Positions 1 to 64,000 of a DNA stretch of 64,000 nt are shown one piece after another. The notes beneath the pieces were generated by a model. That model ran no database searches and was not told the DNA's origin. It saw only the letters and a list, made by a program, of their open reading frames with translations. Every line of letters starts with the position of its first letter. Position 1 is the stretch's first letter. The stretch is taken from positions 365,896-429,895 of the forward strand of contig JACKAM010000002.1 of NCBI GenBank assembly GCA_020635075.1. The letters are read 5' to 3'. The DNA is from Pseudobdellovibrionaceae bacterium (GTDB lineage: Bacteria; Bdellovibrionota; Bdellovibrionia; Bdellovibrionales; UBA1609). Both the position numbers and the translations under genes were made by a program.

Positions 1-1214
1 CCGATCTCCTCATGCTGACTGTTGATGCGGCCAAGGAGTTTTTGTTTTTCGGCGAGAAACCTTTGCCGATCCAAATCCGCCAAGATCTTTTCCGTCTTTT
101 TGCTCTGTCCCCCTAAAGGAACAGAGACCAACAGCCCTACCGCATAGCCTGCTTGGCCGTTGTCCTGAAGATCTTCCGTGGAAAGGGATGTTCCCTGGTC
201 CACTCCGCTTACCTGAACCTCAGCACTTAATTTGACATCCACATCACTGTGGGTGGCGGTGATTCTTTTTTGACCCAAATGCTCCTGTTCAAGGAGCTTG
301 ACCATTTCATCAAGTGAAGTCGCCTCCCAGGGGGTTTCCTTTTTGCCGGCAATGGATTGGGTGCAGGCCAAGACCCCGTTAACGGCCTTGTCCAAATCAT
401 AGGGGGCGAGACCCAGGACCTGCTGATGAAGACCGGGCAGCTGTTCCTTCAACTGGCGGTACAAAATTTCCTTTTGGTATTCGAGCGAAGTCAAATTCCC
501 CTGCCGGGCAGCCACCAGAGCTTCCCACCGGGCCACTTCACCCGCATCGCCCACTGAGTTGCGCAGGCGTTGTTTGGCATCTTTCAACTGTCGATGTGAG
601 GTTTCCAAAAGCCCTTGGGAGATGCGCCAGGCCTCCTGGTTGGCCACTAAGGACCAATAGAGTTTACGCACATTCAGTTCAAAGCTCTTTTGTTGAACGA
701 CACTGTCCAGTTTTTGAATCTCATTGCGCAGACTCAGGTTTTCCAACTGGGTGTGACCTGTCTTTCCCAACCAGTCCCGCCACAAATCCATGGTGGCTTT
801 CACTTGAAGTCCGGTGCGAGTGGCGCGGTCAATACTGCCATCGGCGGTTGATCTTTGATCGGTAAAGGCATGAACCCCAACAGTGGTTCCATAGGACGAT
901 GCCTTTTCCACTCCCAGTGACAACAAATGTGTGGGACCAAAAGTGGGAATAAACACGGCAATGGATTTCTCTTTTGAGTTTTGATAATTGCCCTGGCCGA
1001 CAAATCGGGTTTGGTATCTCTCTTCCAGTTGTCCCAATTGTCCTTCTACCTGCAGCCTTCCGGCTTCAATTTGTAGGGCAATGGGAGCTTCCTGTTTGGC
1101 CAATTCCACCAGCTTTTTTTCATCCAAATTGAGTGTCGGCGCCTGCGCCCAGGCCGAGCGCACCGCCAGTAGGGTGAGTCCCACAACCGCGATCATCCAC
1201 TTCAACTGCTTCAT
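1..1214 (-). CDS. TolC-family outer membrane efflux/channel protein (3' end cut by window edge)
   Basis: Absent from the ORF track because it runs off the window. My translation from the ATG (complement of 1212-1214) gives MKQLKWMIAVVGLTLLAVRSAWAQAPTLNLDEKKLVELAKQEAP... This is a Sec signal peptide followed by the L-x-L-x-E start and long Q/L/E-rich helical segments typical of OEP/TolC proteins. The frame stays open to position 3. Confidence 0.55.
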   Translation of the reverse strand, partial: MKQLKWMIAVVGLTLLAVRSAWAQAPTLNLDEKKLVELAKQEAPIALQIEAGRLQVEGQLGQLEERYQTRFVGQGNYQNSKEKSIAVFIPTFGPTHLLSLGVEKASSYGTTVGVHAFTDQRSTADGSIDRATRTGLQVKATMDLWRDWLGKTGHTQLENLSLRNEIQKLDSVVQQKSFELNVRKLYWSLVANQEAWRISQGLLETSHRQLKDAKQRLRNSVGDAGEVARWEALVAARQGNLTSLEYQKEILYRQLKEQLPGLHQQVLGLAPYDLDKAVNGVLACTQSIAGKKETPWEATSLDEMVKLLEQEHLGQKRITATHSDVDVKLSAEVQVSGVDQGTSLSTEDLQDNGQAGYAVGLLVSVPLGGQSKKTEKILADLDRQRFLAEKQKLLGRINSQHEEI

Positions 1215-1414
1215 CTCTTCGCCCTCTTTCCGGTTTGGAATTCAAACGTTTGTTTTAATTTACCGGAAAGCCCCCTCCCCCACAAGGACATTTTCAAACA
1301 AACGTTTGAAATTTCTCAAATGTATGTAATTACTGTATTTAATTGAATCTCAACCTGGATCGATCAGCTGCATCCAAAAAAGAACATCGGCACCCAGACT
1401 GCCAAATACATGGC

Positions 1415-2059
1415 TTAATCCGCTCCGCGCATACAGCCCCGATCTGGCTCTTCCCAAACCTCATAGTTTGGCGTTATCTCTATACCAGATTTTACTCGTC
1501 GCCCTTTGAGCGTCGTCTCTTTTGCCGGTCGCAAACAGCGAATGTCAGAAAACTTGATTCCCTTTTTGGGAAGCTCCTTTGGGAAATCAATCACGGACCC
1601 AGCTGGAATTACCCCTTCAGGCAACTTCAGATCCTCACAAAGCTTGATCTCAAAAACTTCCAGCGTCTGCGCGTGCTGACCCAAGTATTCACAGATCTTG
1701 ATGCCATTGATCGTGATGGGGCCTTTAAAGTAAACATGCCAAAGGTCAGATCGACCTTCCACCACAACACCGGCAGGGTAATTGCGCCCACCCATTTCAA
1801 CTTGAGCAGTCGTCGTTAGCCCAACATTCAGACCATCGATTGGATCCATGAGATTCAAGCGGACATCAACTTTTTGAAAATCAGTCTTGGCAAAGAAGGG
1901 GATTACCTTGAGGTTCTGATTTTGATTCTCAGACAATGATGATGTTGGATTTTTAGCAGAATCGGCCAAGCACCTCAACCCACTCAATCCAATCAGACCA
2001 AAACAGCAACTCCCCATGAATCGAATTATTAATTTCCAAAATGCATTACTATTGAGCAT
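1415..2059 (-). CDS. Secreted hypothetical protein; putative immunity protein for the orphan toxin module 2049-3737
   Basis: 214-aa ORF with a hydrophobic N-terminus. It overlaps the stop of the upstream toxin-like ORF by 11 nt. Paralogous to ORF 4605-5291 (shared GQHAQTLE[VI]FE[IL]KLCED and IP[AG]GS motifs). The immunity role is inferred from position only. Confidence 0.55.
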   Translation of the reverse strand: MLNSNAFWKLIIRFMGSCCFGLIGLSGLRCLADSAKNPTSSLSENQNQNLKVIPFFAKTDFQKVDVRLNLMDPIDGLNVGLTTTAQVEMGGRNYPAGVVVEGRSDLWHVYFKGPITINGIKICEYLGQHAQTLEVFEIKLCEDLKLPEGVIPAGSVIDFPKELPKKGIKFSDIRCLRPAKETTLKGRRVKSGIEITPNYEVWEEPDRGCMRGAD

Positions 2060-3737
2060 TAGGCACTAATCCTATATGAATATGATGATAGTGACCTTTA
2101 ATCATCTTTGTCTTGAATTTGATCGGCTGATTTCCAACACCACTATCAGGAAATGGTGTGAGATCGCACTCAACATCCGGAGTCGAAAAGTCATCAACAC
2201 ACTTTCCTATCGGCACCAAAGCACCACCTAAGCTCTCAGCCAACATTTCTTTTTGTTCAATAGTCCCCGAAAGCATGATCCTCTGCTGCCATCGCTCTCT
2301 TGCGGGAGCCACAGGAGGAGGTAAATTGGGCTGTGGTGGCGGTTTTTTGGGGCCAGGAGAAAAATATATGAAGGCTCGCGGAAACCGCTGCGTTAGATCG
2401 GTCCATTTGTGTCGATTGTACACGGTCCAGCGACTTAGGCGTATTATTGCACGTAAATTCCTGGCGGCAATTCTGCGGTTTTTCTCTAGCTCCAAATTGT
2501 AGTCAGGCACACTTACCGACGTCACACTTTGGGCAATCAACTCAGGACATACTGAAGATGTGGCCAGACAGGCTTGACGGGCGGTCTCGCTAAGTCCCTC
2601 AAGGGCTAACAAGAATTCTTTGGAATGGTCCCAATCCTTGATTCTCCTAGTAGCGTTAGGATGATCATAATAATTCTCAAAACTGCCCTTAACCTCACAT
2701 GCTGATTGCTCGTCAGGAATCGAGGGTTGACTCACGACCACAGCCTGAAATTCAAACGGGATCTGATCTCCTGAACCTACCGCGAAGGCAGAGCAATCTT
2801 GATCCGAAAAATACCTAAGATCCATGTGCTCGCCATCCTTGTGAGACATATGGGTGGTGTTCAGTGCTTCCTCCTGATAATTTACAGAAAATCTTCCCCC
2901 AAAAGGCAGAGACCCATCGTTGCACAGTGTCCTCACTCCCATGACATTGGTGAGGTAATGAACCACTTCTGCCATTTCAGATGAAACATAGCTACTCATG
3001 GAAGTACTGTAATCTCTCGTACAGCCGCCTGCAACGTAATTATGGGGCTGATTATCCTTACGTCTCAAATTGAACGAGGTCTTAAAGGTTCTTTCTAGTG
3101 GCTCGCCCGATGTAACCTTGAGTCCAGTTTCCGTTTCTGTACCCACGAAGGTGTAAGCAAACTTTAGGTCGCTGATCTTTCTGGAGTTGTGATTGGCCCA
3201 ATTATACTTTTGCGAAATGGTCGTCATCATGCCTTCAATGTGATCCTCAATGCCTCCTGACGCCAAAAGCTCAGAATAAAGAACGTCCTTCTTTTTGGCA
3301 TTCCCGGTATTTGTCGCGTGGTCTTCCCTGAGTGGCAGATCAAATTCCAATAAATCGTGGCTTTCGTTGCCAACAAAAACCCGAACGCTGTCCCAGGTCA
3401 CCTTGTCTTCATTGTATTCCGCAGTAAACGAGTACCGGGGTACAAAGCGACCACCCCTGTTTTTGTAGGTATTGGAAGTTTCAGTGCTCTGAAATAACCC
3501 TGTTAAATCCAAATCAACAGGAAACAGCCCCTCTGTTTTGCTCAAGGACCGCTGAGCATCTCCGGTTGAAGAGTAGATCTGACTGGCTTGTTGGCTGCTG
3601 GGGACCGATGGCTGATCGGCGTCTCCGTTGGTTCCTTTGTTGATTGCCGTTAACTTGATGTAGTCAACCCTGGGAAAAGAGACGTAACAATGAGCCCGAT
3701 ACTCAGTTTCCCATTGTTGAGGAGCAGTTGGTATCAT
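2049..3737 (-). CDS. Orphan toxin-like protein: homolog of the C-terminal ~600 aa of the giant ORF, with a MepA/LAS-like metallopeptidase module; no signal peptide
   Basis: 562 aa. Its N-terminus QQWETEYRAHCYVSFP aligns with HYWEALPHRMSCHISWP of the 2001-aa protein, and LFPVDLD aligns with MFPVDVD. It carries CNDGSLPFGGRF...HMSHKDGEHMDLRY and a terminal GHYHHIHIG (H..D plus HxH zinc-ligand layout). Confidence 0.7.
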   Translation of the reverse strand: MIPTAPQQWETEYRAHCYVSFPRVDYIKLTAINKGTNGDADQPSVPSSQQASQIYSSTGDAQRSLSKTEGLFPVDLDLTGLFQSTETSNTYKNRGGRFVPRYSFTAEYNEDKVTWDSVRVFVGNESHDLLEFDLPLREDHATNTGNAKKKDVLYSELLASGGIEDHIEGMMTTISQKYNWANHNSRKISDLKFAYTFVGTETETGLKVTSGEPLERTFKTSFNLRRKDNQPHNYVAGGCTRDYSTSMSSYVSSEMAEVVHYLTNVMGVRTLCNDGSLPFGGRFSVNYQEEALNTTHMSHKDGEHMDLRYFSDQDCSAFAVGSGDQIPFEFQAVVVSQPSIPDEQSACEVKGSFENYYDHPNATRRIKDWDHSKEFLLALEGLSETARQACLATSSVCPELIAQSVTSVSVPDYNLELEKNRRIAARNLRAIIRLSRWTVYNRHKWTDLTQRFPRAFIYFSPGPKKPPPQPNLPPPVAPARERWQQRIMLSGTIEQKEMLAESLGGALVPIGKCVDDFSTPDVECDLTPFPDSGVGNQPIKFKTKMIKGHYHHIHIGLVPNAQ

Positions 3738-3773
3738 CTGAAGCTGTATCTTTCCGAAGGATTGATTTAAGTG

Positions 3774-3833
3774 GAGTGACCGTCACTTTTTGGTATTGCA
3801 GTACAATACTAAAAGTTGACGGTCACCTTACTA
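3774..3833. repeat. 60-bp dyad-symmetric repeat, copy A (57/60 identical to 6327-6386)
   Basis: GAGTGACCGTCACTTTTTGGTATTGCAGTACAATACTAAAAGTTGACGGTCACCTTACTA. It contains GTGACcGTCAC and tTGACgGTCAC sites flanking an inner GTATTG-cagta-CAATAC palindrome. It lies 36 bp upstream of the ATG of ORF 2049-3737. Confidence 0.9.
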
Positions 3834-4466
3834 CAAAACATCTCGCGAAGCTTTAGTGAGGATGAAGAGGGCGGTCAAAGCAGCAACCTCGGTCAGTCCG
3901 TGGACAACGAAGACTTGGGAGCTGCCCTCCGCTACCAACCCGAAACTGAGAAGGACTGGAGCCTGGGAACGGATGCCGGTATCAAACTGGTTTCACCCCC
4001 TGATCCCTTTTTGCGCTTTCGTATGCGCCGTACCTGGTGGCCAGGAAATTGGGAAATCCGCGCCACAGAAACCGTCTTTTGGTTTAAGTCCGAAGGCTAT
4101 GGTCATACGGAATCCCTAGAGTTTGACTATCCTCTCAGCCTTTCTTTTCTGTTTCGTTTTGCCAACCAGGCCTCCTGGCGCAAAAATGATCTGGAGTACC
4201 GCTTCGACAACACCCTTAATTTGTTTCAGAGAGTGAGCGACCGCTTGGCCATTGCCTACACCGCCGGGATGCACGGCCGCGATGTTCCGGCCGTCGCCGT
4301 TGATTCCTATTCCTTTGGCGTCAACTTCCGTCGCCGCATTCACAAAGACTGGTTGTTTTTCAACATCAAACCTGGCGGCTTCTGGCCCCGTGAAGAGAAC
4401 TTCACTTATGTCGCCTCCATCAGCTTCAAACTCGAAGTCATGATCGGTCAGGGCGAAACATGGTAG
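3816..4466 (+). CDS. Hypothetical; possible 5'-truncated beta-barrel outer membrane protein remnant
   Basis: 216-aa ORF whose TTG start lies inside repeat copy A. It has no signal peptide. It shows alternating-hydrophobic strands (YSFGVNFRRRI, FTYVASISFKLEVMI) and a C-terminal aromatic residue (…GETW-stop), as in OMP barrels. Confidence 0.3.
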   Translation: MTVTLLQNISRSFSEDEEGGQSSNLGQSVDNEDLGAALRYQPETEKDWSLGTDAGIKLVSPPDPFLRFRMRRTWWPGNWEIRATETVFWFKSEGYGHTESLEFDYPLSLSFLFRFANQASWRKNDLEYRFDNTLNLFQRVSDRLAIAYTAGMHGRDVPAVAVDSYSFGVNFRRRIHKDWLFFNIKPGGFWPREENFTYVASISFKLEVMIGQGETW

Positions 4467-4604
4467 GCTGCCAACTCCGCCCTCAATTCAGCACAAGTGT
4501 TTGAGTCATTCAAACACTGTTATTTTGCCGCAGCCGACAAGCCCATTAAGCCAGTCAGAAATTCTTTAGTATAATCCCAATCCAGAATTCGCCGATACAC
4601 GTGA

Positions 4605-5291
4605 TTACTCACTTTCGGAGGTTTCCCACACTTGAACCTCACACGAAGTGATCTTGTCAGGGTCCGATGGCATTCCCGTTTCAGATCGAGGTGCAAGGAT
4701 AGAGCCCGTCAAAAAGGTGCGGCCCTTGAACTTCATACTTGCCCCAGGTGAAATACACCCTACTTCGGGCCACCTCTGACCCGCCTTAACCTTGCCGTTA
4801 ATAAAAGAGACAAAGGAACCTCCCGGTATCCTCAAACCATTGATCTCCGAATCCTCACATAGCTTGAGCTCAAAAATCTCCAGCGTCTGTGCGTGCTGGC
4901 CCAGGTTGCCACATACTTTTATAGAGTTCACTTCTACAACCATCTTCTCTCCACCCAGGCGGAAAAGAGTACCTATTCCCGATACAAATGTTCCTCGCGG
5001 ATAGGTAATACCCCCTATCTTCACAGGCTTTTTTACCCATAATTTAACAACAAAGTCTGTAGGGGATGGCCCCTCATTAAACACCTGGCTTATGTACACA
5101 TTGTCCCAAACCATATCTTTAAAGATCGGCCACTTCGATAGCTTTTCCAAATCATCCTTTAGGACAACTGGAGGACTACTCTTCATTACCTTAGGGATAT
5201 CATCGTTCGAATCTGCAATAACGGAGACCGAGACAACAATCAAACAACTTAGAAAAGCACTTCTCCAAATCATGACAGATCTCCCCCTCAA
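4605..5291 (-). CDS. Secreted hypothetical protein; putative immunity protein for the orphan module 5298-6320
   Basis: 228 aa with an N-terminal signal/TM segment (MIWRSAFLSCLIVVSVSVIADS). It starts 6 nt after the toxin-like ORF. Paralog of 1415-2059. Confidence 0.55.
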   Translation of the reverse strand: MRGRSVMIWRSAFLSCLIVVSVSVIADSNDDIPKVMKSSPPVVLKDDLEKLSKWPIFKDMVWDNVYISQVFNEGPSPTDFVVKLWVKKPVKIGGITYPRGTFVSGIGTLFRLGGEKMVVEVNSIKVCGNLGQHAQTLEIFELKLCEDSEINGLRIPGGSFVSFINGKVKAGQRWPEVGCISPGASMKFKGRTFLTGSILAPRSETGMPSDPDKITSCEVQVWETSESE

Positions 5292-5297
5292 CCAATA

Positions 5298-6320
5298 TCA
5301 CTGATAAATTCCCAAATGTAGATGATCGATATGCCCTGACGCACCATCGTTTCTCAAATTCTTATTATCTCCAGGCTCTTGGTGTAAATCACACTGGGCA
5401 TCCTCATCGCACGATCCAATTCTCACTAAACCCGAACCATCTGCAGACAGACTCAACATGTCATGGTCATCCACTGTTCCATCTAAAAATAGCTTTTTCT
5501 GCCATTCGGGGCGGCTATCAGTTTCCTTAATAAATGAAATCATCACCTGAACTTTATCAAATCTCAGACTCAACGCTGTCCACGTTCGTCTGTTATACAC
5601 GACCCATCGACTCAGTCTTTTCATCGCTGCTAGATTCCTAACGGAAATCCTTCGGTTCTTCTCTAGCTCCAGATAGTAATTGGAAACACTAGCTGGCGTG
5701 ATTTTTTGGGCAATTAGCTCGGGACAAGTCGAGGAAGTTGTCAAGCAGGTTTGACGAGCAGTCTCGCTGAGTCCCATCATGTCTGCCAGGAACTCCTTTG
5801 TATGGTCCCAGTCCTTAATCCGCCTCGATGCTTTTGGGTGATCATAGTAGTCTTCAAAACTACCTTTAGTATCACACGCGGAATGCTCATCAGGGATCAC
5901 AGGCTGATTAACATTAATCGCTCCTTGAAACTTGAACGGAATCCGATCTCCCGGATCTACCAAAAAGGCAGAGCAATCTTGATCCGAAAAGTATCTAAGA
6001 TCTATATGTTTTCCTCCATCGTGGGTACCATGTCCCAACTGAGGGATATCCAGATTAACTCGAAACTGACCACCAAAAGGCAGAGACCCATCGTTGCACA
6101 GCGTCCTCACTCCCATCACATTGGTGAGGCAATGAACGACTTCCGCCATTTCAGATGACACGTAACTACTCATCGTACCACTGTAATCATCTATGCAGCC
6201 GTTCACAACGTAATTATGGGGCTGATTATCCTTACGTCTCAAATTGAACGAAGTCTTAAAAGTTCTTTCTAGTGGCTCGCCTGAAACAACCTTGAGTCCT
6301 GTGCCGGTTTCTGTACCCAC
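5298..6320 (-). CDS. 5'-truncated orphan copy of the toxin C-terminal (MepA/LAS-like) module
   Basis: 340 aa. Nucleotide-level homology to 2440-3143 runs up to position ~6323 and then breaks into repeat copy B. The start is a GTG that corresponds to an internal Val (FVGTETETG) of the 562-aa paralog. Putative catalytic motifs are retained (GHGTHDGGKHIDLRY ... GHIDHLHLG). Confidence 0.6.
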   Translation of the reverse strand: MGTETGTGLKVVSGEPLERTFKTSFNLRRKDNQPHNYVVNGCIDDYSGTMSSYVSSEMAEVVHCLTNVMGVRTLCNDGSLPFGGQFRVNLDIPQLGHGTHDGGKHIDLRYFSDQDCSAFLVDPGDRIPFKFQGAINVNQPVIPDEHSACDTKGSFEDYYDHPKASRRIKDWDHTKEFLADMMGLSETARQTCLTTSSTCPELIAQKITPASVSNYYLELEKNRRISVRNLAAMKRLSRWVVYNRRTWTALSLRFDKVQVMISFIKETDSRPEWQKKLFLDGTVDDHDMLSLSADGSGLVRIGSCDEDAQCDLHQEPGDNKNLRNDGASGHIDHLHLGIYQ

Positions 6321-6326
6321 GAGGTA

Positions 6327-6386
6327 GAGTGACCGTCACTTTTTGGTATTGCAGTACAATACTAAATAGTGACGGTCACCTTACTA
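6327..6386. repeat. 60-bp dyad-symmetric repeat, copy B
   Basis: GAGTGACCGTCACTTTTTGGTATTGCAGTACAATACTAAATAGTGACGGTCACCTTACTA. It has two perfect GTGAC-N-GTCAC sites whose centres are 40 bp apart. It directly abuts the truncation point of ORF 5298-6320. Confidence 0.9.
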
Positions 6387-6427
6387 AAAGTATGTCTGTA
6401 TCTGGATAATTGGGATACCCCGCTGAA

Positions 6428-7768
6428 CTACTTCGTACAGTTCCCGGGTGAAAAATCCTTGTGAATGATTTTACCATTCGAAATTAACCCAAGACTTCCC
6501 TTGGGAAGGACTGTCCCTAGGATTTTAGTATCCTGATCCACATGGATACAGCGGATAGGTGGGAATCCTTGACTGATCCGTTTTTCATGACGGCCAAAAT
6601 ACAAGGTCGCCCCCTTAGGTAATTTCAATCCGTTGATTTTGGCATCCTTCATCAGTTGCAAAGAGCGAGGGTTGCCGTTGTCCACATCAAAAACCGCTGT
6701 GCCGCCAAACTCCGCACCTCCATATTTGATCGACTCGGCCCCAAACAGCACCTGTTCTTTCCCATCCGGACCCGCAACAAAAATGAGAGAGCCTTTCGGC
6801 CGTTGGAGATCATAGAACCGAAAGTCCTTTTTGACCGAAACCACATATCGGATGTCTGGAAATGAGGATCCAAGCCTTATCTTCTTAAGGGAGGAAATTT
6901 GGCTGTAGGCCAGTACATAATCCTCTGGACTTAATTCCCTCAATCCCGGGGCTTTCCGCACGGAATCGAAGTTCTTTGTTTCTCCCGCCCGCCAAAGTAG
7001 CTTTCCATTTTCATCCAAACCCTCTTTATCCGAGCTTTTACCGGTGTGGTCGCAGTTAACACATGGCGCCTCCGTCGCCGGCGGCTCCACAATGTCGGGA
7101 GGGGTGTAAAGGCAGGTGTTCTCATTAAACTCCAGCTGAAGCTTTCCCGCATCATCTATATGAACCAGTCTTCTCTTCCACACATGAGTCCCCTGGATCG
7201 TCATATCCTCCTTCCCCTGAAGGCAAACAATTGGCGGAAACTCCGAGGTTAATGGGCCCCTATGGCGCCTAAAGTTGATTGATGTCAACTTAGGCAGCCT
7301 AACTCCATTAATGACTACATCTTTCAAGGTTCTGGCTTCTCGAGGATTTCCGGTATCGATATCCATTGAGCTTACTGCTATCTCTTTTCCTTTCCACAGG
7401 GCAGCGGATTCACCAGAAATACGCATTTCTGGTCCTCCCCACACTCCACCTAGTCCAGTTATCTTTGTGCCCTTCCTGCCATGTACCTCATAGATTCGGA
7501 AGTCCTTGTTAATGATGAGTTCAAACTGAATTTGAGGAACTGCGAAGCCACTTTCCGGATCAGCTTCAAGATAATCACTAATACTCAACTCATAGTCACC
7601 AGGCTTCAACTTGTCCAATCCCGGAATACCCATCAAATATTTGATACTCCGAAGCTGCCCTTCTGTCCATGGTGTCCCCTCTGAACCACCAGGCAAGGTA
7701 ACCAATCCTTCCTGACCCCAACCTGCTGCGCTCCAGGCAATACAGAGAAGAAATATCAACGTCTTCAC
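6428..7768 (-). CDS. Secreted two-domain hypothetical protein (internal duplication of the 7818-8600 domain); putative immunity/accessory protein
   Basis: 446 aa with signal peptide MKTLIFLLCIAWSAAGWG. The first half plus the linker TPPDIVEPPATEAPCVNCD aligns with the whole 260-aa neighbour. The second half repeats the domain (KKDFRFYDL..., GFPPIRCIH). Confidence 0.65.
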   Translation of the reverse strand: MKTLIFLLCIAWSAAGWGQEGLVTLPGGSEGTPWTEGQLRSIKYLMGIPGLDKLKPGDYELSISDYLEADPESGFAVPQIQFELIINKDFRIYEVHGRKGTKITGLGGVWGGPEMRISGESAALWKGKEIAVSSMDIDTGNPREARTLKDVVINGVRLPKLTSINFRRHRGPLTSEFPPIVCLQGKEDMTIQGTHVWKRRLVHIDDAGKLQLEFNENTCLYTPPDIVEPPATEAPCVNCDHTGKSSDKEGLDENGKLLWRAGETKNFDSVRKAPGLRELSPEDYVLAYSQISSLKKIRLGSSFPDIRYVVSVKKDFRFYDLQRPKGSLIFVAGPDGKEQVLFGAESIKYGGAEFGGTAVFDVDNGNPRSLQLMKDAKINGLKLPKGATLYFGRHEKRISQGFPPIRCIHVDQDTKILGTVLPKGSLGLISNGKIIHKDFSPGNCTK

Positions 7769-7817
7769 ATCAACTCCCCATCGGTCTCTTGTTGCGGGTG
7801 AAAGGTGACCTGCCTAT

Positions 7818-8600
7818 CTAGTTAGATGATCCCTTTGCTGCTCCTTCACCGGCCCCGTCGCAATTAAGGCAGGGAGCCTCAGTTGCCGGCGGATCAACAA
7901 TGTCCGGGGGAGTATGAGCACATGCAGTCGAGGTAAACTCGAGAAGGGGGGCACCTTTTTCATCAAAATTCACCACCTTGCCTGCTGGTATCGTCAATCC
8001 AGCAATTGTCAGCTCTTTCTCGGCCTGGATACATACAATCGGCGGGAATCCCGCTATTAGCCTTTCACGATGACGACGAAAGTAGACTTTCGTGGACTTT
8101 GGGAGAGTTAAGTCATTAACTCTAAGTTCTGAAACCAAGCTTATCGACCTTGGTAGACCCGTATCAATATCGAAGGTTCCCACCCAAATATCAATTCCTC
8201 GCCATTTTGCTGGCCCACCTGAAAAATGAACCTGTGGACCTCCCCACCCTCCTCCTAGGCCGGTAACTACCGTCCCCCTTTTCCCATGCAAATCGTAAAA
8301 TCGGAAGTCTTTATTAATCTTAAGCTCAAATTCAAACCGAGGTACGGCGAAACCGCTCTCAGGATCAGGATCCAAATACTCACTGATAACCAATTTATAA
8401 TCACCTTGTTTTAACTTATCAAATCCAGGCACTCCCATCAGATAATCGATACTTTTTCTTTGACCAGAAGTCCATGAGGTCTCCTTAGATCCTGAAGGAA
8501 GCGTCGCAAGTTGGCCCAAAGCTTCTAAGCCACTGAATGCAAGCACAACAAACAGTGCTCCAATTGTAACCACGTAGAGCCTCCTATCTTTCCATGGCAT
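7818..8600 (-). CDS. Secreted hypothetical protein; putative cognate immunity protein of the giant toxin-like ORF
   Basis: 260 aa with a signal peptide (LYVVTIGALFVVLAFSGLEALG). Its start overlaps the stop of the 2001-aa ORF by 17 nt, which suggests translational coupling. Confidence 0.65.
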   Translation of the reverse strand: MPWKDRRLYVVTIGALFVVLAFSGLEALGQLATLPSGSKETSWTSGQRKSIDYLMGVPGFDKLKQGDYKLVISEYLDPDPESGFAVPRFEFELKINKDFRFYDLHGKRGTVVTGLGGGWGGPQVHFSGGPAKWRGIDIWVGTFDIDTGLPRSISLVSELRVNDLTLPKSTKVYFRRHRERLIAGFPPIVCIQAEKELTIAGLTIPAGKVVNFDEKGAPLLEFTSTACAHTPPDIVDPPATEAPCLNCDGAGEGAAKGSSN

Positions 8601-11600
8601 GCAGGTGGAAATGCGTTAGATGAGTCGCTGTGGGATCAAACCACACGTTTGTTTCCGACAAATCACAAGATGTCGGATTAATCTGACAGGAGGTATATGA
8701 CTGTGGACCGACAGTAAACTTGCCTATTTTACAATTCAGATCCTCCGAACAAGTTCCAATCGCTTCCATCCTCCCATCAGTGGTCTTTTCGAGAAGAGGG
8801 AAATTGTCCACTTTGCCATCAAATAACAACTTCTCCTGCCATCTTTTGAAATACGAAGGATTGCCATTTGCATACACTCCCTGGGAGACTAGGACGGCGA
8901 GGGTCTTGTCCTGGAGTACGTAACTCGACAATATACTTCTTTGATTCATCGTCCAGTGTGCAAGCCTAAAATTTGCAGCTTTGCCATTGGCAAACGCCTC
9001 CTTATCTTCCGGACTAAAATTCTGAGGAGCAACACATGCAGAATAGCTGTCCTTGCATGTTAAAAGCAAAGTCGAATTACCCGATGCATTCACCCATTGG
9101 AGGAATCTCCTCGCCAGAGGAAGATCTACTAATCTTTCCTGCGCATCATTGGCATCATAATAATCAGGAAAGCCATTTGGATATGCTGATGTTTGCTGAC
9201 AACTGCTCTTCCTTGCAAGGTGAAGATCGGCATTATCACACGTTAAATCAACATGATAACGAAAGTCCAAATGTAGCCCATTTTTGTGGGAATCATGAGC
9301 CGGAATTTTCCCGCCAAAAGGTAATGAAGCATCATTACAATAGGCCGTATGAGGATCATAGAATTTCACAGCCCTGACTATATCAATTATCGGCCTCCGG
9401 GCAAATATGGACACATTGTTTCCATACTTCCGATCACAGACACCAGGAACAAAATTAAAGGCCTTGGCAGGAGATCTCTGATGACTGGCCTTTAGAATAA
9501 AAGGATTGAGGTTAAAACTGGCTTTAAACTGAGCTCGTTGAGCTGTTGGAGTGATCAGGATCTGGTCCGTCAGAGGATCATAGACCTCCACGAAAAAATT
9601 GATTGCGAACTTGTCAGGTTGGTTCAAGGGCGCCCAGTTCAAATGCTCGGTGAGGTTTTTGACATCGACCTCAATCCGGACTTTCGTCTCGCTCCTCTTT
9701 GTTTGGCTGGGAATTTCCTCCAAGATCCTGAAATAGTACCGACGTTGAGTCGAGGTCGAAAAACCAACGAGGCCACCCACTCCGGAGACCCTAAAGCGTT
9801 GGTTGTCTCCGACAGACAGCGTGACAGTGTATTCGGGCCTCCAAGTTCCGCCGTGGTTCTCATAAAGGTTGTAGTGGGTCGATTCATCCACATCCACTGG
9901 AAACATTCCGGTTGCATAGGCGAGACTTCGCTTTGAATCCTCCACTGGTGTGTACACTGGAGTGGGAGGTGTCGTGGTGGCGGCCATTATCGTGTTTTGC
10001 GCCGATGCAGTGACGACAACCGGAGTTGTTTCCCCAATTCCATCTTCGACAGATTTGATTTCTGGATAGGGTCCGGTAGGCCAAGAGATATGGCAGCTCA
10101 TTCGGTGTGGCAATGCCTCCCAATAATGGAACCAGTCCGTCGAAAGGCTTACATATGGCCTAGGATCAAAGTTATCATTTGGATCCAAATCTACAAGATG
10201 AAGATCTTTCGGAATTTTCACTCGCCAAGTCCAGTTGAGACCCCAATCAATCACATTTTGACCTGCCTCCCCAGCTGGAGGGAACTTCACATAATCTGCC
10301 ATTTCTTCGTCACTTGAAATCCCTAGGCGGGCCCTGACATTGGCGGCACTATCATAAATGGTCTTAGTAATGGTTTCCCGCTTCACCGGATCCCAGAAAT
10401 TGACCCTGATAGGGAATACTCTGGCATCGTTACCTCTGATGGTATTGATATCCACATTTCTCCAGTACCATTGTTTGGCGTGGGTTGCGGGATCATAGTT
10501 GGGAGGGCGACACCAAAGAGCCTTACTACGCTCATACCACTGCAAGTAGGGAATATAGCCAGATAAGGATTGAAAATTACAGTTGACGATGACTTCTTCA
10601 GCAAAAGGCGGAATCTTTTTGGCATCCGTGTAACTTGGCTTAGTTGGGTCTGTCGAGACGTAGTGGTCATGATTCAAGTATGGATTACTGTGGGGCCCCA
10701 CTTGGTGAATGATACCATCGCCAGGATAAACTCGGCTTTGACAAATGTCCGTCATATTGGTGTTCATGTATTCTGGCCCAGTGATAGACTGTATGGGGAA
10801 ATCAACCGTCGGCGGAATATCGAAACCTTGGACAAGCCCCACGTTAGCCGATTTGACGGCAGTTGACCCTCGGACAACCTCTAGGACCTGATCAAAGGAG
10901 CTTGGTCGATATTCCGGCAGGGAGAACGAAAAGCTCGGCTGCCTTGAATCCAGTGCCGCAAACGAAGTTTCCTGAGCCCCGACCTTCTGCGCCAGTTGAC
11001 TCACCTCGTTACCTGGTTGATTGAAATCAATAAAGGCATAGGTACCAGGCTCTAAGTCCGCCAACTTCTCCATAGGGCCGGTCGATGGCGACGTGGTTTC
11101 AACCAGGTACTTTCCTGCTGGTAGATCCTCAAAAGAAACATTTCCAGAGACCTCGTGGCGACTCCGAACAATGGAAGTACCAAGGGCGCGAACCAGAACC
11201 TCCCGGGCATCGGGGGGTAAACCAACCGTGATTCCAGAACTTCCAACATAGTGTGGTTCTGTGGCGCCAACTACGGGAGTTCCATCAACGGCATTAGACC
11301 CATGGATTTCAAACCAATAGGTATCGGTCAAATTATCAAGTTTTGAAAGAAATTGTTGGGTATCGACAACAATCTCAGTGCCATCAATTTCAATAATATC
11401 GGTCAAATCAAGCGGAATCGGTTTTCCCATTGGCGACCAGTGAACAAATAAAATTGGCTCTTGGCTTGATGAGGGCTCAGGAAAACTCAGAGCCACTCCG
11501 TGATTGTTTCGCAGCCTGAAAGTTGGCTTTGAAGTGGGAATCACATTACCTATCGAATCCCCAACGCGGAAACAGGTTGAATGATGTGCCATAAATGAAC

Positions 11601-14589
11601 AGTCGACATCGTTGACGGCAACCACGACGGCCAAAGAAGCCGTGTCTGACTTTCCAGATGGACTGGTCATAGTAAGATCTACTTGGAACACTCCCTCGGT
11701 CTCAAAGACATGTTGACCATTTCTCAGCATACTGCTGGTTCCATCCCCAAAATCCCAGTGGGCCTGAGTGCCGTCGTCATACATCACTGAGTCATCTGAT
11801 GAAAACTCGATGATTGCCGGAATTGAATCGATATTAAGAACCTGCCCTTTGGCGAATTCTGGTCGCGGGTACTTTTTGGAGTCAATGATCGTGGGGTTTG
11901 ATACTGGAAAGGGTTCTGGTAAGACATCAACGACTTTTTCAGCCAGATACACTGCCCCTGATGAATCAGTCACCTCTAGTCTTACCGTCTTGGACCCTGG
12001 CACAGAAAAAATATGAGACGAAATTTCTCCTAAACCAGATCCACCGTCCCCGAAACTCCATTGATATGCCAGTGGCAGGCCTGTCGGGTTGTAAGTCGGA
12101 ACTGCTGAAAAGGTTGTGGTCAGTCCTGTGTACACAGCTTGAGGTGATGAAATGAAGTTAGGGACGATATCACCACCAGGCGGGTTGGGGTCCAAGACTG
12201 TGACTACTAAAAATGAGCTTGCGGTTTTCCCGTGATTGTCCGTGACCGTAAGCACAATCGAATGTGCCCCGGGTTGGTCAAATGTATCGACGTAATAGGG
12301 ACCAGTCCATACATGGCCATTTGAGTTGTCCCATCTATACTCAATTATTTCTCCATCGGGATCGTAGGAATTATAGGCGTCGACTTCGACTCGCAAAGGG
12401 GCTGTCCCCGTCGTAGGAGTTAGAGCCACAATTTCTGCAACGGGAGGCTGATTATCTAGTGGTGGTGGCGCACTGAGAACGCGGATCTCGGCTGTGTGGG
12501 TCGCGTAATTTCCTGCTTGGTCAATAACTGTGAGGCTAGGAAAATACTGGCCAGGCTCTTGGTAGGTGTGGCTTTCATAGGGGCCACTGATTGATTTCTG
12601 TCCGTCTCCCCAGCTCCAAATCCAAGTTGTCACCTGATCGTCGCTGTCCCAGGTGTAACTGCCATTAAAACTGACTTCTACCGGAGCTTGGCCTACAAGC
12701 GGTGTGGCAATAAAAAGTGGCAGAGGTGGTGTCCCCGAATAGACATTGATTTCAGTTTCAAGCCGAGTGGTGAGATTTTCTGGATTTGTGAGTGAAAGAG
12801 TGATTTTGTAAAGGCCACTTTTCGCGTAAGTATGGCTTATGCTGTGAAGGTCTGATCCAATGCCTGTTAAAACTGTACCGTCTCCCAGATCCCATTTTAG
12901 ATTAAAATCGGCAATTTGATTAAGATCAAAGGTATCAAGCCAGATTTGAATCTCTTCATTGACCGATGGCGAGTAATTGTCGAGGGCAATCGCTACGGGT
13001 AGATCGGCTGATGTGTGCTGGACATTGACGGTCTTTTTCGTCAAATACCTTTGACCCAAGACATCAAAGGCTGAGAGCTGAACTTCGTAGGGACCGGGGC
13101 CTGGGTAGGTGTGGCTTTGGTTTCGGCCTCTGGCGTAACTGTTGTCTCCGTAAAACCAGTGGAAATTGTGATACTCAATCGGAGCTGTTGTAAGGCCAAC
13201 TGAGTTATCAAACCACAACTCTAGAGGATCTGAAGGGTTGGCTTGAGCCAAAAAATCTACTTTTGCAGGGTCACCTGAAAGAACGTGGACCGTAAAGTGC
13301 TCAACTGAGGACTTTCCTTGAGCGTCCCTGACGGTGAGTCTTCCGTAATAAGATCCTGGGTAGTTAAAGGTGTGGCTTGTCATTGCCCCTTGAGTGAAAT
13401 CAATCGGATCATGGTCATCCCCAAAGGTCCATTCGACTTGGGAGATCGAATCACCTGAGTCGATGTCAAATGACTGAGAGGCGTCGAGTTGAACTGTAAA
13501 TGGACTTTGCCCCAACAACCCCGATGAAATCAAAACAGGTGTGGGAGGTACATTGGCATCAGTCTCGCCCACGACGATCTGAGTTGTCACTTCCCGCCGG
13601 GCCAAGAACTGATCTCGAAGCCTGAGCCTGACAGTGTAGGTTCCAGGCTGTGAATAGGTATGGCTCACAACTGCTTGATCAGTACCAATCACTTCAGGTG
13701 AATTATCCCCAAACCGCCAACGATAACGGATTTCATCGTTTTCTGGGTCAAAGCTCTCTGAGGCATCAAATGTCACGGTCAAGGGGGCTGGGCCACTGGC
13801 TTGATTAACCGAAATATGAGGCACTGGGGGCTGATTGGGCACAATTTCAATTTGTCTTGAAGTCGAAGTTGAAAGCCCTGAGTCGTCAGTAATGGTGAGA
13901 GTGACCTGATAAACTCCGGTGTTTTGATAATAGTGCTCCACACTGGCATATAGGTCCGTTTCATGAGGGTAGAGAGTCAGGATTTTACCTATGCCAAAAT
14001 CCCAGGTGTAGCTCACTATCTGACCCCCATCCTGGTCTTCAGCTGGCATCAAAGTGAAAAACAACGCCTTGGTCGGCACGTGATCCGTTGTCGTAACAAA
14101 AAAGATTCCGCCTCCATCAGTAGGAGGCTTTGGTTTTGGCAGCACAGTATACTCAATGGGAACCGAGGTCTGAGCGCCATCGTCGTCAGTTGCGGTTACT
14201 GTCACCACATAAACCCCTGCCACTTGCCACGAGTGCTCGGCTACAAAGCCAGTACTTGAGGTATTGTCCCCCCAGTCAAAATGCACCTCGGTTACCAAAC
14301 CATCTGGATCGGTTGAGGCCATGGCATCAAAGAGCACCACTTCATCTTCAAGGGGCTGATCGGTACTCCAGGTCAAATTCAAAATAGGTGGCTGATTGGA
14401 GTCTTCACCGTAAATGCTCACTTTAACGAAGGAACCGGGAAAGCCTTTAAGCTTTAAAGACAGTGTTGATGTGTCTTCAGTGAGGTCAATCGGTATTCGA
14501 ACTTCCTGGGTGCCGATGTTGAGGCTACCCGGAGTTAGGATCAAATTTTGATTGAGCCACACATGACCGGCATGAACGCGAGTAAACAA
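8584..14589 (-). CDS. Giant PKD-repeat exoprotein with a C-terminal MepA/LAS-like metallopeptidase module (body of a gene frameshifted at 14704-14712)
   Basis: 2001-aa ORF. It has about ten PKD-type repeats (for example APLTVTFDASESFDPENDEIRYRWRFGDNSPE..HTYSQPGTYTVRLRLRD) spanning roughly nt 11700-14340. The C-terminal ~290 aa (nt 8587-9459) read CNDASLPFGGKIPAHDSHKNGLHLDFRY ... THFHLHAMER. The annotated TTG start is probably an internal Leu codon. Confidence 0.85.
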   Translation of the reverse strand: MFTRVHAGHVWLNQNLILTPGSLNIGTQEVRIPIDLTEDTSTLSLKLKGFPGSFVKVSIYGEDSNQPPILNLTWSTDQPLEDEVVLFDAMASTDPDGLVTEVHFDWGDNTSSTGFVAEHSWQVAGVYVVTVTATDDDGAQTSVPIEYTVLPKPKPPTDGGGIFFVTTTDHVPTKALFFTLMPAEDQDGGQIVSYTWDFGIGKILTLYPHETDLYASVEHYYQNTGVYQVTLTITDDSGLSTSTSRQIEIVPNQPPVPHISVNQASGPAPLTVTFDASESFDPENDEIRYRWRFGDNSPEVIGTDQAVVSHTYSQPGTYTVRLRLRDQFLARREVTTQIVVGETDANVPPTPVLISSGLLGQSPFTVQLDASQSFDIDSGDSISQVEWTFGDDHDPIDFTQGAMTSHTFNYPGSYYGRLTVRDAQGKSSVEHFTVHVLSGDPAKVDFLAQANPSDPLELWFDNSVGLTTAPIEYHNFHWFYGDNSYARGRNQSHTYPGPGPYEVQLSAFDVLGQRYLTKKTVNVQHTSADLPVAIALDNYSPSVNEEIQIWLDTFDLNQIADFNLKWDLGDGTVLTGIGSDLHSISHTYAKSGLYKITLSLTNPENLTTRLETEINVYSGTPPLPLFIATPLVGQAPVEVSFNGSYTWDSDDQVTTWIWSWGDGQKSISGPYESHTYQEPGQYFPSLTVIDQAGNYATHTAEIRVLSAPPPLDNQPPVAEIVALTPTTGTAPLRVEVDAYNSYDPDGEIIEYRWDNSNGHVWTGPYYVDTFDQPGAHSIVLTVTDNHGKTASSFLVVTVLDPNPPGGDIVPNFISSPQAVYTGLTTTFSAVPTYNPTGLPLAYQWSFGDGGSGLGEISSHIFSVPGSKTVRLEVTDSSGAVYLAEKVVDVLPEPFPVSNPTIIDSKKYPRPEFAKGQVLNIDSIPAIIEFSSDDSVMYDDGTQAHWDFGDGTSSMLRNGQHVFETEGVFQVDLTMTSPSGKSDTASLAVVVAVNDVDCSFMAHHSTCFRVGDSIGNVIPTSKPTFRLRNNHGVALSFPEPSSSQEPILFVHWSPMGKPIPLDLTDIIEIDGTEIVVDTQQFLSKLDNLTDTYWFEIHGSNAVDGTPVVGATEPHYVGSSGITVGLPPDAREVLVRALGTSIVRSRHEVSGNVSFEDLPAGKYLVETTSPSTGPMEKLADLEPGTYAFIDFNQPGNEVSQLAQKVGAQETSFAALDSRQPSFSFSLPEYRPSSFDQVLEVVRGSTAVKSANVGLVQGFDIPPTVDFPIQSITGPEYMNTNMTDICQSRVYPGDGIIHQVGPHSNPYLNHDHYVSTDPTKPSYTDAKKIPPFAEEVIVNCNFQSLSGYIPYLQWYERSKALWCRPPNYDPATHAKQWYWRNVDINTIRGNDARVFPIRVNFWDPVKRETITKTIYDSAANVRARLGISSDEEMADYVKFPPAGEAGQNVIDWGLNWTWRVKIPKDLHLVDLDPNDNFDPRPYVSLSTDWFHYWEALPHRMSCHISWPTGPYPEIKSVEDGIGETTPVVVTASAQNTIMAATTTPPTPVYTPVEDSKRSLAYATGMFPVDVDESTHYNLYENHGGTWRPEYTVTLSVGDNQRFRVSGVGGLVGFSTSTQRRYYFRILEEIPSQTKRSETKVRIEVDVKNLTEHLNWAPLNQPDKFAINFFVEVYDPLTDQILITPTAQRAQFKASFNLNPFILKASHQRSPAKAFNFVPGVCDRKYGNNVSIFARRPIIDIVRAVKFYDPHTAYCNDASLPFGGKIPAHDSHKNGLHLDFRYHVDLTCDNADLHLARKSSCQQTSAYPNGFPDYYDANDAQERLVDLPLARRFLQWVNASGNSTLLLTCKDSYSACVAPQNFSPEDKEAFANGKAANFRLAHWTMNQRSILSSYVLQDKTLAVLVSQGVYANGNPSYFKRWQEKLLFDGKVDNFPLLEKTTDGRMEAIGTCSEDLNCKIGKFTVGPQSYTSCQINPTSCDLSETNVWFDPTATHLTHFHLHAMER

Positions 14590-14686
14590 AGTCTTAAAGG
14601 CTGCAAGGCCATGTTTGATCCGGCAAACAAACGAAACAAAGCTTCGCTCTTTTGGACAAACTCCTAAATCAACAGGAAGACCGTTT

Positions 14687-15004
14687 TCAATAACAAGGAG
14701 ATACCCCCCCCCTAGCTAGATCAAGACTTTGCGTTTGAACGTGAGGCTTAAAGATGCGGCCATGGAAAGTCTCGGGGCCCCAGACGAGATCGAGTTCTTC
14801 AGATGAATTTTGATTGTTCGAATCACTTGGTGGTTGAACGACCGACGGACCATGCTTAAACCAGTGGCCCATCTTGGCGTAGGAAACTTCCGGGGCAAGG
14901 AACCCAAAAGCCAAGAGCACAAAAAAGGCTCTGAAGGTAATTGAAGTAACAACAAACCACCAACTACTGCTACGACCGCAAGCTCTCTCAACTCCAAACG
15001 CCAT
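14687..15004 (-). CDS. Signal-peptide-bearing N-terminal fragment of the giant exoprotein gene, separated from it by a frameshift
   Basis: The 105-aa ORF begins MAFGVERACGRSSSWWFVVTSITFRAFFVLLAFGFLAPEVSYA-K. It ends 5 codons after the G9 tract. Removing one G fuses it in frame to ORF 8584-14589. Confidence 0.7.
   Translation of the reverse strand: MAFGVERACGRSSSWWFVVTSITFRAFFVLLAFGFLAPEVSYAKMGHWFKHGPSVVQPPSDSNNQNSSEELDLVWGPETFHGRIFKPHVQTQSLDLARGGVSPCY
14704..14712 (-). repeat. Homopolymer: C9 on the plus strand, G9 on the coding strand, at the frame junction
   Basis: Counted directly: ataCCCCCCCCCtagc. Both reading frames overlap only at this tract. Confidence 0.95.
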
Positions 15005-15334
15005 GACTTCTCCCTTTTTATCCCGTCAACGTGCCACTTTTAAACACGGGAAGTCGTTCTTATTTTGTGAAGACTTGATTCTAACCTAACAATCCTTGTT
15101 GACCTATCACCCGGCAAAACGAGGGTCGTGCAAATCAAGGACTTAGAGGCCAAAACCAGAGAGGGGGAAACCGAGCAAATCCGCATTGGCTCAGGCTTTG
15201 AGGGGAAAATAAGGATTATTCACAAGAGTGTTTCAGATTTAGAAGGTACGCCCGGGCCTTCGCTCGGGGCCTCGACTCAACTTTGATTAAGATCAATCCC
15301 TTCTCGAAACGCTTTCTCAAGCAATTTACCCTCG

Positions 15335-15652
15335 CTAGGTCGCGAGGGTAAGCTTATAGATCGAGGCCCCTAGATGATCGGCAAGATCTAAGAGCTTGAG
15401 GTCTTCGATTCCTTCAATTCTCAATATCGCCTGACATTCGCGCAGAGAACCAAGGGCAATAGAGTAAAACCGCCTTTTGTCCTTTGGACTTGGCTTGCCA
15501 CTCCCCTCGGCAAGATTCAGCGCCACGGATGAAGACGCCCGGAGCATCTGATCCCGCAAATGAATCGGCAGCTTCAACAGCTTCACTTGCTGACAAAATT
15601 CCACTGCCAAATCTAAGGTCCTAAATCTGTATTCGTGTTTTTTCTGTGTCAT
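15335..15652 (-). CDS. Four-helix-bundle protein (23S rRNA intervening-sequence protein / Avd-like family)
   Basis: 105 aa. The motifs ...SSVALNLAEGSGKPSPKDKRRFYSIALGSLRECQAIL... match the family signature (NIAEG...s.kd...f..iA.GS..E) as I remember it. Confidence 0.75.
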   Translation of the reverse strand: MTQKKHEYRFRTLDLAVEFCQQVKLLKLPIHLRDQMLRASSSVALNLAEGSGKPSPKDKRRFYSIALGSLRECQAILRIEGIEDLKLLDLADHLGASIYKLTLAT

Positions 15653-15714
15653 TTTAACTTCCTTTGTAAAGTGTGTTGGCCATCACCCCAAGGTGGGCCA
15701 ACCACTGCCACAAA

Positions 15715-15940
15715 GGAAAACGGATCACGGTACGGATACGGGAACTGTCGCCGAAACGCTAACAGGTTACGGTTTACTGGTTACGGAAAAAGGGGACCAA
15801 CGAACGCAACAAAGGAGGAATTTCCGTTTGCGTAACCCGTTACCCGGAACCAGTAAACGTGACAGTGACAGTGACAGTTACGGATACCGAAACCGTCACG
15901 ACAACGTTTACGGGTTACCGATCACGGATTACGGTTCTTG
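15715..15940. repeat. Array of short ACGG/CCGT-centred repeats (GTTACGG, ATCACGG, CCGTAAC), plus (GTGACA)x3 at 15859-15876
   Basis: Examples: cggatcACGGtACGGatACGG, ggttACGGtttactggttACGG, CGTAACCCGTTACCCGG, tttACGGgttACCGatcACGGattACGG. It lies in the divergent intergenic region between the 4HB and HNH genes. Confidence 0.8.
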
Positions 15941-16195
15941 GTTAACGAGAAAAAATTCCGTTCGTTTCAAAAATATTTTAAACACTACTATTGACGCCTT
16001 TTTCGTCGTCGTTAAACGCCCAATATTCGCTTTAACTCGCAAATTTGGTTTTCCTCTCTCGCTCTCACTAAAAACCTACCAACGCCTTTCCTGGTGCGCC
16101 TCCCAGGCGACTTGATCTACGTTAGGCAGCTCGCCAAACTAGGCGCTATAAAACCCATGCTATACATCCATTACTCGTTTCGAGGGGGATTTAAC

Positions 16196-17587
16196 ATGAA
16201 TGATCACATGAATTTCGAAGACCATCTGCCAGTCAAGATCCGCAACATTCACCAGCAAGCCCTGCAGGCCTCGGCCAGATATAAAACGGCTGAAATTGAC
16301 CTCATCAACATATTAGACCAAGTAGAGCAAAACCGGGTTTACCTTCGCTATGGTTACAACTCTCTTTTTCAATATGGGGTCCAATGCCTGGGGCTCTCGG
16401 ACGGCGTGGTCTATGCTCTGATTGCTGTGACCCGCAAATCTCGCGAGGTTCCGGAACTGAAGGAAGAAATCAAAGAGGGTAGACTTACGGTTTCAAAGGC
16501 CAAACGAATTACTTCGGTGATCAACAATGAAAACAAAACCCAATGGCTTGAGTTAGCCAAAACCTCAACTCAATCCAAAGTGGAGCGGGAAGTGGCAAAG
16601 GCAAACCCTCAAGAGGCTCGCAAGGGGAAGATGACCTATGTCCACCCGCAAAATGAGATTCAGGAGAAGGTGGCCATCCAGCAACAACCGACAGCTGTTC
16701 GGGTGCAACTTCAAGTGGGGATCTCGGAAAGACTGATGATTAAGATTCGCCGGGCTCAGGACCTCATGAGTCAGAAGGCCCAAAAGCCAGCCAACTTGGA
16801 AGCAACATTGGAATCCATAGTCGACTTGTTTTTGGCAAAGCATGATCCGCTGAAGAAAGCGGAACGGCAAATGATTCGCGGAAAGCTCTCCCGTGAGAAT
16901 CAGTCTACATCTGCTCCAATCCCCGATAACCAAGGATCGCCTGAAATATCAGTGACAGAAGCAAAACCTGAACTCTCCTTGAGGAGAGCTGGCGAAGTGG
17001 CTGCGTCAAAGGAAACTCCTGACAGGGAAATCTATCGAGATGGTAAACCTACCACTAAAAAACCGGCTCACCTAACTGTCGATCAGCTGAACAATGACTC
17101 CCCTTTGTCCGATAGTCGGTCCGATTGCCGAGCCATTTCCGGAAATCCGAATCCTCGCCGTCGCGCTGGGCGTATCCGAACTGCGGCGGCAAAGCTGACG
17201 CAGTCCGAAGACGCGCCTGCGGCCGATAAGGCGTGTGAGGATTTGCGGAGAATGGTCGGCAATGGACTGAATCACCTGATAAAGGTTTCTGCGAATCAAC
17301 AATTAGGTGGGCCAGTTAATACAAATAGAACTAAAACGACGGGGAGAAAGCGAAAACCACTTCCAGCCGCCACTAAACACCGGGTGATGCTGAAATTTGC
17401 CGGCCAATGTAGTCATGAAAACCACCAGGGAGAAAGATGTCGGGAGACTAAGTTTCTGGAGATCCATCATCTGAAACCCATTGCTCTTGGCGGAGGTGAC
17501 CACCTTGAAAATCTGACCCTGCTTTGCTCGGGACATCATCGCGCCCAACATCTTTCTGGCACATCGACCCTATCCTTACCCGGCTAG
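16196..17587 (+). CDS. HNH endonuclease with a DUF222-like N-terminal domain and a long low-complexity insert
   Basis: The C-terminus reads CSHENHQGERCRETKFLEIHHLKPIALGGGDHLENLTLLCSGHHRAQH (HNH). The N-terminus (ARYKTAEIDLINILDQVEQNRVYLRYGYNSLFQYGV...GRLTVSKAKRI) resembles DUF222-HNH proteins. I prefer the ATG at 16196, preceded by GAGGGGGA, over the track start at 16094. Confidence 0.8.
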   Translation: MNDHMNFEDHLPVKIRNIHQQALQASARYKTAEIDLINILDQVEQNRVYLRYGYNSLFQYGVQCLGLSDGVVYALIAVTRKSREVPELKEEIKEGRLTVSKAKRITSVINNENKTQWLELAKTSTQSKVEREVAKANPQEARKGKMTYVHPQNEIQEKVAIQQQPTAVRVQLQVGISERLMIKIRRAQDLMSQKAQKPANLEATLESIVDLFLAKHDPLKKAERQMIRGKLSRENQSTSAPIPDNQGSPEISVTEAKPELSLRRAGEVAASKETPDREIYRDGKPTTKKPAHLTVDQLNNDSPLSDSRSDCRAISGNPNPRRRAGRIRTAAAKLTQSEDAPAADKACEDLRRMVGNGLNHLIKVSANQQLGGPVNTNRTKTTGRKRKPLPAATKHRVMLKFAGQCSHENHQGERCRETKFLEIHHLKPIALGGGDHLENLTLLCSGHHRAQHLSGTSTLSLPG

Positions 17588-17599
17588 GTGGCAAGGGTG

Positions 17600-17830
17600 A
17601 GTTTGCTTTTTCCGTAACCGGTGCTCCGTAACCTGTAAACGTTTCCGGGACGGTTTCCGAATCCGGGCGGTGATCCGTTTTCCGGTAAGAAAATGTAAAC
17701 TATGTCTCCGGTATATTCTGTAAACTATGTACCCGGTATGTACCCCGGTATGTACCGAAAACCACTAACGGTACCGGAAACTGGCACGGCAACGCTTACG
17801 GGTTACAGATCACGGGTTACGGAGAATTAA
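17600..17830. repeat. Second ACGG/CCGT-rich repeat array, with a 25-nt tandem repeat (17694-17718 and 17719-17743)
   Basis: Examples: tCCGTAACCGGtgctCCGTAACC; TGTAAACTATGTctCCGGTAT / TGTAAACTATGTacCCGGTAT; cttACGGgttacagatcACGGgttACGG. It lies in the convergent intergenic region. Confidence 0.8.
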
Positions 17831-17863
17831 CTCCCTGCTTCCACGAATAGGACCTGGAACCTT

Positions 17864-18055
17864 TTAGGATTCGAGTTGGGCGAGGATCTCTTTGACCGAT
17901 CCTTTGATGGCGAATTTGAAGCCGGCGACGAAGAGTTTTACATGACCTTCAACTCGGCTGCTGGCGGGGGACTCTTCCAGAACATCAACGGATTCTTTGC
18001 GAACCACGATGGTGGTGTTATCCGTTGTTTTGAGCTCGATGTACTTTTTGCTCAT
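17864..18055 (-). CDS. Small hypothetical protein (63 aa)
   Basis: ORF only. It sits upstream of nothing recognisable and has no recognisable motif. Confidence 0.4.
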   Translation of the reverse strand: MSKKYIELKTTDNTTIVVRKESVDVLEESPASSRVEGHVKLFVAGFKFAIKGSVKEILAQLES

Positions 18056-18087
18056 AACCGCCCCTCCTTGCTGCTGATTCTTCTATG

Positions 18088-18831
18088 TTACGCGTGAAAA
18101 AAGCTAGAGACAACTTTTGCCAGTTGGTTGGGCTGGTCCAGGTGGACCCGGTGTCCTGCACCTGGAACGAAGGCCAGGTGTTGGATCACCTTTTGTGCCT
18201 TCAAGACCTCATAGAGCTGGACGTACTTCCTGTCCTTTTGGCCCGCCACCCATAAAACAGGGACTGGCAAACTCCTGAGCTGGGATTCAGTAAACCCATG
18301 TCGCGTGGGCGACCATTCAACTAAGGCCTGAGCTAACAATTGGCGGGTTTGTTCGTTCTCAGCCAATTGGGAATTGGTCGTCGAGTTTTGTAGGACTTGG
18401 TTTTGATTCCACTCTTGCCAGAGCTGATCCCAGGGCAAAGATTGAAACTTCTCAGCCCAGGTCGATTCCCAGAACTGACGACTCCGAATCTCTTCCTCTT
18501 CATTGATCCCCGGATGTGAAGAAATCAGAACGGCAGAAGAAAACAACTCTGGATGGCGGCAAAGAGCATGAAGGAGCAAGCGACCACCAAGCGAGTAACC
18601 AATGGCCCTGACCGGCTTTCCTTGTCCACGATCTTTGATCTCTTTGACAAAGTGATGGGTCCAAGTCGCGATATTGTTTACAGGAGAAAGGGGCCCGGGG
18701 AAAAACAAGTCCGGAAGCCAAACCGAGTCGGGGGATGTTTCTGTCACAACCGATTCGAACAAGGGGCGCAAATCCCCGCCTTGTCCCCCAAAGCCGTGAA
18801 GACCCACCCAAAACATCAGTGGTCCTTCCAC
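18088..18831 (-). CDS. menH: Alpha/beta hydrolase, probable SHCHC synthase
   Basis: Motifs GLHGFGG...GYSLGGRLLL (nucleophile elbow) and a C-terminal GAGHRVH. It overlaps menD by 16 nt within a menF-menD-menH string. Confidence 0.7.
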   Translation of the reverse strand: MEGPLMFWVGLHGFGGQGGDLRPLFESVVTETSPDSVWLPDLFFPGPLSPVNNIATWTHHFVKEIKDRGQGKPVRAIGYSLGGRLLLHALCRHPELFSSAVLISSHPGINEEEEIRSRQFWESTWAEKFQSLPWDQLWQEWNQNQVLQNSTTNSQLAENEQTRQLLAQALVEWSPTRHGFTESQLRSLPVPVLWVAGQKDRKYVQLYEVLKAQKVIQHLAFVPGAGHRVHLDQPNQLAKVVSSFFHA

Positions 18832-20390
18832 ATTTGTTCGTACTGTTGCCAGAATCTTTGTGTGGCTTCATCATTGGGGCGAATCTCAATGATCACTTGC
18901 TTGGCCAGCTCAGGAAGTTTTTCCGGCACCCGCCGCCACAAGTGGTAATCGAGACCCCACATTTCAGCAAAAGACTCAAAACTCAAGCTATGTTGATTTT
19001 CGAACAGTGGATCAGCAAACAGCCGGCGAAAAATCTGCCCACCCCGATTGTTAATCACCACGATGCGAATCTTGTGTTGCTGACAAAACCTCAAGGCCCA
19101 AGGAGCATTGAGGTCATACAAGGCTGACAAATCACCCAGGATCAACCAATTCTCCTGGTCTGCTGTCGCACTACCAAGAAATGTGGCAATCAACCCGTCA
19201 ATGCCATTGGCCCCACGATTGGCCATGGGGACATGATCACTCCCCGATACCCCTGCCACCAAATCCCACTCACGAATCGGCAGACTATTACCCAAGAAGA
19301 CATGACTGCCTGAGGGAATCATTCTCGCTAATTCGTAAAATACCGCGGGCTCTGAGTGAGGGTCGGTCTCTAGCAGCTTCTTCAGACGATCCCTCTGAGC
19401 CTGCTGGCAATCGAGCCACTTACTCTGATCTTGCGAGAAGCCCTGAATCAACTCTAAAGCTGCAAGAGGAAGCGGTTCGACCTTAATCCGCGCCAAGCCC
19501 GAAAAGGAACGCTGACTAAAAGAGAGCACTGGCCAATGACCGAGTTTTGATTCCAAATCCCGCCACAAGCGGGTGGTGGGGATTCCTCCAATACGAATCA
19601 CTCCATCAAACTCATTCATAAACGAGGAGCTTTTAAATACCCCTTCGCCCAAATTCAGTCGCCAGGGCTTTAATTCGCTTCGTCCATAAAGCCCTGAGCT
19701 CGCCTCAAGATAAACGGGTCGTTTCCACTCTAAGACTTTTTTTATCACCAGTTCTCTTTTGTTGGTGGGAAGTTCACTCACCACGATGAGAGGTTTTTGG
19801 CAGTTCTGCAAAAACTCTTGGACCCTATCCTGGCTAAGAGCCACGCGATCTTGAACAAAGTCGCTTTCAGCTCCCGGCCGAGGAACAATAGTCCACATCC
19901 CCAACTCCCCGTCTATCAGTGGTTCATCAAAGCTGACATTGATATGGGTGGGAGCATGATCGGCCAAAGTGATTTCTCCGGGTTCCTCCCCCAAGAAATC
20001 AAACTCATTTTGAACGTAGGTCGAAAAAATCCCCACCTGCTCAATGGCCTGAGGGGCTCCCGTCCCGCGGTAATTTGGCGGTCGATCGGCTGTGACCAAC
20101 ACCAGAGGAAGTCCCGAGTACCAAGCTTCAATAGTGGCCGGTAGAAGTTCGGCCGCCGCTGTTCCAGAAGTGGTGACCACCGCCACCGGACAATTCGTCC
20201 GGCGAATGCGACCGAGAGCAAAAAAGGCGGCGGCTCTCTCATCAAAAAAGGGCAACACCTGAAGGCCTGAACAAACAGACAGTGCTTTGACCAGCGGGGC
20301 ATTGCGAGCACCTGCACACAAAAGAACCTCGGCCACTCCTTGATGAGCGAGCTGAGTTAATAGCTTTTGGGCACCCAACATCTGCTTCAT
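18816..20390 (-). CDS. menD: 2-succinyl-5-enolpyruvyl-6-hydroxy-3-cyclohexene-1-carboxylate (SEPHCHC) synthase, ThDP-dependent
   Basis: 524 aa. The N-terminus LLCAGARNAPL...TSGTAAAELLPA and the ThDP-binding region GDLSALYDLN..NNRGGQIF are typical of MenD. Operon context supports the call. Confidence 0.85.
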   Translation of the reverse strand: MKQMLGAQKLLTQLAHQGVAEVLLCAGARNAPLVKALSVCSGLQVLPFFDERAAAFFALGRIRRTNCPVAVVTTSGTAAAELLPATIEAWYSGLPLVLVTADRPPNYRGTGAPQAIEQVGIFSTYVQNEFDFLGEEPGEITLADHAPTHINVSFDEPLIDGELGMWTIVPRPGAESDFVQDRVALSQDRVQEFLQNCQKPLIVVSELPTNKRELVIKKVLEWKRPVYLEASSGLYGRSELKPWRLNLGEGVFKSSSFMNEFDGVIRIGGIPTTRLWRDLESKLGHWPVLSFSQRSFSGLARIKVEPLPLAALELIQGFSQDQSKWLDCQQAQRDRLKKLLETDPHSEPAVFYELARMIPSGSHVFLGNSLPIREWDLVAGVSGSDHVPMANRGANGIDGLIATFLGSATADQENWLILGDLSALYDLNAPWALRFCQQHKIRIVVINNRGGQIFRRLFADPLFENQHSLSFESFAEMWGLDYHLWRRVPEKLPELAKQVIIEIRPNDEATQRFWQQYEQMWKDH

Positions 20391-21463
20391 AGACCAAGTG
20401 ACTCCAGCACAAATTGCTTTTTTAATTCTAACTCACGCCACTCAGCCTCGGCCTGACTTTGCGCCACCACCCCACAGCCAACGGGAAGTAAACTTCCCTG
20501 TTTTGACCACTGAAGATTGCGAATGGCGACCAAACACCAAGAATTGCCCTCGGGGTCACTCACTCCAAAGGGTGCACCAAAACGTGGGGCCTGACGAGTG
20601 CGGTTTTTCCTCAACCACTGCAATCCCGCTTGGCGGGGATAGGCTCCAAGGGCCGGCGTCGGATGCAGAAGTCGAACACAGTCTTCGAAGTTGGGAACAT
20701 GGGAAGACTTTAACTCTACAAATAAATCAGTTTTTAAGTGAGTCAGAGTTCCTAAATTGAGTTCATCCGTGTTGCCCATATTCACTGTTCCCAGCTCACT
20801 CAGTCGTTGATGCAAGTCTTCAACGACAATCTGATGCTCAGCTCTCTCTTTTTTGTCGGCAAGAAGCTCCCCTGCAGGGAAGCCACTCCGGCGCGTGCCC
20901 GCCAAAGCCATGGTCTGCAATTGACTCCCTGATAACTGAAACAACAGCTCGGGGGTCAGACCAATCATGCCTTCTGATGGGGTCCAAAACCCAAAGGTGT
21001 GCAGAGCCGGGTGAGCCCGCTCCACCGATTGAGCGCGAAGGATCAATTGGGCCACATCCTGAGAACTTGGCACCCACTCCGATTGGGCCACCACCACCGG
21101 CACGGCCTTTCTTAGTTCCCCTTGGGCAAAGAGCTGCTGAAGATCTTCAAATTGAGAGAAAAAGCTCCCCTGATTTCCCAGGTTCCAGCTCGCATTGATG
21201 CGATTTGTTAGTCCGTCAACCCCCTGCTCCTCATGACTCGCGAGGAAAAACACCTCTTCGGGGGTCCACCAAGGCTGTGGATCTTCAAGAAAGAAATCGG
21301 GCAAATAGAAGTTCCAGGCCCCAGGTTCCGGAGTGGCACCACGGGCCCTGAGCCCGCAACCAAGTAGAATTTGCCCGGACGGCAGAGAAAGGCAAAACCC
21401 TTCACTTGGGAGAATCGTCCCATCTGGCCATGTTTCCGGTAATTCGGGGCTTTTCTTTGACAT
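20387..21463 (-). CDS. menF: Isochorismate synthase (short form)
   Basis: Chorismate-binding motifs MALAGTRR, LHPTPALGAYP and GAPFG. A 4-nt ATGA-type overlap joins it to menD. Confidence 0.75.
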   Translation of the reverse strand: MSKKSPELPETWPDGTILPSEGFCLSLPSGQILLGCGLRARGATPEPGAWNFYLPDFFLEDPQPWWTPEEVFFLASHEEQGVDGLTNRINASWNLGNQGSFFSQFEDLQQLFAQGELRKAVPVVVAQSEWVPSSQDVAQLILRAQSVERAHPALHTFGFWTPSEGMIGLTPELLFQLSGSQLQTMALAGTRRSGFPAGELLADKKERAEHQIVVEDLHQRLSELGTVNMGNTDELNLGTLTHLKTDLFVELKSSHVPNFEDCVRLLHPTPALGAYPRQAGLQWLRKNRTRQAPRFGAPFGVSDPEGNSWCLVAIRNLQWSKQGSLLPVGCGVVAQSQAEAEWRELELKKQFVLESLGL

Positions 21464-21602
21464 CTTCTCCTCAGCCCTTTAACTCAATCTTCAAAAAGAC
21501 TAGAGATGCCTGCCGCTTTGCTGTATGTTACGAGGGTTCCACGCCAGGCCCTTTAGGCTGGGTTATGCGACAAACATCTCGAATCGGCAAGCTGAGGTGA
21601 CA

Positions 21603-22406
21603 ATGACTGAGAAGGCTTCACCCGTCAAGGTGGGTCAAATTTCAATAGGCGGAAATAATGGCGGATTTGCTGTTATCGCCGGCCCCTGCTCCATTGAGTC
21701 TCAGGAGCAGATGAGCACCATTGCTGAGAGTGTGAAGTCCAATGGCGCCGTGGCTTTGCGCGGAGGCATGTTTAAGTTGCGGACTGATCCCAACTCTTTC
21801 CAGGGACTCGGCCGTGAAGCCTTTGAAATTGTTCGTAAAGTAAAGGCCTCAACGAATCTGCCCTTTTTCTGTGAAGTCACCGATCCCCGACAAATCAGCG
21901 ACATGATGGAATTTGTAGACGCCTTTCAGGTCGGCTCCCGTAATATGCACAACTACGCTCTGTTGAAGGAGCTGGGACAAACGGACAAGCCTGTTCTTTT
22001 GAAGCGCGGGTTTTCTGGTTTGGTGAAAGAGTGGATCTTGGCCGCTGACTACGTCGTCAGTGGCGGCAACGACCAAGTGATTCTTTGCGAGCGGGGCATT
22101 CGCACATTTGAAACCTGCACACGAAATACTTTTGATCTCAATGCCATCGCTCATGTGAAAGAGTATTCCAGCTACCCGGTGGTGGCTGACCCTTCTCATG
22201 CGACAGGTGACAGCCGACTGGTGATTCCCATGTCTTTGGCGGCAGCTGCAGCTGGTGCCGATGGTTTAATTGTTGAAGTTCATCATCAGCCGGATCAGGC
22301 CAAGTCCGACGGCTTTCAAGCCTTAGATTTGGATCAGTTTAAAACTCTGATGATTCGTCTGGAGAAAGTTCTGACTGCTCTCGACCGTCCCCTGGCCAAG
22401 GTCTAA
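21603..22406 (+). CDS. aroF: 3-deoxy-7-phosphoheptulonate (DAHP) synthase, type I-beta (KDO8PS-like)
   Basis: Motifs IAGPCSIES, LRGGMFKLRT, FQVGSRNM, LLKRG and ADPSHATG. I prefer the ATG at 21603, after GAGGTGA, over the track start at 21525. Confidence 0.85.
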   Translation: MTEKASPVKVGQISIGGNNGGFAVIAGPCSIESQEQMSTIAESVKSNGAVALRGGMFKLRTDPNSFQGLGREAFEIVRKVKASTNLPFFCEVTDPRQISDMMEFVDAFQVGSRNMHNYALLKELGQTDKPVLLKRGFSGLVKEWILAADYVVSGGNDQVILCERGIRTFETCTRNTFDLNAIAHVKEYSSYPVVADPSHATGDSRLVIPMSLAAAAAGADGLIVEVHHQPDQAKSDGFQALDLDQFKTLMIRLEKVLTALDRPLAKV

Positions 22407-23129
22407 GTGATGACCACCCAACACCACGGCCCAGATCCCGAATTTATCAAAGGACTCTTTGGCTCTATCTCTGGCGGCTATGACCGCGCCAATGATCTGA
22501 TGACTTTTGGTGTGGCCCGCTTTTGGCGCAAGCAATTGGTCAAATGGAGTGAGGCTCAGCAGGGCGACAGGGTTTTGGATTGTGCAACCGGTACGGGTGA
22601 TTTGGCTTTGGCCTTTGCGGAAAAAGTCGGCCCAACCGGTCAGGTCGTCGGTTCTGACTTTTGCCCCGAGATGCTCGCCGTTGCCCCTGAAAAGGCCAGA
22701 AAACTTGGCGTGACCTGGGCCTCGTTTGAAGTGGCTGACGCTCTTGATCTTCCCTATGAAGACAATTCCTTTAATGTCACCAGCATTGCCTTTGGCATTC
22801 GTAATGTGCAAGACCCGGTTAAAGCCCTACGGGAAATGGCGCGTGTCACTCAACCCGGCGGGCGAGTGATGATTTTGGAAACCGGTGACAACCGCATGCC
22901 GGTTGTGGGCCCAATGATTCAGTTTTACTTTAAAGTGGGCGTTCCCTTTTTAGGTGGTCTGGTGACCGGCAAGAAATCGGCCTACGAGTATCTGAACAAC
23001 TCGTCCAACAAGTTCCCTGGTCAGAAGAAGTTCTTGGATTTGATGAGAGCTTCTCAAGCCTTCAGCCAGGTGGAGTGCCGCTCTCTTCTCGGCGGCGCCA
23101 GTTATCTCTATAAAGGTGTTGTCGCCTAG
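22407..23129 (+). CDS. ubiE: Demethylmenaquinone/ubiquinone C-methyltransferase
   Basis: Motifs FGSISGGYDRANDLMTFGVARFWRK and VLDCATGTGDLA (SAM motif I), plus AFGIRNV. Confidence 0.85.
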   Translation: MMTTQHHGPDPEFIKGLFGSISGGYDRANDLMTFGVARFWRKQLVKWSEAQQGDRVLDCATGTGDLALAFAEKVGPTGQVVGSDFCPEMLAVAPEKARKLGVTWASFEVADALDLPYEDNSFNVTSIAFGIRNVQDPVKALREMARVTQPGGRVMILETGDNRMPVVGPMIQFYFKVGVPFLGGLVTGKKSAYEYLNNSSNKFPGQKKFLDLMRASQAFSQVECRSLLGGASYLYKGVVA

Positions 23130-24655
23130 GCGGCCAAGATTTTCCGTCTGCCGTCCATTTTCTTCTGCACAGAACTGAGCACTTCGCGAAATTGCCGACT
23201 GGTAAATGGCTTGTCGAGTTTTTCATCGACGGAAACACTTGCCTCACTGGTATCCAATGAGTCCAGAAAGCCGGAAATGACCACCACAAGGAGCTCTGGA
23301 AAGGCTCCACGGACCTGACGGATAAACTCCATTCCGTCCATGACCGGCATTTTCAAATCAGTAAAGACGATGGCCACATCAGGATGGCTGATCACTTTCT
23401 CCAGCCCCTCCTGGCCATTCTTTGCAGTAATCACCTGAAAGCCTTCTTCCTCCAGTCGTTCTTTGATCACCCGACGGACCAACTGCTCGTCATCCACGAC
23501 CAGGGCCTTCACCTTGTCTTTAGAACCATCATCTTTTATCGCCGGGAACTTCATTTCAAAACAAGTTCCCTTGTCGTTTGAGTACTTAAGCTTCAAACTT
23601 CCTTTGTGAGCACGCAAAATTCCCGAGCAGACAGACAACCCCAGTCCCGTCCCTTTGCCGACAGCCTTGGTGGTAAAGAAAGGATTTAGGATACTGTCTT
23701 GAACCTCTTTAGGAATAGCCGGTCCAGTGTTCCAGATCTCGACAAGAGTGTAATCGGAGGATGGAGTCACCGTAATAGTGATCTTTCGCACTTCATAGGA
23801 GGCTTCTTCCATCGCATCCATGGCATTGTTGATCATGTTGACCACGACCTGCTCAATCTGGGTGCGGTTACCCTTGACCATCACTCCCGCAGGACATTCC
23901 ACCTTAATTTCAACTCCAAGAAAGTTGGATCGATGCTGAACCAGCAATAGACCCTCGTTCATCACCCTTGCTAGATCCATTTTATCCATCTTGCCGTCAG
24001 GAGCTCGGGCGATGTTCTTCATTTGGGTGACGATTTGGGACATCCTCTCGACTGAACGATAGATGGGGTCCACCAATCGCCTGACTTCTTCCTCTGAGAG
24101 AGCATTTTTAGAAGCTTTCAGTTCGAGTAGCTCCGCCTGCCCTTGAATCACCATTAGAGGGTTATTCATTTCGTGGGCCACCGAGGCCGCAATTTTACCC
24201 AGATCAGCCAGTTTGGCCATGTGGTAAACCGACTTCAAATCCTCAGCCAGCTTTTGCTTTTCTTTGACCCCTTTCGTGTGGTCAAAAAAGGTGACCATTA
24301 ACAACTCATGGCCAGCGACGACAATGCCTGAAAAGGAACAGATCACCGGAACACTTCGTCCACTCTTTCGCACAATCGATAGATCATGTTCAACCGGGGT
24401 AAAGACCTCAAACTCCAGATTGTAAAGATCGGAAATGGAATTCAGAGTCTCTTTGGCCTTACCATCAAATAGAACAGACCAAGACTGTTGAACAAGATTC
24501 TCTTCTGCCACCCCCATGAGCTCCTCAAACTGGTAGTTGGCATAGATAATCTCAAGAGTCTTGAGTTCAACCAAAACAACAGGAAGCCCCAAGCGATGGA
24601 GCCAAGGTCTGACTTCTTTGGTGATTTCCTCGTGCTTAACGTCCTGGGTGGACAA
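23126..24655 (-). CDS. Hybrid sensor histidine kinase (PAS-like, HisKA, HATPase, C-terminal receiver)
   Basis: H-box SVAHEMNNPL, N-box NMINNAMDAM, G-box GTGLGLSV, and receiver ALVVDDE...TDLKMPVMDG. Confidence 0.85.
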   Translation of the reverse strand: MSTQDVKHEEITKEVRPWLHRLGLPVVLVELKTLEIIYANYQFEELMGVAEENLVQQSWSVLFDGKAKETLNSISDLYNLEFEVFTPVEHDLSIVRKSGRSVPVICSFSGIVVAGHELLMVTFFDHTKGVKEKQKLAEDLKSVYHMAKLADLGKIAASVAHEMNNPLMVIQGQAELLELKASKNALSEEEVRRLVDPIYRSVERMSQIVTQMKNIARAPDGKMDKMDLARVMNEGLLLVQHRSNFLGVEIKVECPAGVMVKGNRTQIEQVVVNMINNAMDAMEEASYEVRKITITVTPSSDYTLVEIWNTGPAIPKEVQDSILNPFFTTKAVGKGTGLGLSVCSGILRAHKGSLKLKYSNDKGTCFEMKFPAIKDDGSKDKVKALVVDDEQLVRRVIKERLEEEGFQVITAKNGQEGLEKVISHPDVAIVFTDLKMPVMDGMEFIRQVRGAFPELLVVVISGFLDSLDTSEASVSVDEKLDKPFTSRQFREVLSSVQKKMDGRRKILAA

Positions 24656-24884
24656 TCGTGACTCCTTGAATGAACTGATGGCGCCGACTTGTTTCTGGAG
24701 ATCTTATCGACATTTACCTACGGAGGTCTTAACAAAAGAGCCGTCCTCACTCAGCATGAGACAATGACAAGGCTCTAGGTTTTGATCGAAGTCATTGTTG
24801 AAGGGAATTCCACATTTAGCACCGAGGATGGGGAGGACGTGGTGTTTTAAGATGAGACATTGAGAAGCTCACAGAGTCAGCTCT

Positions 24885-26708
24885 TTAGAGGCCTTGGGAC
24901 TGCCAAAACTTTCGCTGAAAATCGGCCTGAGTGCGAAACATGGCGACCCCCGATTCGTACTCAGCACCCACTCGTTCAGCATACTCCAATCCGGGAGAGT
25001 CCGCCGTGTAGTTGAGGTCAATCACCAGCTTGGGTTGCCATTCCCCGGGAGGCCAAACACTTGTCGCCTGGCGATTTCTGCCAACCGCCCAGATCACCAC
25101 ATCGGGTAAAAAACCCTCGGGTCCGGGGCCAGCTCTTTCCTCACCACTTCGCGCTGAAAAAAACCGGGCATGGGGGATCACATCCCGCAAGGCCCCCTTT
25201 GTGCCTCCTCCTCCCCAGACTGCAACGGACACACCTTCTGGAAGCCCTTGAAGTTGAACCTTAATGCCCTCCAAATCGGTGTTGTCAACCATCCACTTGT
25301 TGTCAGCTCGCAAGGCCAAGGTGTTAGCCGAGCCCAAACTCTCGGCTGAAGGGCTGCGATCATAAACCAGAGAGTGAATTTGGTTCTTCAATGGACTGGT
25401 GATGGCCGCGGCCCTGAGCCCCAACTCGCGAAGAAAATCCAAGGACTCCTGGGTCAGCTCGTCCTCATCCATTTCAATGGCCACAATCGGCATATTCCGT
25501 TCCGCAAAAAAAGCAGCCTGCTCCACGGGCGTCCAACTGTGGCGAATGGGTTTACCTATGACGGCTGCAAAGCTCTTCCAACTGTCTGGCACCGAAAGCC
25601 AATCGGAAAGTGAGGGCTGATCTGGCGCCGAGCCTCTGCCTTCCCGCCAAAACCCATAGACCATCTTTTTTCCCATCAACTGGCGGTACCACTTCCAACG
25701 GCCGTCTTTTGAACGAGGCAGAAACACCCGTCGATGGGGATCCAAAGACCACCACTGATGGCCTTCCTCCAACTCCTCAAAAGAATTCACCTCTACGGCC
25801 ATCTTCAAAACACTCAGCCGCCACTTTTTTCCGACTTCAGTGAACTGCTCTAAAACGGCATCGAGGCTTTGATCACCCCGTTCGTGTTGAGAAATGATTG
25901 GGGGATCTTCTCCCTCTGGCGGCATTCCCAATTCCAGAGCCCAATCCCAAATGCCAGCTGTCGATCGAGCCAAGCTAACTTGGTTACTCAATCGCAAACT
26001 GGCAATGCGTCTTTCGTAAGGAATCACCTCACAGGCCCATTGCAATTGCTCGCCATTGATAAGATCCTCGCGCAGCTCGAACATCACATCAGGCCATTTG
26101 AGTCTCTTTTGCAGATACCAATGAGCCGCATCTTCGCTGCGGAGAAATTCCGGCATGACCGTCAAGACCCCACCGACATGGGGTGTTTCGACCTCCCAGA
26201 ACAACTGGTCTCCCTGGTGCAAGAGTTCATCAAGCCCTTCCTGACGGTCAAAGATTTCATCGGCCCACTCGGCATAGCGCTGATCCCGGTCACCGTAATG
26301 ATAGTGGTACTCATCATAAGAGGACCGCATTTGCGTCAACCGCGGACGATTGCGAAAGATACGTCCAGACTCGTCACTCGGTCGGCGCAACCAAATGGTG
26401 TGAACACCTTCTGGCGGATAAGAACCATAACCAGCACCTACGGCAATAAAAGTGTCCGGCGGGTTGTCTTGGTACTTCCTCACCAAGGCCTCAAGGTGGC
26501 TCACTTCCAACTGGCGGAAAGTCTGTTCACCATCTGCGGCAAAAATCTCGGCAACAGTTTTACCCGTTGCCTGCTCAATCACCGTATCCAAATCAAAATA
26601 TCTACGATCAGGTAAGGCTTCTTTCAAAGCTCTGAGCCAAGATGTCTTCCCCGTTCCCCGATGTCCGACGATCAAGACAATCATGGATGTACCCCAAGGC
26701 TTGTCCAA
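24885..26708 (-). CDS. Trifunctional fusion: shikimate kinase, type I 3-dehydroquinate dehydratase-like domain, shikimate dehydrogenase
   Basis: 607 aa. The N-terminus has the Walker A GHRGTGKTS plus a shikimate kinase-like FRQLE. The middle has MFELREDL, IISQHE, LKMAVEV and GSAPDQPS (type I DHQase-like). The C-terminus has ITSPLKN, NTDLEG and VWGGGGTKGA (AroE-like). Confidence 0.75.
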   Translation of the reverse strand: MDKPWGTSMIVLIVGHRGTGKTSWLRALKEALPDRRYFDLDTVIEQATGKTVAEIFAADGEQTFRQLEVSHLEALVRKYQDNPPDTFIAVGAGYGSYPPEGVHTIWLRRPSDESGRIFRNRPRLTQMRSSYDEYHYHYGDRDQRYAEWADEIFDRQEGLDELLHQGDQLFWEVETPHVGGVLTVMPEFLRSEDAAHWYLQKRLKWPDVMFELREDLINGEQLQWACEVIPYERRIASLRLSNQVSLARSTAGIWDWALELGMPPEGEDPPIISQHERGDQSLDAVLEQFTEVGKKWRLSVLKMAVEVNSFEELEEGHQWWSLDPHRRVFLPRSKDGRWKWYRQLMGKKMVYGFWREGRGSAPDQPSLSDWLSVPDSWKSFAAVIGKPIRHSWTPVEQAAFFAERNMPIVAIEMDEDELTQESLDFLRELGLRAAAITSPLKNQIHSLVYDRSPSAESLGSANTLALRADNKWMVDNTDLEGIKVQLQGLPEGVSVAVWGGGGTKGALRDVIPHARFFSARSGEERAGPGPEGFLPDVVIWAVGRNRQATSVWPPGEWQPKLVIDLNYTADSPGLEYAERVGAEYESGVAMFRTQADFQRKFWQSQGL

Positions 26709-27871
26709 AAACCCAGGTAGCTTTTGGCGATGACGTCAGGGTTGAGAATACGAATAGGAAATCCCGCACGCAAAAAGATCGCGCCCGCCATGGCCAGGCG
26801 GTGATCCAAGTCCGTATCAAAATCAAAGGGAGTGCCTGGCTTTGCAGGTTCATCACCGACGATCATCAATCCCCCCTCGACTGTCTCCACTCTTCTTCCC
26901 GCCTTGCGAATCAACTCCACGAGTTTTTCTATGCGATTGGACTCTTTAAATACTAGCTGATCTGCCCCCCAAAGACGACTAGGCCCCTTAGCGAGAGCAC
27001 AGAGAGCGGCGAGAACCGGAAATAGGTCCGGGCTGTCGTTAAGATTAATATCGATACCTCGTAGCTCAGGCGCTTCCTTAACTTTGAGAGTGCCATCAAC
27101 TCGCTCCACCACGGCCCCCATTTGTTCCAGAATATGGGGAAAAATGGCGTCCGGCTGGGGGCTCTTGAGCGGGAAATCCTCAAGAGTGGCTTCACCGCTT
27201 ACGGCCGCGACTGCGGCAATGGCGAAGCCTGAACTCATGTCCATCTCTACAGTATAGTGATCGATCTTCACCTGCTGTTGAGACCAGATGCGAAAATCAC
27301 CTTCCCATTTTTCCAGCTCCATGCCGAAATGGCGCATCAAACCCACTGTCATCAACCAATAGGGTCTGGAGACCATGCGTGAACTCACAGAAAGATAAAG
27401 GGACTCTGGCAAGTTCCAACAATTCAACAATACTGCTGAAGCAAATTGGCTGGAACGATCGCTGGGAATATGAAGGGAATCCCCCATGGGTTTCCACCCA
27501 TAGCTCCTGATTACGAGTCGGTCTTTATAAAGTTTCGCTTCCACTCCAAGTTGGCTCAAGATCCGCACGATTTCGTCCTGGGGGCGACTAAAAAGCCGTT
27601 CACTGCCCCTGAGTTCATGCTCGCCGGGTTGACGTGAGGCTCTGAGTGCCAAAAAGCGCAGCACTGCCCCGGCGTGGCCACACTCAATGGGCCGATAGCA
27701 ACTTAGGCTCAGAAGACCTTCCTTCATCAGCTCCACATCCTGGCTATCCGAGTAACCGACGATGTCGAGTTCGTGCTTGGCATAACTAGCCGCCACCAAA
27801 GCTCGGTTGTAGAGAGATTTCGACGCCGGAATCTTGCCTATAAAGCTAAATGGCTGAGTCACATCTACCAA
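26681..27871 (-). CDS. aroA: 3-phosphoshikimate 1-carboxyvinyltransferase (EPSP synthase)
   Basis: Motifs IPASKSLYNRALVAA, SSQFASAVLL and FKESNRIEKL. It overlaps the downstream fusion gene by 28 nt. Confidence 0.8.
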   Translation of the reverse strand: MVDVTQPFSFIGKIPASKSLYNRALVAASYAKHELDIVGYSDSQDVELMKEGLLSLSCYRPIECGHAGAVLRFLALRASRQPGEHELRGSERLFSRPQDEIVRILSQLGVEAKLYKDRLVIRSYGWKPMGDSLHIPSDRSSQFASAVLLNCWNLPESLYLSVSSRMVSRPYWLMTVGLMRHFGMELEKWEGDFRIWSQQQVKIDHYTVEMDMSSGFAIAAVAAVSGEATLEDFPLKSPQPDAIFPHILEQMGAVVERVDGTLKVKEAPELRGIDINLNDSPDLFPVLAALCALAKGPSRLWGADQLVFKESNRIEKLVELIRKAGRRVETVEGGLMIVGDEPAKPGTPFDFDTDLDHRLAMAGAIFLRAGFPIRILNPDVIAKSYLGFWTSLGVHP

Positions 27872-28920
27872 CCCTGCCGACGCATTTCACGAATCACGTC
27901 TGAGACTTTCACCTTTTCCCTCTTAGGTTTGCCTATTCGTGAGAGAAAAACAAAAGTCACATGATCCGAAGACGCTAGTTTCTTATCCCGATGCAGGAGC
28001 CGCTTAAGGGTCATAGATGGGATGCGCTTGCGGCGATGCAATTGTCTCTGCAGCTCTACAAGACCCAGCCTTGTCTCCAACTCCTCAAGGACCTCTTTCT
28101 CTGTTTGCTTGCTAGTCGTTCCAAGAAGAGCCCCCCACTGGACAGCAAATTTTAAACCCAGAGCTACAGTCCAGCCATGAGGGATGTCGTAAAAAGCCTC
28201 AATGGCATGACCGACCGTGTGGCCGAGGTTTAGAATCTGGCGGTGGCCCTTCTTTTCCTGGGGATCCAGTTCAACGATTTTATTTTTAGCAACAACCGCC
28301 TTAGGCAAAACCTCCCAAAGAGAGTTGGTGGATAGATTTGGCAACCCGATTGTCTTGCGATACAGAGGGCCACCGGTCAAAAGTGCCACTTTATAGAGTT
28401 CCGCAAATGCCGCCTGATGCAGGTAGGGATTCTGGGTTGCCAAAAGATTGCGACACATGACGACTATTGAGGCCGGATAAAAAGTCCCGATTTGATTTTT
28501 AGTGCCTCCTAAATTTAGGCCTGTTTTCCCACCGTGGGCCGAATCAACGGCCGCCAACCAGGTGGAAGGCAGATGGGCTAAACCAACTCCCCTTTTGTAG
28601 ACACTGGCAAAAAAACCGGCAAAGTCACCAATCGAACCACCGCCCACAGCTAAAACCACAAGGTTTCGACCAGGAACAGCACCAGCAATTTTATTCAGAC
28701 GATGGGCATGGTGGGAAAACTGTTCCACGGCCTTTAATTTTTCACCTGCCGCCACGCCGTAGCGCAAAGGAAACTGCCTCACCCACTGGGCAAACCGACC
28801 CTTATTTTTGAGCTTGCGGTCAAAGATGACCAGAAAATGGGTGTCCTTGGTCAGACGCAAATGCCGCTTCAACCAGGCGGCAGAAGGAAGATTGGTTGAA
28901 TATCGTACCAAGGTTGCCAT
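27865..28920 (-). CDS. aroB: 3-dehydroquinate synthase
   Basis: Motifs VGGGSIGDFAGFFAS, DSAHGGKTGLN, NQIGTFYPA and LNLGHTVGHAIE. It overlaps aroA by 7 nt. Confidence 0.85.
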   Translation of the reverse strand: MATLVRYSTNLPSAAWLKRHLRLTKDTHFLVIFDRKLKNKGRFAQWVRQFPLRYGVAAGEKLKAVEQFSHHAHRLNKIAGAVPGRNLVVLAVGGGSIGDFAGFFASVYKRGVGLAHLPSTWLAAVDSAHGGKTGLNLGGTKNQIGTFYPASIVVMCRNLLATQNPYLHQAAFAELYKVALLTGGPLYRKTIGLPNLSTNSLWEVLPKAVVAKNKIVELDPQEKKGHRQILNLGHTVGHAIEAFYDIPHGWTVALGLKFAVQWGALLGTTSKQTEKEVLEELETRLGLVELQRQLHRRKRIPSMTLKRLLHRDKKLASSDHVTFVFLSRIGKPKREKVKVSDVIREMRRQGW

Positions 28921-28929
28921 TAAATGAAC

Positions 28930-29781
28930 CTACTTCAACTTGGGATCAAGGGCATCCCGCAGCCCATCGCCCAAAAGATTAAAACAAAGAACCACAACCA
29001 GAATACAAACTCCAGGAAGAGTCACCAGCCACCAGGCGCTCTCGATGTAGCTGCGGGCATCGGACAGCATCACTCCCCATTCAGGAGTGGGAGGCTGAGC
29101 GCCCAAGCCGAGAAAGCCCAAGGCTGCGGCATTTAAGATGCCATCACTAAAGCCCAAGGTGGCCTGAACAATAATTGGAGCCATGCAGTTAGGGAGAATA
29201 TTGCGAACAGCGATCCGGGTATGACTGGCCCCAAAACTCACCGTCGCATCCACATAGGGCTTGGCCTTTTCAGCCAGAACCGACGCACGAACGATGCGAA
29301 TGAAACTGGGGAGAGCAACGATACTGACGGCGATCACCGCATTGGTCAAACTCGGACCCAAGACCGCCACCACCACAATAGCTAACAGAATCGACGGTAG
29401 TGACATCAGGATGTCCACTGCTCGCAAAATCACACTGTCGACCCAGCCACCAAAATAACCAGCCAACAAACCAAAAAAACTACCTGTCGCCAAAGTCAGA
29501 GTGACCACCATCAACCCGACACCCAGGGACACTCGGGCCCCGTAGATCAGGCGGCTTAAGACATCTCGGCCGATGTCGTCGGTGCCGAGAAGAAACTCCA
29601 CACTTCCTCCCGTCATCCAAAAGGGAGGAATATTGAGTGCCCCTTCATTCACCCAAGTGGGATCATGAGGCGCCACCCAGGGCGCTAACAAAGCAACTAA
29701 TGAAAGAACCGTGAGTAGGACCAAGCTCGCCAGAGCCCCTTTGTTGCGACAAAATGACCGCCACAGCCGCCGGCACTCCAT
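28930..29781 (-). CDS. Peptide/nickel ABC transporter permease (DppC/OppC-like)
   Basis: 283-aa multi-TM protein with a binding-protein-dependent permease signature region (SVLAEKAKPYVDATVSFGAS). Confidence 0.8.
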   Translation of the reverse strand: MECRRLWRSFCRNKGALASLVLLTVLSLVALLAPWVAPHDPTWVNEGALNIPPFWMTGGSVEFLLGTDDIGRDVLSRLIYGARVSLGVGLMVVTLTLATGSFFGLLAGYFGGWVDSVILRAVDILMSLPSILLAIVVVAVLGPSLTNAVIAVSIVALPSFIRIVRASVLAEKAKPYVDATVSFGASHTRIAVRNILPNCMAPIIVQATLGFSDGILNAAALGFLGLGAQPPTPEWGVMLSDARSYIESAWWLVTLPGVCILVVVLCFNLLGDGLRDALDPKLK

Positions 29782-30806
29782 CAGGCCTTCCCTCTCATCA
29801 TGGGGTTAACGACCTGGTAAAGAACATCAACCACCATGTTGACGGAAATCACCACAATAGAAATCAACAGCACTCCACCCTGAATCACCGGATAATCGCG
29901 AGCCGTCACACTGTTGACCAGCCACTTGCCAATTCCCGGCCAGGAAAAAATGGTCTCGGTCAAAATCGCACCGGTGAGGACGGCGCCTACCATCAAACCA
30001 ACAACCGTAATAATCGGAATCAAAGCGTTGCGAAGAGCGTGAACCACAACCACACCATAGGCACCAAGACCTTTTGCTTTTGCCGTGCGAATATAGTCTT
30101 CACGTAAAACCTCTAACAAACTGGAGCGGGTCATGCGCGCCACGGCCGCCAAAGGGATTGTTCCCAGTGCGATCCCGGGAAGAATCAAGTGGGAAAAGGC
30201 ACTCTTAAATCCGGCCCAGCCTTCTCCACTGAGCCAGGTGTCAAAAATCATGAACCCGGTTTTAGGATCAATGTCGTACATCACGCTAATGCGCCCAGAG
30301 ACGGGAGTCCAACCAAGGGTGACAGAAAAGATTAGGATTAAAATCAATCCCCACCAAAAAATCGGCATGGAGTAACCCACCAGGGCTCCACCCATAACCG
30401 TGTAATCCAAAGGAGTGTTGCGTTTAACGGCGGCGATCAAACCTATGGGAATCCCCAAAAGCACCGCCCAAAACATACCAAAAAGTCCAAGTTCAACCGT
30501 GGCCGGAAACCGATCGGCGAACTCTTCCAAAACCGGTCGCTTTGAATGAATGGAAACTCCCAGGTCACCCGTCAGGGCATTCCCCATAAAACTAAGATAC
30601 TGTTCGAGCAGGGGGCGATCCAACCCCAGGTTCTTTTGCATCTCCGCATAGACTTCGGGCGAAGCACCGCGCTCACCCAACAACAACATGACCGGGTCCC
30701 CGGGCACCATGCGGATAAGAGAAAAGGCGACGATAGAAACGCCGATAAGAGTTGGAATGGAAACCACCAGGCGGCGGAGGATCAGGCGCAGAATCACGAA
30801 GGACAA
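29781..30806 (-). CDS. Peptide/nickel ABC transporter permease (DppB/OppB-like)
   Basis: 341 aa. The N-terminus ILRRLVVSIPTLIGVSIVAFSLIRMVPGDP and the motif EDYIRTAKAKGL are typical of DppB/OppB. Confidence 0.8.
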   Translation of the reverse strand: MSFVILRLILRRLVVSIPTLIGVSIVAFSLIRMVPGDPVMLLLGERGASPEVYAEMQKNLGLDRPLLEQYLSFMGNALTGDLGVSIHSKRPVLEEFADRFPATVELGLFGMFWAVLLGIPIGLIAAVKRNTPLDYTVMGGALVGYSMPIFWWGLILILIFSVTLGWTPVSGRISVMYDIDPKTGFMIFDTWLSGEGWAGFKSAFSHLILPGIALGTIPLAAVARMTRSSLLEVLREDYIRTAKAKGLGAYGVVVVHALRNALIPIITVVGLMVGAVLTGAILTETIFSWPGIGKWLVNSVTARDYPVIQGGVLLISIVVISVNMVVDVLYQVVNPMMRGKA

Positions 30807-30864
30807 CTCTCCGGTGGGGTCGCTCCCGAATCACCCAAGGAACGACCCGAAATCAATTCAATAC

Positions 30865-32463
30865 TTACTTGAGATCAACTTCATAAAAGGACTCAGTGCC
30901 AAAGGGGCTCAACTTGTAACCCTTGACCGAGCTACTCATGGCTCTAAAGACAGTTGAGTGAGCCACAGTCACCCAGGGAGCTTCTTGTTTGAAGATCATC
31001 TGAGCTTTTTTGTAAAATGTCGTGCGTTTTTTGATATTGGTGATGGTCTTGGCACGGTTGATCAGTTGAGCGAAGTCCTTGTCACACCAGCGAGCCACGT
31101 TGCTTCCAGCCTCAATGGCGGCACAACCTAGTAGCACGTTCAAGAAATTGTCAGGGTCACCGTTGTCACCCGTCCAACCGAGTTGGATCATGCTATGCTC
31201 ACCTTTGCGGGCCTTAGCCAAATAAGTCGGCCAGTCATAACTCACTAGCTTCACCTTGACCCCAATTTTGGCCAAATCTGCTTGGATCATCTCACCCAAT
31301 TTTTTGCCGTTAGGCATATAGGGGCGAGAGACGGGCAAGGTCCACAATTCGGTTTCAAATCCGTTGGGAAAGCCCGCCTTCTTCAGCAGGTCCTTAGCCT
31401 CTTTGGGATCGTATTTGTAATCCTTGGTTTTACTGTTCCAGGACCACATAGACGGTGGAATGGGGTTCACAGCAACCTTGGCATTCCCCAAATAGATGGC
31501 GTCAATATAAGAACCACGATTCAAAGCATGATGAACAGCACGGCGAACAAGCACGTTATCAAAAGGCTTTTTCTCCGTGTTCATCGCCACATAGCCAACG
31601 TTGAGGCCATCTTGTTGTAAGACCGTGATCTTGGGATTGTCCATCATTGCCTTGAGATCAGTGGGCGAAGGCTCAGCAATCAGGTGGCACTCTCCGGTCT
31701 TTAGCTTTTGGAAGCGCACACTTGGATCCTTGGTAATAGCAAACACCACTTTGTCCAACTTAGGGGCGCCAAGGAAATACTCTCGGTTGGCTTCATAACG
31801 AATCATGGTGTCTTTAACATAGCGTTTGAAAACAAAGGGGCCGGTGCCGACGGGCTCGGTATCCAGTTTTTCTGGAGTTCCCTCGGTGAGAAGCTGAGTT
31901 CCATATTCAGCCGATGTGATCGAGGCAAAGTCCATTCCCAGGTTCGCCAAAAAGGGCGCCTCAGGACGACTCAGCACAAACTTAATGGTGTAGGCATCGA
32001 TCTTCACAATGTCCTTAATGATCTTATCCATTTCCATGGAGGAAAAGTACTCATAGCTTCCGCCGTTCACTTTATGGAAGGGGTGGCTCGGATCTTTCAT
32101 CCTCTGGAAGGACCAAATGACATCATCAGCATTGAACTTGCGCTTGGGAGTGAAGTTCTCAGTCTTTTGAAAGCTCACATCTTTGCGCAACTTAAATGTA
32201 AACTCCAAGCCATCTTTGGAAACCGTCCAGGACTCAGCCAGGGAGGGAATGATTTCCGTTCCGCCCTGCTTGAAGTCCACCAATCGGTTATAAATCATTC
32301 TCGAACTGGCATTAAATGTCGGACCATCAGTTGCCAATTGAGGATTGAAAGTACTGGGGCTTCCCTCAGAACAGTATACAAAGGTTTTATCAGCGGCCTG
32401 TGCCACACCTACTGACAAACACAACACCGCAGCCAGAGCAGAAAACAGATTCCGAGCTCTCAT
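30865..32463 (-). CDS. ABC transporter periplasmic substrate-binding protein, family 5 (DppA/OppA-like)
   Basis: 532 aa with a signal peptide. Family-5 SBP-like sequence (FVYCSEGSPSTFNPQ, ...PVGTGPFVFK). Confidence 0.8.
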   Translation of the reverse strand: MRARNLFSALAAVLCLSVGVAQAADKTFVYCSEGSPSTFNPQLATDGPTFNASSRMIYNRLVDFKQGGTEIIPSLAESWTVSKDGLEFTFKLRKDVSFQKTENFTPKRKFNADDVIWSFQRMKDPSHPFHKVNGGSYEYFSSMEMDKIIKDIVKIDAYTIKFVLSRPEAPFLANLGMDFASITSAEYGTQLLTEGTPEKLDTEPVGTGPFVFKRYVKDTMIRYEANREYFLGAPKLDKVVFAITKDPSVRFQKLKTGECHLIAEPSPTDLKAMMDNPKITVLQQDGLNVGYVAMNTEKKPFDNVLVRRAVHHALNRGSYIDAIYLGNAKVAVNPIPPSMWSWNSKTKDYKYDPKEAKDLLKKAGFPNGFETELWTLPVSRPYMPNGKKLGEMIQADLAKIGVKVKLVSYDWPTYLAKARKGEHSMIQLGWTGDNGDPDNFLNVLLGCAAIEAGSNVARWCDKDFAQLINRAKTITNIKKRTTFYKKAQMIFKQEAPWVTVAHSTVFRAMSSSVKGYKLSPFGTESFYEVDLK

Positions 32464-32623
32464 TCGATACTCCCATTATCCTGGTCATTGGACGCCTGAG
32501 GCGTCTTAGAACATTCACCCCTATTAAGAGGCCCCTATAATATAGAGAAGAGTTATAGCATGGAGAGGGGTTTATCAACGCCCAAAGACCTGGGAGTAGA
32601 TGCGCAATGTCAACCAACTCCCG

Positions 32624-33328
32624 TTAGGAGAGAAGATCTTGCTTGGCAGGAAGCGACCAGTCAATGGGCTCAAGACCCCACTTCTCCAGGTACTGGTTCG
32701 CCTGAGAAAAGGGCCTGCTGCCAAAAAAACCCCGGTGGGCCGAAAGAGGCGAGGGATGAGGGGCTTCCAGCACCAAATGCTTTTGCCGGTCGATCACCCG
32801 ACCCTTTTTTTGGGCGTAGCTTCCCCACAAAACAAAGACCAGATGTTCCCGCTCTCGGTTAAGAGCTGCCACAGCCTGATCGGTGAACTCTTCCCAGCCC
32901 TTTCCCTGATGGGATCCGGCCTTTCCTGCCTGCACCGATAATGTCGCGTTTAGCAATAGGACACCTTGATCCGCCCATTTTTGCAGGAATCCGTGGCCAG
33001 GAGGCTCAATCCCCAGGTCGTTTTTCAACTCCTGGTAGATGTTTTTGAGCGAGGGGGGAATATCCACCTCAGGTCGCACACTAAAACAAAGACCGTGGGC
33101 CTGACGAGGACCATGATAAGGGTCCTGCCCAAGGATTACCACTTTGGTTTCAGCAAATGGCGTGGAATCAAATGCGGCAAAAAACTCTTTGCCTCTCGGG
33201 TAGATTTTCTTCCCTGACGAAAGCTGGTCCTTTAGAAACTGTCGCAGATTCACCATGTATTCCTTGGTGAACTCGCTTCCCAGCATCTTCTTCCAGCCTG
33301 GCTCCAGCTGCACTCGACTCTCTGCCAC
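32624..33328 (-). CDS. ung: Uracil-DNA glycosylase
   Basis: Motifs VVILGQDPYHGPRQAHGLCFSV and HPSPLSA. Confidence 0.9.
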   Translation of the reverse strand: MAESRVQLEPGWKKMLGSEFTKEYMVNLRQFLKDQLSSGKKIYPRGKEFFAAFDSTPFAETKVVILGQDPYHGPRQAHGLCFSVRPEVDIPPSLKNIYQELKNDLGIEPPGHGFLQKWADQGVLLLNATLSVQAGKAGSHQGKGWEEFTDQAVAALNREREHLVFVLWGSYAQKKGRVIDRQKHLVLEAPHPSPLSAHRGFFGSRPFSQANQYLEKWGLEPIDWSLPAKQDLLS

Positions 33329-33471
33329 CTAAGTCTCCTTAAAGCTTTCTTAATCTAAAATCTGGCCTCATGCCAAGGTCCAATTCCCCGCACCATCGCT
33401 TGGAGGCGATGTACATTGTGTCGATTGATAGTAAACTTAAATTGGCTTCATTTAGAGAGGGTTAATAACTA

Positions 33472-34602
33472 ATGAAGATCCTATTGGTGAGCCTGAGTAT
33501 TCCTATTCTCTTGGCTTCAGTTTTTATGGGATGGAGATTGCGGACGACTGGAATGAGTCGTCGGCTTTTGCGCGGGTGGACTGCTCTGCAGGGGTTCTCC
33601 ATCTTGTTTGTTTTGGCCTACTCCTTTACGCTTTACTTTCTTTTAAATGACGCCCGTAAAATCACTTTGCCTGCCAATGGCTTAATTCTATTTGGTGGCT
33701 CCATCTATGTTTTGTTTTCCACCCTCGTCACGGTGTCTCTGGTGAGATTGCTCAACAGGGAAAAAACCAGCCTCGACCGTCGGGTGGAAGAACAAACCCA
33801 ACAATTGGCCGACACCTTGGGTGAGCTGGAGGACAAGCACGGTCATCTTAAGGCCACCCAGGAGCACCTGATTGAAAGTCACAAAATGATGGCCATTGGC
33901 GAGTTGACCTCTGGGGCCGCCAACGAGATCAACACCCCTTTGAGTACCATCATGCTCAACTCCGAGGCCCTACTTCGACTGGTTGAAAAGGGTGAGGCCG
34001 ATGGCAAAGTCAAAAAGGCAGCAAACAAGATCAAGCTGTCGGCCGGCCAAATCAACACCATCATCTCAGCCCTTTTGACCTTCTCTCATAGAGACTACGA
34101 GGGCGGGGACGAGACCTTTTCGATGCGCGATCTTTGGCAATCCGTTTTGGTATTGACTCAGGATTTTGCCAACCAAAATCGCGTACGCCTGGAGTTCACC
34201 ATGTTGGACGCAACCGATATGCATCTCAAGGCCCCCAAATCCAAACTCCTTGAGGCCATCTCTCATTTGGTGAAAAACGCCATCGAAGCCGCCAGTCGTT
34301 ACCCCGTTCGCTGGGTGCGGGTGGAGGTCAGCCGGGATCACAACTGGATCAACATCCGCGTCTCCGACAGTGGCACCGGGATCAGCAAAGAGGATGGCGA
34401 AAAAATCTTTCGCCCCTTCTTCACTACCAAGGACACGGGGCTTGGCGCGGGGCTTGGCCTTTCCGTTGCCAAGGGGGTGGCCGAATCACAAGACGGAATC
34501 ATTGAGGTGGACTTTTCCCACCCCCACACCTCCTTAATTATGCGCCTGCCACGAACCCGAGTTGAACCCACCATTCAAGACCAGGCCTCGTCACCTAATT
34601 AG
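33472..34602 (+). CDS. Membrane histidine-kinase-like protein with Asn in place of the phospho-acceptor His
   Basis: Two to three N-terminal TM segments. The H-box reads GELTSGAANEINTPL (AAC codon where CAC is expected). HATPase N, G1 and G2 boxes are intact (KNAIEAA, DSGTGIS, GLGAGLGLSV). Confidence 0.75.
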   Translation: MKILLVSLSIPILLASVFMGWRLRTTGMSRRLLRGWTALQGFSILFVLAYSFTLYFLLNDARKITLPANGLILFGGSIYVLFSTLVTVSLVRLLNREKTSLDRRVEEQTQQLADTLGELEDKHGHLKATQEHLIESHKMMAIGELTSGAANEINTPLSTIMLNSEALLRLVEKGEADGKVKKAANKIKLSAGQINTIISALLTFSHRDYEGGDETFSMRDLWQSVLVLTQDFANQNRVRLEFTMLDATDMHLKAPKSKLLEAISHLVKNAIEAASRYPVRWVRVEVSRDHNWINIRVSDSGTGISKEDGEKIFRPFFTTKDTGLGAGLGLSVAKGVAESQDGIIEVDFSHPHTSLIMRLPRTRVEPTIQDQASSPN

Positions 34603-34710
34603 GCAAAACCCCCAAAGTGAACTAAGTTCGTTTGCTATTGACAGAGGCCTTGTGATCAGTCATTGGTGAGGCCCTTTTTCCGATGTGGCCAATAACGACG
34701 CCAACAATGA

Positions 34711-35382
34711 ATGATTCATGATTGGTCAGGAACAACTGTGCAAATGGATTTTCACCCGCCTACAACCGAATGCCTTCCCCGCTCCTTTTATTTACAAGAC
34801 ACAGTGGAAGTGGCGCGCCAACTTTTGGGCAAGGAGTTGGTGTACGAACATCCCCAACTGGGCACTCTCTCGGGGATCATCGTCGAGACAGAGGCCTATT
34901 TGGGCAATCAAGATCCTGCCTGTCACAGCTTTAACAACCGCCGCACTCCGCGGACAGAAACCATGTTTGGCCTGGGTGGCTTTTCCTACGTCTACTTTAT
35001 TTACGGCATGTACCACTGCTTTAATGTCGTCACCATGAATGAAGGCGAACCTGAAGCCGTTCTTATTCGGGCACTGGAACCACGCCTTGGTCTCGGACGT
35101 CTGATGAGCCGCTGTAAACCCGGAACAAAGCCTCACCAACTGCTCAATGGCCCCGGCAAACTGTGTAAGACCCTTGAGATCAACCGGGAGCACAATGCTC
35201 TCGATCTCTGTCAGTCGCCGATTGTTATTCGCCAGGCCGAGGAAACTTGCCATTCTATGGAAATTGAAATCACTCCGCGCATCGGTATCGGATCGACCGG
35301 AGATGCGGCCCATTGGCCCCTCAGATTCCTCTGCTCGGGCCACCCCTGTTTGTCTCCCGTAAAATCACCTAACTACCTGTAA
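34711..35382 (+). CDS. mpg: DNA-3-methyladenine glycosylase (Mpg/AAG family)
   Basis: Motifs VARQLLGK, IVETEAYLGNQDPACHS, and GGFSYVYFIYGMYHCFNVV. Confidence 0.8.
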   Translation: MIHDWSGTTVQMDFHPPTTECLPRSFYLQDTVEVARQLLGKELVYEHPQLGTLSGIIVETEAYLGNQDPACHSFNNRRTPRTETMFGLGGFSYVYFIYGMYHCFNVVTMNEGEPEAVLIRALEPRLGLGRLMSRCKPGTKPHQLLNGPGKLCKTLEINREHNALDLCQSPIVIRQAEETCHSMEIEITPRIGIGSTGDAAHWPLRFLCSGHPCLSPVKSPNYL

Positions 35383-35463
35383 ACACCAGACTCTTAGCCA
35401 TACTCCCAACCTTGACAAATCTCATTTTGGACACAGATTTGTTAAAAGGAGGGAAGTTCATTT

Positions 35464-35832
35464 ATGAAGGACTCTGAACAAAAAATTCTTCAATATGAAC
35501 CCAGTCCTGAAGTAAAGGCTTTTATCTTTCAACAAATCCAGGACCTGGAGCCTTTTTTGGAAAAGGTCGGTGGCCTCGGTGTGTTTGTTGAAAAAACCGA
35601 AAAACACCAGGAAGGCGGCCAAGTGGAAGAAAACTTCCTCATCCGCCTTGTGGTATCCCCTGATGGCGGAAGAATTGAGGTTCAAGGTGAAAGCCCAAAT
35701 ATCTTCGAAGCCTGCATCAAGGCCAAAAGCTCCCTCGTCTCCCGCCTCTCACCCTTGGTGAACGCCCTTTCGGCAACGGCTGGTCGAGACGAATTAGTGG
35801 AGTACTTCTCCCAGGGCGGACAGGTTCATTAA
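35464..35832 (+). CDS. Hypothetical; weak resemblance to the HPF/RaiA ribosome-hibernation family
   Basis: 122 aa. The beta-alpha-beta-like pattern and ...IEVQGESPNIFEACIKAKSSLVSRL recall HPF. The similarity is weak. It is followed by a clear terminator. Confidence 0.35.
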   Translation: MKDSEQKILQYEPSPEVKAFIFQQIQDLEPFLEKVGGLGVFVEKTEKHQEGGQVEENFLIRLVVSPDGGRIEVQGESPNIFEACIKAKSSLVSRLSPLVNALSATAGRDELVEYFSQGGQVH

Positions 35833-35861
35833 GCTGAAATTGAACATCTAAAAAATTTAAA

Positions 35862-35887
35862 GCCGGCTCGCTGAGCCGGCTTTTTTG
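35862..35887 (+). terminator. Rho-independent terminator
   Basis: GCCGGCTC-gct-GAGCCGGC followed by TTTTTTG. Confidence 0.8.
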
Positions 35888-36271
35888 TTTGATCGATAAA
35901 AGTGGCCCCTAGGGGGATGCCTAGGGGCCGGGGAATGGGCGATCAAACATGTAGAGATGGGATGCTCGCTCATTCGGGAATAATTGATTAACCAAAGTCA
36001 CCCGAAGTTGTTGCTTTATACTTCGATCGTACGGGATAGGAAGGGATCAGCACTCAAGTGCCAGCTCAGTCTAGAGGGGGGAGGGGTCGACCTTTGCCAA
36101 CGAGAAGCAGCAGTCAAAGATGTTTATGCCGATCTACCTATCCTATTTCGTACTTTAGCCGTTCTTATGCCCAGAGGCTTTCTCCTGTCCAACTTTCCCT
36201 TGTGAATTTTAAGTGTAGGAGAAAAGATTTCAGCTCAGATCAAAAGCGCACAGAACTGAACAAAACAGGTT

Positions 36272-36301
36272 GAAAAAATTGCCAAACACCCCCGTCGGGT
36301 G
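36272..36301 (-). terminator. Rho-independent terminator of the SGNH-hydrolase gene
   Basis: On the minus strand: CACCC-gacgg-GGGTG followed by TTTGGCAATTTTTT. Confidence 0.6.
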
Positions 36302-36322
36302 AATGCGCAAAATAGCTGAAGT

Positions 36323-37633
36323 TTAGCGCCAGCGGGCCTTGGCTTTAGCTGGTTTTAGAAGGCTGGATTTAAGATCGGACGAAATTCTCTCCAATAAGAT
36401 CTCCAAGCCCCGATCATTGGGATGAAGACCGTCGCGCCAAATTTCCTCACCTTCTCCGTGGTAAAGCTTGGAGAGATCATGAATGGTTACCCGCTTGGAC
36501 GATTGTTTCGCTGCGGTTTGAAATTCGTTGTAGGCCTGAATGACCAATTCGCGAATCGGAAAGGAGTACTTTAAAATGTGATCTTCGCGACTGGTGAGAG
36601 CCTTTGAATTGGGGACATGGGGGTTGGGCTGCAGGTAGTGAAGGTCAATGATGCCCAGGCTCTCGGCCACCGCCGAAATATCACCATGGACTAAGGCCCA
36701 ACGCTGAGCCAACCATTTAAACAACTCCCGATCAGAGCCGGCAAAAAAGGCCTCCCCTCCTTCGGCCTTGGGCAACTCTCCCTTAAGGCGAACCAGGTCG
36801 CGCATCAGTTGAGCTCCTAAGATACCCCATATCCGATGCACCAAGAGGGAGTGCTTCCAAAAGCCCTTCAATGTCGAACGAGTCAGATCCGCCAAAGCCT
36901 GACGTTTCTCAATAATCTCATGGGCCTTTTGGATCTCCTCCTCACCCCAGTCTGCGGTGCGTATCAGGTGTTCAAAATGGCTGAGGCGCACTCCGTCTGG
37001 CAACCAACCGGCCTTGTTGTTTTCCTGCCCACTCCAAATTTCATGAATACCATCAACAAAGACCACGGCATCAAAAGCTTCGCGAAAGTAGGAAAACACC
37101 TGTTGGGAAATGGTGCTGTTGTGGCCGCCGGCAGCCAGGTTGATCACGCGAACAGTTCGCCCCTTCAACCACCCACCGATAAGCTGCTCTAATTTATCTG
37201 CTTGTTCACCCACCATGTGGGCAAGGCTGCCGCCAAAGATACCAACAACAAAAGGGCGGCCCTGCTCTCCATCGGCTCCCGGCACACAGTAACCGGATTC
37301 ACAGGAGCGAAAATCATAGCGGGTTTGAAAACCAAAGCGGTTCACCTCACCTTCTCCCTGTCGGTAGACATAGCCAAACAAGGGATGGAGTTTCAGGCGG
37401 GATTCCCAGGCCTTTTTGTCAGTTCCGACAGTAAAGAGATTGGTCAGTGTGCCCAGTAGCTCATTGCGCTCAACAATGTGAATTTCCCGATCCCAGCTTT
37501 TCCACTGCTGGTAGGATTGTATGGAAAGAAACCCTTCCAGCAATAAAATCCCGAGAAGAATAATTGTTGGCACCAGGACCAGAATCAGGCCCAGTCGTTT
37601 GAAGCGGAATTTAAAACGAAATTTGGCCGCCAT
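36323..37633 (-). CDS. Membrane-anchored SGNH/GDSL-like hydrolase
   Basis: 436 aa with an N-terminal TM segment (LGLILVLVPTIILLGILLL), FGGSLAH near block I, and a C-terminal DGLHPNDRG (the D-x-x-H block of SGNH hydrolases). Confidence 0.55.
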   Translation of the reverse strand: MAAKFRFKFRFKRLGLILVLVPTIILLGILLLEGFLSIQSYQQWKSWDREIHIVERNELLGTLTNLFTVGTDKKAWESRLKLHPLFGYVYRQGEGEVNRFGFQTRYDFRSCESGYCVPGADGEQGRPFVVGIFGGSLAHMVGEQADKLEQLIGGWLKGRTVRVINLAAGGHNSTISQQVFSYFREAFDAVVFVDGIHEIWSGQENNKAGWLPDGVRLSHFEHLIRTADWGEEEIQKAHEIIEKRQALADLTRSTLKGFWKHSLLVHRIWGILGAQLMRDLVRLKGELPKAEGGEAFFAGSDRELFKWLAQRWALVHGDISAVAESLGIIDLHYLQPNPHVPNSKALTSREDHILKYSFPIRELVIQAYNEFQTAAKQSSKRVTIHDLSKLYHGEGEEIWRDGLHPNDRGLEILLERISSDLKSSLLKPAKAKARWR

Positions 37634-37683
37634 GATGTCCTCTGTACTTGTTAATGCTCGCGACGTTGCCTTTTATGACTTCA

Positions 37684-38133
37684 TTAGAGTGGGTACCGGA
37701 CGCGATCTCTTTCCATGGGACTGAGCATAGGGTTTTGAACACTTTTTTTCCAAACGCCTTTAAGAGTCGCCATGGGGTGCCAGGAGTGAGTGGTTGCTTG
37801 AGAGTCACCTTCTCCCACCTTGATGTGTTGGTAATTCACAGTGGATGTTTTTCCGGTAACAAAGGGTATTAGCTCCATCGCCTGATAACGAAAGACATCA
37901 GTCGCCGTCGAACTTGCTCCGTAGGCAATTTCACAACGGGGCCACCAACGGGGAAAATTCCATTTCATTGTCAGTCCGTCCGGTAGCTGAATTTCAATCT
38001 GAGGACGAACTTTCTTCTCTCGGATGCGATGATGGACTTGGCTCTCGTCTTCATTGAGAGGAATTTGAAAGTTCTGATGTAAATGGATCTCCACCAGTCT
38101 CGTCATGTATCTTTTTAAATCTTCGATCTGCAT
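37684..38133 (-). CDS. Hypothetical protein, divergent from lexA
   Basis: I prefer the ATG at 38133, after GAGGGGA, over the track start at 38178. No recognisable motif. Confidence 0.45.
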   Translation of the reverse strand: MQIEDLKRYMTRLVEIHLHQNFQIPLNEDESQVHHRIREKKVRPQIEIQLPDGLTMKWNFPRWWPRCEIAYGASSTATDVFRYQAMELIPFVTGKTSTVNYQHIKVGEGDSQATTHSWHPMATLKGVWKKSVQNPMLSPMERDRVRYPL

Positions 38134-38313
38134 TCGCTTTCCCCTCAATGGTGTCCAATTATAGAAGGCGAATCCCAAGAGGAACAGTCTCTCGACCTTG
38201 GTGCCACCAATTTAAACAGAGCATTAATGTAAGTCCTATTCCCCTTGAAGCCCGGCAGCATGGGTCTATGTAGGCGATTGCTTTGGCCTTTCTAAAAACA
38301 CCTGGACCTTAGA

Positions 38314-38375
38314 ACTTACATAATACCTACACTTGACTTACAAACTACTTACACATAACTTATACCTTACTTACA
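38314..38375 (+). promoter_or_regulatory. Six AC[TC]TA[CT]A heptamers at exact 11-bp spacing in the lexA leader; candidate operator array
   Basis: The heptamers start at 38314 (ACTTACA), 38325 (ACCTACA), 38336 (ACTTACA), 38347 (ACTTACA), 38358 (ACTTATA) and 38369 (ACTTACA). The lexA ATG is at 38386. A possible sigma-70 promoter, TTGACT (38333-38338)-N17-TAACTT, lies inside the array. Confidence 0.6.
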
Positions 38376-38385
38376 GAGGTGAAGC

Positions 38386-39201
38386 ATGAAAAACTCTAAG
38401 ACCGACTCTTCTCTCCGTCCCCTGACCAAGAAGGAAAAAAAGGTCCTGGAGTTTATTGAGAGCTATATGCAGAGCCAACAGGTGGCCCCTTCTTACCAGG
38501 AGATCCAGGATCATTTTGGTTTTAAGTCCATCAATTCGGTTCAATCTTATCTGCGCCAGCTCCAAGCCAAAGGTTACATCCATAATCCGGGTGGCAACCA
38601 GAAACGCGCCATCTCTCTTTTGCAGTCGGCCCAAACCGTTTCGTCTTCCCTAGGTTTAAGCACTCGTCGCTCCACTTCCCAGGAGCGACACCCTTCCAAC
38701 TCCTTCTACCCTTCCAAAGAGGAGACTCCGGCTCTCGTTGCCCGACCACAGCCGGAGTCTCTCTCTTTGCCCCTTTTGGGTCGAGTGGCAGCTGGTGCAC
38801 CAATTGAAGCTTTTGATCATGATGAGTTTGTCGAAGTGCCGGCCAACATGGTCCGCAACCCCAGTAAAACTTTTGCTTTGCGGGTTGAAGGACAATCAAT
38901 GATCGAAGATGGCATTTTAGATGGTGATCTTATTTTTGTTCAGCAACAGTCCTATGCCAACAATGGGGAAATCGTTGTGGCAATTGTAGACAATGAGGCC
39001 ACTGTTAAACATTTTTATTTGCATCGCGGGGACAATTTAAAAGTTATCCCCAAACATCCACAGAGTTCTTCACATCGCGGATCTGCATCTCGACAACAAG
39101 TGGAATTGCGTCCGGCAAATGCCACCATGGAATCCATGTGGTTTCAGCCGGAGCAAGTGGAAATTCGCGGCGTAGTGGTGGGTCTACTTAGGCATTATTG
39201 A
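38386..39201 (+). CDS. lexA: LexA repressor (long form, 271 aa)
   Basis: wHTH (LTKKEKKVLEFIESY..PSYQEIQDHFGFKSINSVQSYLRQLQAKGYI), cleavage site VAAGAP, catalytic GQSM and TVKHF. It has extra Ser/Pro-rich linker and C-terminal insertions. Confidence 0.9.
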   Translation: MKNSKTDSSLRPLTKKEKKVLEFIESYMQSQQVAPSYQEIQDHFGFKSINSVQSYLRQLQAKGYIHNPGGNQKRAISLLQSAQTVSSSLGLSTRRSTSQERHPSNSFYPSKEETPALVARPQPESLSLPLLGRVAAGAPIEAFDHDEFVEVPANMVRNPSKTFALRVEGQSMIEDGILDGDLIFVQQQSYANNGEIVVAIVDNEATVKHFYLHRGDNLKVIPKHPQSSSHRGSASRQQVELRPANATMESMWFQPEQVEIRGVVVGLLRHY

Positions 39202-39370
39202 TCTAAGCCGGTCCCACGCTATGACTCTTGGGCGCAACACTTTCTGTGTATGCAACCAAGAGGTCAGCACCTGACTTTTTTTACTTTAATTTGTTTTGGC
39301 TTTGCCAGAACTGTGAGGATTTATGTCTTTCGGCGAAAGGCCTAGGGGCATCTTATTCTCTGAATAATGG

Positions 39371-40021
39371 ATGACTATGAAGGACTCTTTACAAGCACTG
39401 TTTGTTCGCCCTCACGAACTGAAAACCCGGGAAGGTCTTCCCACCGGCTCGACCGAGTTGGATCAATTTTTGATTTGGCAGGGCATTCCTAAAGGTGCCG
39501 TTAGTTTACTTGTCAGCTCTCATGGCAGAGGTGCCACAAGCCTATGGGGCGATACGGCCATCCCCCTCACCCAACAAAAGAAGTGGGTAGCCTGGATGAA
39601 CAGCAGTGAGCACCACTTGTGCCCATGGAGTTGGTGGCAAAAGAAGATGGACTTCTCACGCCTGCTCGTTGTCTCCTCCCCGGATAACCGCAAAAAATTC
39701 CTCTGGGCTTTACATGAGCTTTTGTCTTTGAGTCTTTTCGATCTCATTGGTTGTGACTTGGGGGAACTCCAACTCCGGGATAGCGATGTTCTTAAACTTT
39801 CCCGCCATGCCCGCCGCGCCCAGGCGGCTGTGGTCCTGACCAGCGCCAATCGCTTTGTCCGGCGCAGCTCTTTTTACAGTTTGATTCTTAATTTCAACAG
39901 TCCCCGCCTCAAGATTGAGCGTGCCCAACATCGACTCACCCCCCACACCATAAAAAGGAGAAACACCTATGCGGACCTTGTGCCTCAACTTGCACAGAAC
40001 CGAAAAGCCCTCAGTAGCTGA
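39371..40021 (+). CDS. imuA: ImuA-like (SulA/RecA-fold) protein of the imuA-imuB-dnaE2 cassette
   Basis: 216 aa. Motifs LPTGSTELDQFL..GIPKGAVSLL. It sits between lexA and imuB. Confidence 0.65.
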   Translation: MTMKDSLQALFVRPHELKTREGLPTGSTELDQFLIWQGIPKGAVSLLVSSHGRGATSLWGDTAIPLTQQKKWVAWMNSSEHHLCPWSWWQKKMDFSRLLVVSSPDNRKKFLWALHELLSLSLFDLIGCDLGELQLRDSDVLKLSRHARRAQAAVVLTSANRFVRRSSFYSLILNFNSPRLKIERAQHRLTPHTIKRRNTYADLVPQLAQNRKALSS

Positions 40022-41279
40022 AAACTTTTTGACCTTCAGCCCACGGGTGCAGTTCCGTGAGCCAGGCCTGGTCTTTGCTGATATCACGGGCACCAGTCAT
40101 TTGTTTGGCTCAGAGAAAAAGTTATTGAGTGAGGCTCTGCAAATTGCCCGTGACTTTTACCCCCAAGCCACCGGAGCTATTGCTGACACTCCCGCTCCCG
40201 CGCAGGTTTTCACCTTTCTCCAGGACACCACCATCGTTCCCCCCACCCAGGAATCTGATGACTTAAAGACTCTACCCCTGGACTCTCTTTTACACCTTGA
40301 AGGCCTGATCACCTGGCACAGCACTCGCGAAGTGGAAGACATCATCTCTTTCTTTCAAGTGTTGGGCATGAAAACCATCGGCGATTTGGATCGTTTCCAA
40401 ATGGAATCCCTGCGCGAGCGCTGGGGGGACACAGGAGCCACTCTGTGGAAGCGCCTCCATGGTATGGAAAGGCAAGTGATCTCGCCCCTGCTACCCACGG
40501 AATCTTTGGTAGACTACATCCACTTGGATTTTCCAGTTTCTCTGCTTCCTTTTTTACTTCACTGTCTGGAAAAATCCCTACGCCACCTGTGTCGCCGCCT
40601 GCAGGGGCGGGCCGAGTTTGTCCGCAAGGTTCGCATTCATCTGTATTGTGAGTACTCGTCTAAATGTCATGTCCTGGAACTCACACCGGCCAGCCCGGGG
40701 CGAAACCTGGAACTTCTTATGAAACTCATGGAAAACAAATTGGCTGAAGTGGATTTGGAAAATCCCATTCGTGAAATGGAAATTGAAATTGTCCCCTGTC
40801 CGGAGAAAATCCAACAGCTCGACTTTTGGGAGCCACGCACCCGGGATCAGGACAAACTGGATCAACTGGTTAGTCTTTTTAACCAGGCCTCTTTGACCAC
40901 AGGTTTTTTTAAACCCCACAATGAGATTTTGCCGGAAAAGTCATGGGACCTGACTCCTGAGTTTGAAGATTTTGACGCCATTGAAGACGAAGTGGAGGTC
41001 GAGGGGCAGTCTTTTCGTTTAAGACCTGCTTACAGTCACCAACTGGCTCATTCACCCCGCCCCACTCGTTTATTGAAAAAACCCAAGCGCCTTGCCCAGC
41101 AGGAGCTGCGGCAGTTGCACTTTTTAAGCTCTTACCCCGTGGAGCGCCTTGAGGACGGTTGGTGGGACGACTCCCGAGGACGCGATTATTACTTCGCCCT
41201 GTCTTCACAGGGCCAATGCCTGTGGCTGTTTATGGACCGAATCGAAAACGAGTACTATCTCCATGGCTACTTTGATTAG
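39969..41279 (+). CDS. imuB: ImuB, Y-family-polymerase-like accessory protein
   Basis: 436 aa. The N-terminus (LVFADITGTSHLFG) is Y-family-like. It lies directly upstream of, and overlaps, dnaE2. Confidence 0.7.
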   Translation: MRTLCLNLHRTEKPSVAENFLTFSPRVQFREPGLVFADITGTSHLFGSEKKLLSEALQIARDFYPQATGAIADTPAPAQVFTFLQDTTIVPPTQESDDLKTLPLDSLLHLEGLITWHSTREVEDIISFFQVLGMKTIGDLDRFQMESLRERWGDTGATLWKRLHGMERQVISPLLPTESLVDYIHLDFPVSLLPFLLHCLEKSLRHLCRRLQGRAEFVRKVRIHLYCEYSSKCHVLELTPASPGRNLELLMKLMENKLAEVDLENPIREMEIEIVPCPEKIQQLDFWEPRTRDQDKLDQLVSLFNQASLTTGFFKPHNEILPEKSWDLTPEFEDFDAIEDEVEVEGQSFRLRPAYSHQLAHSPRPTRLLKKPKRLAQQELRQLHFLSSYPVERLEDGWWDDSRGRDYYFALSSQGQCLWLFMDRIENEYYLHGYFD

Positions 41280-44200
41280 AAAAAACTCCCAGCTTGTTTC
41301 AGCTGGGACTTCAATTGAGTACGTGGAGCTTTTAGGTCGCAGCAATTTCTCCTTTCTCCAGGGAGCCTCCCATCCAGAGGAAATGGTTTTACAGGCAAAA
41401 GCTCTCGGTTATCGTGGATTGGCCATCTGTGACATCAATGGCCTGTATGGTGTGGTTAAAGGTTTTGAGGCCGCAGAGAAACCCTCCCACTTTAGCGTTC
41501 AGGAAATTCACACGCAGGCCGCCCGCAATAAGAACTTTCGCTATCATTTGGGGGCAGAACTCACCTTAGCCGACAAGAGTTCACTGGTTCTTCTCCCCAT
41601 GAACAAAGACGGTTATTCGCGCCTGTGCCAACTGATCACTCTGGCCCGGCGTAAAGCGCCAAAGGGATATTCGGACCTCACTCTTCAGGAGATTCTCCTT
41701 CACAGCGACGACCTGATTGCCTGTCCACTTCCACCCTGGAACCTAAAGACACTTAAAAGTCTCAGGGAGATTTTTTACCGCCGGCTTTATCTTCCGGTGT
41801 GGAAAGACTTCTCCTGGTCGTCGGTGCAGCACTTTCAACAAGGACTACAGATCGAACAACAACTGGGGATCCCACTGTTTGCCACGCAACGTCCTTTTAT
41901 GCACCACCCGGATCGCAAGCCTCTCCACGATGTGTTGACCTGTATCTTCCATAAGACCAACCTGACGGAAGCCAAATCCCTACTGCTTTCCAACCGTGAG
42001 CGCCACCTAAAGCCCCTTCATGATTTGGCTTACCTGTGGCGGGAGCGCCCTGATCTTTTGACCCGTACCGTGGAAATTGCCAATCAACTGGAGTTTTCTT
42101 TGACCGAGCTGCGCTACCAGTACCCTCAGGCTAATTTGCCTCCAGGAAAGTTGCCCGCACAGTATTTGCGTGAGCGCGTGGAGGCCGGCGTTCTTTGGCG
42201 GTATCCTGAAGGTGAACCCAAGCAGGTTCGCCAACTGATCGAGCATGAGCTGGACGTCATCACTGAGCTTCAATATGAAGATTACTTTCTCACTATCTGG
42301 GACATTTGCGAGTTCGCCCGACGGGAAAAGATTCTCTTTCAGGGCCGGGGGTCTGCGGCCAACTCGGTGGTGTGTTATGTCCTGGGACTCACTGCGGTTG
42401 ATCCCACCCAAATTCAATTGTTGTTTGAGCGTTTTATTTCCAAAGAACGGGGAGAACCTCCGGATATTGACATTGATTTTGAAAGCGGCCGCCGTGAGGA
42501 GGTGATTCAATACATCTACAAAAAATACGGGGCCCAGTTCGCCGCCATGGTGGCCACCGTGATCTGCTACCGCACACGCATGGCCCTTCGTGAATCCGCC
42601 AAAGTTTTGGAGATTCCCACGGCCACCATTGACCACATGATTAAATTTATGGGCCGCGAGGGCCTTAAACGCCTGATGGAAAACCCGGATAAAGCGGTTG
42701 AGTTAAAGATCCCGCCTGAGAAGTTCCAACTGCTGATGGAGGTCAGTGCTTCTCTGCAAGGCTTTCCCCGCCACCTGGGTATTCACACCGGGGGATTTTT
42801 AATTTCCCAAAGACCCATCACTGAGTGTGTCCCGGTGGAAAAGGCCACCATGGAAAATCGCTATGTGGTGCAGTGGAACAAGGATGACCTGACCACCTTA
42901 AACATGATGAAGATTGATGTCTTGGGCTTGGGAATGCTCACCGCCTTGCAAAAGAGTTTTGCCATGTTGAGTGCGGACAAGGGCCTCTCTCTTGACCTTT
43001 CCAGCCTTCCCCCTCGTGACCAGGCCACCTATGACATGATTCAAAAGGCCGACACGGTGGGCGTTTTTCAAATTGAATCGCGGGCGCAAATGTCTCTTCT
43101 CCCCCGCTTTAAACCCAACTGTTTTTATGACCTGGTGATTGAGGTGGCCATTATCCGCCCTGGCCCTATTCAGGGCGGAATGGTCCATCCCTTTATTCGC
43201 AGAAGACATGGCAAGGAAAAGGTCACCTATCCCCATCCCGATCTAGAACCTATTCTCGGTAAAACCTTAGGAGTTCCCATTTTTCAAGAGCAGATCATGC
43301 AGATTGCCTCAACGGTTTGTGGCTTTACTCCAGGTGAGGCTGATGAACTCAGGCGCCTGATGTCCTCAAGTTGGAAGCACCCGGATGTCATGCAAGGTCT
43401 TAGACAGCGAATTCTCAACGGCATGCTCAATCATGGGATTAGCCTTCAGGATGGCGAACAGATTTACCGCACCATTGAGGGTTTTGCCTCCTACGGATTT
43501 CCCGAAAGTCATGCCGCCAGCTTTGCTTTGATTACCTATGCCAGTTGTTATCTCAAACGCCACCATCCGGAGGTTTTCACCTGTGCTCTTTTAAATAGCC
43601 AGCCCATGGGCTTTTACTCCCCTCGCACATTGATTGGCGATGCGCAAAGACACAAGGTGCGCTTTTTGCCCATTCACATTCAACGCTCTGGCTATGATTA
43701 CTCTTTGGAGAAACTGGTCACACTCGAAGATCGCAGCCGATGGGCCGTGCGCCTGGGGTTTCGCTCGATTTATGGCATTCAGGAAAGGCACATCCAAAGC
43801 CTTTTAGAAGAGCGACAATCCAGCGGTGAATTTAAAAATCTGGAAGATCTTGTCCGCCGCACTCGTTTGCCAAAACATATTTTGATTTCCCTGGCCGCAG
43901 CCGGGGCTTTTGAGTGTTGGGGACTCAATCCCCGAGCAGCCCTGTGGGCCTTGCAATCCTTGCAACTGGACCAACAGAGTCTTTTGTTTGGTCAGCCCCG
44001 TGAAAGCTTTGGCCAGCCCGATCAACTGATGGCTTTGCCAGGCGTGGAATACATCCCCGATGAGAACCAATGGGACAAACTCAGGCGGGAGTATCAGTCC
44101 AAAGGCTTTGCTTTAGATCATCACCCCTTAAGTTTGTTACGCCCCTCCATTGATCAGGCCAATGTAGAATTACGCAAGAACAATTACATTTGCTACATTC

Positions 44201-44547
44201 AGGCGAAAGACTTAGGACAAAAACGCAATGGCTCCAAGGTGCGCGTGGCAGGCCTCTTGAGCATCCAACAGCGCCCCCCTACCGCCAAGGGTTTTGCCTT
44301 CCTCACCCTCGAAGATGAAACTGGTTTTTTTAATATTGTCATGACCCCACCCATTTATCAGGCCTACCGCCTGACCCTTATCCAGTCGCCTTTAATTGAA
44401 GTTCAGGGTGTTCTCGAAAAGTATGATGGGGTTCTCAATATCAAAGCCATACGACTTTGTCCCTTGCCACTCAGAGGCTGGCTCCAACCAGAACCACCAA
44501 AGTCGCTGACTTCTTCAAAGCGAGGTCTTTCGCAAAGATCTTATTGA
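41263..44547 (+). CDS. dnaE2: Error-prone DNA polymerase III alpha-subunit paralog
   Basis: PHP domain start YVELLGRSNFSFLQGASHPEEM, polymerase core (GRGSAANSVVCY, PDIDIDF, KIDVLGLGML, GVFQIESR) and a C-terminal OB region. I prefer the ATG at 41263 over the track start at 41149, which overlaps imuB. Confidence 0.9.
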   Translation: MATLIRKNSQLVSAGTSIEYVELLGRSNFSFLQGASHPEEMVLQAKALGYRGLAICDINGLYGVVKGFEAAEKPSHFSVQEIHTQAARNKNFRYHLGAELTLADKSSLVLLPMNKDGYSRLCQLITLARRKAPKGYSDLTLQEILLHSDDLIACPLPPWNLKTLKSLREIFYRRLYLPVWKDFSWSSVQHFQQGLQIEQQLGIPLFATQRPFMHHPDRKPLHDVLTCIFHKTNLTEAKSLLLSNRERHLKPLHDLAYLWRERPDLLTRTVEIANQLEFSLTELRYQYPQANLPPGKLPAQYLRERVEAGVLWRYPEGEPKQVRQLIEHELDVITELQYEDYFLTIWDICEFARREKILFQGRGSAANSVVCYVLGLTAVDPTQIQLLFERFISKERGEPPDIDIDFESGRREEVIQYIYKKYGAQFAAMVATVICYRTRMALRESAKVLEIPTATIDHMIKFMGREGLKRLMENPDKAVELKIPPEKFQLLMEVSASLQGFPRHLGIHTGGFLISQRPITECVPVEKATMENRYVVQWNKDDLTTLNMMKIDVLGLGMLTALQKSFAMLSADKGLSLDLSSLPPRDQATYDMIQKADTVGVFQIESRAQMSLLPRFKPNCFYDLVIEVAIIRPGPIQGGMVHPFIRRRHGKEKVTYPHPDLEPILGKTLGVPIFQEQIMQIASTVCGFTPGEADELRRLMSSSWKHPDVMQGLRQRILNGMLNHGISLQDGEQIYRTIEGFASYGFPESHAASFALITYASCYLKRHHPEVFTCALLNSQPMGFYSPRTLIGDAQRHKVRFLPIHIQRSGYDYSLEKLVTLEDRSRWAVRLGFRSIYGIQERHIQSLLEERQSSGEFKNLEDLVRRTRLPKHILISLAAAGAFECWGLNPRAALWALQSLQLDQQSLLFGQPRESFGQPDQLMALPGVEYIPDENQWDKLRREYQSKGFALDHHPLSLLRPSIDQANVELRKNNYICYIQAKDLGQKRNGSKVRVAGLLSIQQRPPTAKGFAFLTLEDETGFFNIVMTPPIYQAYRLTLIQSPLIEVQGVLEKYDGVLNIKAIRLCPLPLRGWLQPEPPKSLTSSKRGLSQRSY

Positions 44548-44586
44548 TTTAAAACCGACCTATTTAACTGTTTGTATTGAGCTGAG

Positions 44587-44970
44587 TTAGCGAGCCGCTT
44601 TAGGAGCAGTTTCAGAAGTGGGAAGGCGGGCCGGCTGAGAACCGTAGTAAAGAAGCTCATCCACGCGCTTTTGCACGGAAAGGATTTGCTCTAAATCAGT
44701 CGGCAGTGGAATTGCCGTATTGGTGTCGGGCCCATCGCCCTCATTGTCGATCATATTGGGATCGTTTTCCGGTTTAAACTCAATCACCTGTTCGCCAGTA
44801 GATAAAGATGGCAGTTCACTGACTCCCTCTTTTTGAACCGAGTCAGCACTGGCTGCCGTCACTTCCTCATCAGCGTAAACAGAAGTATGAAGTAACCCCA
44901 AAGCCATCAATCCAGTCACTAAAAGACTGAGCCAGATTGTCTTAGGTTGTTGTTGTTTCAAGTGCCCCAT
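44587..44970 (-). CDS. Small secreted acidic hypothetical protein
   Basis: The ATG at 44970 is preceded by AGGAGG. Signal peptide IWLSLLVTGLMALGLLHTSVYA. Confidence 0.5.
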   Translation of the reverse strand: MGHLKQQQPKTIWLSLLVTGLMALGLLHTSVYADEEVTAASADSVQKEGVSELPSLSTGEQVIEFKPENDPNMIDNEGDGPDTNTAIPLPTDLEQILSVQKRVDELLYYGSQPARLPTSETAPKAAR

Positions 44971-45190
44971 GGGGTCCTCCTGACCTCTCATAGTCCAAGA
45001 AGCGCGCCAAGGCCTGTTTTTATTAACCACCTGAAATAACAGAGAATCTTCTGAACCGGGCCAACCCTGATCAACAAAAGCCTGTCGAACTATCAGTCGC
45101 CAGCCCATTTCCCAATCAAAAACCCGCAATTATTGACCACTTACACCGTCACCCAGCCAACACCCCTTGGAGCTCATTTCCGTAGAGTGA

Positions 45191-45559
45191 CTACTGCCCA
45201 TATCGCTTCTTCAGGATTCTGCGCAGGGAGGACTCTAGTTCTTGTGTTTTTTGGGTGACGAAATCCCAGATCATTTGGGCGTCGATTGTCATGTAGGCGT
45301 GGCCGATTCTGTTTCTCAGGCCTTTTAGGGCTGGCCATTCTAAGTCTTCGGGAAAGTGTTGGATAATTCGGTCTGGGGAGGATTCTAGGTTGGTTACCTG
45401 TTCTCCCAGGTGGGATAGTTGCATGCAGATGGCATCAAAGGATTCACGCTGTTTAAGGAAGTCCTCTTTGCTGGTGTTTGCTGCGTATTCTTGAATCTTT
45501 ACGCAGGCATTGATCATTTCCGTCAAATAGAGATCGCTTCCTTGGTACTTTTTAGACAT
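45191..45559 (-). CDS. hepT: HepT-like (DUF86) ribonuclease toxin, type VII TA system
   Basis: R-x4-H-x-Y motif RNRIGHAY. 122 aa. An 8-nt overlap joins it to the upstream nucleotidyltransferase gene. Confidence 0.8.
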   Translation of the reverse strand: MSKKYQGSDLYLTEMINACVKIQEYAANTSKEDFLKQRESFDAICMQLSHLGEQVTNLESSPDRIIQHFPEDLEWPALKGLRNRIGHAYMTIDAQMIWDFVTQKTQELESSLRRILKKRYGQ

Positions 45560-46109
45560 AGATTAAATCCTGTCGGGCAGAGGCCAAAACTTCGGGGATC
45601 ATTTTATCAAATTCAACCAAATCGACTTTGTGTCCGTCTAGAAGGGTTTCTAGAAAGGTTACTACTCTGCCGATGGTGGTGAAGCTGGGTGGTTCTGAGA
45701 ACCGAACGGCTATATCCACATCTGAATTAGTTTTGGCCTTGTCCCTTGCACAACTCCCAAAAAGGGCGATTTCTTCGATACCGAATTTTTTCTTAAGGAC
45801 AGGTCGAACTAGTCTGAGAACTTCAAGGATCCGTTTCTTGCGGGGTCGCGACTTGGGAGGTGGTTTTGGTGAAACCACGAAATCCCCAATACGTATTTCC
45901 TTGCCAAAGATCTTTAGAATTTCCAATACAGTTGAGAAGCTCACACTGCCAATGCCTTGTTCAAGATTTCTCAAAGCCTTTAAGCTAATGCCGAATTTAT
46001 TTGCCACTTGGACTTGAGTCATGCCCAGGGTCATACGCTCCTCTTTCAGAGCGGCTCCTATGGCGGTCAATTCTGGCAGATTGCCTGGCATTCGTGGTTG
46101 TGCGTTCAA
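45552..46109 (-). CDS. mntA: MntA-like minimal nucleotidyltransferase antitoxin with an N-terminal XRE-type HTH domain
   Basis: HTH LGMTQVQVANKFGISLKALRNLEQG, and the NTase motif LFGSCARDKAKTNSDVDIAV (GS-x10-D-x-D). Confidence 0.8.
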   Translation of the reverse strand: MNAQPRMPGNLPELTAIGAALKEERMTLGMTQVQVANKFGISLKALRNLEQGIGSVSFSTVLEILKIFGKEIRIGDFVVSPKPPPKSRPRKKRILEVLRLVRPVLKKKFGIEEIALFGSCARDKAKTNSDVDIAVRFSEPPSFTTIGRVVTFLETLLDGHKVDLVEFDKMIPEVLASARQDLIYV

Positions 46110-46184
46110 TTCGTTAATCCTTACGTTATTATCCCTAACCAGTATAATAACATGTAAGTAGCTAAAAATAATACAGTAAATTTA

Positions 46185-46207
46185 AATTATCCTAAATTGG
46201 GATAATT
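46185..46207. promoter_or_regulatory. Palindromic candidate operator upstream of the mntA-hepT operon
   Basis: AATTATCC-taaattg-GGATAATT. A third ATTATCC half-site lies at 46128-46134, in the AT-rich promoter region. Confidence 0.5.
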
Positions 46208-46745
46208 TGTGTTTTCATTCATAATATCAATAGATTAATGGAATACCAGAAAGCAATAAGGGCTAAGGCGTATAAACTCCATATTTAGCCATCGCTCAAT
46301 GTATAGCACTTGATGTCAGCCGACTCCCCGATAGAAATCGGTTATGTTACTCTGGACTTCGGGCCGCCGGATTCTCTGATTACGAAAACCTGGAAAACTC
46401 CAACTTACCCATAGAAGTGGATATGGTAGCAGATCAGGATCTGGCGACCGACTACCGAGAAAGTGTCGAGCGAGATTAGGTTAGGATTTAGTTTTTAAGA
46501 CCGCAGCTCAAACGTCGGAGTAGTGGATTGGGCGGCTGACAGGCGCCTGAAATTTGGGAACTCAGATTCTGCACATCTTGGGGGAAAGTTCCCATATGTA
46601 TTTTGTTGGGTCGGGGCTTCCAGAAGTTCCTTTGTAAGTTAGTATAAATCGGTTGATGTCAAGATCACCTAAATCTAAATGGTGAAGGTAGATGCGCCCC
46701 TGTTGGTCTGTAAATAGTTTTCCTAATCGCTTTTGATACTGCCAC

Positions 46746-47171
46746 TCAACAGGTTTTCCAGGCATAAATGGTAAAGGGAATAGCCCAAATTCCTGTTCCG
46801 ATGGTGTCCCAAAGACCCAATCCCCAGCGCATGGTACCAAAGGCTATACAACAGACGGCGATCCCAAGGCCTGCGCTGAGCTTAGTGGCTTTGAGGTGTT
46901 TGATCATCAGTGAGCGAAAAAGAACCTCTTCTGAAACCGCCACAAGCACTAAGCCTATGGTCAAATCAAAATACCGAATCCAATCAGAGGGGTAGCGCGG
47001 ATACCTGAATAGAGCTCCGAACTTTAAGTTGGGCGGGGGATCACCGGTTGTCATTTCCAAAAGTACTACGGCAAGGATGGAAAGCAAAACTGTGTCTCTC
47101 AACAAAACCTTAGGTTTCCAGGGTGTCAACCCAAGCGACCCGAGAGAAAAAGTGCTTCGGGCAAAGGCCAA
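46746..47171 (-). CDS. CPBP (CAAX/Abi) intramembrane protease-like protein, probably degenerate or truncated
   Basis: Motif 1 SEEVLFRS is present. The second motif reads FGTMRW (His missing) and there is no third HxxxN motif. Only 141 aa. Confidence 0.4.
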   Translation of the reverse strand: MAFARSTFSLGSLGLTPWKPKVLLRDTVLLSILAVVLLEMTTGDPPPNLKFGALFRYPRYPSDWIRYFDLTIGLVLVAVSEEVLFRSLMIKHLKATKLSAGLGIAVCCIAFGTMRWGLGLWDTIGTGIWAIPFTIYAWKTC

Positions 47172-47181
47172 ACAGCCGCCG

Positions 47182-47595
47182 ATGACGGTTTACGAGAGAG
47201 TTTTCAGATCCATTTTGAAGAGGGTCGTGGCCTTCCTTGTGGTTTACCTGTTATCTTCCATCTGGCTGTGGGGATCGGGTTGGCTATTTTCCGCAGGTAC
47301 TGAGATAGTCCTGGCGGCGGCCGTCGCACTTTTGGTGATGGTTGGTGGCCAAGTCGTTCATATCGATTACCCAGGTGAAATTCGAGATACCACACGAGAG
47401 TTTGTTCGATGGCTTTTCAGGTTTGAGTACCTAAAGGAACCCAGGCTCGTAGCGTATCTGTTTTTGTTAGTGGTCGTGGTGGGTTTGATTGCGATTTTTA
47501 AACCTCATGTTGAACAGGCCGCAAATGGAGATGAGTGGATACTAGCTCCGACTGAAAAATTTTGGATTATCGCCCCTGGGAGCTCGGATGAGTGA
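47182..47595 (+). CDS. Hypothetical membrane protein
   Basis: I prefer the internal ATG at 47182, so it does not overlap the divergent gene. Three hydrophobic segments (VAFLVVYLLSSIWLW, IVLAAAVALLVMV, AYLFLLVVVVGLIAIF). Confidence 0.5.
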   Translation: MTVYERVFRSILKRVVAFLVVYLLSSIWLWGSGWLFSAGTEIVLAAAVALLVMVGGQVVHIDYPGEIRDTTREFVRWLFRFEYLKEPRLVAYLFLLVVVVGLIAIFKPHVEQAANGDEWILAPTEKFWIIAPGSSDE

Positions 47596-47684
47596 GAAAG
47601 CTCCAGAGAAACAGCCGGGGAATTTCCCTCGTCGGCAAATAGGCACCAAAAGTGATTTGCTGTTTGCCATCTGGTTCATTGGAT

Positions 47685-48134
47685 TTAGATAGGTACCAGA
47701 ACAGGCTTTATCTGACATCTCCCCAAGGCCTCCCCAAGATCAGATTGAAGGAGAATGGCCTTCAGCAGGCTCTCATAACAATCATCCAGACCATAGCTCA
47801 AGGGGTTATGGCCGCCCTCAGGAACCTTGATGAAGGTCTTTTTCGCCTGGATTTGATTCTCATAGTGGTAGAGGGCTCCAGCCAGCGGGGTGGCCGGATC
47901 CTGTTCTCCCTGGATATAGTAGATGGGCACTGGAATTTGCCACTCACGGCTATCATAGAGGCGGGTCACGGGATAGGGCCCACAAGCTGAAGGTCCGAGG
48001 GTGACACCTACCAACTCCCCTTTTTGCAGCTCCCACTGGAAATTGCCGGGCAGTCGCATCGGATTACATCCAACCCCTCTGGGGCCCACATCAATTCTTC
48101 CCCAAGGTAAAGCCCTCAGCAGTAGTCTTGTCAA
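47685..48134 (-). pseudogene. C-terminal remnant of an alpha/beta hydrolase (proline iminopeptidase-like)
   Basis: Only the C-terminal part is present (PVPIYYIQGEQDPATP...VPEGGHNPL, carrying the catalytic-His region). There is no GxSxG nucleophile elbow. The start is a TTG and the ORF abuts the 127-nt hairpin element. Confidence 0.5.
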
Positions 48135-48161
48135 AAGGGCTTAGATACATCTATCTGCATA

Positions 48162-48288
48162 TGAGACAGGTCAAATGACCTTAGATGCAAGGCGGACGGT
48201 TTGAAGCGAGTGGAATCGTACTAACTGGTACGTTGGAGCGAGATTCAAACCGTCCAACGCCGCAGATGAGGTCATTTCACCTGTCTCA
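48162..48288. repeat. 127-nt imperfect long hairpin (nested inverted repeats)
   Basis: Outer arms are TGAGACAGGTcAAATGACC (48162-48180) and GGTCATTTcACCTGTCTCA (48270-48288). Middle arms are GGCGGACGGTTTGAA and TTCAAACCGTCCaaCGCC. The tip is CGTAC-taactg-GTACG. It starts at the stop codon of the nuclease gene. Confidence 0.85.
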
Positions 48289-48780
48289 GAGGGAGCACCA
48301 GTCGATGACGGGTTTCGTGCCCCCATCATACCTAAACCCCAACTTCCTCCGCAGCAACAAATCCCCAACCGACTTGTTACCGTCATAAATCACATCAGCC
48401 AGGATTCGAAAGTACTTACCTCGTCCGACATCAAGGAGATCAATCCGCTTGGCTTTGGACAATTCCGTTTGCACCAACATCTGAGCCCGATAAGCCACAT
48501 CTCTTTCACAAGGATCGAGAGAGCGCATCTCAGCGGTGTTGATCCCGGCAATGCGAATCTTAGCGTGGTGACCAAGCAGGGGATGAACGTTTTTGATATT
48601 AAAAGTCAGTGTGTCGCCATCGTAGTTGTCGACGTACTCCACACAATTGAATCTGGTTTCCGAATGTCGGCAGGTAGCCGCCATTGGGTTCGCATCAGCT
48701 TCGGCCAATGAAGTCGATGCTGTTAGAGAAACCACGCTTAAGAGAAGACCAATGTTGAAAATCTGTGCTGCTTTCTTCAC
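48286..48780 (-). CDS. Secreted staphylococcal-nuclease (SNase/thermonuclease) homolog
   Basis: Signal peptide, then YDGDTLTF...IRIAGINTAEM...RDVAYRAQ...GKYFRILADV, a typical SNase-fold motif order. Confidence 0.75.
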   Translation of the reverse strand: MKKAAQIFNIGLLLSVVSLTASTSLAEADANPMAATCRHSETRFNCVEYVDNYDGDTLTFNIKNVHPLLGHHAKIRIAGINTAEMRSLDPCERDVAYRAQMLVQTELSKAKRIDLLDVGRGKYFRILADVIYDGNKSVGDLLLRRKLGFRYDGGTKPVIDWCSL

Positions 48781-49042
48781 TTGTTACCCCCACATCCCTA
48801 TTAATACCCTTCATCCTGAAGAAGTGATTGGTCTATGGGTACCGCACCAAATTTCAACAATCCACTAGATCTAGTGTTTTAAGCGCTGCATTTCTATGAC
48901 CCGGGAAATCATGCCTAGTAAGTAGACATCCCTGACGCTGATCTCAGCAAATCCCTACACAATCCTTACCTGGTGCAACTTGTTCCCCATTGACAGTTTG
49001 AATCCCCTTGCGGCATAGGCGCCCCCTTAGTAAGAATCACCT

Positions 49043-49891
49043 ATGAAGCCAAACACATTCACATTTACCAAAATGAGTGGGGCGGGAAACGTCTTCCTGA
49101 TGACCGACCTAAGATCTCCTGAATCCCAAAAGTTGTGGTCCCAGTTTCCGGCCAGCACCATGGATCGCAGCCAACTTTCGGGCCTGCTCTGCCAAAGTCC
49201 TTTGGGCTTTAATGCTGATGGTCTGCTATTTGTCGAACCTTGCGAGGGAAGTGAAGACTTCCAGTGGGATTTTTATAATGCCGATGGAAGCCAAGCTGAA
49301 ATGTGCGGCAACGCCGCCCGCTGCGTGGCCCGCTTTGTTCACGATCTTGGTGACGTGGGACCCTCGATGAACATTCGCACGATTGCCGGACCGGTGGGGG
49401 CTCGTATCATTGACGACTCTGAGGTCGAAGTACAAATGCCGCCCATTTCCGGAACAAAGTGGGATCAGTATGTGACCATCGACGACCTGAAAACCCATTA
49501 CCATTTTGTGAATTCAGGGGTTCCTCATGCGGTAGTAGGAAATGACAATGTGATTTTGACCGAAGAAGTGCGCTTCTTTGCCTCGCGCCTACGCAACCAT
49601 GAAGACCTCCAACCCGACGGGGCCAACGTCACCTTTTTCAAACCAGTCGCAGCCGGTGAGATTCAAGCGGTCACTTACGAGCGTGGAGTGGAAAACTTCA
49701 CCCAGGCCTGTGGAACGGGAGCCGTGGCAGCCGCCTGGTGCCACCACCAAAGACAGCAGGGACCCGCAACAGTTAAAGTGGGGATGCCGGGAGGACTTCT
49801 TACTGTGAACTTTTCAGGAGACCGCCCTCTTCTGGCTGGGCCGGCGGTTTATCTGGGCGAAATTAAGATCCACAGCGAATTTTTTGGGTAG
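49043..49891 (+). CDS. dapF: Diaminopimelate epimerase
   Basis: Motifs MSGAGNVFLM, MCGNAARCVARF and ACGTGAVAAA (two catalytic Cys motifs). Confidence 0.85.
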   Translation: MKPNTFTFTKMSGAGNVFLMTDLRSPESQKLWSQFPASTMDRSQLSGLLCQSPLGFNADGLLFVEPCEGSEDFQWDFYNADGSQAEMCGNAARCVARFVHDLGDVGPSMNIRTIAGPVGARIIDDSEVEVQMPPISGTKWDQYVTIDDLKTHYHFVNSGVPHAVVGNDNVILTEEVRFFASRLRNHEDLQPDGANVTFFKPVAAGEIQAVTYERGVENFTQACGTGAVAAAWCHHQRQQGPATVKVGMPGGLLTVNFSGDRPLLAGPAVYLGEIKIHSEFFG

Positions 49892-49897
49892 TGGCTT

Positions 49898-51028
49898 ATG
49901 GCAAACAAAGAAAAATTGGCCCATCCCCTTAAAGTCGAAAAAATCATTCAGGAGACCCCTGATACTAAATCATTGGTCTTTACCATCCCCCCAGAGCTGG
50001 GCGAGGACTATCGCTATGAAGCCGGGCAATTCACTAGCCTGTTTATGAATGTTGGCGGCGAGGAGATCGTGCGCAGCTATAGTCTTTGCACGGCTCCCGA
50101 AACCGATTCTGAATTTAAGATTACGATCAAAAAAGTTCCTCATGGGAGAGGCAGCACTTATTTGGTCGATGAAGTCCAAGTCGGTGACGAGATCTGGTGT
50201 GGCAAACCCAAAGGTCACTTTTTTAAAAAACATCCTGATGGCACTCACTTGATCCTGGTGGCGGCCGGCAGCGGGGTCACTCCATTGATGTCGATTCTCA
50301 AGCACACCCTGGCAACGACGGCCAAATCAACCGTGAGTCTTGTTTTCTCCTGCCGGGATCAAAATCAAATCATCTTTAAAGATGAGCTGTCCAAGTGGCA
50401 AGAGAGTTTTCCGGAGCGGTTTCGCCTGATACAAGTATTGACCCGGCCTCTGCCGGGATGGTCCGGACTGAGTGGTCGGCTCAATGCAGAAGCCCTTGAT
50501 GCTTTATTTGGACCACAAGAGAATGGTCCCTCGGTTTCCCGCCAAGCCTATGTGTGTGGCCCCACCGAGTTTATGAATATGGTGAAAGAATCATTGGAGT
50601 CGATCGGCATGGACAAAAAATCAATTCACAGTGAATCATTTGGCAGCTCTCACCCTCATCAAGCTTCCGCCGGCCAGGCTGGCGAGGGCCCCCAGGCTGA
50701 CGGTTCAGTTATTGTTGGAGATCCTATGGCCGACGCCGGCGAAAAGCCTGAGGTGATAGAAGCCTATTTTGATGGCGAAAGAGTCGAAGTGCCGGCTAAA
50801 GAGAACATGTCGATCCTCGATACGCTTTTAGAGGCTGGCCACAACCCGCCTTACTCCTGCATGAGTGGAGCCTGCACCGCTTGCATGGCAAAGGTGGAAG
50901 AGGGTCGCGTTCGTCAGAGGGAACCCGGCTCCCTGTCGCCTGAGAACTTCTCAGCCCGAGAAATTCTCACTTGCCAATCAGAACCCATGAGCAAACGGGT
51001 GAAAGTTCGTTTTACATCCGGGGATTAA
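49898..51028 (+). CDS. Ferredoxin-NAD(P) reductase-type oxidoreductase with a C-terminal 2Fe-2S domain (PaaE-like)
   Basis: RSYSL (FAD binding), AAGSGVTPLMS (NAD binding) and CMSGACTACMAKV (C-x4-C-x2-C). Confidence 0.75.
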   Translation: MANKEKLAHPLKVEKIIQETPDTKSLVFTIPPELGEDYRYEAGQFTSLFMNVGGEEIVRSYSLCTAPETDSEFKITIKKVPHGRGSTYLVDEVQVGDEIWCGKPKGHFFKKHPDGTHLILVAAGSGVTPLMSILKHTLATTAKSTVSLVFSCRDQNQIIFKDELSKWQESFPERFRLIQVLTRPLPGWSGLSGRLNAEALDALFGPQENGPSVSRQAYVCGPTEFMNMVKESLESIGMDKKSIHSESFGSSHPHQASAGQAGEGPQADGSVIVGDPMADAGEKPEVIEAYFDGERVEVPAKENMSILDTLLEAGHNPPYSCMSGACTACMAKVEEGRVRQREPGSLSPENFSAREILTCQSEPMSKRVKVRFTSGD

Positions 51029-51037
51029 TTTTTCCGA

Positions 51038-51466
51038 TTAGTGGCAGCAGACCGGTTTTTTATCGAGTGTTTTGCACAAGCGGCATTGCTTGCGATTGAG
51101 ATAGTGGCCGCGCAAGAGAAGCAGGCTTCCCATTATGGTCAAACCATACTCCCAGTTACCATCTAATCCGAAAGTGGCAACTCCCACCACGGTGAGACCA
51201 GCAAAGAGCCAGGCAATCGGCGCCCATTTATTATGGCGACGAAAGCCGGCAAAAACAGAAAAACTGGCAATGATGACAAGAAGAAAGAAGAACCATGCGT
51301 GACCGTGCCCTTCAGCCTGTACCCACTGGGGCACCAAATTGGGAAGCACCACCAGGAACACTGGAGTCAGCAGGCAATGGACAATGCAAAGCCCGGATAG
51401 CAATAGCCCCCAAAAATCCCATTGGGGAATTTCAGCCGTTGGTTGTGTTGACGGGGATTTTTCCAT
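51038..51466 (-). CDS. MerC-domain-like membrane protein with a Cys-rich tail
   Basis: Four TM segments. The first carries LCIVHCLLTP. The C-terminus reads CRLCKTLDKKPVCCH. Confidence 0.4.
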   Translation of the reverse strand: MEKSPSTQPTAEIPQWDFWGLLLSGLCIVHCLLTPVFLVVLPNLVPQWVQAEGHGHAWFFFLLVIIASFSVFAGFRRHNKWAPIAWLFAGLTVVGVATFGLDGNWEYGLTIMGSLLLLRGHYLNRKQCRLCKTLDKKPVCCH

Positions 51467-51664
51467 GCCCCAGGTAAATAGAGCCCGGGACTCAGCGAGT
51501 CAACGTTAATTCTGTGAGCCGCCCTGAGGTAAGGAATAGGCCCAAATAAGGTGTTTTTACTTCGTCCAGGTGGACGCCAATTGAGAATAGAATTGCACCT
51601 GGAGAGAGCTGTTCTAGAATACGACAGTGTCTCAAGAAATCTGGCTCAAACCTGGAGAGTGTTT

Positions 51665-51967
51665 ATGACAAAAAAATTCGTACTCATATTGAGCTTAGGC
51701 ATCGGCCTGACTGGGCTCATGGGATGCTCGACTCATTCTGTATTACCAGACAAGGAAGACATTAAAACTTCCCGTGAAAAGCCAGACGATGACTGCGAGG
51801 CACTGGGCAAGGTCACGGGAAATAGCATCTCCACCAAGGCCACGCCGGAACAAGTGCTGGAAGACATGAAGCAGGAAGCGGCCAATAAGGGCGCCAATTA
51901 CGTCATGGTGGAGCAGTACTCCCCAACCGGCACCTCGGTGACTGGCCTCGCTTACAAATGTCCCTGA
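51665..51967 (+). CDS. Small lipoprotein
   Basis: Internal ATG at 51665. The N-terminus MTKKFVLILSLGIGLTGLMGCS carries a lipobox (L-M-G-C). Confidence 0.65.
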   Translation: MTKKFVLILSLGIGLTGLMGCSTHSVLPDKEDIKTSREKPDDDCEALGKVTGNSISTKATPEQVLEDMKQEAANKGANYVMVEQYSPTGTSVTGLAYKCP

Positions 51968-51977
51968 TTTAAAAACT

Positions 51978-52006
51978 CAAGGGACTGGAGATGAGCCAGT
52001 CCCTTG
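51978..52006. terminator. Bidirectional hairpin terminator between convergent genes
   Basis: CAAGGGACTGG-agatgag-CCAGTCCCTTG (11-bp perfect stem). The T-tracts are weak. Confidence 0.5.
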
Positions 52007-52070
52007 TATGACCTTTAGAAAGTAGAAGATAAACAGCCTGCTGCCGCAGGAGAAAAACCCAACAACAAAA

Positions 52071-52589
52071 CTAACGATTCAGTGGCTCAAACTGCCAGTC
52101 GCCTGCACGGTTGAATCCGGCCACCATTCTGTCCGGCAGTGTCCCGCCCTGGCGAGCGGCCTCAATAATCTTACTGACCACCTCGGTGTTACGGTCCCAG
52201 GGACGGTTCATAAAGGCGACGATGCAGTAGCTTTGATATTCAAAAGACTGGTCTTCATGGTTAAAGCCCTGAACAAAATCAACTCCGGACATACGCCACT
52301 CAGAATATACGGCCTGCCCCACATAGCGCATGAGATACTCTTCAGCTAAGGGGCTGACCTTCCCTGGTATGTGGCAAACCTTGCGGGCCTCACCAATTAA
52401 AAGATCCAAAGGAGTTTCCGGATTGGCCGCATACGGAGAGGGCTCGGAACTTGAAAGCAGAAGACCAAAGTACTGATCAGGGGTCATTCCCATATAGTGA
52501 TCAGTCTCACCTTCTCCAGCGCTGGCACCCAGGCAGGATGCAGCCAGAGCCACACAACAAACCCATTGATAGAACTTTTTTGCTTTCAT
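52071..52589 (-). CDS. Secreted hypothetical protein
   Basis: 172 aa with signal peptide (CCVALAASCLGASA). No recognisable motif. Confidence 0.55.
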   Translation of the reverse strand: MKAKKFYQWVCCVALAASCLGASAGEGETDHYMGMTPDQYFGLLLSSSEPSPYAANPETPLDLLIGEARKVCHIPGKVSPLAEEYLMRYVGQAVYSEWRMSGVDFVQGFNHEDQSFEYQSYCIVAFMNRPWDRNTEVVSKIIEAARQGGTLPDRMVAGFNRAGDWQFEPLNR

Positions 52590-52753
52590 AACAGTCCCCT
52601 CTTGGCAAAGAACCCGTTTTACCCATTTGCTTACACAACTGCTTTTGTCACAGCTGACAAAAAAAAATGAGTGCCAACTGGGACACCTAAATTTTTAACA
52701 TCGGACAATTGGAAATCTTGGATGGGGTTTTAGCCCACCCCTGAAGGGAGCCA

Positions 52754-53476
52754 TTAGGAATTCTTATTGCCGCCCTGGATTATGCCGTGAATGAAGGCCT
52801 TGAGCTCCATAAGGACCTGGAAGGGAATTTCGTGCCCCCCGCGAAAGGCCCGCAGGTGGCCTTTCCAGCCCCCTGCGCGGAGGAGCTGCTCAAGCTTTTG
52901 AGCTGCGGAAAAGGACAAAAGAGCGTCCTGGGTCCCATGGGATTGAAAGAAGGGGACTGGTGGCCGGCTTTTCACCTTTTCCCGCCAGGCCGCCTGATCC
53001 AGGAGAGTTCCTGAAAGCAAAACAGCTCCATCCACCTTCATGGGAGTCGAAAGCACCACCTCGGTGGACAGCATCGCCCCTTGGCTAAAGCCGCCGACAA
53101 TGACCTTTGAGTAGTCTTCGGGACCCAGCGCTTTAAAGAGCTTTTGGACGTCGAGGAGGACCTTATCCATTTCTACGGGCCGCAGATCCGACATCTCTCG
53201 ATGGGTGCCAGCTGCCATGGCCTGCTCCAGGCCTTGAACATCAATTTGAAACCAGGCCCGGCCTGTCCAACCGGGGCCAATGGGGACTTCCAGGGTACCG
53301 TTGGGAAAAACCCAAGTGGCTCCTTCAACTCCCAGTTCGTGACTGAGAGGGGCCAAGTCCCAGGCGTCGGCACCATAGCCATGAAAAAACACGATGAGCG
53401 GTCCACAATCTTCACCTGGAAGATAAACACAGTCCAGTCCACCAATTTTTTCCAGTCGTTGCTTGCGAAGTCCCAT
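52754..53476 (-). CDS. Phospholipase/carboxylesterase-family alpha/beta hydrolase
   Basis: Motifs FFHGYGAD, GGFSQGAM (nucleophile elbow) and GGHEI. Confidence 0.75.
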   Translation of the reverse strand: MGLRKQRLEKIGGLDCVYLPGEDCGPLIVFFHGYGADAWDLAPLSHELGVEGATWVFPNGTLEVPIGPGWTGRAWFQIDVQGLEQAMAAGTHREMSDLRPVEMDKVLLDVQKLFKALGPEDYSKVIVGGFSQGAMLSTEVVLSTPMKVDGAVLLSGTLLDQAAWREKVKSRPPVPFFQSHGTQDALLSFSAAQKLEQLLRAGGWKGHLRAFRGGHEIPFQVLMELKAFIHGIIQGGNKNS

Positions 53477-53587
53477 GGCAGATTGTTAAACCCTCTTTAG
53501 GGAACAAACAAGGGAAATGAGGGACTTTGACATCGGTGCTGAGCCATGTTGTTTTAGGCCCTTCATCCCCACGGCAAGGAGTGAGAA

Positions 53588-54748
53588 ATGAAGTCCATCA
53601 ACACGATTTTATTGCTTGGCTCAGGTGAACTTGGCCGCGAGCTGACCATCTCGCTCAAAAGACTCGGACAAAAGGTAATTGCCGTGGACAAATATCCTTT
53701 AGCTCCGGCTATGCAGGTTGCCGATGGGTTTGAAGTCATCGATATGCTAAACGGAGACGAGCTGCAGAGTTTGGTCGATAAACACCAACCCGATATTATT
53801 ATTCCTGAGATCGAGGCAATCAGAACCTCTAAGCTTCAGGAGTTTGAATCTCAAGGGACCATTGTGATTCCTACGGCCGAGGCTGCCCACCTGACCATGA
53901 ACCGGGACGCCATTCGTGATGTGGCCGCCAATGAGTTGGGATTGAGAACTGCTCGCTTTGCTTACGCAGAAAGTGAAGAACAACTGCTTGAAGTGTGTCT
54001 GGACATTGGCTTCCCTTGTGTCATCAAGCCCGTGATGTCCTCATCAGGCAAAGGTCAAACTGTCGCCAAAAAACCTGAAGAGGTAAGGGCTTCGTGGCAG
54101 GCGGCCCAGGAACAAAAGCGAGGAGACCAACTCAAGGTCATTGTTGAAGAGTTTATTGATTTTCACCTGGAAATTACCCTTCTCACAGTTCGTCAGCGCA
54201 ATGGCCAGACTCTCTTTGTCGATCCCATCGGCCATCGCCAAGAGAGAGGTGATTATCAGGAGTCCTGGATTCCTGCCGAGATGACACCCAATCAACTTAA
54301 AGAAGCCAAGTCGATGGCCAGGAAGATGACTGATCGCCTTGGTGGTGCAGGGATTTTTGGCGTCGAGTTTTTTGTAACTCGGGATAGCGTTTATTTTTCT
54401 GAACTCTCGCCCAGACCCCATGATACGGGGATGGTGACCTTGATCTCACAAAACTTCTCGGAGTTTGATCTTCACGCCAGAGCCGTTCTGGGCCTGCCCA
54501 TTCCTGAGATTGAATACTTTGGTCCGTCGGCCTCAGCTGTGATTCTGGCTGATCGTGAAATGGAAAGTGTTAAGAGTTATGAGGGAGTAGATAAGGCCCT
54601 CGGTGAAAAGGGCACTGACATTCGCTTGTTTGCCAAGCCCAATGCCCGCCAGTACAGACGGATGGGAGTCGCTCTGGCGCGCAGTAAGAGCACCAGACAG
54701 GCGCGAAACATGGCCGCCAAAGCCGCCTCACAGGTGAGCCTGAAGTAA
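53588..54748 (+). CDS. purT: Formate-dependent phosphoribosylglycinamide formyltransferase
   Basis: N-terminus LLLGSGELGRE, ATP-grasp core VIKPVMSSSGKGQ, and SPRPHDTG. Confidence 0.85.
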   Translation: MKSINTILLLGSGELGRELTISLKRLGQKVIAVDKYPLAPAMQVADGFEVIDMLNGDELQSLVDKHQPDIIIPEIEAIRTSKLQEFESQGTIVIPTAEAAHLTMNRDAIRDVAANELGLRTARFAYAESEEQLLEVCLDIGFPCVIKPVMSSSGKGQTVAKKPEEVRASWQAAQEQKRGDQLKVIVEEFIDFHLEITLLTVRQRNGQTLFVDPIGHRQERGDYQESWIPAEMTPNQLKEAKSMARKMTDRLGGAGIFGVEFFVTRDSVYFSELSPRPHDTGMVTLISQNFSEFDLHARAVLGLPIPEIEYFGPSASAVILADREMESVKSYEGVDKALGEKGTDIRLFAKPNARQYRRMGVALARSKSTRQARNMAAKAASQVSLK

Positions 54749-54971
54749 AAAAGCTGTTTCATCACGAGACAGCTCGATCCTAGTCATTTTGGGAAAAGAT
54801 CCAAACTATTGACAATTGGCCGTCGAGAATCTTGACACCTGGCCAATTGCTGAACGCAGAAAAAGGCGAATTACTAAATAATTCCGTGGGCTTCTGGCGA
54901 TATCGTCTAGTCCTTTGTATACTATGTACAGGATTTAGGGGGGACGTCGTTCGCGATCAGTTTTTTTTTCA

Positions 54972-55169
54972 ATGGGGTCACATATGGAAGTCATGGAAAA
55001 AATTGTTTACGAAGTTAAGCCCTACGGTTGTCTGGCTCTTGCTTTCTTTGCATTGCAGGTGGCAGACGTAAACTCCACAATGGGTAAGGTTGCAGCCCTC
55101 ACTCTTCTCATTTTGGGAACTGTGTTGGTCTATGCGCGCCTGCGCGGTCGAGGCATCATTAAGTGGTAA
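54972..55169 (+). CDS. Small hypothetical membrane protein
   Basis: 65 aa with two hydrophobic helices. ORF evidence only. Confidence 0.35.
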   Translation: MGSHMEVMEKIVYEVKPYGCLALAFFALQVADVNSTMGKVAALTLLILGTVLVYARLRGRGIIKW

Positions 55170-55269
55170 GCGAGGCTTCGTGCCTCTGAACTGAGAGTGC
55201 TTGGGGAAGAGTTCTCAGATCAACACCATCCATAAAATGAAGGCTCAAATATACCGAAACATGAGGTAG

Positions 55270-56400
55270 ATGGAACTACCTGATCTTAATCAACAGCCTG
55301 AGTCTGTACCGGCTTGGGTCAAAGTCCGCAACCTGTGGGTCAAAAATGAGAAGTACTTGGCCGCCGAGTTCTTTCTTGCCGGTTTTCTATTCGACATCAT
55401 CACACTAAAGCGCATCGACGAATGGTTGACGATCATTCAGCAGGGGATCTTTCTTTTGGCTGCGGTTTTTCTTCTCATACTCAAAACCAAAAACTGGAGT
55501 CCACCAGAAAAATGGCCTGGTTTCCTTCATAAGGGTTGGGGTTATCGGGTAGAAGCCATGCACTTCCTATTCGGAAGTCTTCTCAGTGCCTTTACCGTCT
55601 TCTATTTTAAGAGCTCCTCGCTCGTGGTGTCTTTTGGCTTCCTCGCTGTTTTGTGCGCATTGCTTGTTGCCAATGAACTTAAGAGGTTCCAGGGCCTGGA
55701 GCTTCCTTTTAAGTGGGCCCTGCTGACCTTGTGCTTGGTTTCCTATCTCTCCTATTTGGCACCTATTGTATTAGGATTCATTGGCGTCACCACATTCCTG
55801 GTCTCGGTTGTCCTCACTTCACTGGTTCTCTGGTTGGTCTACAGACACCTGGCCAAAGGCAATCAATCGGGAAATCTGAACCTTAAGAAACTTCTGCTCT
55901 ATCCTGCCGTTGGCGTCATGGTGTTTTTTATTGTCGCCTACATGATGCAATGGGTACCACCAGTCCCCTTGTCCCTGAAGTTCGTGGGCATTTACCATCA
56001 GGTTCAGCGCACCGAGGATGGCCACTATGAACTCCACCACCAAAAACCCTGGTGGAACTTCTGGCACAACGGGGATCAAGATTTTAAGTCGCTCTCTGGC
56101 GACAAGATCTACTGTTACTTTCGCTTGTTTTCACCGGGTGGTTTTAAGGATGAGATCCGCCTTCATTGGCTGCTCAAAGATCCCAAACGGGGATGGACCA
56201 CCCAAGACAAAATCCCCCTTAAAGTGACAGGCGGCCGCGCCGAAGGATTTCGTGGGTTTGGGGCTAAATCCAATTACTCTGCAGGAAAGTGGCGGGTGCA
56301 GGTGGAAACCACTGAAGGACGGGAAATTGGCCGCATTTATTTTAATGTTAGCGAAGCCAAAAACCCCTTCGATCGTCAGTTCATGATTGATCGTCAATAA
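55270..56400 (+). CDS. Polytopic membrane protein with a C-terminal DUF2914-like soluble domain
   Basis: About 7 TM segments, followed by IYCYFRLFSPGGF...WLLKDPKRGW...GKWRVQVETTEGREIGRIYFNV. Confidence 0.55.
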   Translation: MELPDLNQQPESVPAWVKVRNLWVKNEKYLAAEFFLAGFLFDIITLKRIDEWLTIIQQGIFLLAAVFLLILKTKNWSPPEKWPGFLHKGWGYRVEAMHFLFGSLLSAFTVFYFKSSSLVVSFGFLAVLCALLVANELKRFQGLELPFKWALLTLCLVSYLSYLAPIVLGFIGVTTFLVSVVLTSLVLWLVYRHLAKGNQSGNLNLKKLLLYPAVGVMVFFIVAYMMQWVPPVPLSLKFVGIYHQVQRTEDGHYELHHQKPWWNFWHNGDQDFKSLSGDKIYCYFRLFSPGGFKDEIRLHWLLKDPKRGWTTQDKIPLKVTGGRAEGFRGFGAKSNYSAGKWRVQVETTEGREIGRIYFNVSEAKNPFDRQFMIDRQ

Positions 56401-56405
56401 CCCTC

Positions 56406-56966
56406 TTAAAGCACTTCCATTAGGACAGCTGCGAGGTTGGGCCTCTCCATCATCGGGGGAACCCTTAAAGGATAACCAATCCACAAAAAGCCCACCAGCT
56501 CCACTAAAGCGGAGTCTGCTCCGAGAATGCGATAGGTTTCCGGGTGCCGGGTTGGCTTTCCTGTGGACCATTTGCAACCGACTCCCTGCTCCCACAGAAA
56601 CAGAGCCATGTTTTGCACCCCACAGGCAAGCGTGGCGTAGTCCTCTCGGGCCTGAAAGGCGTTTTCACTGCGCTTAATTCCCAGGGCTATCAGAACCGGA
56701 GGTTCAACAAATTTTTTTCGGGTTCGCTCAAGCATGGTCGGCGACACTGGGTCTCCAGGAGTTTCCTGTTTGAGTTTTACAGCCAGGTCTGCCAGCTGGG
56801 CTCTTGTCTGCCCCTTGGGCCAAAAATACTGCCAGGGGAAAGTCAATTTATGGTTAGGCGCAACAAGAGAGAGCCTTAGAGCTTCCTTTATGAGGTCATT
56901 AGCAATAGGATCTGATTTGAAATCATGTATTGTCCGCCGTCCGCGAATAATCTCTTCTAAAACCAA
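56406..56966 (-). CDS. Nitroreductase-family protein
   Basis: Motifs RRTIHDFKSDPI...LRLSLVAPNHKLTFPW. Confidence 0.7.
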   Translation of the reverse strand: MVLEEIIRGRRTIHDFKSDPIANDLIKEALRLSLVAPNHKLTFPWQYFWPKGQTRAQLADLAVKLKQETPGDPVSPTMLERTRKKFVEPPVLIALGIKRSENAFQAREDYATLACGVQNMALFLWEQGVGCKWSTGKPTRHPETYRILGADSALVELVGFLWIGYPLRVPPMMERPNLAAVLMEVL

Positions 56967-57082
56967 AGTGTCTCCCCTTTTTCAAAAACAGGTTCTACAA
57001 ATCCTTTTTACTGTTACGCACCAGACTTTTCAAGTTCCCCGGCTGCTGGTAGGCTTGAGTTTCTGACAGGGAGAAGGGTTGT

Positions 57083-57562
57083 ATGGTACGAGTCCTCTTT
57101 GTTTGCTTAGGAAACATTTGTCGCAGTCCAGCCGCCGAGGGGATTTTTATTTCCATGGTGGAACAAGCAGGCCTCACCGATCGGATTACCATCGATTCCG
57201 CTGGGACTTCCGCCCATCATGTGGGTGAGCCCGCTGATGGACGCATGCAAACCCATGCCCGCGACCGGGGCTATAAACTTCCCAGCCTGGCCCGACAGTT
57301 TGACCACAATAAGGACTTTGATCGATTCGATTATATCGTCACCATGGACGAGTATAATTACTCGGACATTATCGATTTGGCTCCCAACCGGGACTACCAC
57401 AACAAGGTGCGCCCTCTGGTGCAGTTTTGCCGTATTCATAACGTTCCCCGTGTGCCTGATCCCTATTATGGCGGGGACGACGGTTTTCGCCTGGTCCTAG
57501 ATATCCTGGAAGACGGTTGTACCGAGCTTCTTGAGGAAATAAAAAAAGAAATGAAGATATGA
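57083..57562 (+). CDS. Low-molecular-weight protein-tyrosine phosphatase
   Basis: P-loop VLFVCLGNICRSP and the downstream DPYY motif. Confidence 0.85.
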   Translation: MVRVLFVCLGNICRSPAAEGIFISMVEQAGLTDRITIDSAGTSAHHVGEPADGRMQTHARDRGYKLPSLARQFDHNKDFDRFDYIVTMDEYNYSDIIDLAPNRDYHNKVRPLVQFCRIHNVPRVPDPYYGGDDGFRLVLDILEDGCTELLEEIKKEMKI

Positions 57563-58395
57563 AGTCCAAACTTGAGGATCTGCTCAACAAAAGGATCCTC
57601 AACCTGGCGCCTGTCTCTGGCGGCTGTATTGCTCAGTCTTATCGGGTGAGCTGTGAGGACGGAACTCAGTTTTTTGTGAAGACCCACAATCAAGATTCAC
57701 CCCGACTCTTTGCCTGCGAGGCCCACGGACTCAGTGAACTGGCCAAGGCCGAAGCAGTACTTGTTCCTTTGCCGATCGGTAACTCCAAGGATTTTTTGAT
57801 TTTACCTTTCATTGAAACCTCCTCTCCGAAATCCGGATTTTGGCGTGAGTTTGGTATTCAACTGGCCCACCTTCACAAATACAAGGCTGATGAGTATGGC
57901 TTCTATGAAGACAATTTTATCGGCTCAACCCCTCAGTCCAATCGCCCTCACAAATCTTGGCTAGATTTTTTCTGGCAAGAGAGACTTCTCGTTCAACTTC
58001 ATCTGTTAGAACAAAACGGCCTCGCCGATAATGAGATTCGCCAGGGAATGAAACGTCTGGAATCTCGTCTCCCCCAACTGCTTGGGGAGCCGGAATTCCC
58101 CAGCCTCCTGCACGGTGATCTTTGGAGTGGGAATTTCATGTGTACCGCCGCCAACGACCCGGTTTTGATAGACCCGGCCGTTTACTATGGGGATCGGGAG
58201 GCTGACCTCGCCATGACCCGACTGTTTGGCGGATTTCATGGCGACTTTTACTCAGGTTACGAGGAGGTTTTTCCACTGCGCGAAGGATCTGAGGACAGGG
58301 TTGATCTTTACAATCTCTACCATGTCCTGAACCATCTCAATCTCTTCGGCAGCAATTACTATGGCCAAGCAGTAAACCTACTTGGCAAACTCTAA
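57559..58395 (+). CDS. Fructosamine/ketosamine-3-kinase family protein
   Basis: Motifs GGCIAQSYRV, FFVKT, LLHGDLWSGN and DPAVYYGDREADLAM. A 4-nt overlap joins it to the upstream gene. Confidence 0.8.
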   Translation: MKSKLEDLLNKRILNLAPVSGGCIAQSYRVSCEDGTQFFVKTHNQDSPRLFACEAHGLSELAKAEAVLVPLPIGNSKDFLILPFIETSSPKSGFWREFGIQLAHLHKYKADEYGFYEDNFIGSTPQSNRPHKSWLDFFWQERLLVQLHLLEQNGLADNEIRQGMKRLESRLPQLLGEPEFPSLLHGDLWSGNFMCTAANDPVLIDPAVYYGDREADLAMTRLFGGFHGDFYSGYEEVFPLREGSEDRVDLYNLYHVLNHLNLFGSNYYGQAVNLLGKL

Positions 58396-58502
58396 AGGTG
58401 CCAGGTTCCGAATATGCGTCCGTATGCGACAAATCTGAGGATCATTTTCATTCCTAGATTTGTCGCATACGGACGCATATTCGGAACCTGGCACCTTTAG
58501 AG
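58390..58502. repeat. 47-bp perfect inverted repeat (19-nt loop) covering the stop codons of both convergent genes
   Basis: I checked 58390-58436 against 58456-58502 base by base: 47/47 complementary. The TAA at 58393-58395 and the mirrored TTA at 58497-58499 are the two stop codons. Confidence 0.95.
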
Positions 58503-59336
58503 AAGCTTTTGCAGCTCAACCACTTCGGCCCAGAACTTTCCGGCAGCACCGGCAAGACGATGATCCAAGGCCAAGGGAGCCTGATTGGATTCTGACAAAT
58601 AGCCTTGGCGCAAATACTCGGCAATATTCCAATTGAGCTGCGCCAGTCGCAGCAAGGCCGCGATGGTTCTTTGTGTGAGGGGATCCCCTTGGGTGGCTTT
58701 GAGGTTGGCCAAAACTCCATCGTAGTGGCTCACCTGAGAATGCCAAAACAAAGTCTCCAGGTAATACTCGTAGGCCTTTTGGCCGGCGACCCTCTGGCCA
58801 TTTTCAGACTCACGTCCGTGCGACAAATCAAGGCGTGAATAGAAATCCCTTAGGTGAGCAGCCAATTCCCCGGGTAGGCGACCCAAGTAGGGGTCTTTGG
58901 CCGAAAGGGCTGGTGACCAACGCAAAAAATCCCGCAAATGGTTTCGCGATTTCTCAAAGCGAGTCGAACCCATCGAGTGATAGGTACTGAGAGCGGCATT
59001 AGCTGCAAGATCGGCAAGAAGCTGTTGCGCTTCATAAAAGTCATCCCTAAAACTCCGATCCTGCTGGGATCTGGAAACCCGTTTCATCTGTCTATTGGCG
59101 AATTGCCCCCACTCCTGGTACTGCCACTGCTCAAAGCTGATGTCCTTGTTGGCGAGAATCTGGCGAATGTGATCTCGATAGGTGCGCTCGGCCTTGCGAG
59201 CGGCGGCCTTGGCCTGGATGGTGGCGTACCAGGTACCAATCCCACGCCGACAACTGCCGATTAAGTCCGCCCTAGCGGAAGGGGCTGCTATCAGCACGAA
59301 TACTAGAATTGCATATATGAAAGCACAGCGGATCAA
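58497..59336 (-). CDS. Secreted helical hypothetical protein
   Basis: 279 aa with signal peptide (AILVFVLIAAPSARA). No recognisable motif. Confidence 0.55.
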   Translation of the reverse strand: MIRCAFIYAILVFVLIAAPSARADLIGSCRRGIGTWYATIQAKAAARKAERTYRDHIRQILANKDISFEQWQYQEWGQFANRQMKRVSRSQQDRSFRDDFYEAQQLLADLAANAALSTYHSMGSTRFEKSRNHLRDFLRWSPALSAKDPYLGRLPGELAAHLRDFYSRLDLSHGRESENGQRVAGQKAYEYYLETLFWHSQVSHYDGVLANLKATQGDPLTQRTIAALLRLAQLNWNIAEYLRQGYLSESNQAPLALDHRLAGAAGKFWAEVVELQKLL

Positions 59337-59511
59337 ATCTTCACCTCGAATCAGTGATCCTTCATAGCAATGATAGGGCCAGGCGAATGGGCCCTAGCCC
59401 TCTGCTGACGGCTGGGTATTTCGTGATCTTTGGGAATCAATTGGTCACTGGGCCCAAATTTGGCACTCCCGAAAGGTACAGGGCTTCTTTCGGGATTGGA
59501 GCTCCGTCCCG

Positions 59512-62397
59512 CTAGTTGCGGCTTTCGGGCACAATCCAAAGCTGAACGAGCTGGCTTTTGCGCTTTACCGTTACCTTGGTTTTCTCGCCAATTTTGAGGT
59601 GATCCAAAGCATTGGTGTAGTCGTAGATATTTTCAATCTTGTGTCCACCCATTTCAACCACCACGTCTCCCGCCTGGATTCCCGCCTTCTCAGCAGGGCC
59701 ACCCTTTTTAACTCCGTTGATCGGCATTCCCTTGCCACTGTCGTCGGCGTAGTTGGGGATAGTACCGATATAGATACGCAAGCGGCGGGTTCCCTCACCC
59801 TTTTTGACCGCCACTTCGGCATACTGGAGACTCTTGCGCTCCTGAGCCAAAGAATGGGTCAGGTCTCCAACCAGGGAAACAATGCGGGTGGCATCTTCAA
59901 AATTCACCTTGTCGGCAACATCCCGAGGGCTGTGGTAGTCCTCATGGGCGCCGGTGAAAAAGTTGATGGTGGGAATCTTTGCCAAGTAAAAGGGCGTTGA
60001 GTCCGTCGGCAAATAGGGGTCGGCCTGGAGAGCCAAAGGCAAATGCTTATTGGCACTCACCTGCTCCAAAATGGAAAACCAATCGGGACTGGAGCCAAGT
60101 CCCTGGACGATCAGCTTCTTGTTCATGCGACCAATCATGTCCATGTTCACATAGGAGTGGACCTTTAATTTTTTAGCCTCAACAAAATCCTTAATGAAGC
60201 GGTTGGAACCCAGTGTTCCCAGCTCCTCCCCGGACCACAAAACAAAGACAACGTCGTGATATAGCTTTTTGCCTGTCGTCTGAACTTGATTTTGTAATTG
60301 AGCGGCTATTTCCAAGACTCCGGCGACACCCGAGGCATTGTCATCCGCTCCTGCATGAATTTTATTGGCCTCTTCAGGTCGGGCCAAGGAATTCATCTTG
60401 TGCCCCTGGCCCAAGTGATCGTAATGGGCACCGATGACCACGGCTTCAGAGGACTTGCCGGGTAGAACTGCCACCACATTGCGCCCTTCGGACTTGATGC
60501 GCGTGAGTGCAATCCTTCCCGCCAGACTGATCTCATTGAGGTCAATAGATTTAATGGTTTTGCCTGTATCCAACTCAGTCTGGTAGGTGTTCAGTTTTTC
60601 CCTGGTGCGGGCCATCAGTTTTTTGGCCACATCCCGGGTGACAGAAATCACCGGCAAACTCATACTGCCGGAAACTTCGTTGCCCTCAAAAGGAATCAGC
60701 TCATTTTTGACTTTGGAGTTGGGACCACTCACGAGGATCAGGCCCTTTGCACCCAGGTCACGCGCCACCATGGCCTTATCCCGTAAGGTTGAATAGCGAG
60801 ACAGATGCTGGCGCGTCTTGCTGTCAGCCTTTTCGGGCAAAAAGCGAAAGACGACAACCCATTTATCTTTCACATCTAGGTCAGCATAGGAATTGTACCC
60901 TTCAAATTCGTCGGTCTTCGGGGCCCGAATGCCATAGCCGGCAAAAACGGCCGCACCACCTAACAAGTCCGCGTTCGCCGAAAAGTTCAGTGGCAACCAA
61001 TCCTTGTTGGCCACCAAAGACACCTGTTGACCACGAAAGTTCATCGCCATCTTGTTCTCCGCCGCCATTTCCACCCGTGCGGTAAAATCAAAGCCATGGA
61101 AAAAGTCCTTTTGACCTTTAATTGGTTTAAGAGCCAAATGACCAAAGGTCTTGGCAATGTAATCACCAGCCAGGCGCTCACCCTTTGATCCCGTCAAGCG
61201 ACCGGCCAACTCTGGTGCAGACAGGTAGCGAACATGGGACTCAAACCCCTGGCGGTCGACCTCTACCCTCAACTGATGAGCCGGGATCGGCGCCACTCCC
61301 AGCCCCAAGGCTTTGCGAGCCGCAGAATCATCCCAATCAGCCATAAAAATCTGGGCCTTGCCTTCCTGAGCCCTTGTTGCCGTCCAAGCCAGCCTCTGTC
61401 CATCGGGCGAAAACACCGGCAGACTATCGAAGCCTTCATTGTTTGTGACTTGCACCACCTTGCCCTGTCCATCAGTTCTCACCAAATAGAGTTCAAAGTT
61501 GTGCCCGCCGCCCAGATTACTGGAGAAAATCAAATAGTCCCCACTGGGGTGGAAATACGGCGCCCAGGAAATCGCACCAAATTTTGTTAACTGTTTTTCG
61601 CCCGACCCATCGCGATTCATCACAAAGACTTCAGCACTACGGGCATCGGGGGCAAACCTGCGCCAAGTGATCATCGTGGCGTCGGCATTAAAGAAGGGAC
61701 CCCCATCATATCCCTTGGATGTAGTGAGCCTTTTCACATCCTTGCCATCAAAGCGCATGATGTAGAGATCAATCTCGTAGGACGGGTCTACCTTAAAAAT
61801 TTTGGCATCCTGTTCAGAGAGCTTTTCCGCATAGCCGCTGCGATTCGAAGCAAAGACAATCCACTTACCGTCGTAGGAGTAAGAGGCTTCGGCGTCGTAA
61901 CCCTTTTCTTTGGTCAGACGTTTGGTGCGTTTACCGTTAAAATCTGAAACAAAAAGATCATAGTTCTCATCATAGTCCCAGGCATAGCGTCGCTTCGTGG
62001 CCTCGGCTCTTTGTTTGAACTCGTCCTTTTGCTTGGCCTTAGCCTCTTTGTCCAAATGGGTGGAGGCATAGAGAACCTTTTCTTCGAGCGGGTGAACCCA
62101 GGAGCAGGTGGTTTTACCGTGGCCGGGAGAGATGCGCTTGGTTTCGCCAGAGACAAGATTCATTAAGTAAATCTGATAAAACGGATTATCGACATCCCTT
62201 TCACTTTGGAAGACCATGTAGTTTCCGTCTAGGCGAAAGTATCCCTCACCGCTGCGACTCCCAGAAAGTGTCAACTGGTGGAGGCCAGTCAAAAACTGGT
62301 CTGCCTCCGCCTTTTCCACCTGGTTGGCCAATCCCCAAGATGTGGAAGCCAAAATCAACAAACCAAAGATCACTGCCATTCTCAACACAGACAACAT
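59512..62397 (-). CDS. Secreted multidomain peptidase: TolB-like beta-propeller, PA/M28 aminopeptidase, C-terminal PDZ
   Basis: PD40-type repeats (WIVFASNRSG, DLYIMRFDGKDVKRLT, ELYLVRTDGQG). M28 zinc motifs (GAHYDHLG, GADDNASGVAG, SGEELGTLGS, NMDMIG). PDZ domain (GGPAEKAGIQAGDVVVEMGGHKI). Confidence 0.8.
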   Translation of the reverse strand: MLSVLRMAVIFGLLILASTSWGLANQVEKAEADQFLTGLHQLTLSGSRSGEGYFRLDGNYMVFQSERDVDNPFYQIYLMNLVSGETKRISPGHGKTTCSWVHPLEEKVLYASTHLDKEAKAKQKDEFKQRAEATKRRYAWDYDENYDLFVSDFNGKRTKRLTKEKGYDAEASYSYDGKWIVFASNRSGYAEKLSEQDAKIFKVDPSYEIDLYIMRFDGKDVKRLTTSKGYDGGPFFNADATMITWRRFAPDARSAEVFVMNRDGSGEKQLTKFGAISWAPYFHPSGDYLIFSSNLGGGHNFELYLVRTDGQGKVVQVTNNEGFDSLPVFSPDGQRLAWTATRAQEGKAQIFMADWDDSAARKALGLGVAPIPAHQLRVEVDRQGFESHVRYLSAPELAGRLTGSKGERLAGDYIAKTFGHLALKPIKGQKDFFHGFDFTARVEMAAENKMAMNFRGQQVSLVANKDWLPLNFSANADLLGGAAVFAGYGIRAPKTDEFEGYNSYADLDVKDKWVVVFRFLPEKADSKTRQHLSRYSTLRDKAMVARDLGAKGLILVSGPNSKVKNELIPFEGNEVSGSMSLPVISVTRDVAKKLMARTREKLNTYQTELDTGKTIKSIDLNEISLAGRIALTRIKSEGRNVVAVLPGKSSEAVVIGAHYDHLGQGHKMNSLARPEEANKIHAGADDNASGVAGVLEIAAQLQNQVQTTGKKLYHDVVFVLWSGEELGTLGSNRFIKDFVEAKKLKVHSYVNMDMIGRMNKKLIVQGLGSSPDWFSILEQVSANKHLPLALQADPYLPTDSTPFYLAKIPTINFFTGAHEDYHSPRDVADKVNFEDATRIVSLVGDLTHSLAQERKSLQYAEVAVKKGEGTRRLRIYIGTIPNYADDSGKGMPINGVKKGGPAEKAGIQAGDVVVEMGGHKIENIYDYTNALDHLKIGEKTKVTVKRKSQLVQLWIVPESRN

Positions 62398-62569
62398 GAA
62401 CGCCCTCCCTATACCTCTGCGGAAGGGACAAATTACAAAAGGTCCCTGGGAGTGTCTATTCTAGAAAGAACCTACTAACGCGGCCACCCAATAGCCACCC
62501 ATAGACAGATCGTCTAATTGTCGGTAACAGTGGCACCACTCCGCATCCATAACTGCAAAGGAGAATAAA

Positions 62570-63007
62570 GTGGTCATTGAAGGACAAAACGGACAGCTCA
62601 TGGTGATCGTCGAGAAGGGACAAAACCTGGTGGAAACTCTCACCTCCGTAGCTAAAGAATTTAAACTCAAGGGCGGCCGCATCTCAGGAGTTGGCGCAGT
62701 TGAACATGTGGAGCTTGGCTATTATGAACTCCACGAAAAATCTTACATCCGCAAGACCTTTTCCGAGGGTGATTTTGAACTGATTTCCCTAAATGGCAAC
62801 ATCACTCTTAAAGGTGGCGAGCCCTATGTCCACGTTCACACCTCGATTGGCGATAAGAATTTTCAAGTCTATGGAGGCCATTTGTTTGAAGCCGTAGTGG
62901 CTGTTACCGTAGAGGTTCACATTATCCCTTTGGGTGCCATGCCCGAGCGCCTACCGAATGCAGACATCGGTTTGGACTTGGTTTGCGGTATTCGCGATCA
63001 GGATTGA
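62570..63007 (+). CDS. PPC/DUF296-domain protein
   Basis: 145 aa. The motifs G.GAVEHVELGYY...GNITLKGGEPYVHVHTSIGD....GGHL match the PPC (DUF296) pattern. Confidence 0.65.
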   Translation: MVIEGQNGQLMVIVEKGQNLVETLTSVAKEFKLKGGRISGVGAVEHVELGYYELHEKSYIRKTFSEGDFELISLNGNITLKGGEPYVHVHTSIGDKNFQVYGGHLFEAVVAVTVEVHIIPLGAMPERLPNADIGLDLVCGIRDQD

Positions 63008-63010
63008 GAC

Positions 63011-64000
63011 ATGAAACCCTTTCGTAGTTTTCGCGTTTATGAATCGGATGGCAAAATCTGCGGGCGCCTTGAGGCCACTGAACTTGAACAGCTGGATCCT
63101 GGAAATGTGGTGATCCAGTCTCATTACTCCAGTATCAACTTCAAAGACGCTCTGGGTGCGACGGGGGCGGGTAAGATTTTGCGTCGCTTCCCCATGGTGG
63201 CCGGAATCGACGTGGCGGGACAAGTCTTACGCAGTGAGGACCCTCGGTATAAAGTCGGACAAGAAGTGCTCGTCACCGGCTGTGGCCTGGGCGAAGACCA
63301 TGATGGTGGGTATTCCGAAGTCGTCCGCGTCCCTGGAGATTGGGTCGTTCCCATCCCCGAGGGACTGACGACAAAAGAGGCCATGATCTTGGGAACAGCC
63401 GGCTTCACTGCCGCCTTGTGCCTCCACCGCATGGAACAAAATGGCCAGGCTTCTGATCAAGGACCCATTGTAGTAACTGGTGCCTCCGGAGGAGTGGGGC
63501 TATTGGCCACCCAGATCCTGAGTCAAGTGAACTACCGAGTCCTTGCGGTGAGCGGAAAGTCTGATTCCCACAAGTTGCTCAAAGACATGGGAGCGATTGA
63601 GGTCTTAGAGCCAGGCGAGCTCGACTTAGGCTCGCGCCCCCTAGAAAAAGCCCGCTGGGCCGGTGCCATCGACAATGTTGGAGGAGACTTACTTTCAGGA
63701 CTCATTCCTCACATCGATTTGTGGGGCAACATTGCCTGCGTCGGCATGGCGGGAGGGCACTCCTTAAAAGCGACTGTATTCCCCATGATTCTTCGCGGAG
63801 TTAGTTTACTAGGGATCAGTTCCACCAATTGCCCTATGCCCTTGCGTCAAACTCTCTGGAAACGCCTGGCTCAAGAGTGGAAGCCTCACGCTTTGCAGCA
63901 GACCCTCAGCAAGACGGTAACCCTGGACAACTTAGAGGAAGGTTTTGCTTCAATTTTGCAGCGAAAAAACTGGGGAAGAATCCTGGTCGACTGCCGAGCA
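63011..64000 (+). CDS. YhdH/AcuI-type MDR NADPH-dependent oxidoreductase (3' end cut by window edge)
   Basis: Absent from the ORF track because no stop lies in the window. My translation from the ATG at 63011 gives MKPFRSFRVYESDGKICGRLE...SSINFKDALG...VTGASGGVG...GRILVDCRA. It is open through position 64000. Confidence 0.75.
   Translation, partial: MKPFRSFRVYESDGKICGRLEATELEQLDPGNVVIQSHYSSINFKDALGATGAGKILRRFPMVAGIDVAGQVLRSEDPRYKVGQEVLVTGCGLGEDHDGGYSEVVRVPGDWVVPIPEGLTTKEAMILGTAGFTAALCLHRMEQNGQASDQGPIVVTGASGGVGLLATQILSQVNYRVLAVSGKSDSHKLLKDMGAIEVLEPGELDLGSRPLEKARWAGAIDNVGGDLLSGLIPHIDLWGNIACVGMAGGHSLKATVFPMILRGVSLLGISSTNCPMPLRQTLWKRLAQEWKPHALQQTLSKTVTLDNLEEGFASILQRKNWGRILVDCRA

Follow-up and report, generated by a model that had tools for sequence, protein, structure and literature searches.

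A six-heptamer direct-repeat array in the lexA leader of a Pseudobdellovibrionaceae bacterium as a probable head-to-tail LexA operator

LexA operators in described systems

LexA is unusual among bacterial regulators in that its DNA motif has changed many times. SOS operators with more than one box are familiar from E. coli, with two boxes at lexA, three at recN, and paired boxes at colicin promoters. Sites of the PhoB/OmpR/ArcA type combine seven conserved and four variable base pairs into an 11-bp period, occur in variable copy number, and lie over the -35 element. For B. bacteriovorus, two LexA targets, lexA and imuA-imuB-dnaE2, were reportedly defined by experiment in Campoy et al. 2005. 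The same work is reported to describe a minimal regulon from which recA is excluded.

Two elements of the present study are already established in the literature, namely LexA boxes built from direct repeats with an 11-bp period in Alphaproteobacteria and the TTAC half-site in B. bacteriovorus. In Caulobacter, Rhodobacter, and Sinorhizobium, LexA binds the direct-repeat SOS box GTTC-N7-GTTC (PMC8565304, PMC9578287), which documents the precedent invoked in the original prediction for this locus. PMC8565304, citing Campoy et al. 2005 (J Bacteriol 187:5367), gives the B. bacteriovorus LexA box as TTAC-N3-GTAA, and ArcA direct repeats are described in PMC4173790. A literature search for a direct-repeat LexA box in Bdellovibrionales returned nothing, which is not proof of absence.

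The heptamer array of the lexA leader

The window is the whole 64,000-nt stretch of DNA that was analysed, part of the 4.51-Mb genome of a Pseudobdellovibrionaceae bacterium (G000), whose congener and sister species is G035. It had been proposed from the letters alone that six heptamers in perfect 11-bp register occupy the lexA leader and may form a direct-repeat SOS operator. Direct reading confirms six copies of AC[TC]TA[CT]A in exact 11-bp register, Tandem Repeats Finder returns the same interval as a period-11 array, and pair statistics agree (Table 1). The units are ACTTACAtaat, ACCTACActtg, ACTTACAaact, ACTTACAcata, ACTTATAcctt, and ACTTACAgagg. After these come tgaagc and, at 38386, the ATG of lexA, leaving 10 nt between the end of the array and the ATG. 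The consensus is matched at 40 of the 42 heptamer positions and the six 4-nt spacers are all different. Heptamers that stay constant among unrelated spacers suggest selection on the heptamers rather than recent tandem duplication.

Taken singly, the heptamer shows no enrichment in the window (14 matches vs. 12.1 expected), with six of the 14 matches falling inside these 62 bp. The heptamer-N4-heptamer pair occurs five times in the window where 0.04 would be expected, a count reached in 0/100 shuffles, and under the strict pattern the array is its only occurrence in the whole G000 genome. A 22-bp position weight matrix (PWM) was trained without the sites of G000 and G035 (training range 19.8–38.5 bits). 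Its five best G000 matches (32.4 to 18.0 bits) all lie in the array and the next reaches 14.5 bits, although the training sites were chosen by pattern and the information content is therefore inflated.

TTAC is present in four of the six heptamers, with CTAC and TTAT in the remaining two, and the array can be written as TTAC-N7-TTAC, a direct 4-nt core with an 11-bp period. The likeness of the CTTAC core to a TTAC half-site, remarked on beforehand, gains support, as the published B. bacteriovorus box has this heptamer for its half-site. The reported lack of a palindromic LexA box also holds: 11 known box types, palindromic or direct, have no match in 38134–38400, and the same interval contains neither TTAC-N(1-9)-GTAA nor TTAC-N3-GTAA with one mismatch. 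GTTC-N7-GTTC and GAAC-N7-GAAC are absent from the leader.

Table 1. Features of the lexA leader and the downstream genes, in positions of the window. Pair scores are from the PWM.
Feature	Position	Strand	Evidence
Isolated inverted heptamer, TGTAAGT on + strand	38228..38234	-	Present; G035 has TGAAAAC there
Heptamer array, ACTTACA consensus, proposed LexA operator	38314..38375	+	Reading, Tandem Repeats Finder, pair statistics
Heptamer 1, ACTTACA, 5' of -35	38314..38320	+	Pair 1-2 = 20.6 bits
Heptamer 2, ACCTACA	38325..38331	+	Pair 2-3 = 18.5 bits
Putative -35, TTGACT	38333..38338	+	Reading; TTGACTT in 51/71 lexA upstream regions of the order
Heptamer 3, ACTTACA, over -35 as TTGACTTACA; conserved core position in relatives	38336..38342	+	Pair 3-4 = 30.6 bits
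Heptamer 4, ACTTACA, in promoter spacer; second conserved core position	38347..38353	+	Pair 4-5 = 32.4 bits
Putative -10, TAACTT, weak, TAnnnT form	38356..38361	+	Reading; 3/6 match to TATAAT
Heptamer 5, ACTTATA, over -10	38358..38364	+	Direct reading
Heptamer 6, ACTTACA, around expected transcription start	38369..38375	+	Pair 5-6 = 18.0 bits
Ribosome-binding site, GAGGTGA	38376..38382	+	Reading; conserved in G035
lexA, 271 aa	38386..39201	+	Pfam LexA_DNA_bind and Peptidase_S24; alignment to solved LexA structures
Weak terminator-like hairpin, lexA-imuA gap	39258..39280	+	GTCAG-cac-CTGAC then T run
imuA-like gene, weakly RecA-like	39371..40021	+	Weak Pfam RecA match
imuB-like gene	39969..41279	+	Synteny and homology to HD100-type cassette; no Pfam match
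dnaE2-type error-prone polymerase gene	41263..44547	+	ORF list; N-terminal similarity to HD100-type cassette polymerase

Promoter and upstream leader

The promoter proposed beforehand, TTGACT-N17-TAACTT, stands in part. Both hexamers are present at a distance of 17 nt, but the -10 is weak and a sigma-70 consensus scan does not call a promoter at the array, TAACTT matching the E. coli consensus TATAAT at only three of six positions. With no call from the scan, the assignment rests on the TTGACT-N17/18-TAnnnT arrangement conserved in the relatives inspected, in which TAnnnT was found by eye 17–18 nt past TTGACT (L002, L003, L012, L105). With TTGACT, TAACTT, and the expected start all inside it, the array lies over the lexA promoter, a placement shared by 61/71 relatives.

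The array might instead be a structural or promoter element without a dedicated repressor, working through phased bending, as an UP-like element, or as reiterated -35/-10-like words. The 11-bp phasing does put the repeats on one helix face, and the word is found within the -35, as TTGACTTA, and within the -10, as TAACTTA. We nevertheless hold this to be extremely improbable, since A-tracts are absent, relatives carry dimers directly before start codons or away from any TTG (e.g. dinB-like L129; umuD L071 and L076), which speaks against a promoter element as such, and the dimer is confined to genes of the lexA/SOS type and to lexA-bearing genomes.

The inverted TGTAAGT that the original prediction noted towards the divergent gene is present, but it is not conserved in G035. 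It was rejected as part of the operator and is probably there by chance.

A further word was seen in this part of the leader. CTGGACC lies at 38302–38308, and in many lexA promoters, as in some other box-bearing promoters, a GTCCAG/CTGGAC-like word precedes the first heptamer by 12–60 nt (L003, L019, L023, L024, L029, L030, L032, L065, L067, L106–L108, L112–L114). The exact GTCCAG/CTGGAC hexamer is present in 16/88 regions compared to ~3% of control windows. The word may belong to an extended promoter or mark a second element of regulation.

LexA and the downstream cassette

The 271-aa product of lexA matches PF01726 (E = 8e-16) and PF00717 (E = 1.9e-29). It consists of a winged-HTH domain that aligns with solved LexA structures, a hinge of ~55 aa, a VAAG/AP cleavage site, and a C-terminal domain with an insert of ~20 aa. 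The cleavage site and the catalytic Ser and Lys are intact: in the alignment VAAG/AP falls on Ala84-Gly85 of E. coli LexA, GQSM on Ser119, and TVKH on Lys156. As G000 has no second lexA, the reading of this protein as a cassette-only 'LexA2' was rejected.

This LexA had been described as atypically long, which did not survive comparison. Hinge lengths range from 44 to 65 aa across the clade, Bdellovibrio-like LexAs included, and do not correlate with heptamer copy number (Spearman 0.17, p = 0.39). Judged by these alignments, the long hinge is a trait of the clade and is not special to the G000 gene.

Downstream of lexA lie imuA-like, imuB-like, and dnaE2-type genes, the last assigned an inferred start at ATG 41263 within a longest ORF that begins at 41149. 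Linkage of lexA to imuA is seen in 29/33 loci, and to imuA or imuB in 31/33. The 169-nt gap after lexA contains no promoter-like or operator-like site, and expression of the cassette therefore probably requires transcripts from the lexA promoter to read through, which may give a reduced level. The hairpin in this gap may cause partial termination and so lower expression of the cassette relative to lexA; the hairpin found at this position in G035 is a different one.

Conservation across the Bdellovibrionales

The collection of lexA loci began with 33 genomes, was extended to diverged LexA lineages within that family, and finally took in further families of the order. Public records with the closest LexAs belong to Pseudobdellovibrionaceae, Bdellovibrio sp., and Bdellovibrionales. 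In an unbiased count of 7-mers that left out the studied window, ACTTACA is the top word, present in 61/71 lexA upstream regions of the order compared to 4/72 control regions. Spacings between direct copies in the 71 regions peak at 11 bp (73 cases), 22 bp (20), 33 bp (11), and 44 bp (7). Inverted copies, where present, lie 3' of the direct ones at variable distance. Nearly all gathered lexA promoters begin TTGACTTACA-N4-ACTTACA(C), such that the first heptamer of the relatives overlaps the -35-like TTGACT and the second sits in the promoter spacer.

Copy number varies around this core. Among the 33 promoters, 17 have three in-phase copies, 12 have two, one has a single copy, one has five, and two have six, these last being G000 and its congener G035. 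Arrays of four to five copies also exist in other families. Between G000 and G035 the array is identical at 60/62 positions, compared to 48% identity in the upstream flank and 72% in the lexA coding DNA, and all six copies and all spacers but one are conserved. It appears from these alignments that the genus has expanded the usual operator of two or three heptamers to six.

An alternative is that LexA binding is confined to the conserved core on the -35 and spacer (heptamers 3-4, perhaps 5), the outer copies being by-products of replication slippage of an 11-bp unit with little or no effect. Two or three copies suffice in most relatives, and pairs 3-4 and 4-5 score 30–32 bits whereas the outer pairs score 18–21, which is no better than the lowest scores in the training range. 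Slippage does not sit well with the retention of all six copies and all spacers but one between species whose flank is only 48% identical, nor with the differing spacers within the array, which mark the copies as other than recent duplicates. Arrays of four to five copies also arose in other families, and binding restricted to the core is considered unlikely.

Association of the motif with LexA

The motif follows LexA across the family. A dimer is present in 61/64 lexA-positive genomes and 18/44 lexA-negative genomes (Fisher p = 2.6e-10), although the genomes without lexA are small and cluster in the phylogeny, so that the p-value overstates their independence. lexA-positive genomes have a mean of 2.6 dimers compared to 1.2 for a reversed-pattern control, and lexA-negative genomes 0.6 compared to 1.1. 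Genera g14, g18, g29, and g30 of family f1, with genomes of 1.2–2.5 Mb, have neither lexA nor the dimer, and the LexA system may have been lost from these reduced genomes.

The word also varies with the protein. Every LexA of the ACTTACA type has the recognition helix S-[IF]-NSVQ-[SR]-Y together with the wing GGNQKRA. In two diverged LexAs the helix is TAKSTVQHY, and AAGTACG-N4-AAGTACG pairs, again 11 bp apart, precede their genes, while a third type with an S-SVQQF helix is found with ACGTATA-like words. The diverged loci within the family are L092 (G098), L093 (G100), L094 (G102), and L095 (G003), and some genomes have two LexA-type genes (G102, G003, G010). As far as these sequences reveal, the word changes with the LexA protein while the head-to-tail 11-bp layout stays.

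This association bears on whether another regulator, of the OmpR/PhoB winged-HTH type or a partner protein of LexA, reads the repeats in place of LexA. Seven conserved and four variable base pairs, an 11-bp period, and overlap with the -35 are the classic PhoB/ArcA layout. However, the motif tracks lexA phyletically and lies at lexA itself in 61/71 genomes, its half-site is common to the experimentally defined LexA box, and the word shifts where the LexA recognition helix shifts. In relatives, the motif stands before SOS genes. Furthermore, no regulator gene is linked to the array, the divergent 164-aa ORF having no Pfam match, and a binder other than LexA is regarded as very unlikely.

The LexA regulon in G000 and its relatives

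The direct-repeat dimer had been suggested to recur upstream of other damage genes, which proved true of relatives but not of G000. Genome-wide searches of G000 with the strict pattern and the 22-bp PWM found no other targets, and direct inspection of the region upstream of pgpA-cinA-recA showed the motif to be absent. G000 has no homologue of umuDC, of the radical-SAM gene, or of the two conserved box-bearing families found in relatives. The lexA-imuA-imuB-dnaE2 operon thus appears to be the only LexA target predicted in G000, as in G035. Absence of the motif from other damage-inducible promoters had been named beforehand as evidence against the operator, and taken literally this is what G000 displays, but a minimal regulon of this kind is also reported for B. 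bacteriovorus. As the motif is limited to the lexA operon in G000, support from the regulon comes from outside this genome.

A pattern search for dimers covered 109 genomes of the family, and 20 perfect dimers away from lexA were examined among the matches listed. At least three of these precede pgpA-cinA-recA, in three genera (L070 in G016, L073 in G036, L075 in G046), where they sit on a TTGACTTACA promoter. recA is accordingly predicted to be under LexA control in those three genera, unlike in B. bacteriovorus and G000. At least two dimers precede umuD-umuC, in two genera, at least one precedes a radical-SAM gene, at least one a weakly ImuB-like gene (pairwise E = 2e-5), and at least four precede two families of conserved unknown proteins. 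For about nine of the 20, the downstream gene could not be interpreted. In another family, Bdellovibrionaceae, a bare dimer lies directly 5' of a dinB-like gene.

The two box-preceded protein families measure 115–118 aa and ~200 aa and have no reliable Pfam match. Each is found in two genomes (L067 in G006 and L077 in G049; L068 in G006 and L081 in G061), and both are candidate new SOS genes. Separately, nearly all 74 pattern matches of G008 are the identical word ACTGACATGAAACTTACA (e.g. C1:4114–4131), which evidently belongs to a dispersed repeat and has nothing to do with the LexA site.

Proposed mechanism

On this evidence the array is most probably the LexA operator of the lexA-imuA-imuB-dnaE2 operon, built of head-to-tail half-sites with one dimer per pair of heptamers. 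The direct-repeat SOS operator first proposed for this leader gains support from order-wide conservation, phasing, the SOS genes of relatives, co-occurrence with lexA, and co-variation with the recognition helix. What was observed across ~70 genomes is the repeat itself, how unique, conserved, and regularly phased it is, and how it goes together with lexA and SOS genes. We infer that LexA is the binder, that each repeat pair takes up one dimer, and that none of the six copies stays empty.

Each ACTTACA heptamer would serve as the half-site for one LexA winged-HTH domain, and a LexA dimer would cover two neighbouring heptamers, reading direct repeats TTAC-N7-TTAC 11 bp apart. The usual operator would then comprise two or three heptamers, on the -35 and in the promoter spacer, while the six-heptamer array would run from about -55 to +8 and take in both promoter hexamers as well as the transcription start. 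This would leave room for up to three LexA dimers side by side (1-2, 3-4, 5-6), blocking RNA polymerase, or for two in the alternative register (2-3, 4-5). The 11-bp period would place all LexA domains roughly on one face of the helix, and the ~55-aa hinge between the winged-HTH and the dimerisation domain would permit a head-to-tail arrangement of the DNA-binding domains. Cooperative or open-ended binding of LexA along the array is plausible.

Following DNA damage, RecA-stimulated self-cleavage of LexA would free the promoter, giving more LexA and more of the error-prone polymerase cassette. As the operon appears to be its only target, LexA in G000 would act as a dedicated switch for the mutagenesis cassette. 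The prediction for this organism is that LexA does one job, gating the error-prone polymerase cassette behind a heavily guarded promoter. More widely, the motif would make the SOS regulon predictable in ~100 uncultured Bdellovibrionales genomes.

Comparison with known systems

Sites of the PhoB/OmpR/ArcA type offer an analogy only, that of a winged-HTH protein reading direct repeats with an 11-bp period, variable copy number, and overlap with the -35. Those proteins are phosphorylation-controlled response regulators, mostly activators, whereas the G000 protein is a self-cleaving S24-peptidase repressor with no homology to them beyond the general winged-HTH fold. The SOS operators of E. coli resemble the array in having several adjacent LexA sites in one promoter, with tighter and possibly cooperative repression, and in the autoregulation of lexA through more than one site. 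They differ in that the E. coli boxes are separable 16–20-bp palindromes, while the G000 array consists of 11-bp head-to-tail repeats in which every neighbouring pair is a potential site, giving five overlapping registers.

The alphaproteobacterial box is closer in layout, with a direct tetranucleotide core, N7 between the copies, and an 11-bp period, and it provides the precedent for a LexA dimer reading head-to-tail half-sites. Its core is GTTC rather than TTAC and it belongs to an unrelated LexA lineage. To our knowledge it has been described as two units and not as arrays of three to six.

B. bacteriovorus is represented here by genome G166, which we take to be strain HD100. Its lexA promoter reads TTG-ACTTACA-cata-ATTTACA-c-TGTAAGT-tcgta-TGTAAGT-t-ATG, in which TTAC-N3-GTAA is formed by heptamer 2 abutting an inverted heptamer. 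G166 has exactly two perfect direct dimers, one at lexA and one at 363,928 that precedes imuA-imuB-dnaE2 and again runs into TTACATAGTAA, and the promoters of both lexA and the cassette carry the direct pair ACTTACA-N4-ATTTACA. At the cassette, as at lexA, the published box arises where the second heptamer meets an inverted one, and the two sites coincide with the LexA targets reportedly defined in Campoy et al. 2005. Its recA (479.5 kb) has no dimer within 100 kb, which agrees with the title of that paper.

A one-mismatch dimer, ATTTACAtataATTTACA, also recurs in Bdellovibrio genomes, namely G166 (L126, 1641400–1644500), G160, G190, G128, and G172. In G166 it lies ~190 nt 5' of a gene for an HTH protein followed by a 195-aa gene, and might represent one more LexA target, beyond those reported for HD100.

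The likeness between the two organisms extends from the half-site, TTAC lying within ACTTACA, to the protein, as B. bacteriovorus LexA is 63% identical to that of G000. It also includes the targets, lexA and the imuA-imuB-dnaE2 cassette, and, reportedly, a similarly minimal regulon. The arrangement differs. In the published B. bacteriovorus palindrome the centres of the half-sites are separated by 7 bp, whereas G000 has six direct copies 11 bp apart, a leader without an inverted half-site, and hence no dyad arrangement of the B. bacteriovorus kind. Unlike in B. bacteriovorus, lexA and the cassette of G000 form one operon under one operator. The palindrome is the only experimentally defined box of the clade, and if its LexA strictly needs an inverted half-site, the protein would not bind here.

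What appears to be new is that the conserved unit of the Bdellovibrionales is ACTTACA-N4-ACTTACA, of which the published palindrome would be a local variant, that some relatives seem to place recA and umuDC under the direct repeat, and that the genus of G000 has apparently grown the operator to six units. The same half-site is seen inverted and direct in this clade, sometimes in one promoter, in two to six copies, which bears on how a dimeric repressor shifts between palindromic and direct-repeat sites, and the clade has an experimentally tractable member in B. bacteriovorus HD100. The textbook Bdellovibrio box may, it is suggested, describe only part of the operator.

A bolder and rather doubtful extension is that the Bdellovibrionales LexA site is basically head-to-tail, the palindrome being a local arrangement, with LexA lining up open-endedly on two to six heptamers and the clade a living intermediate that reads both inverted and direct half-sites. 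Domains of one dimer would touch head to tail in the same way as domains of neighbouring dimers, so that a LexA with a ~50-aa hinge could align open-endedly, much as proteins of the PhoB/OmpR type do. If true, this clade would show how direct-repeat SOS boxes, such as those of Alphaproteobacteria, can evolve from palindromes.
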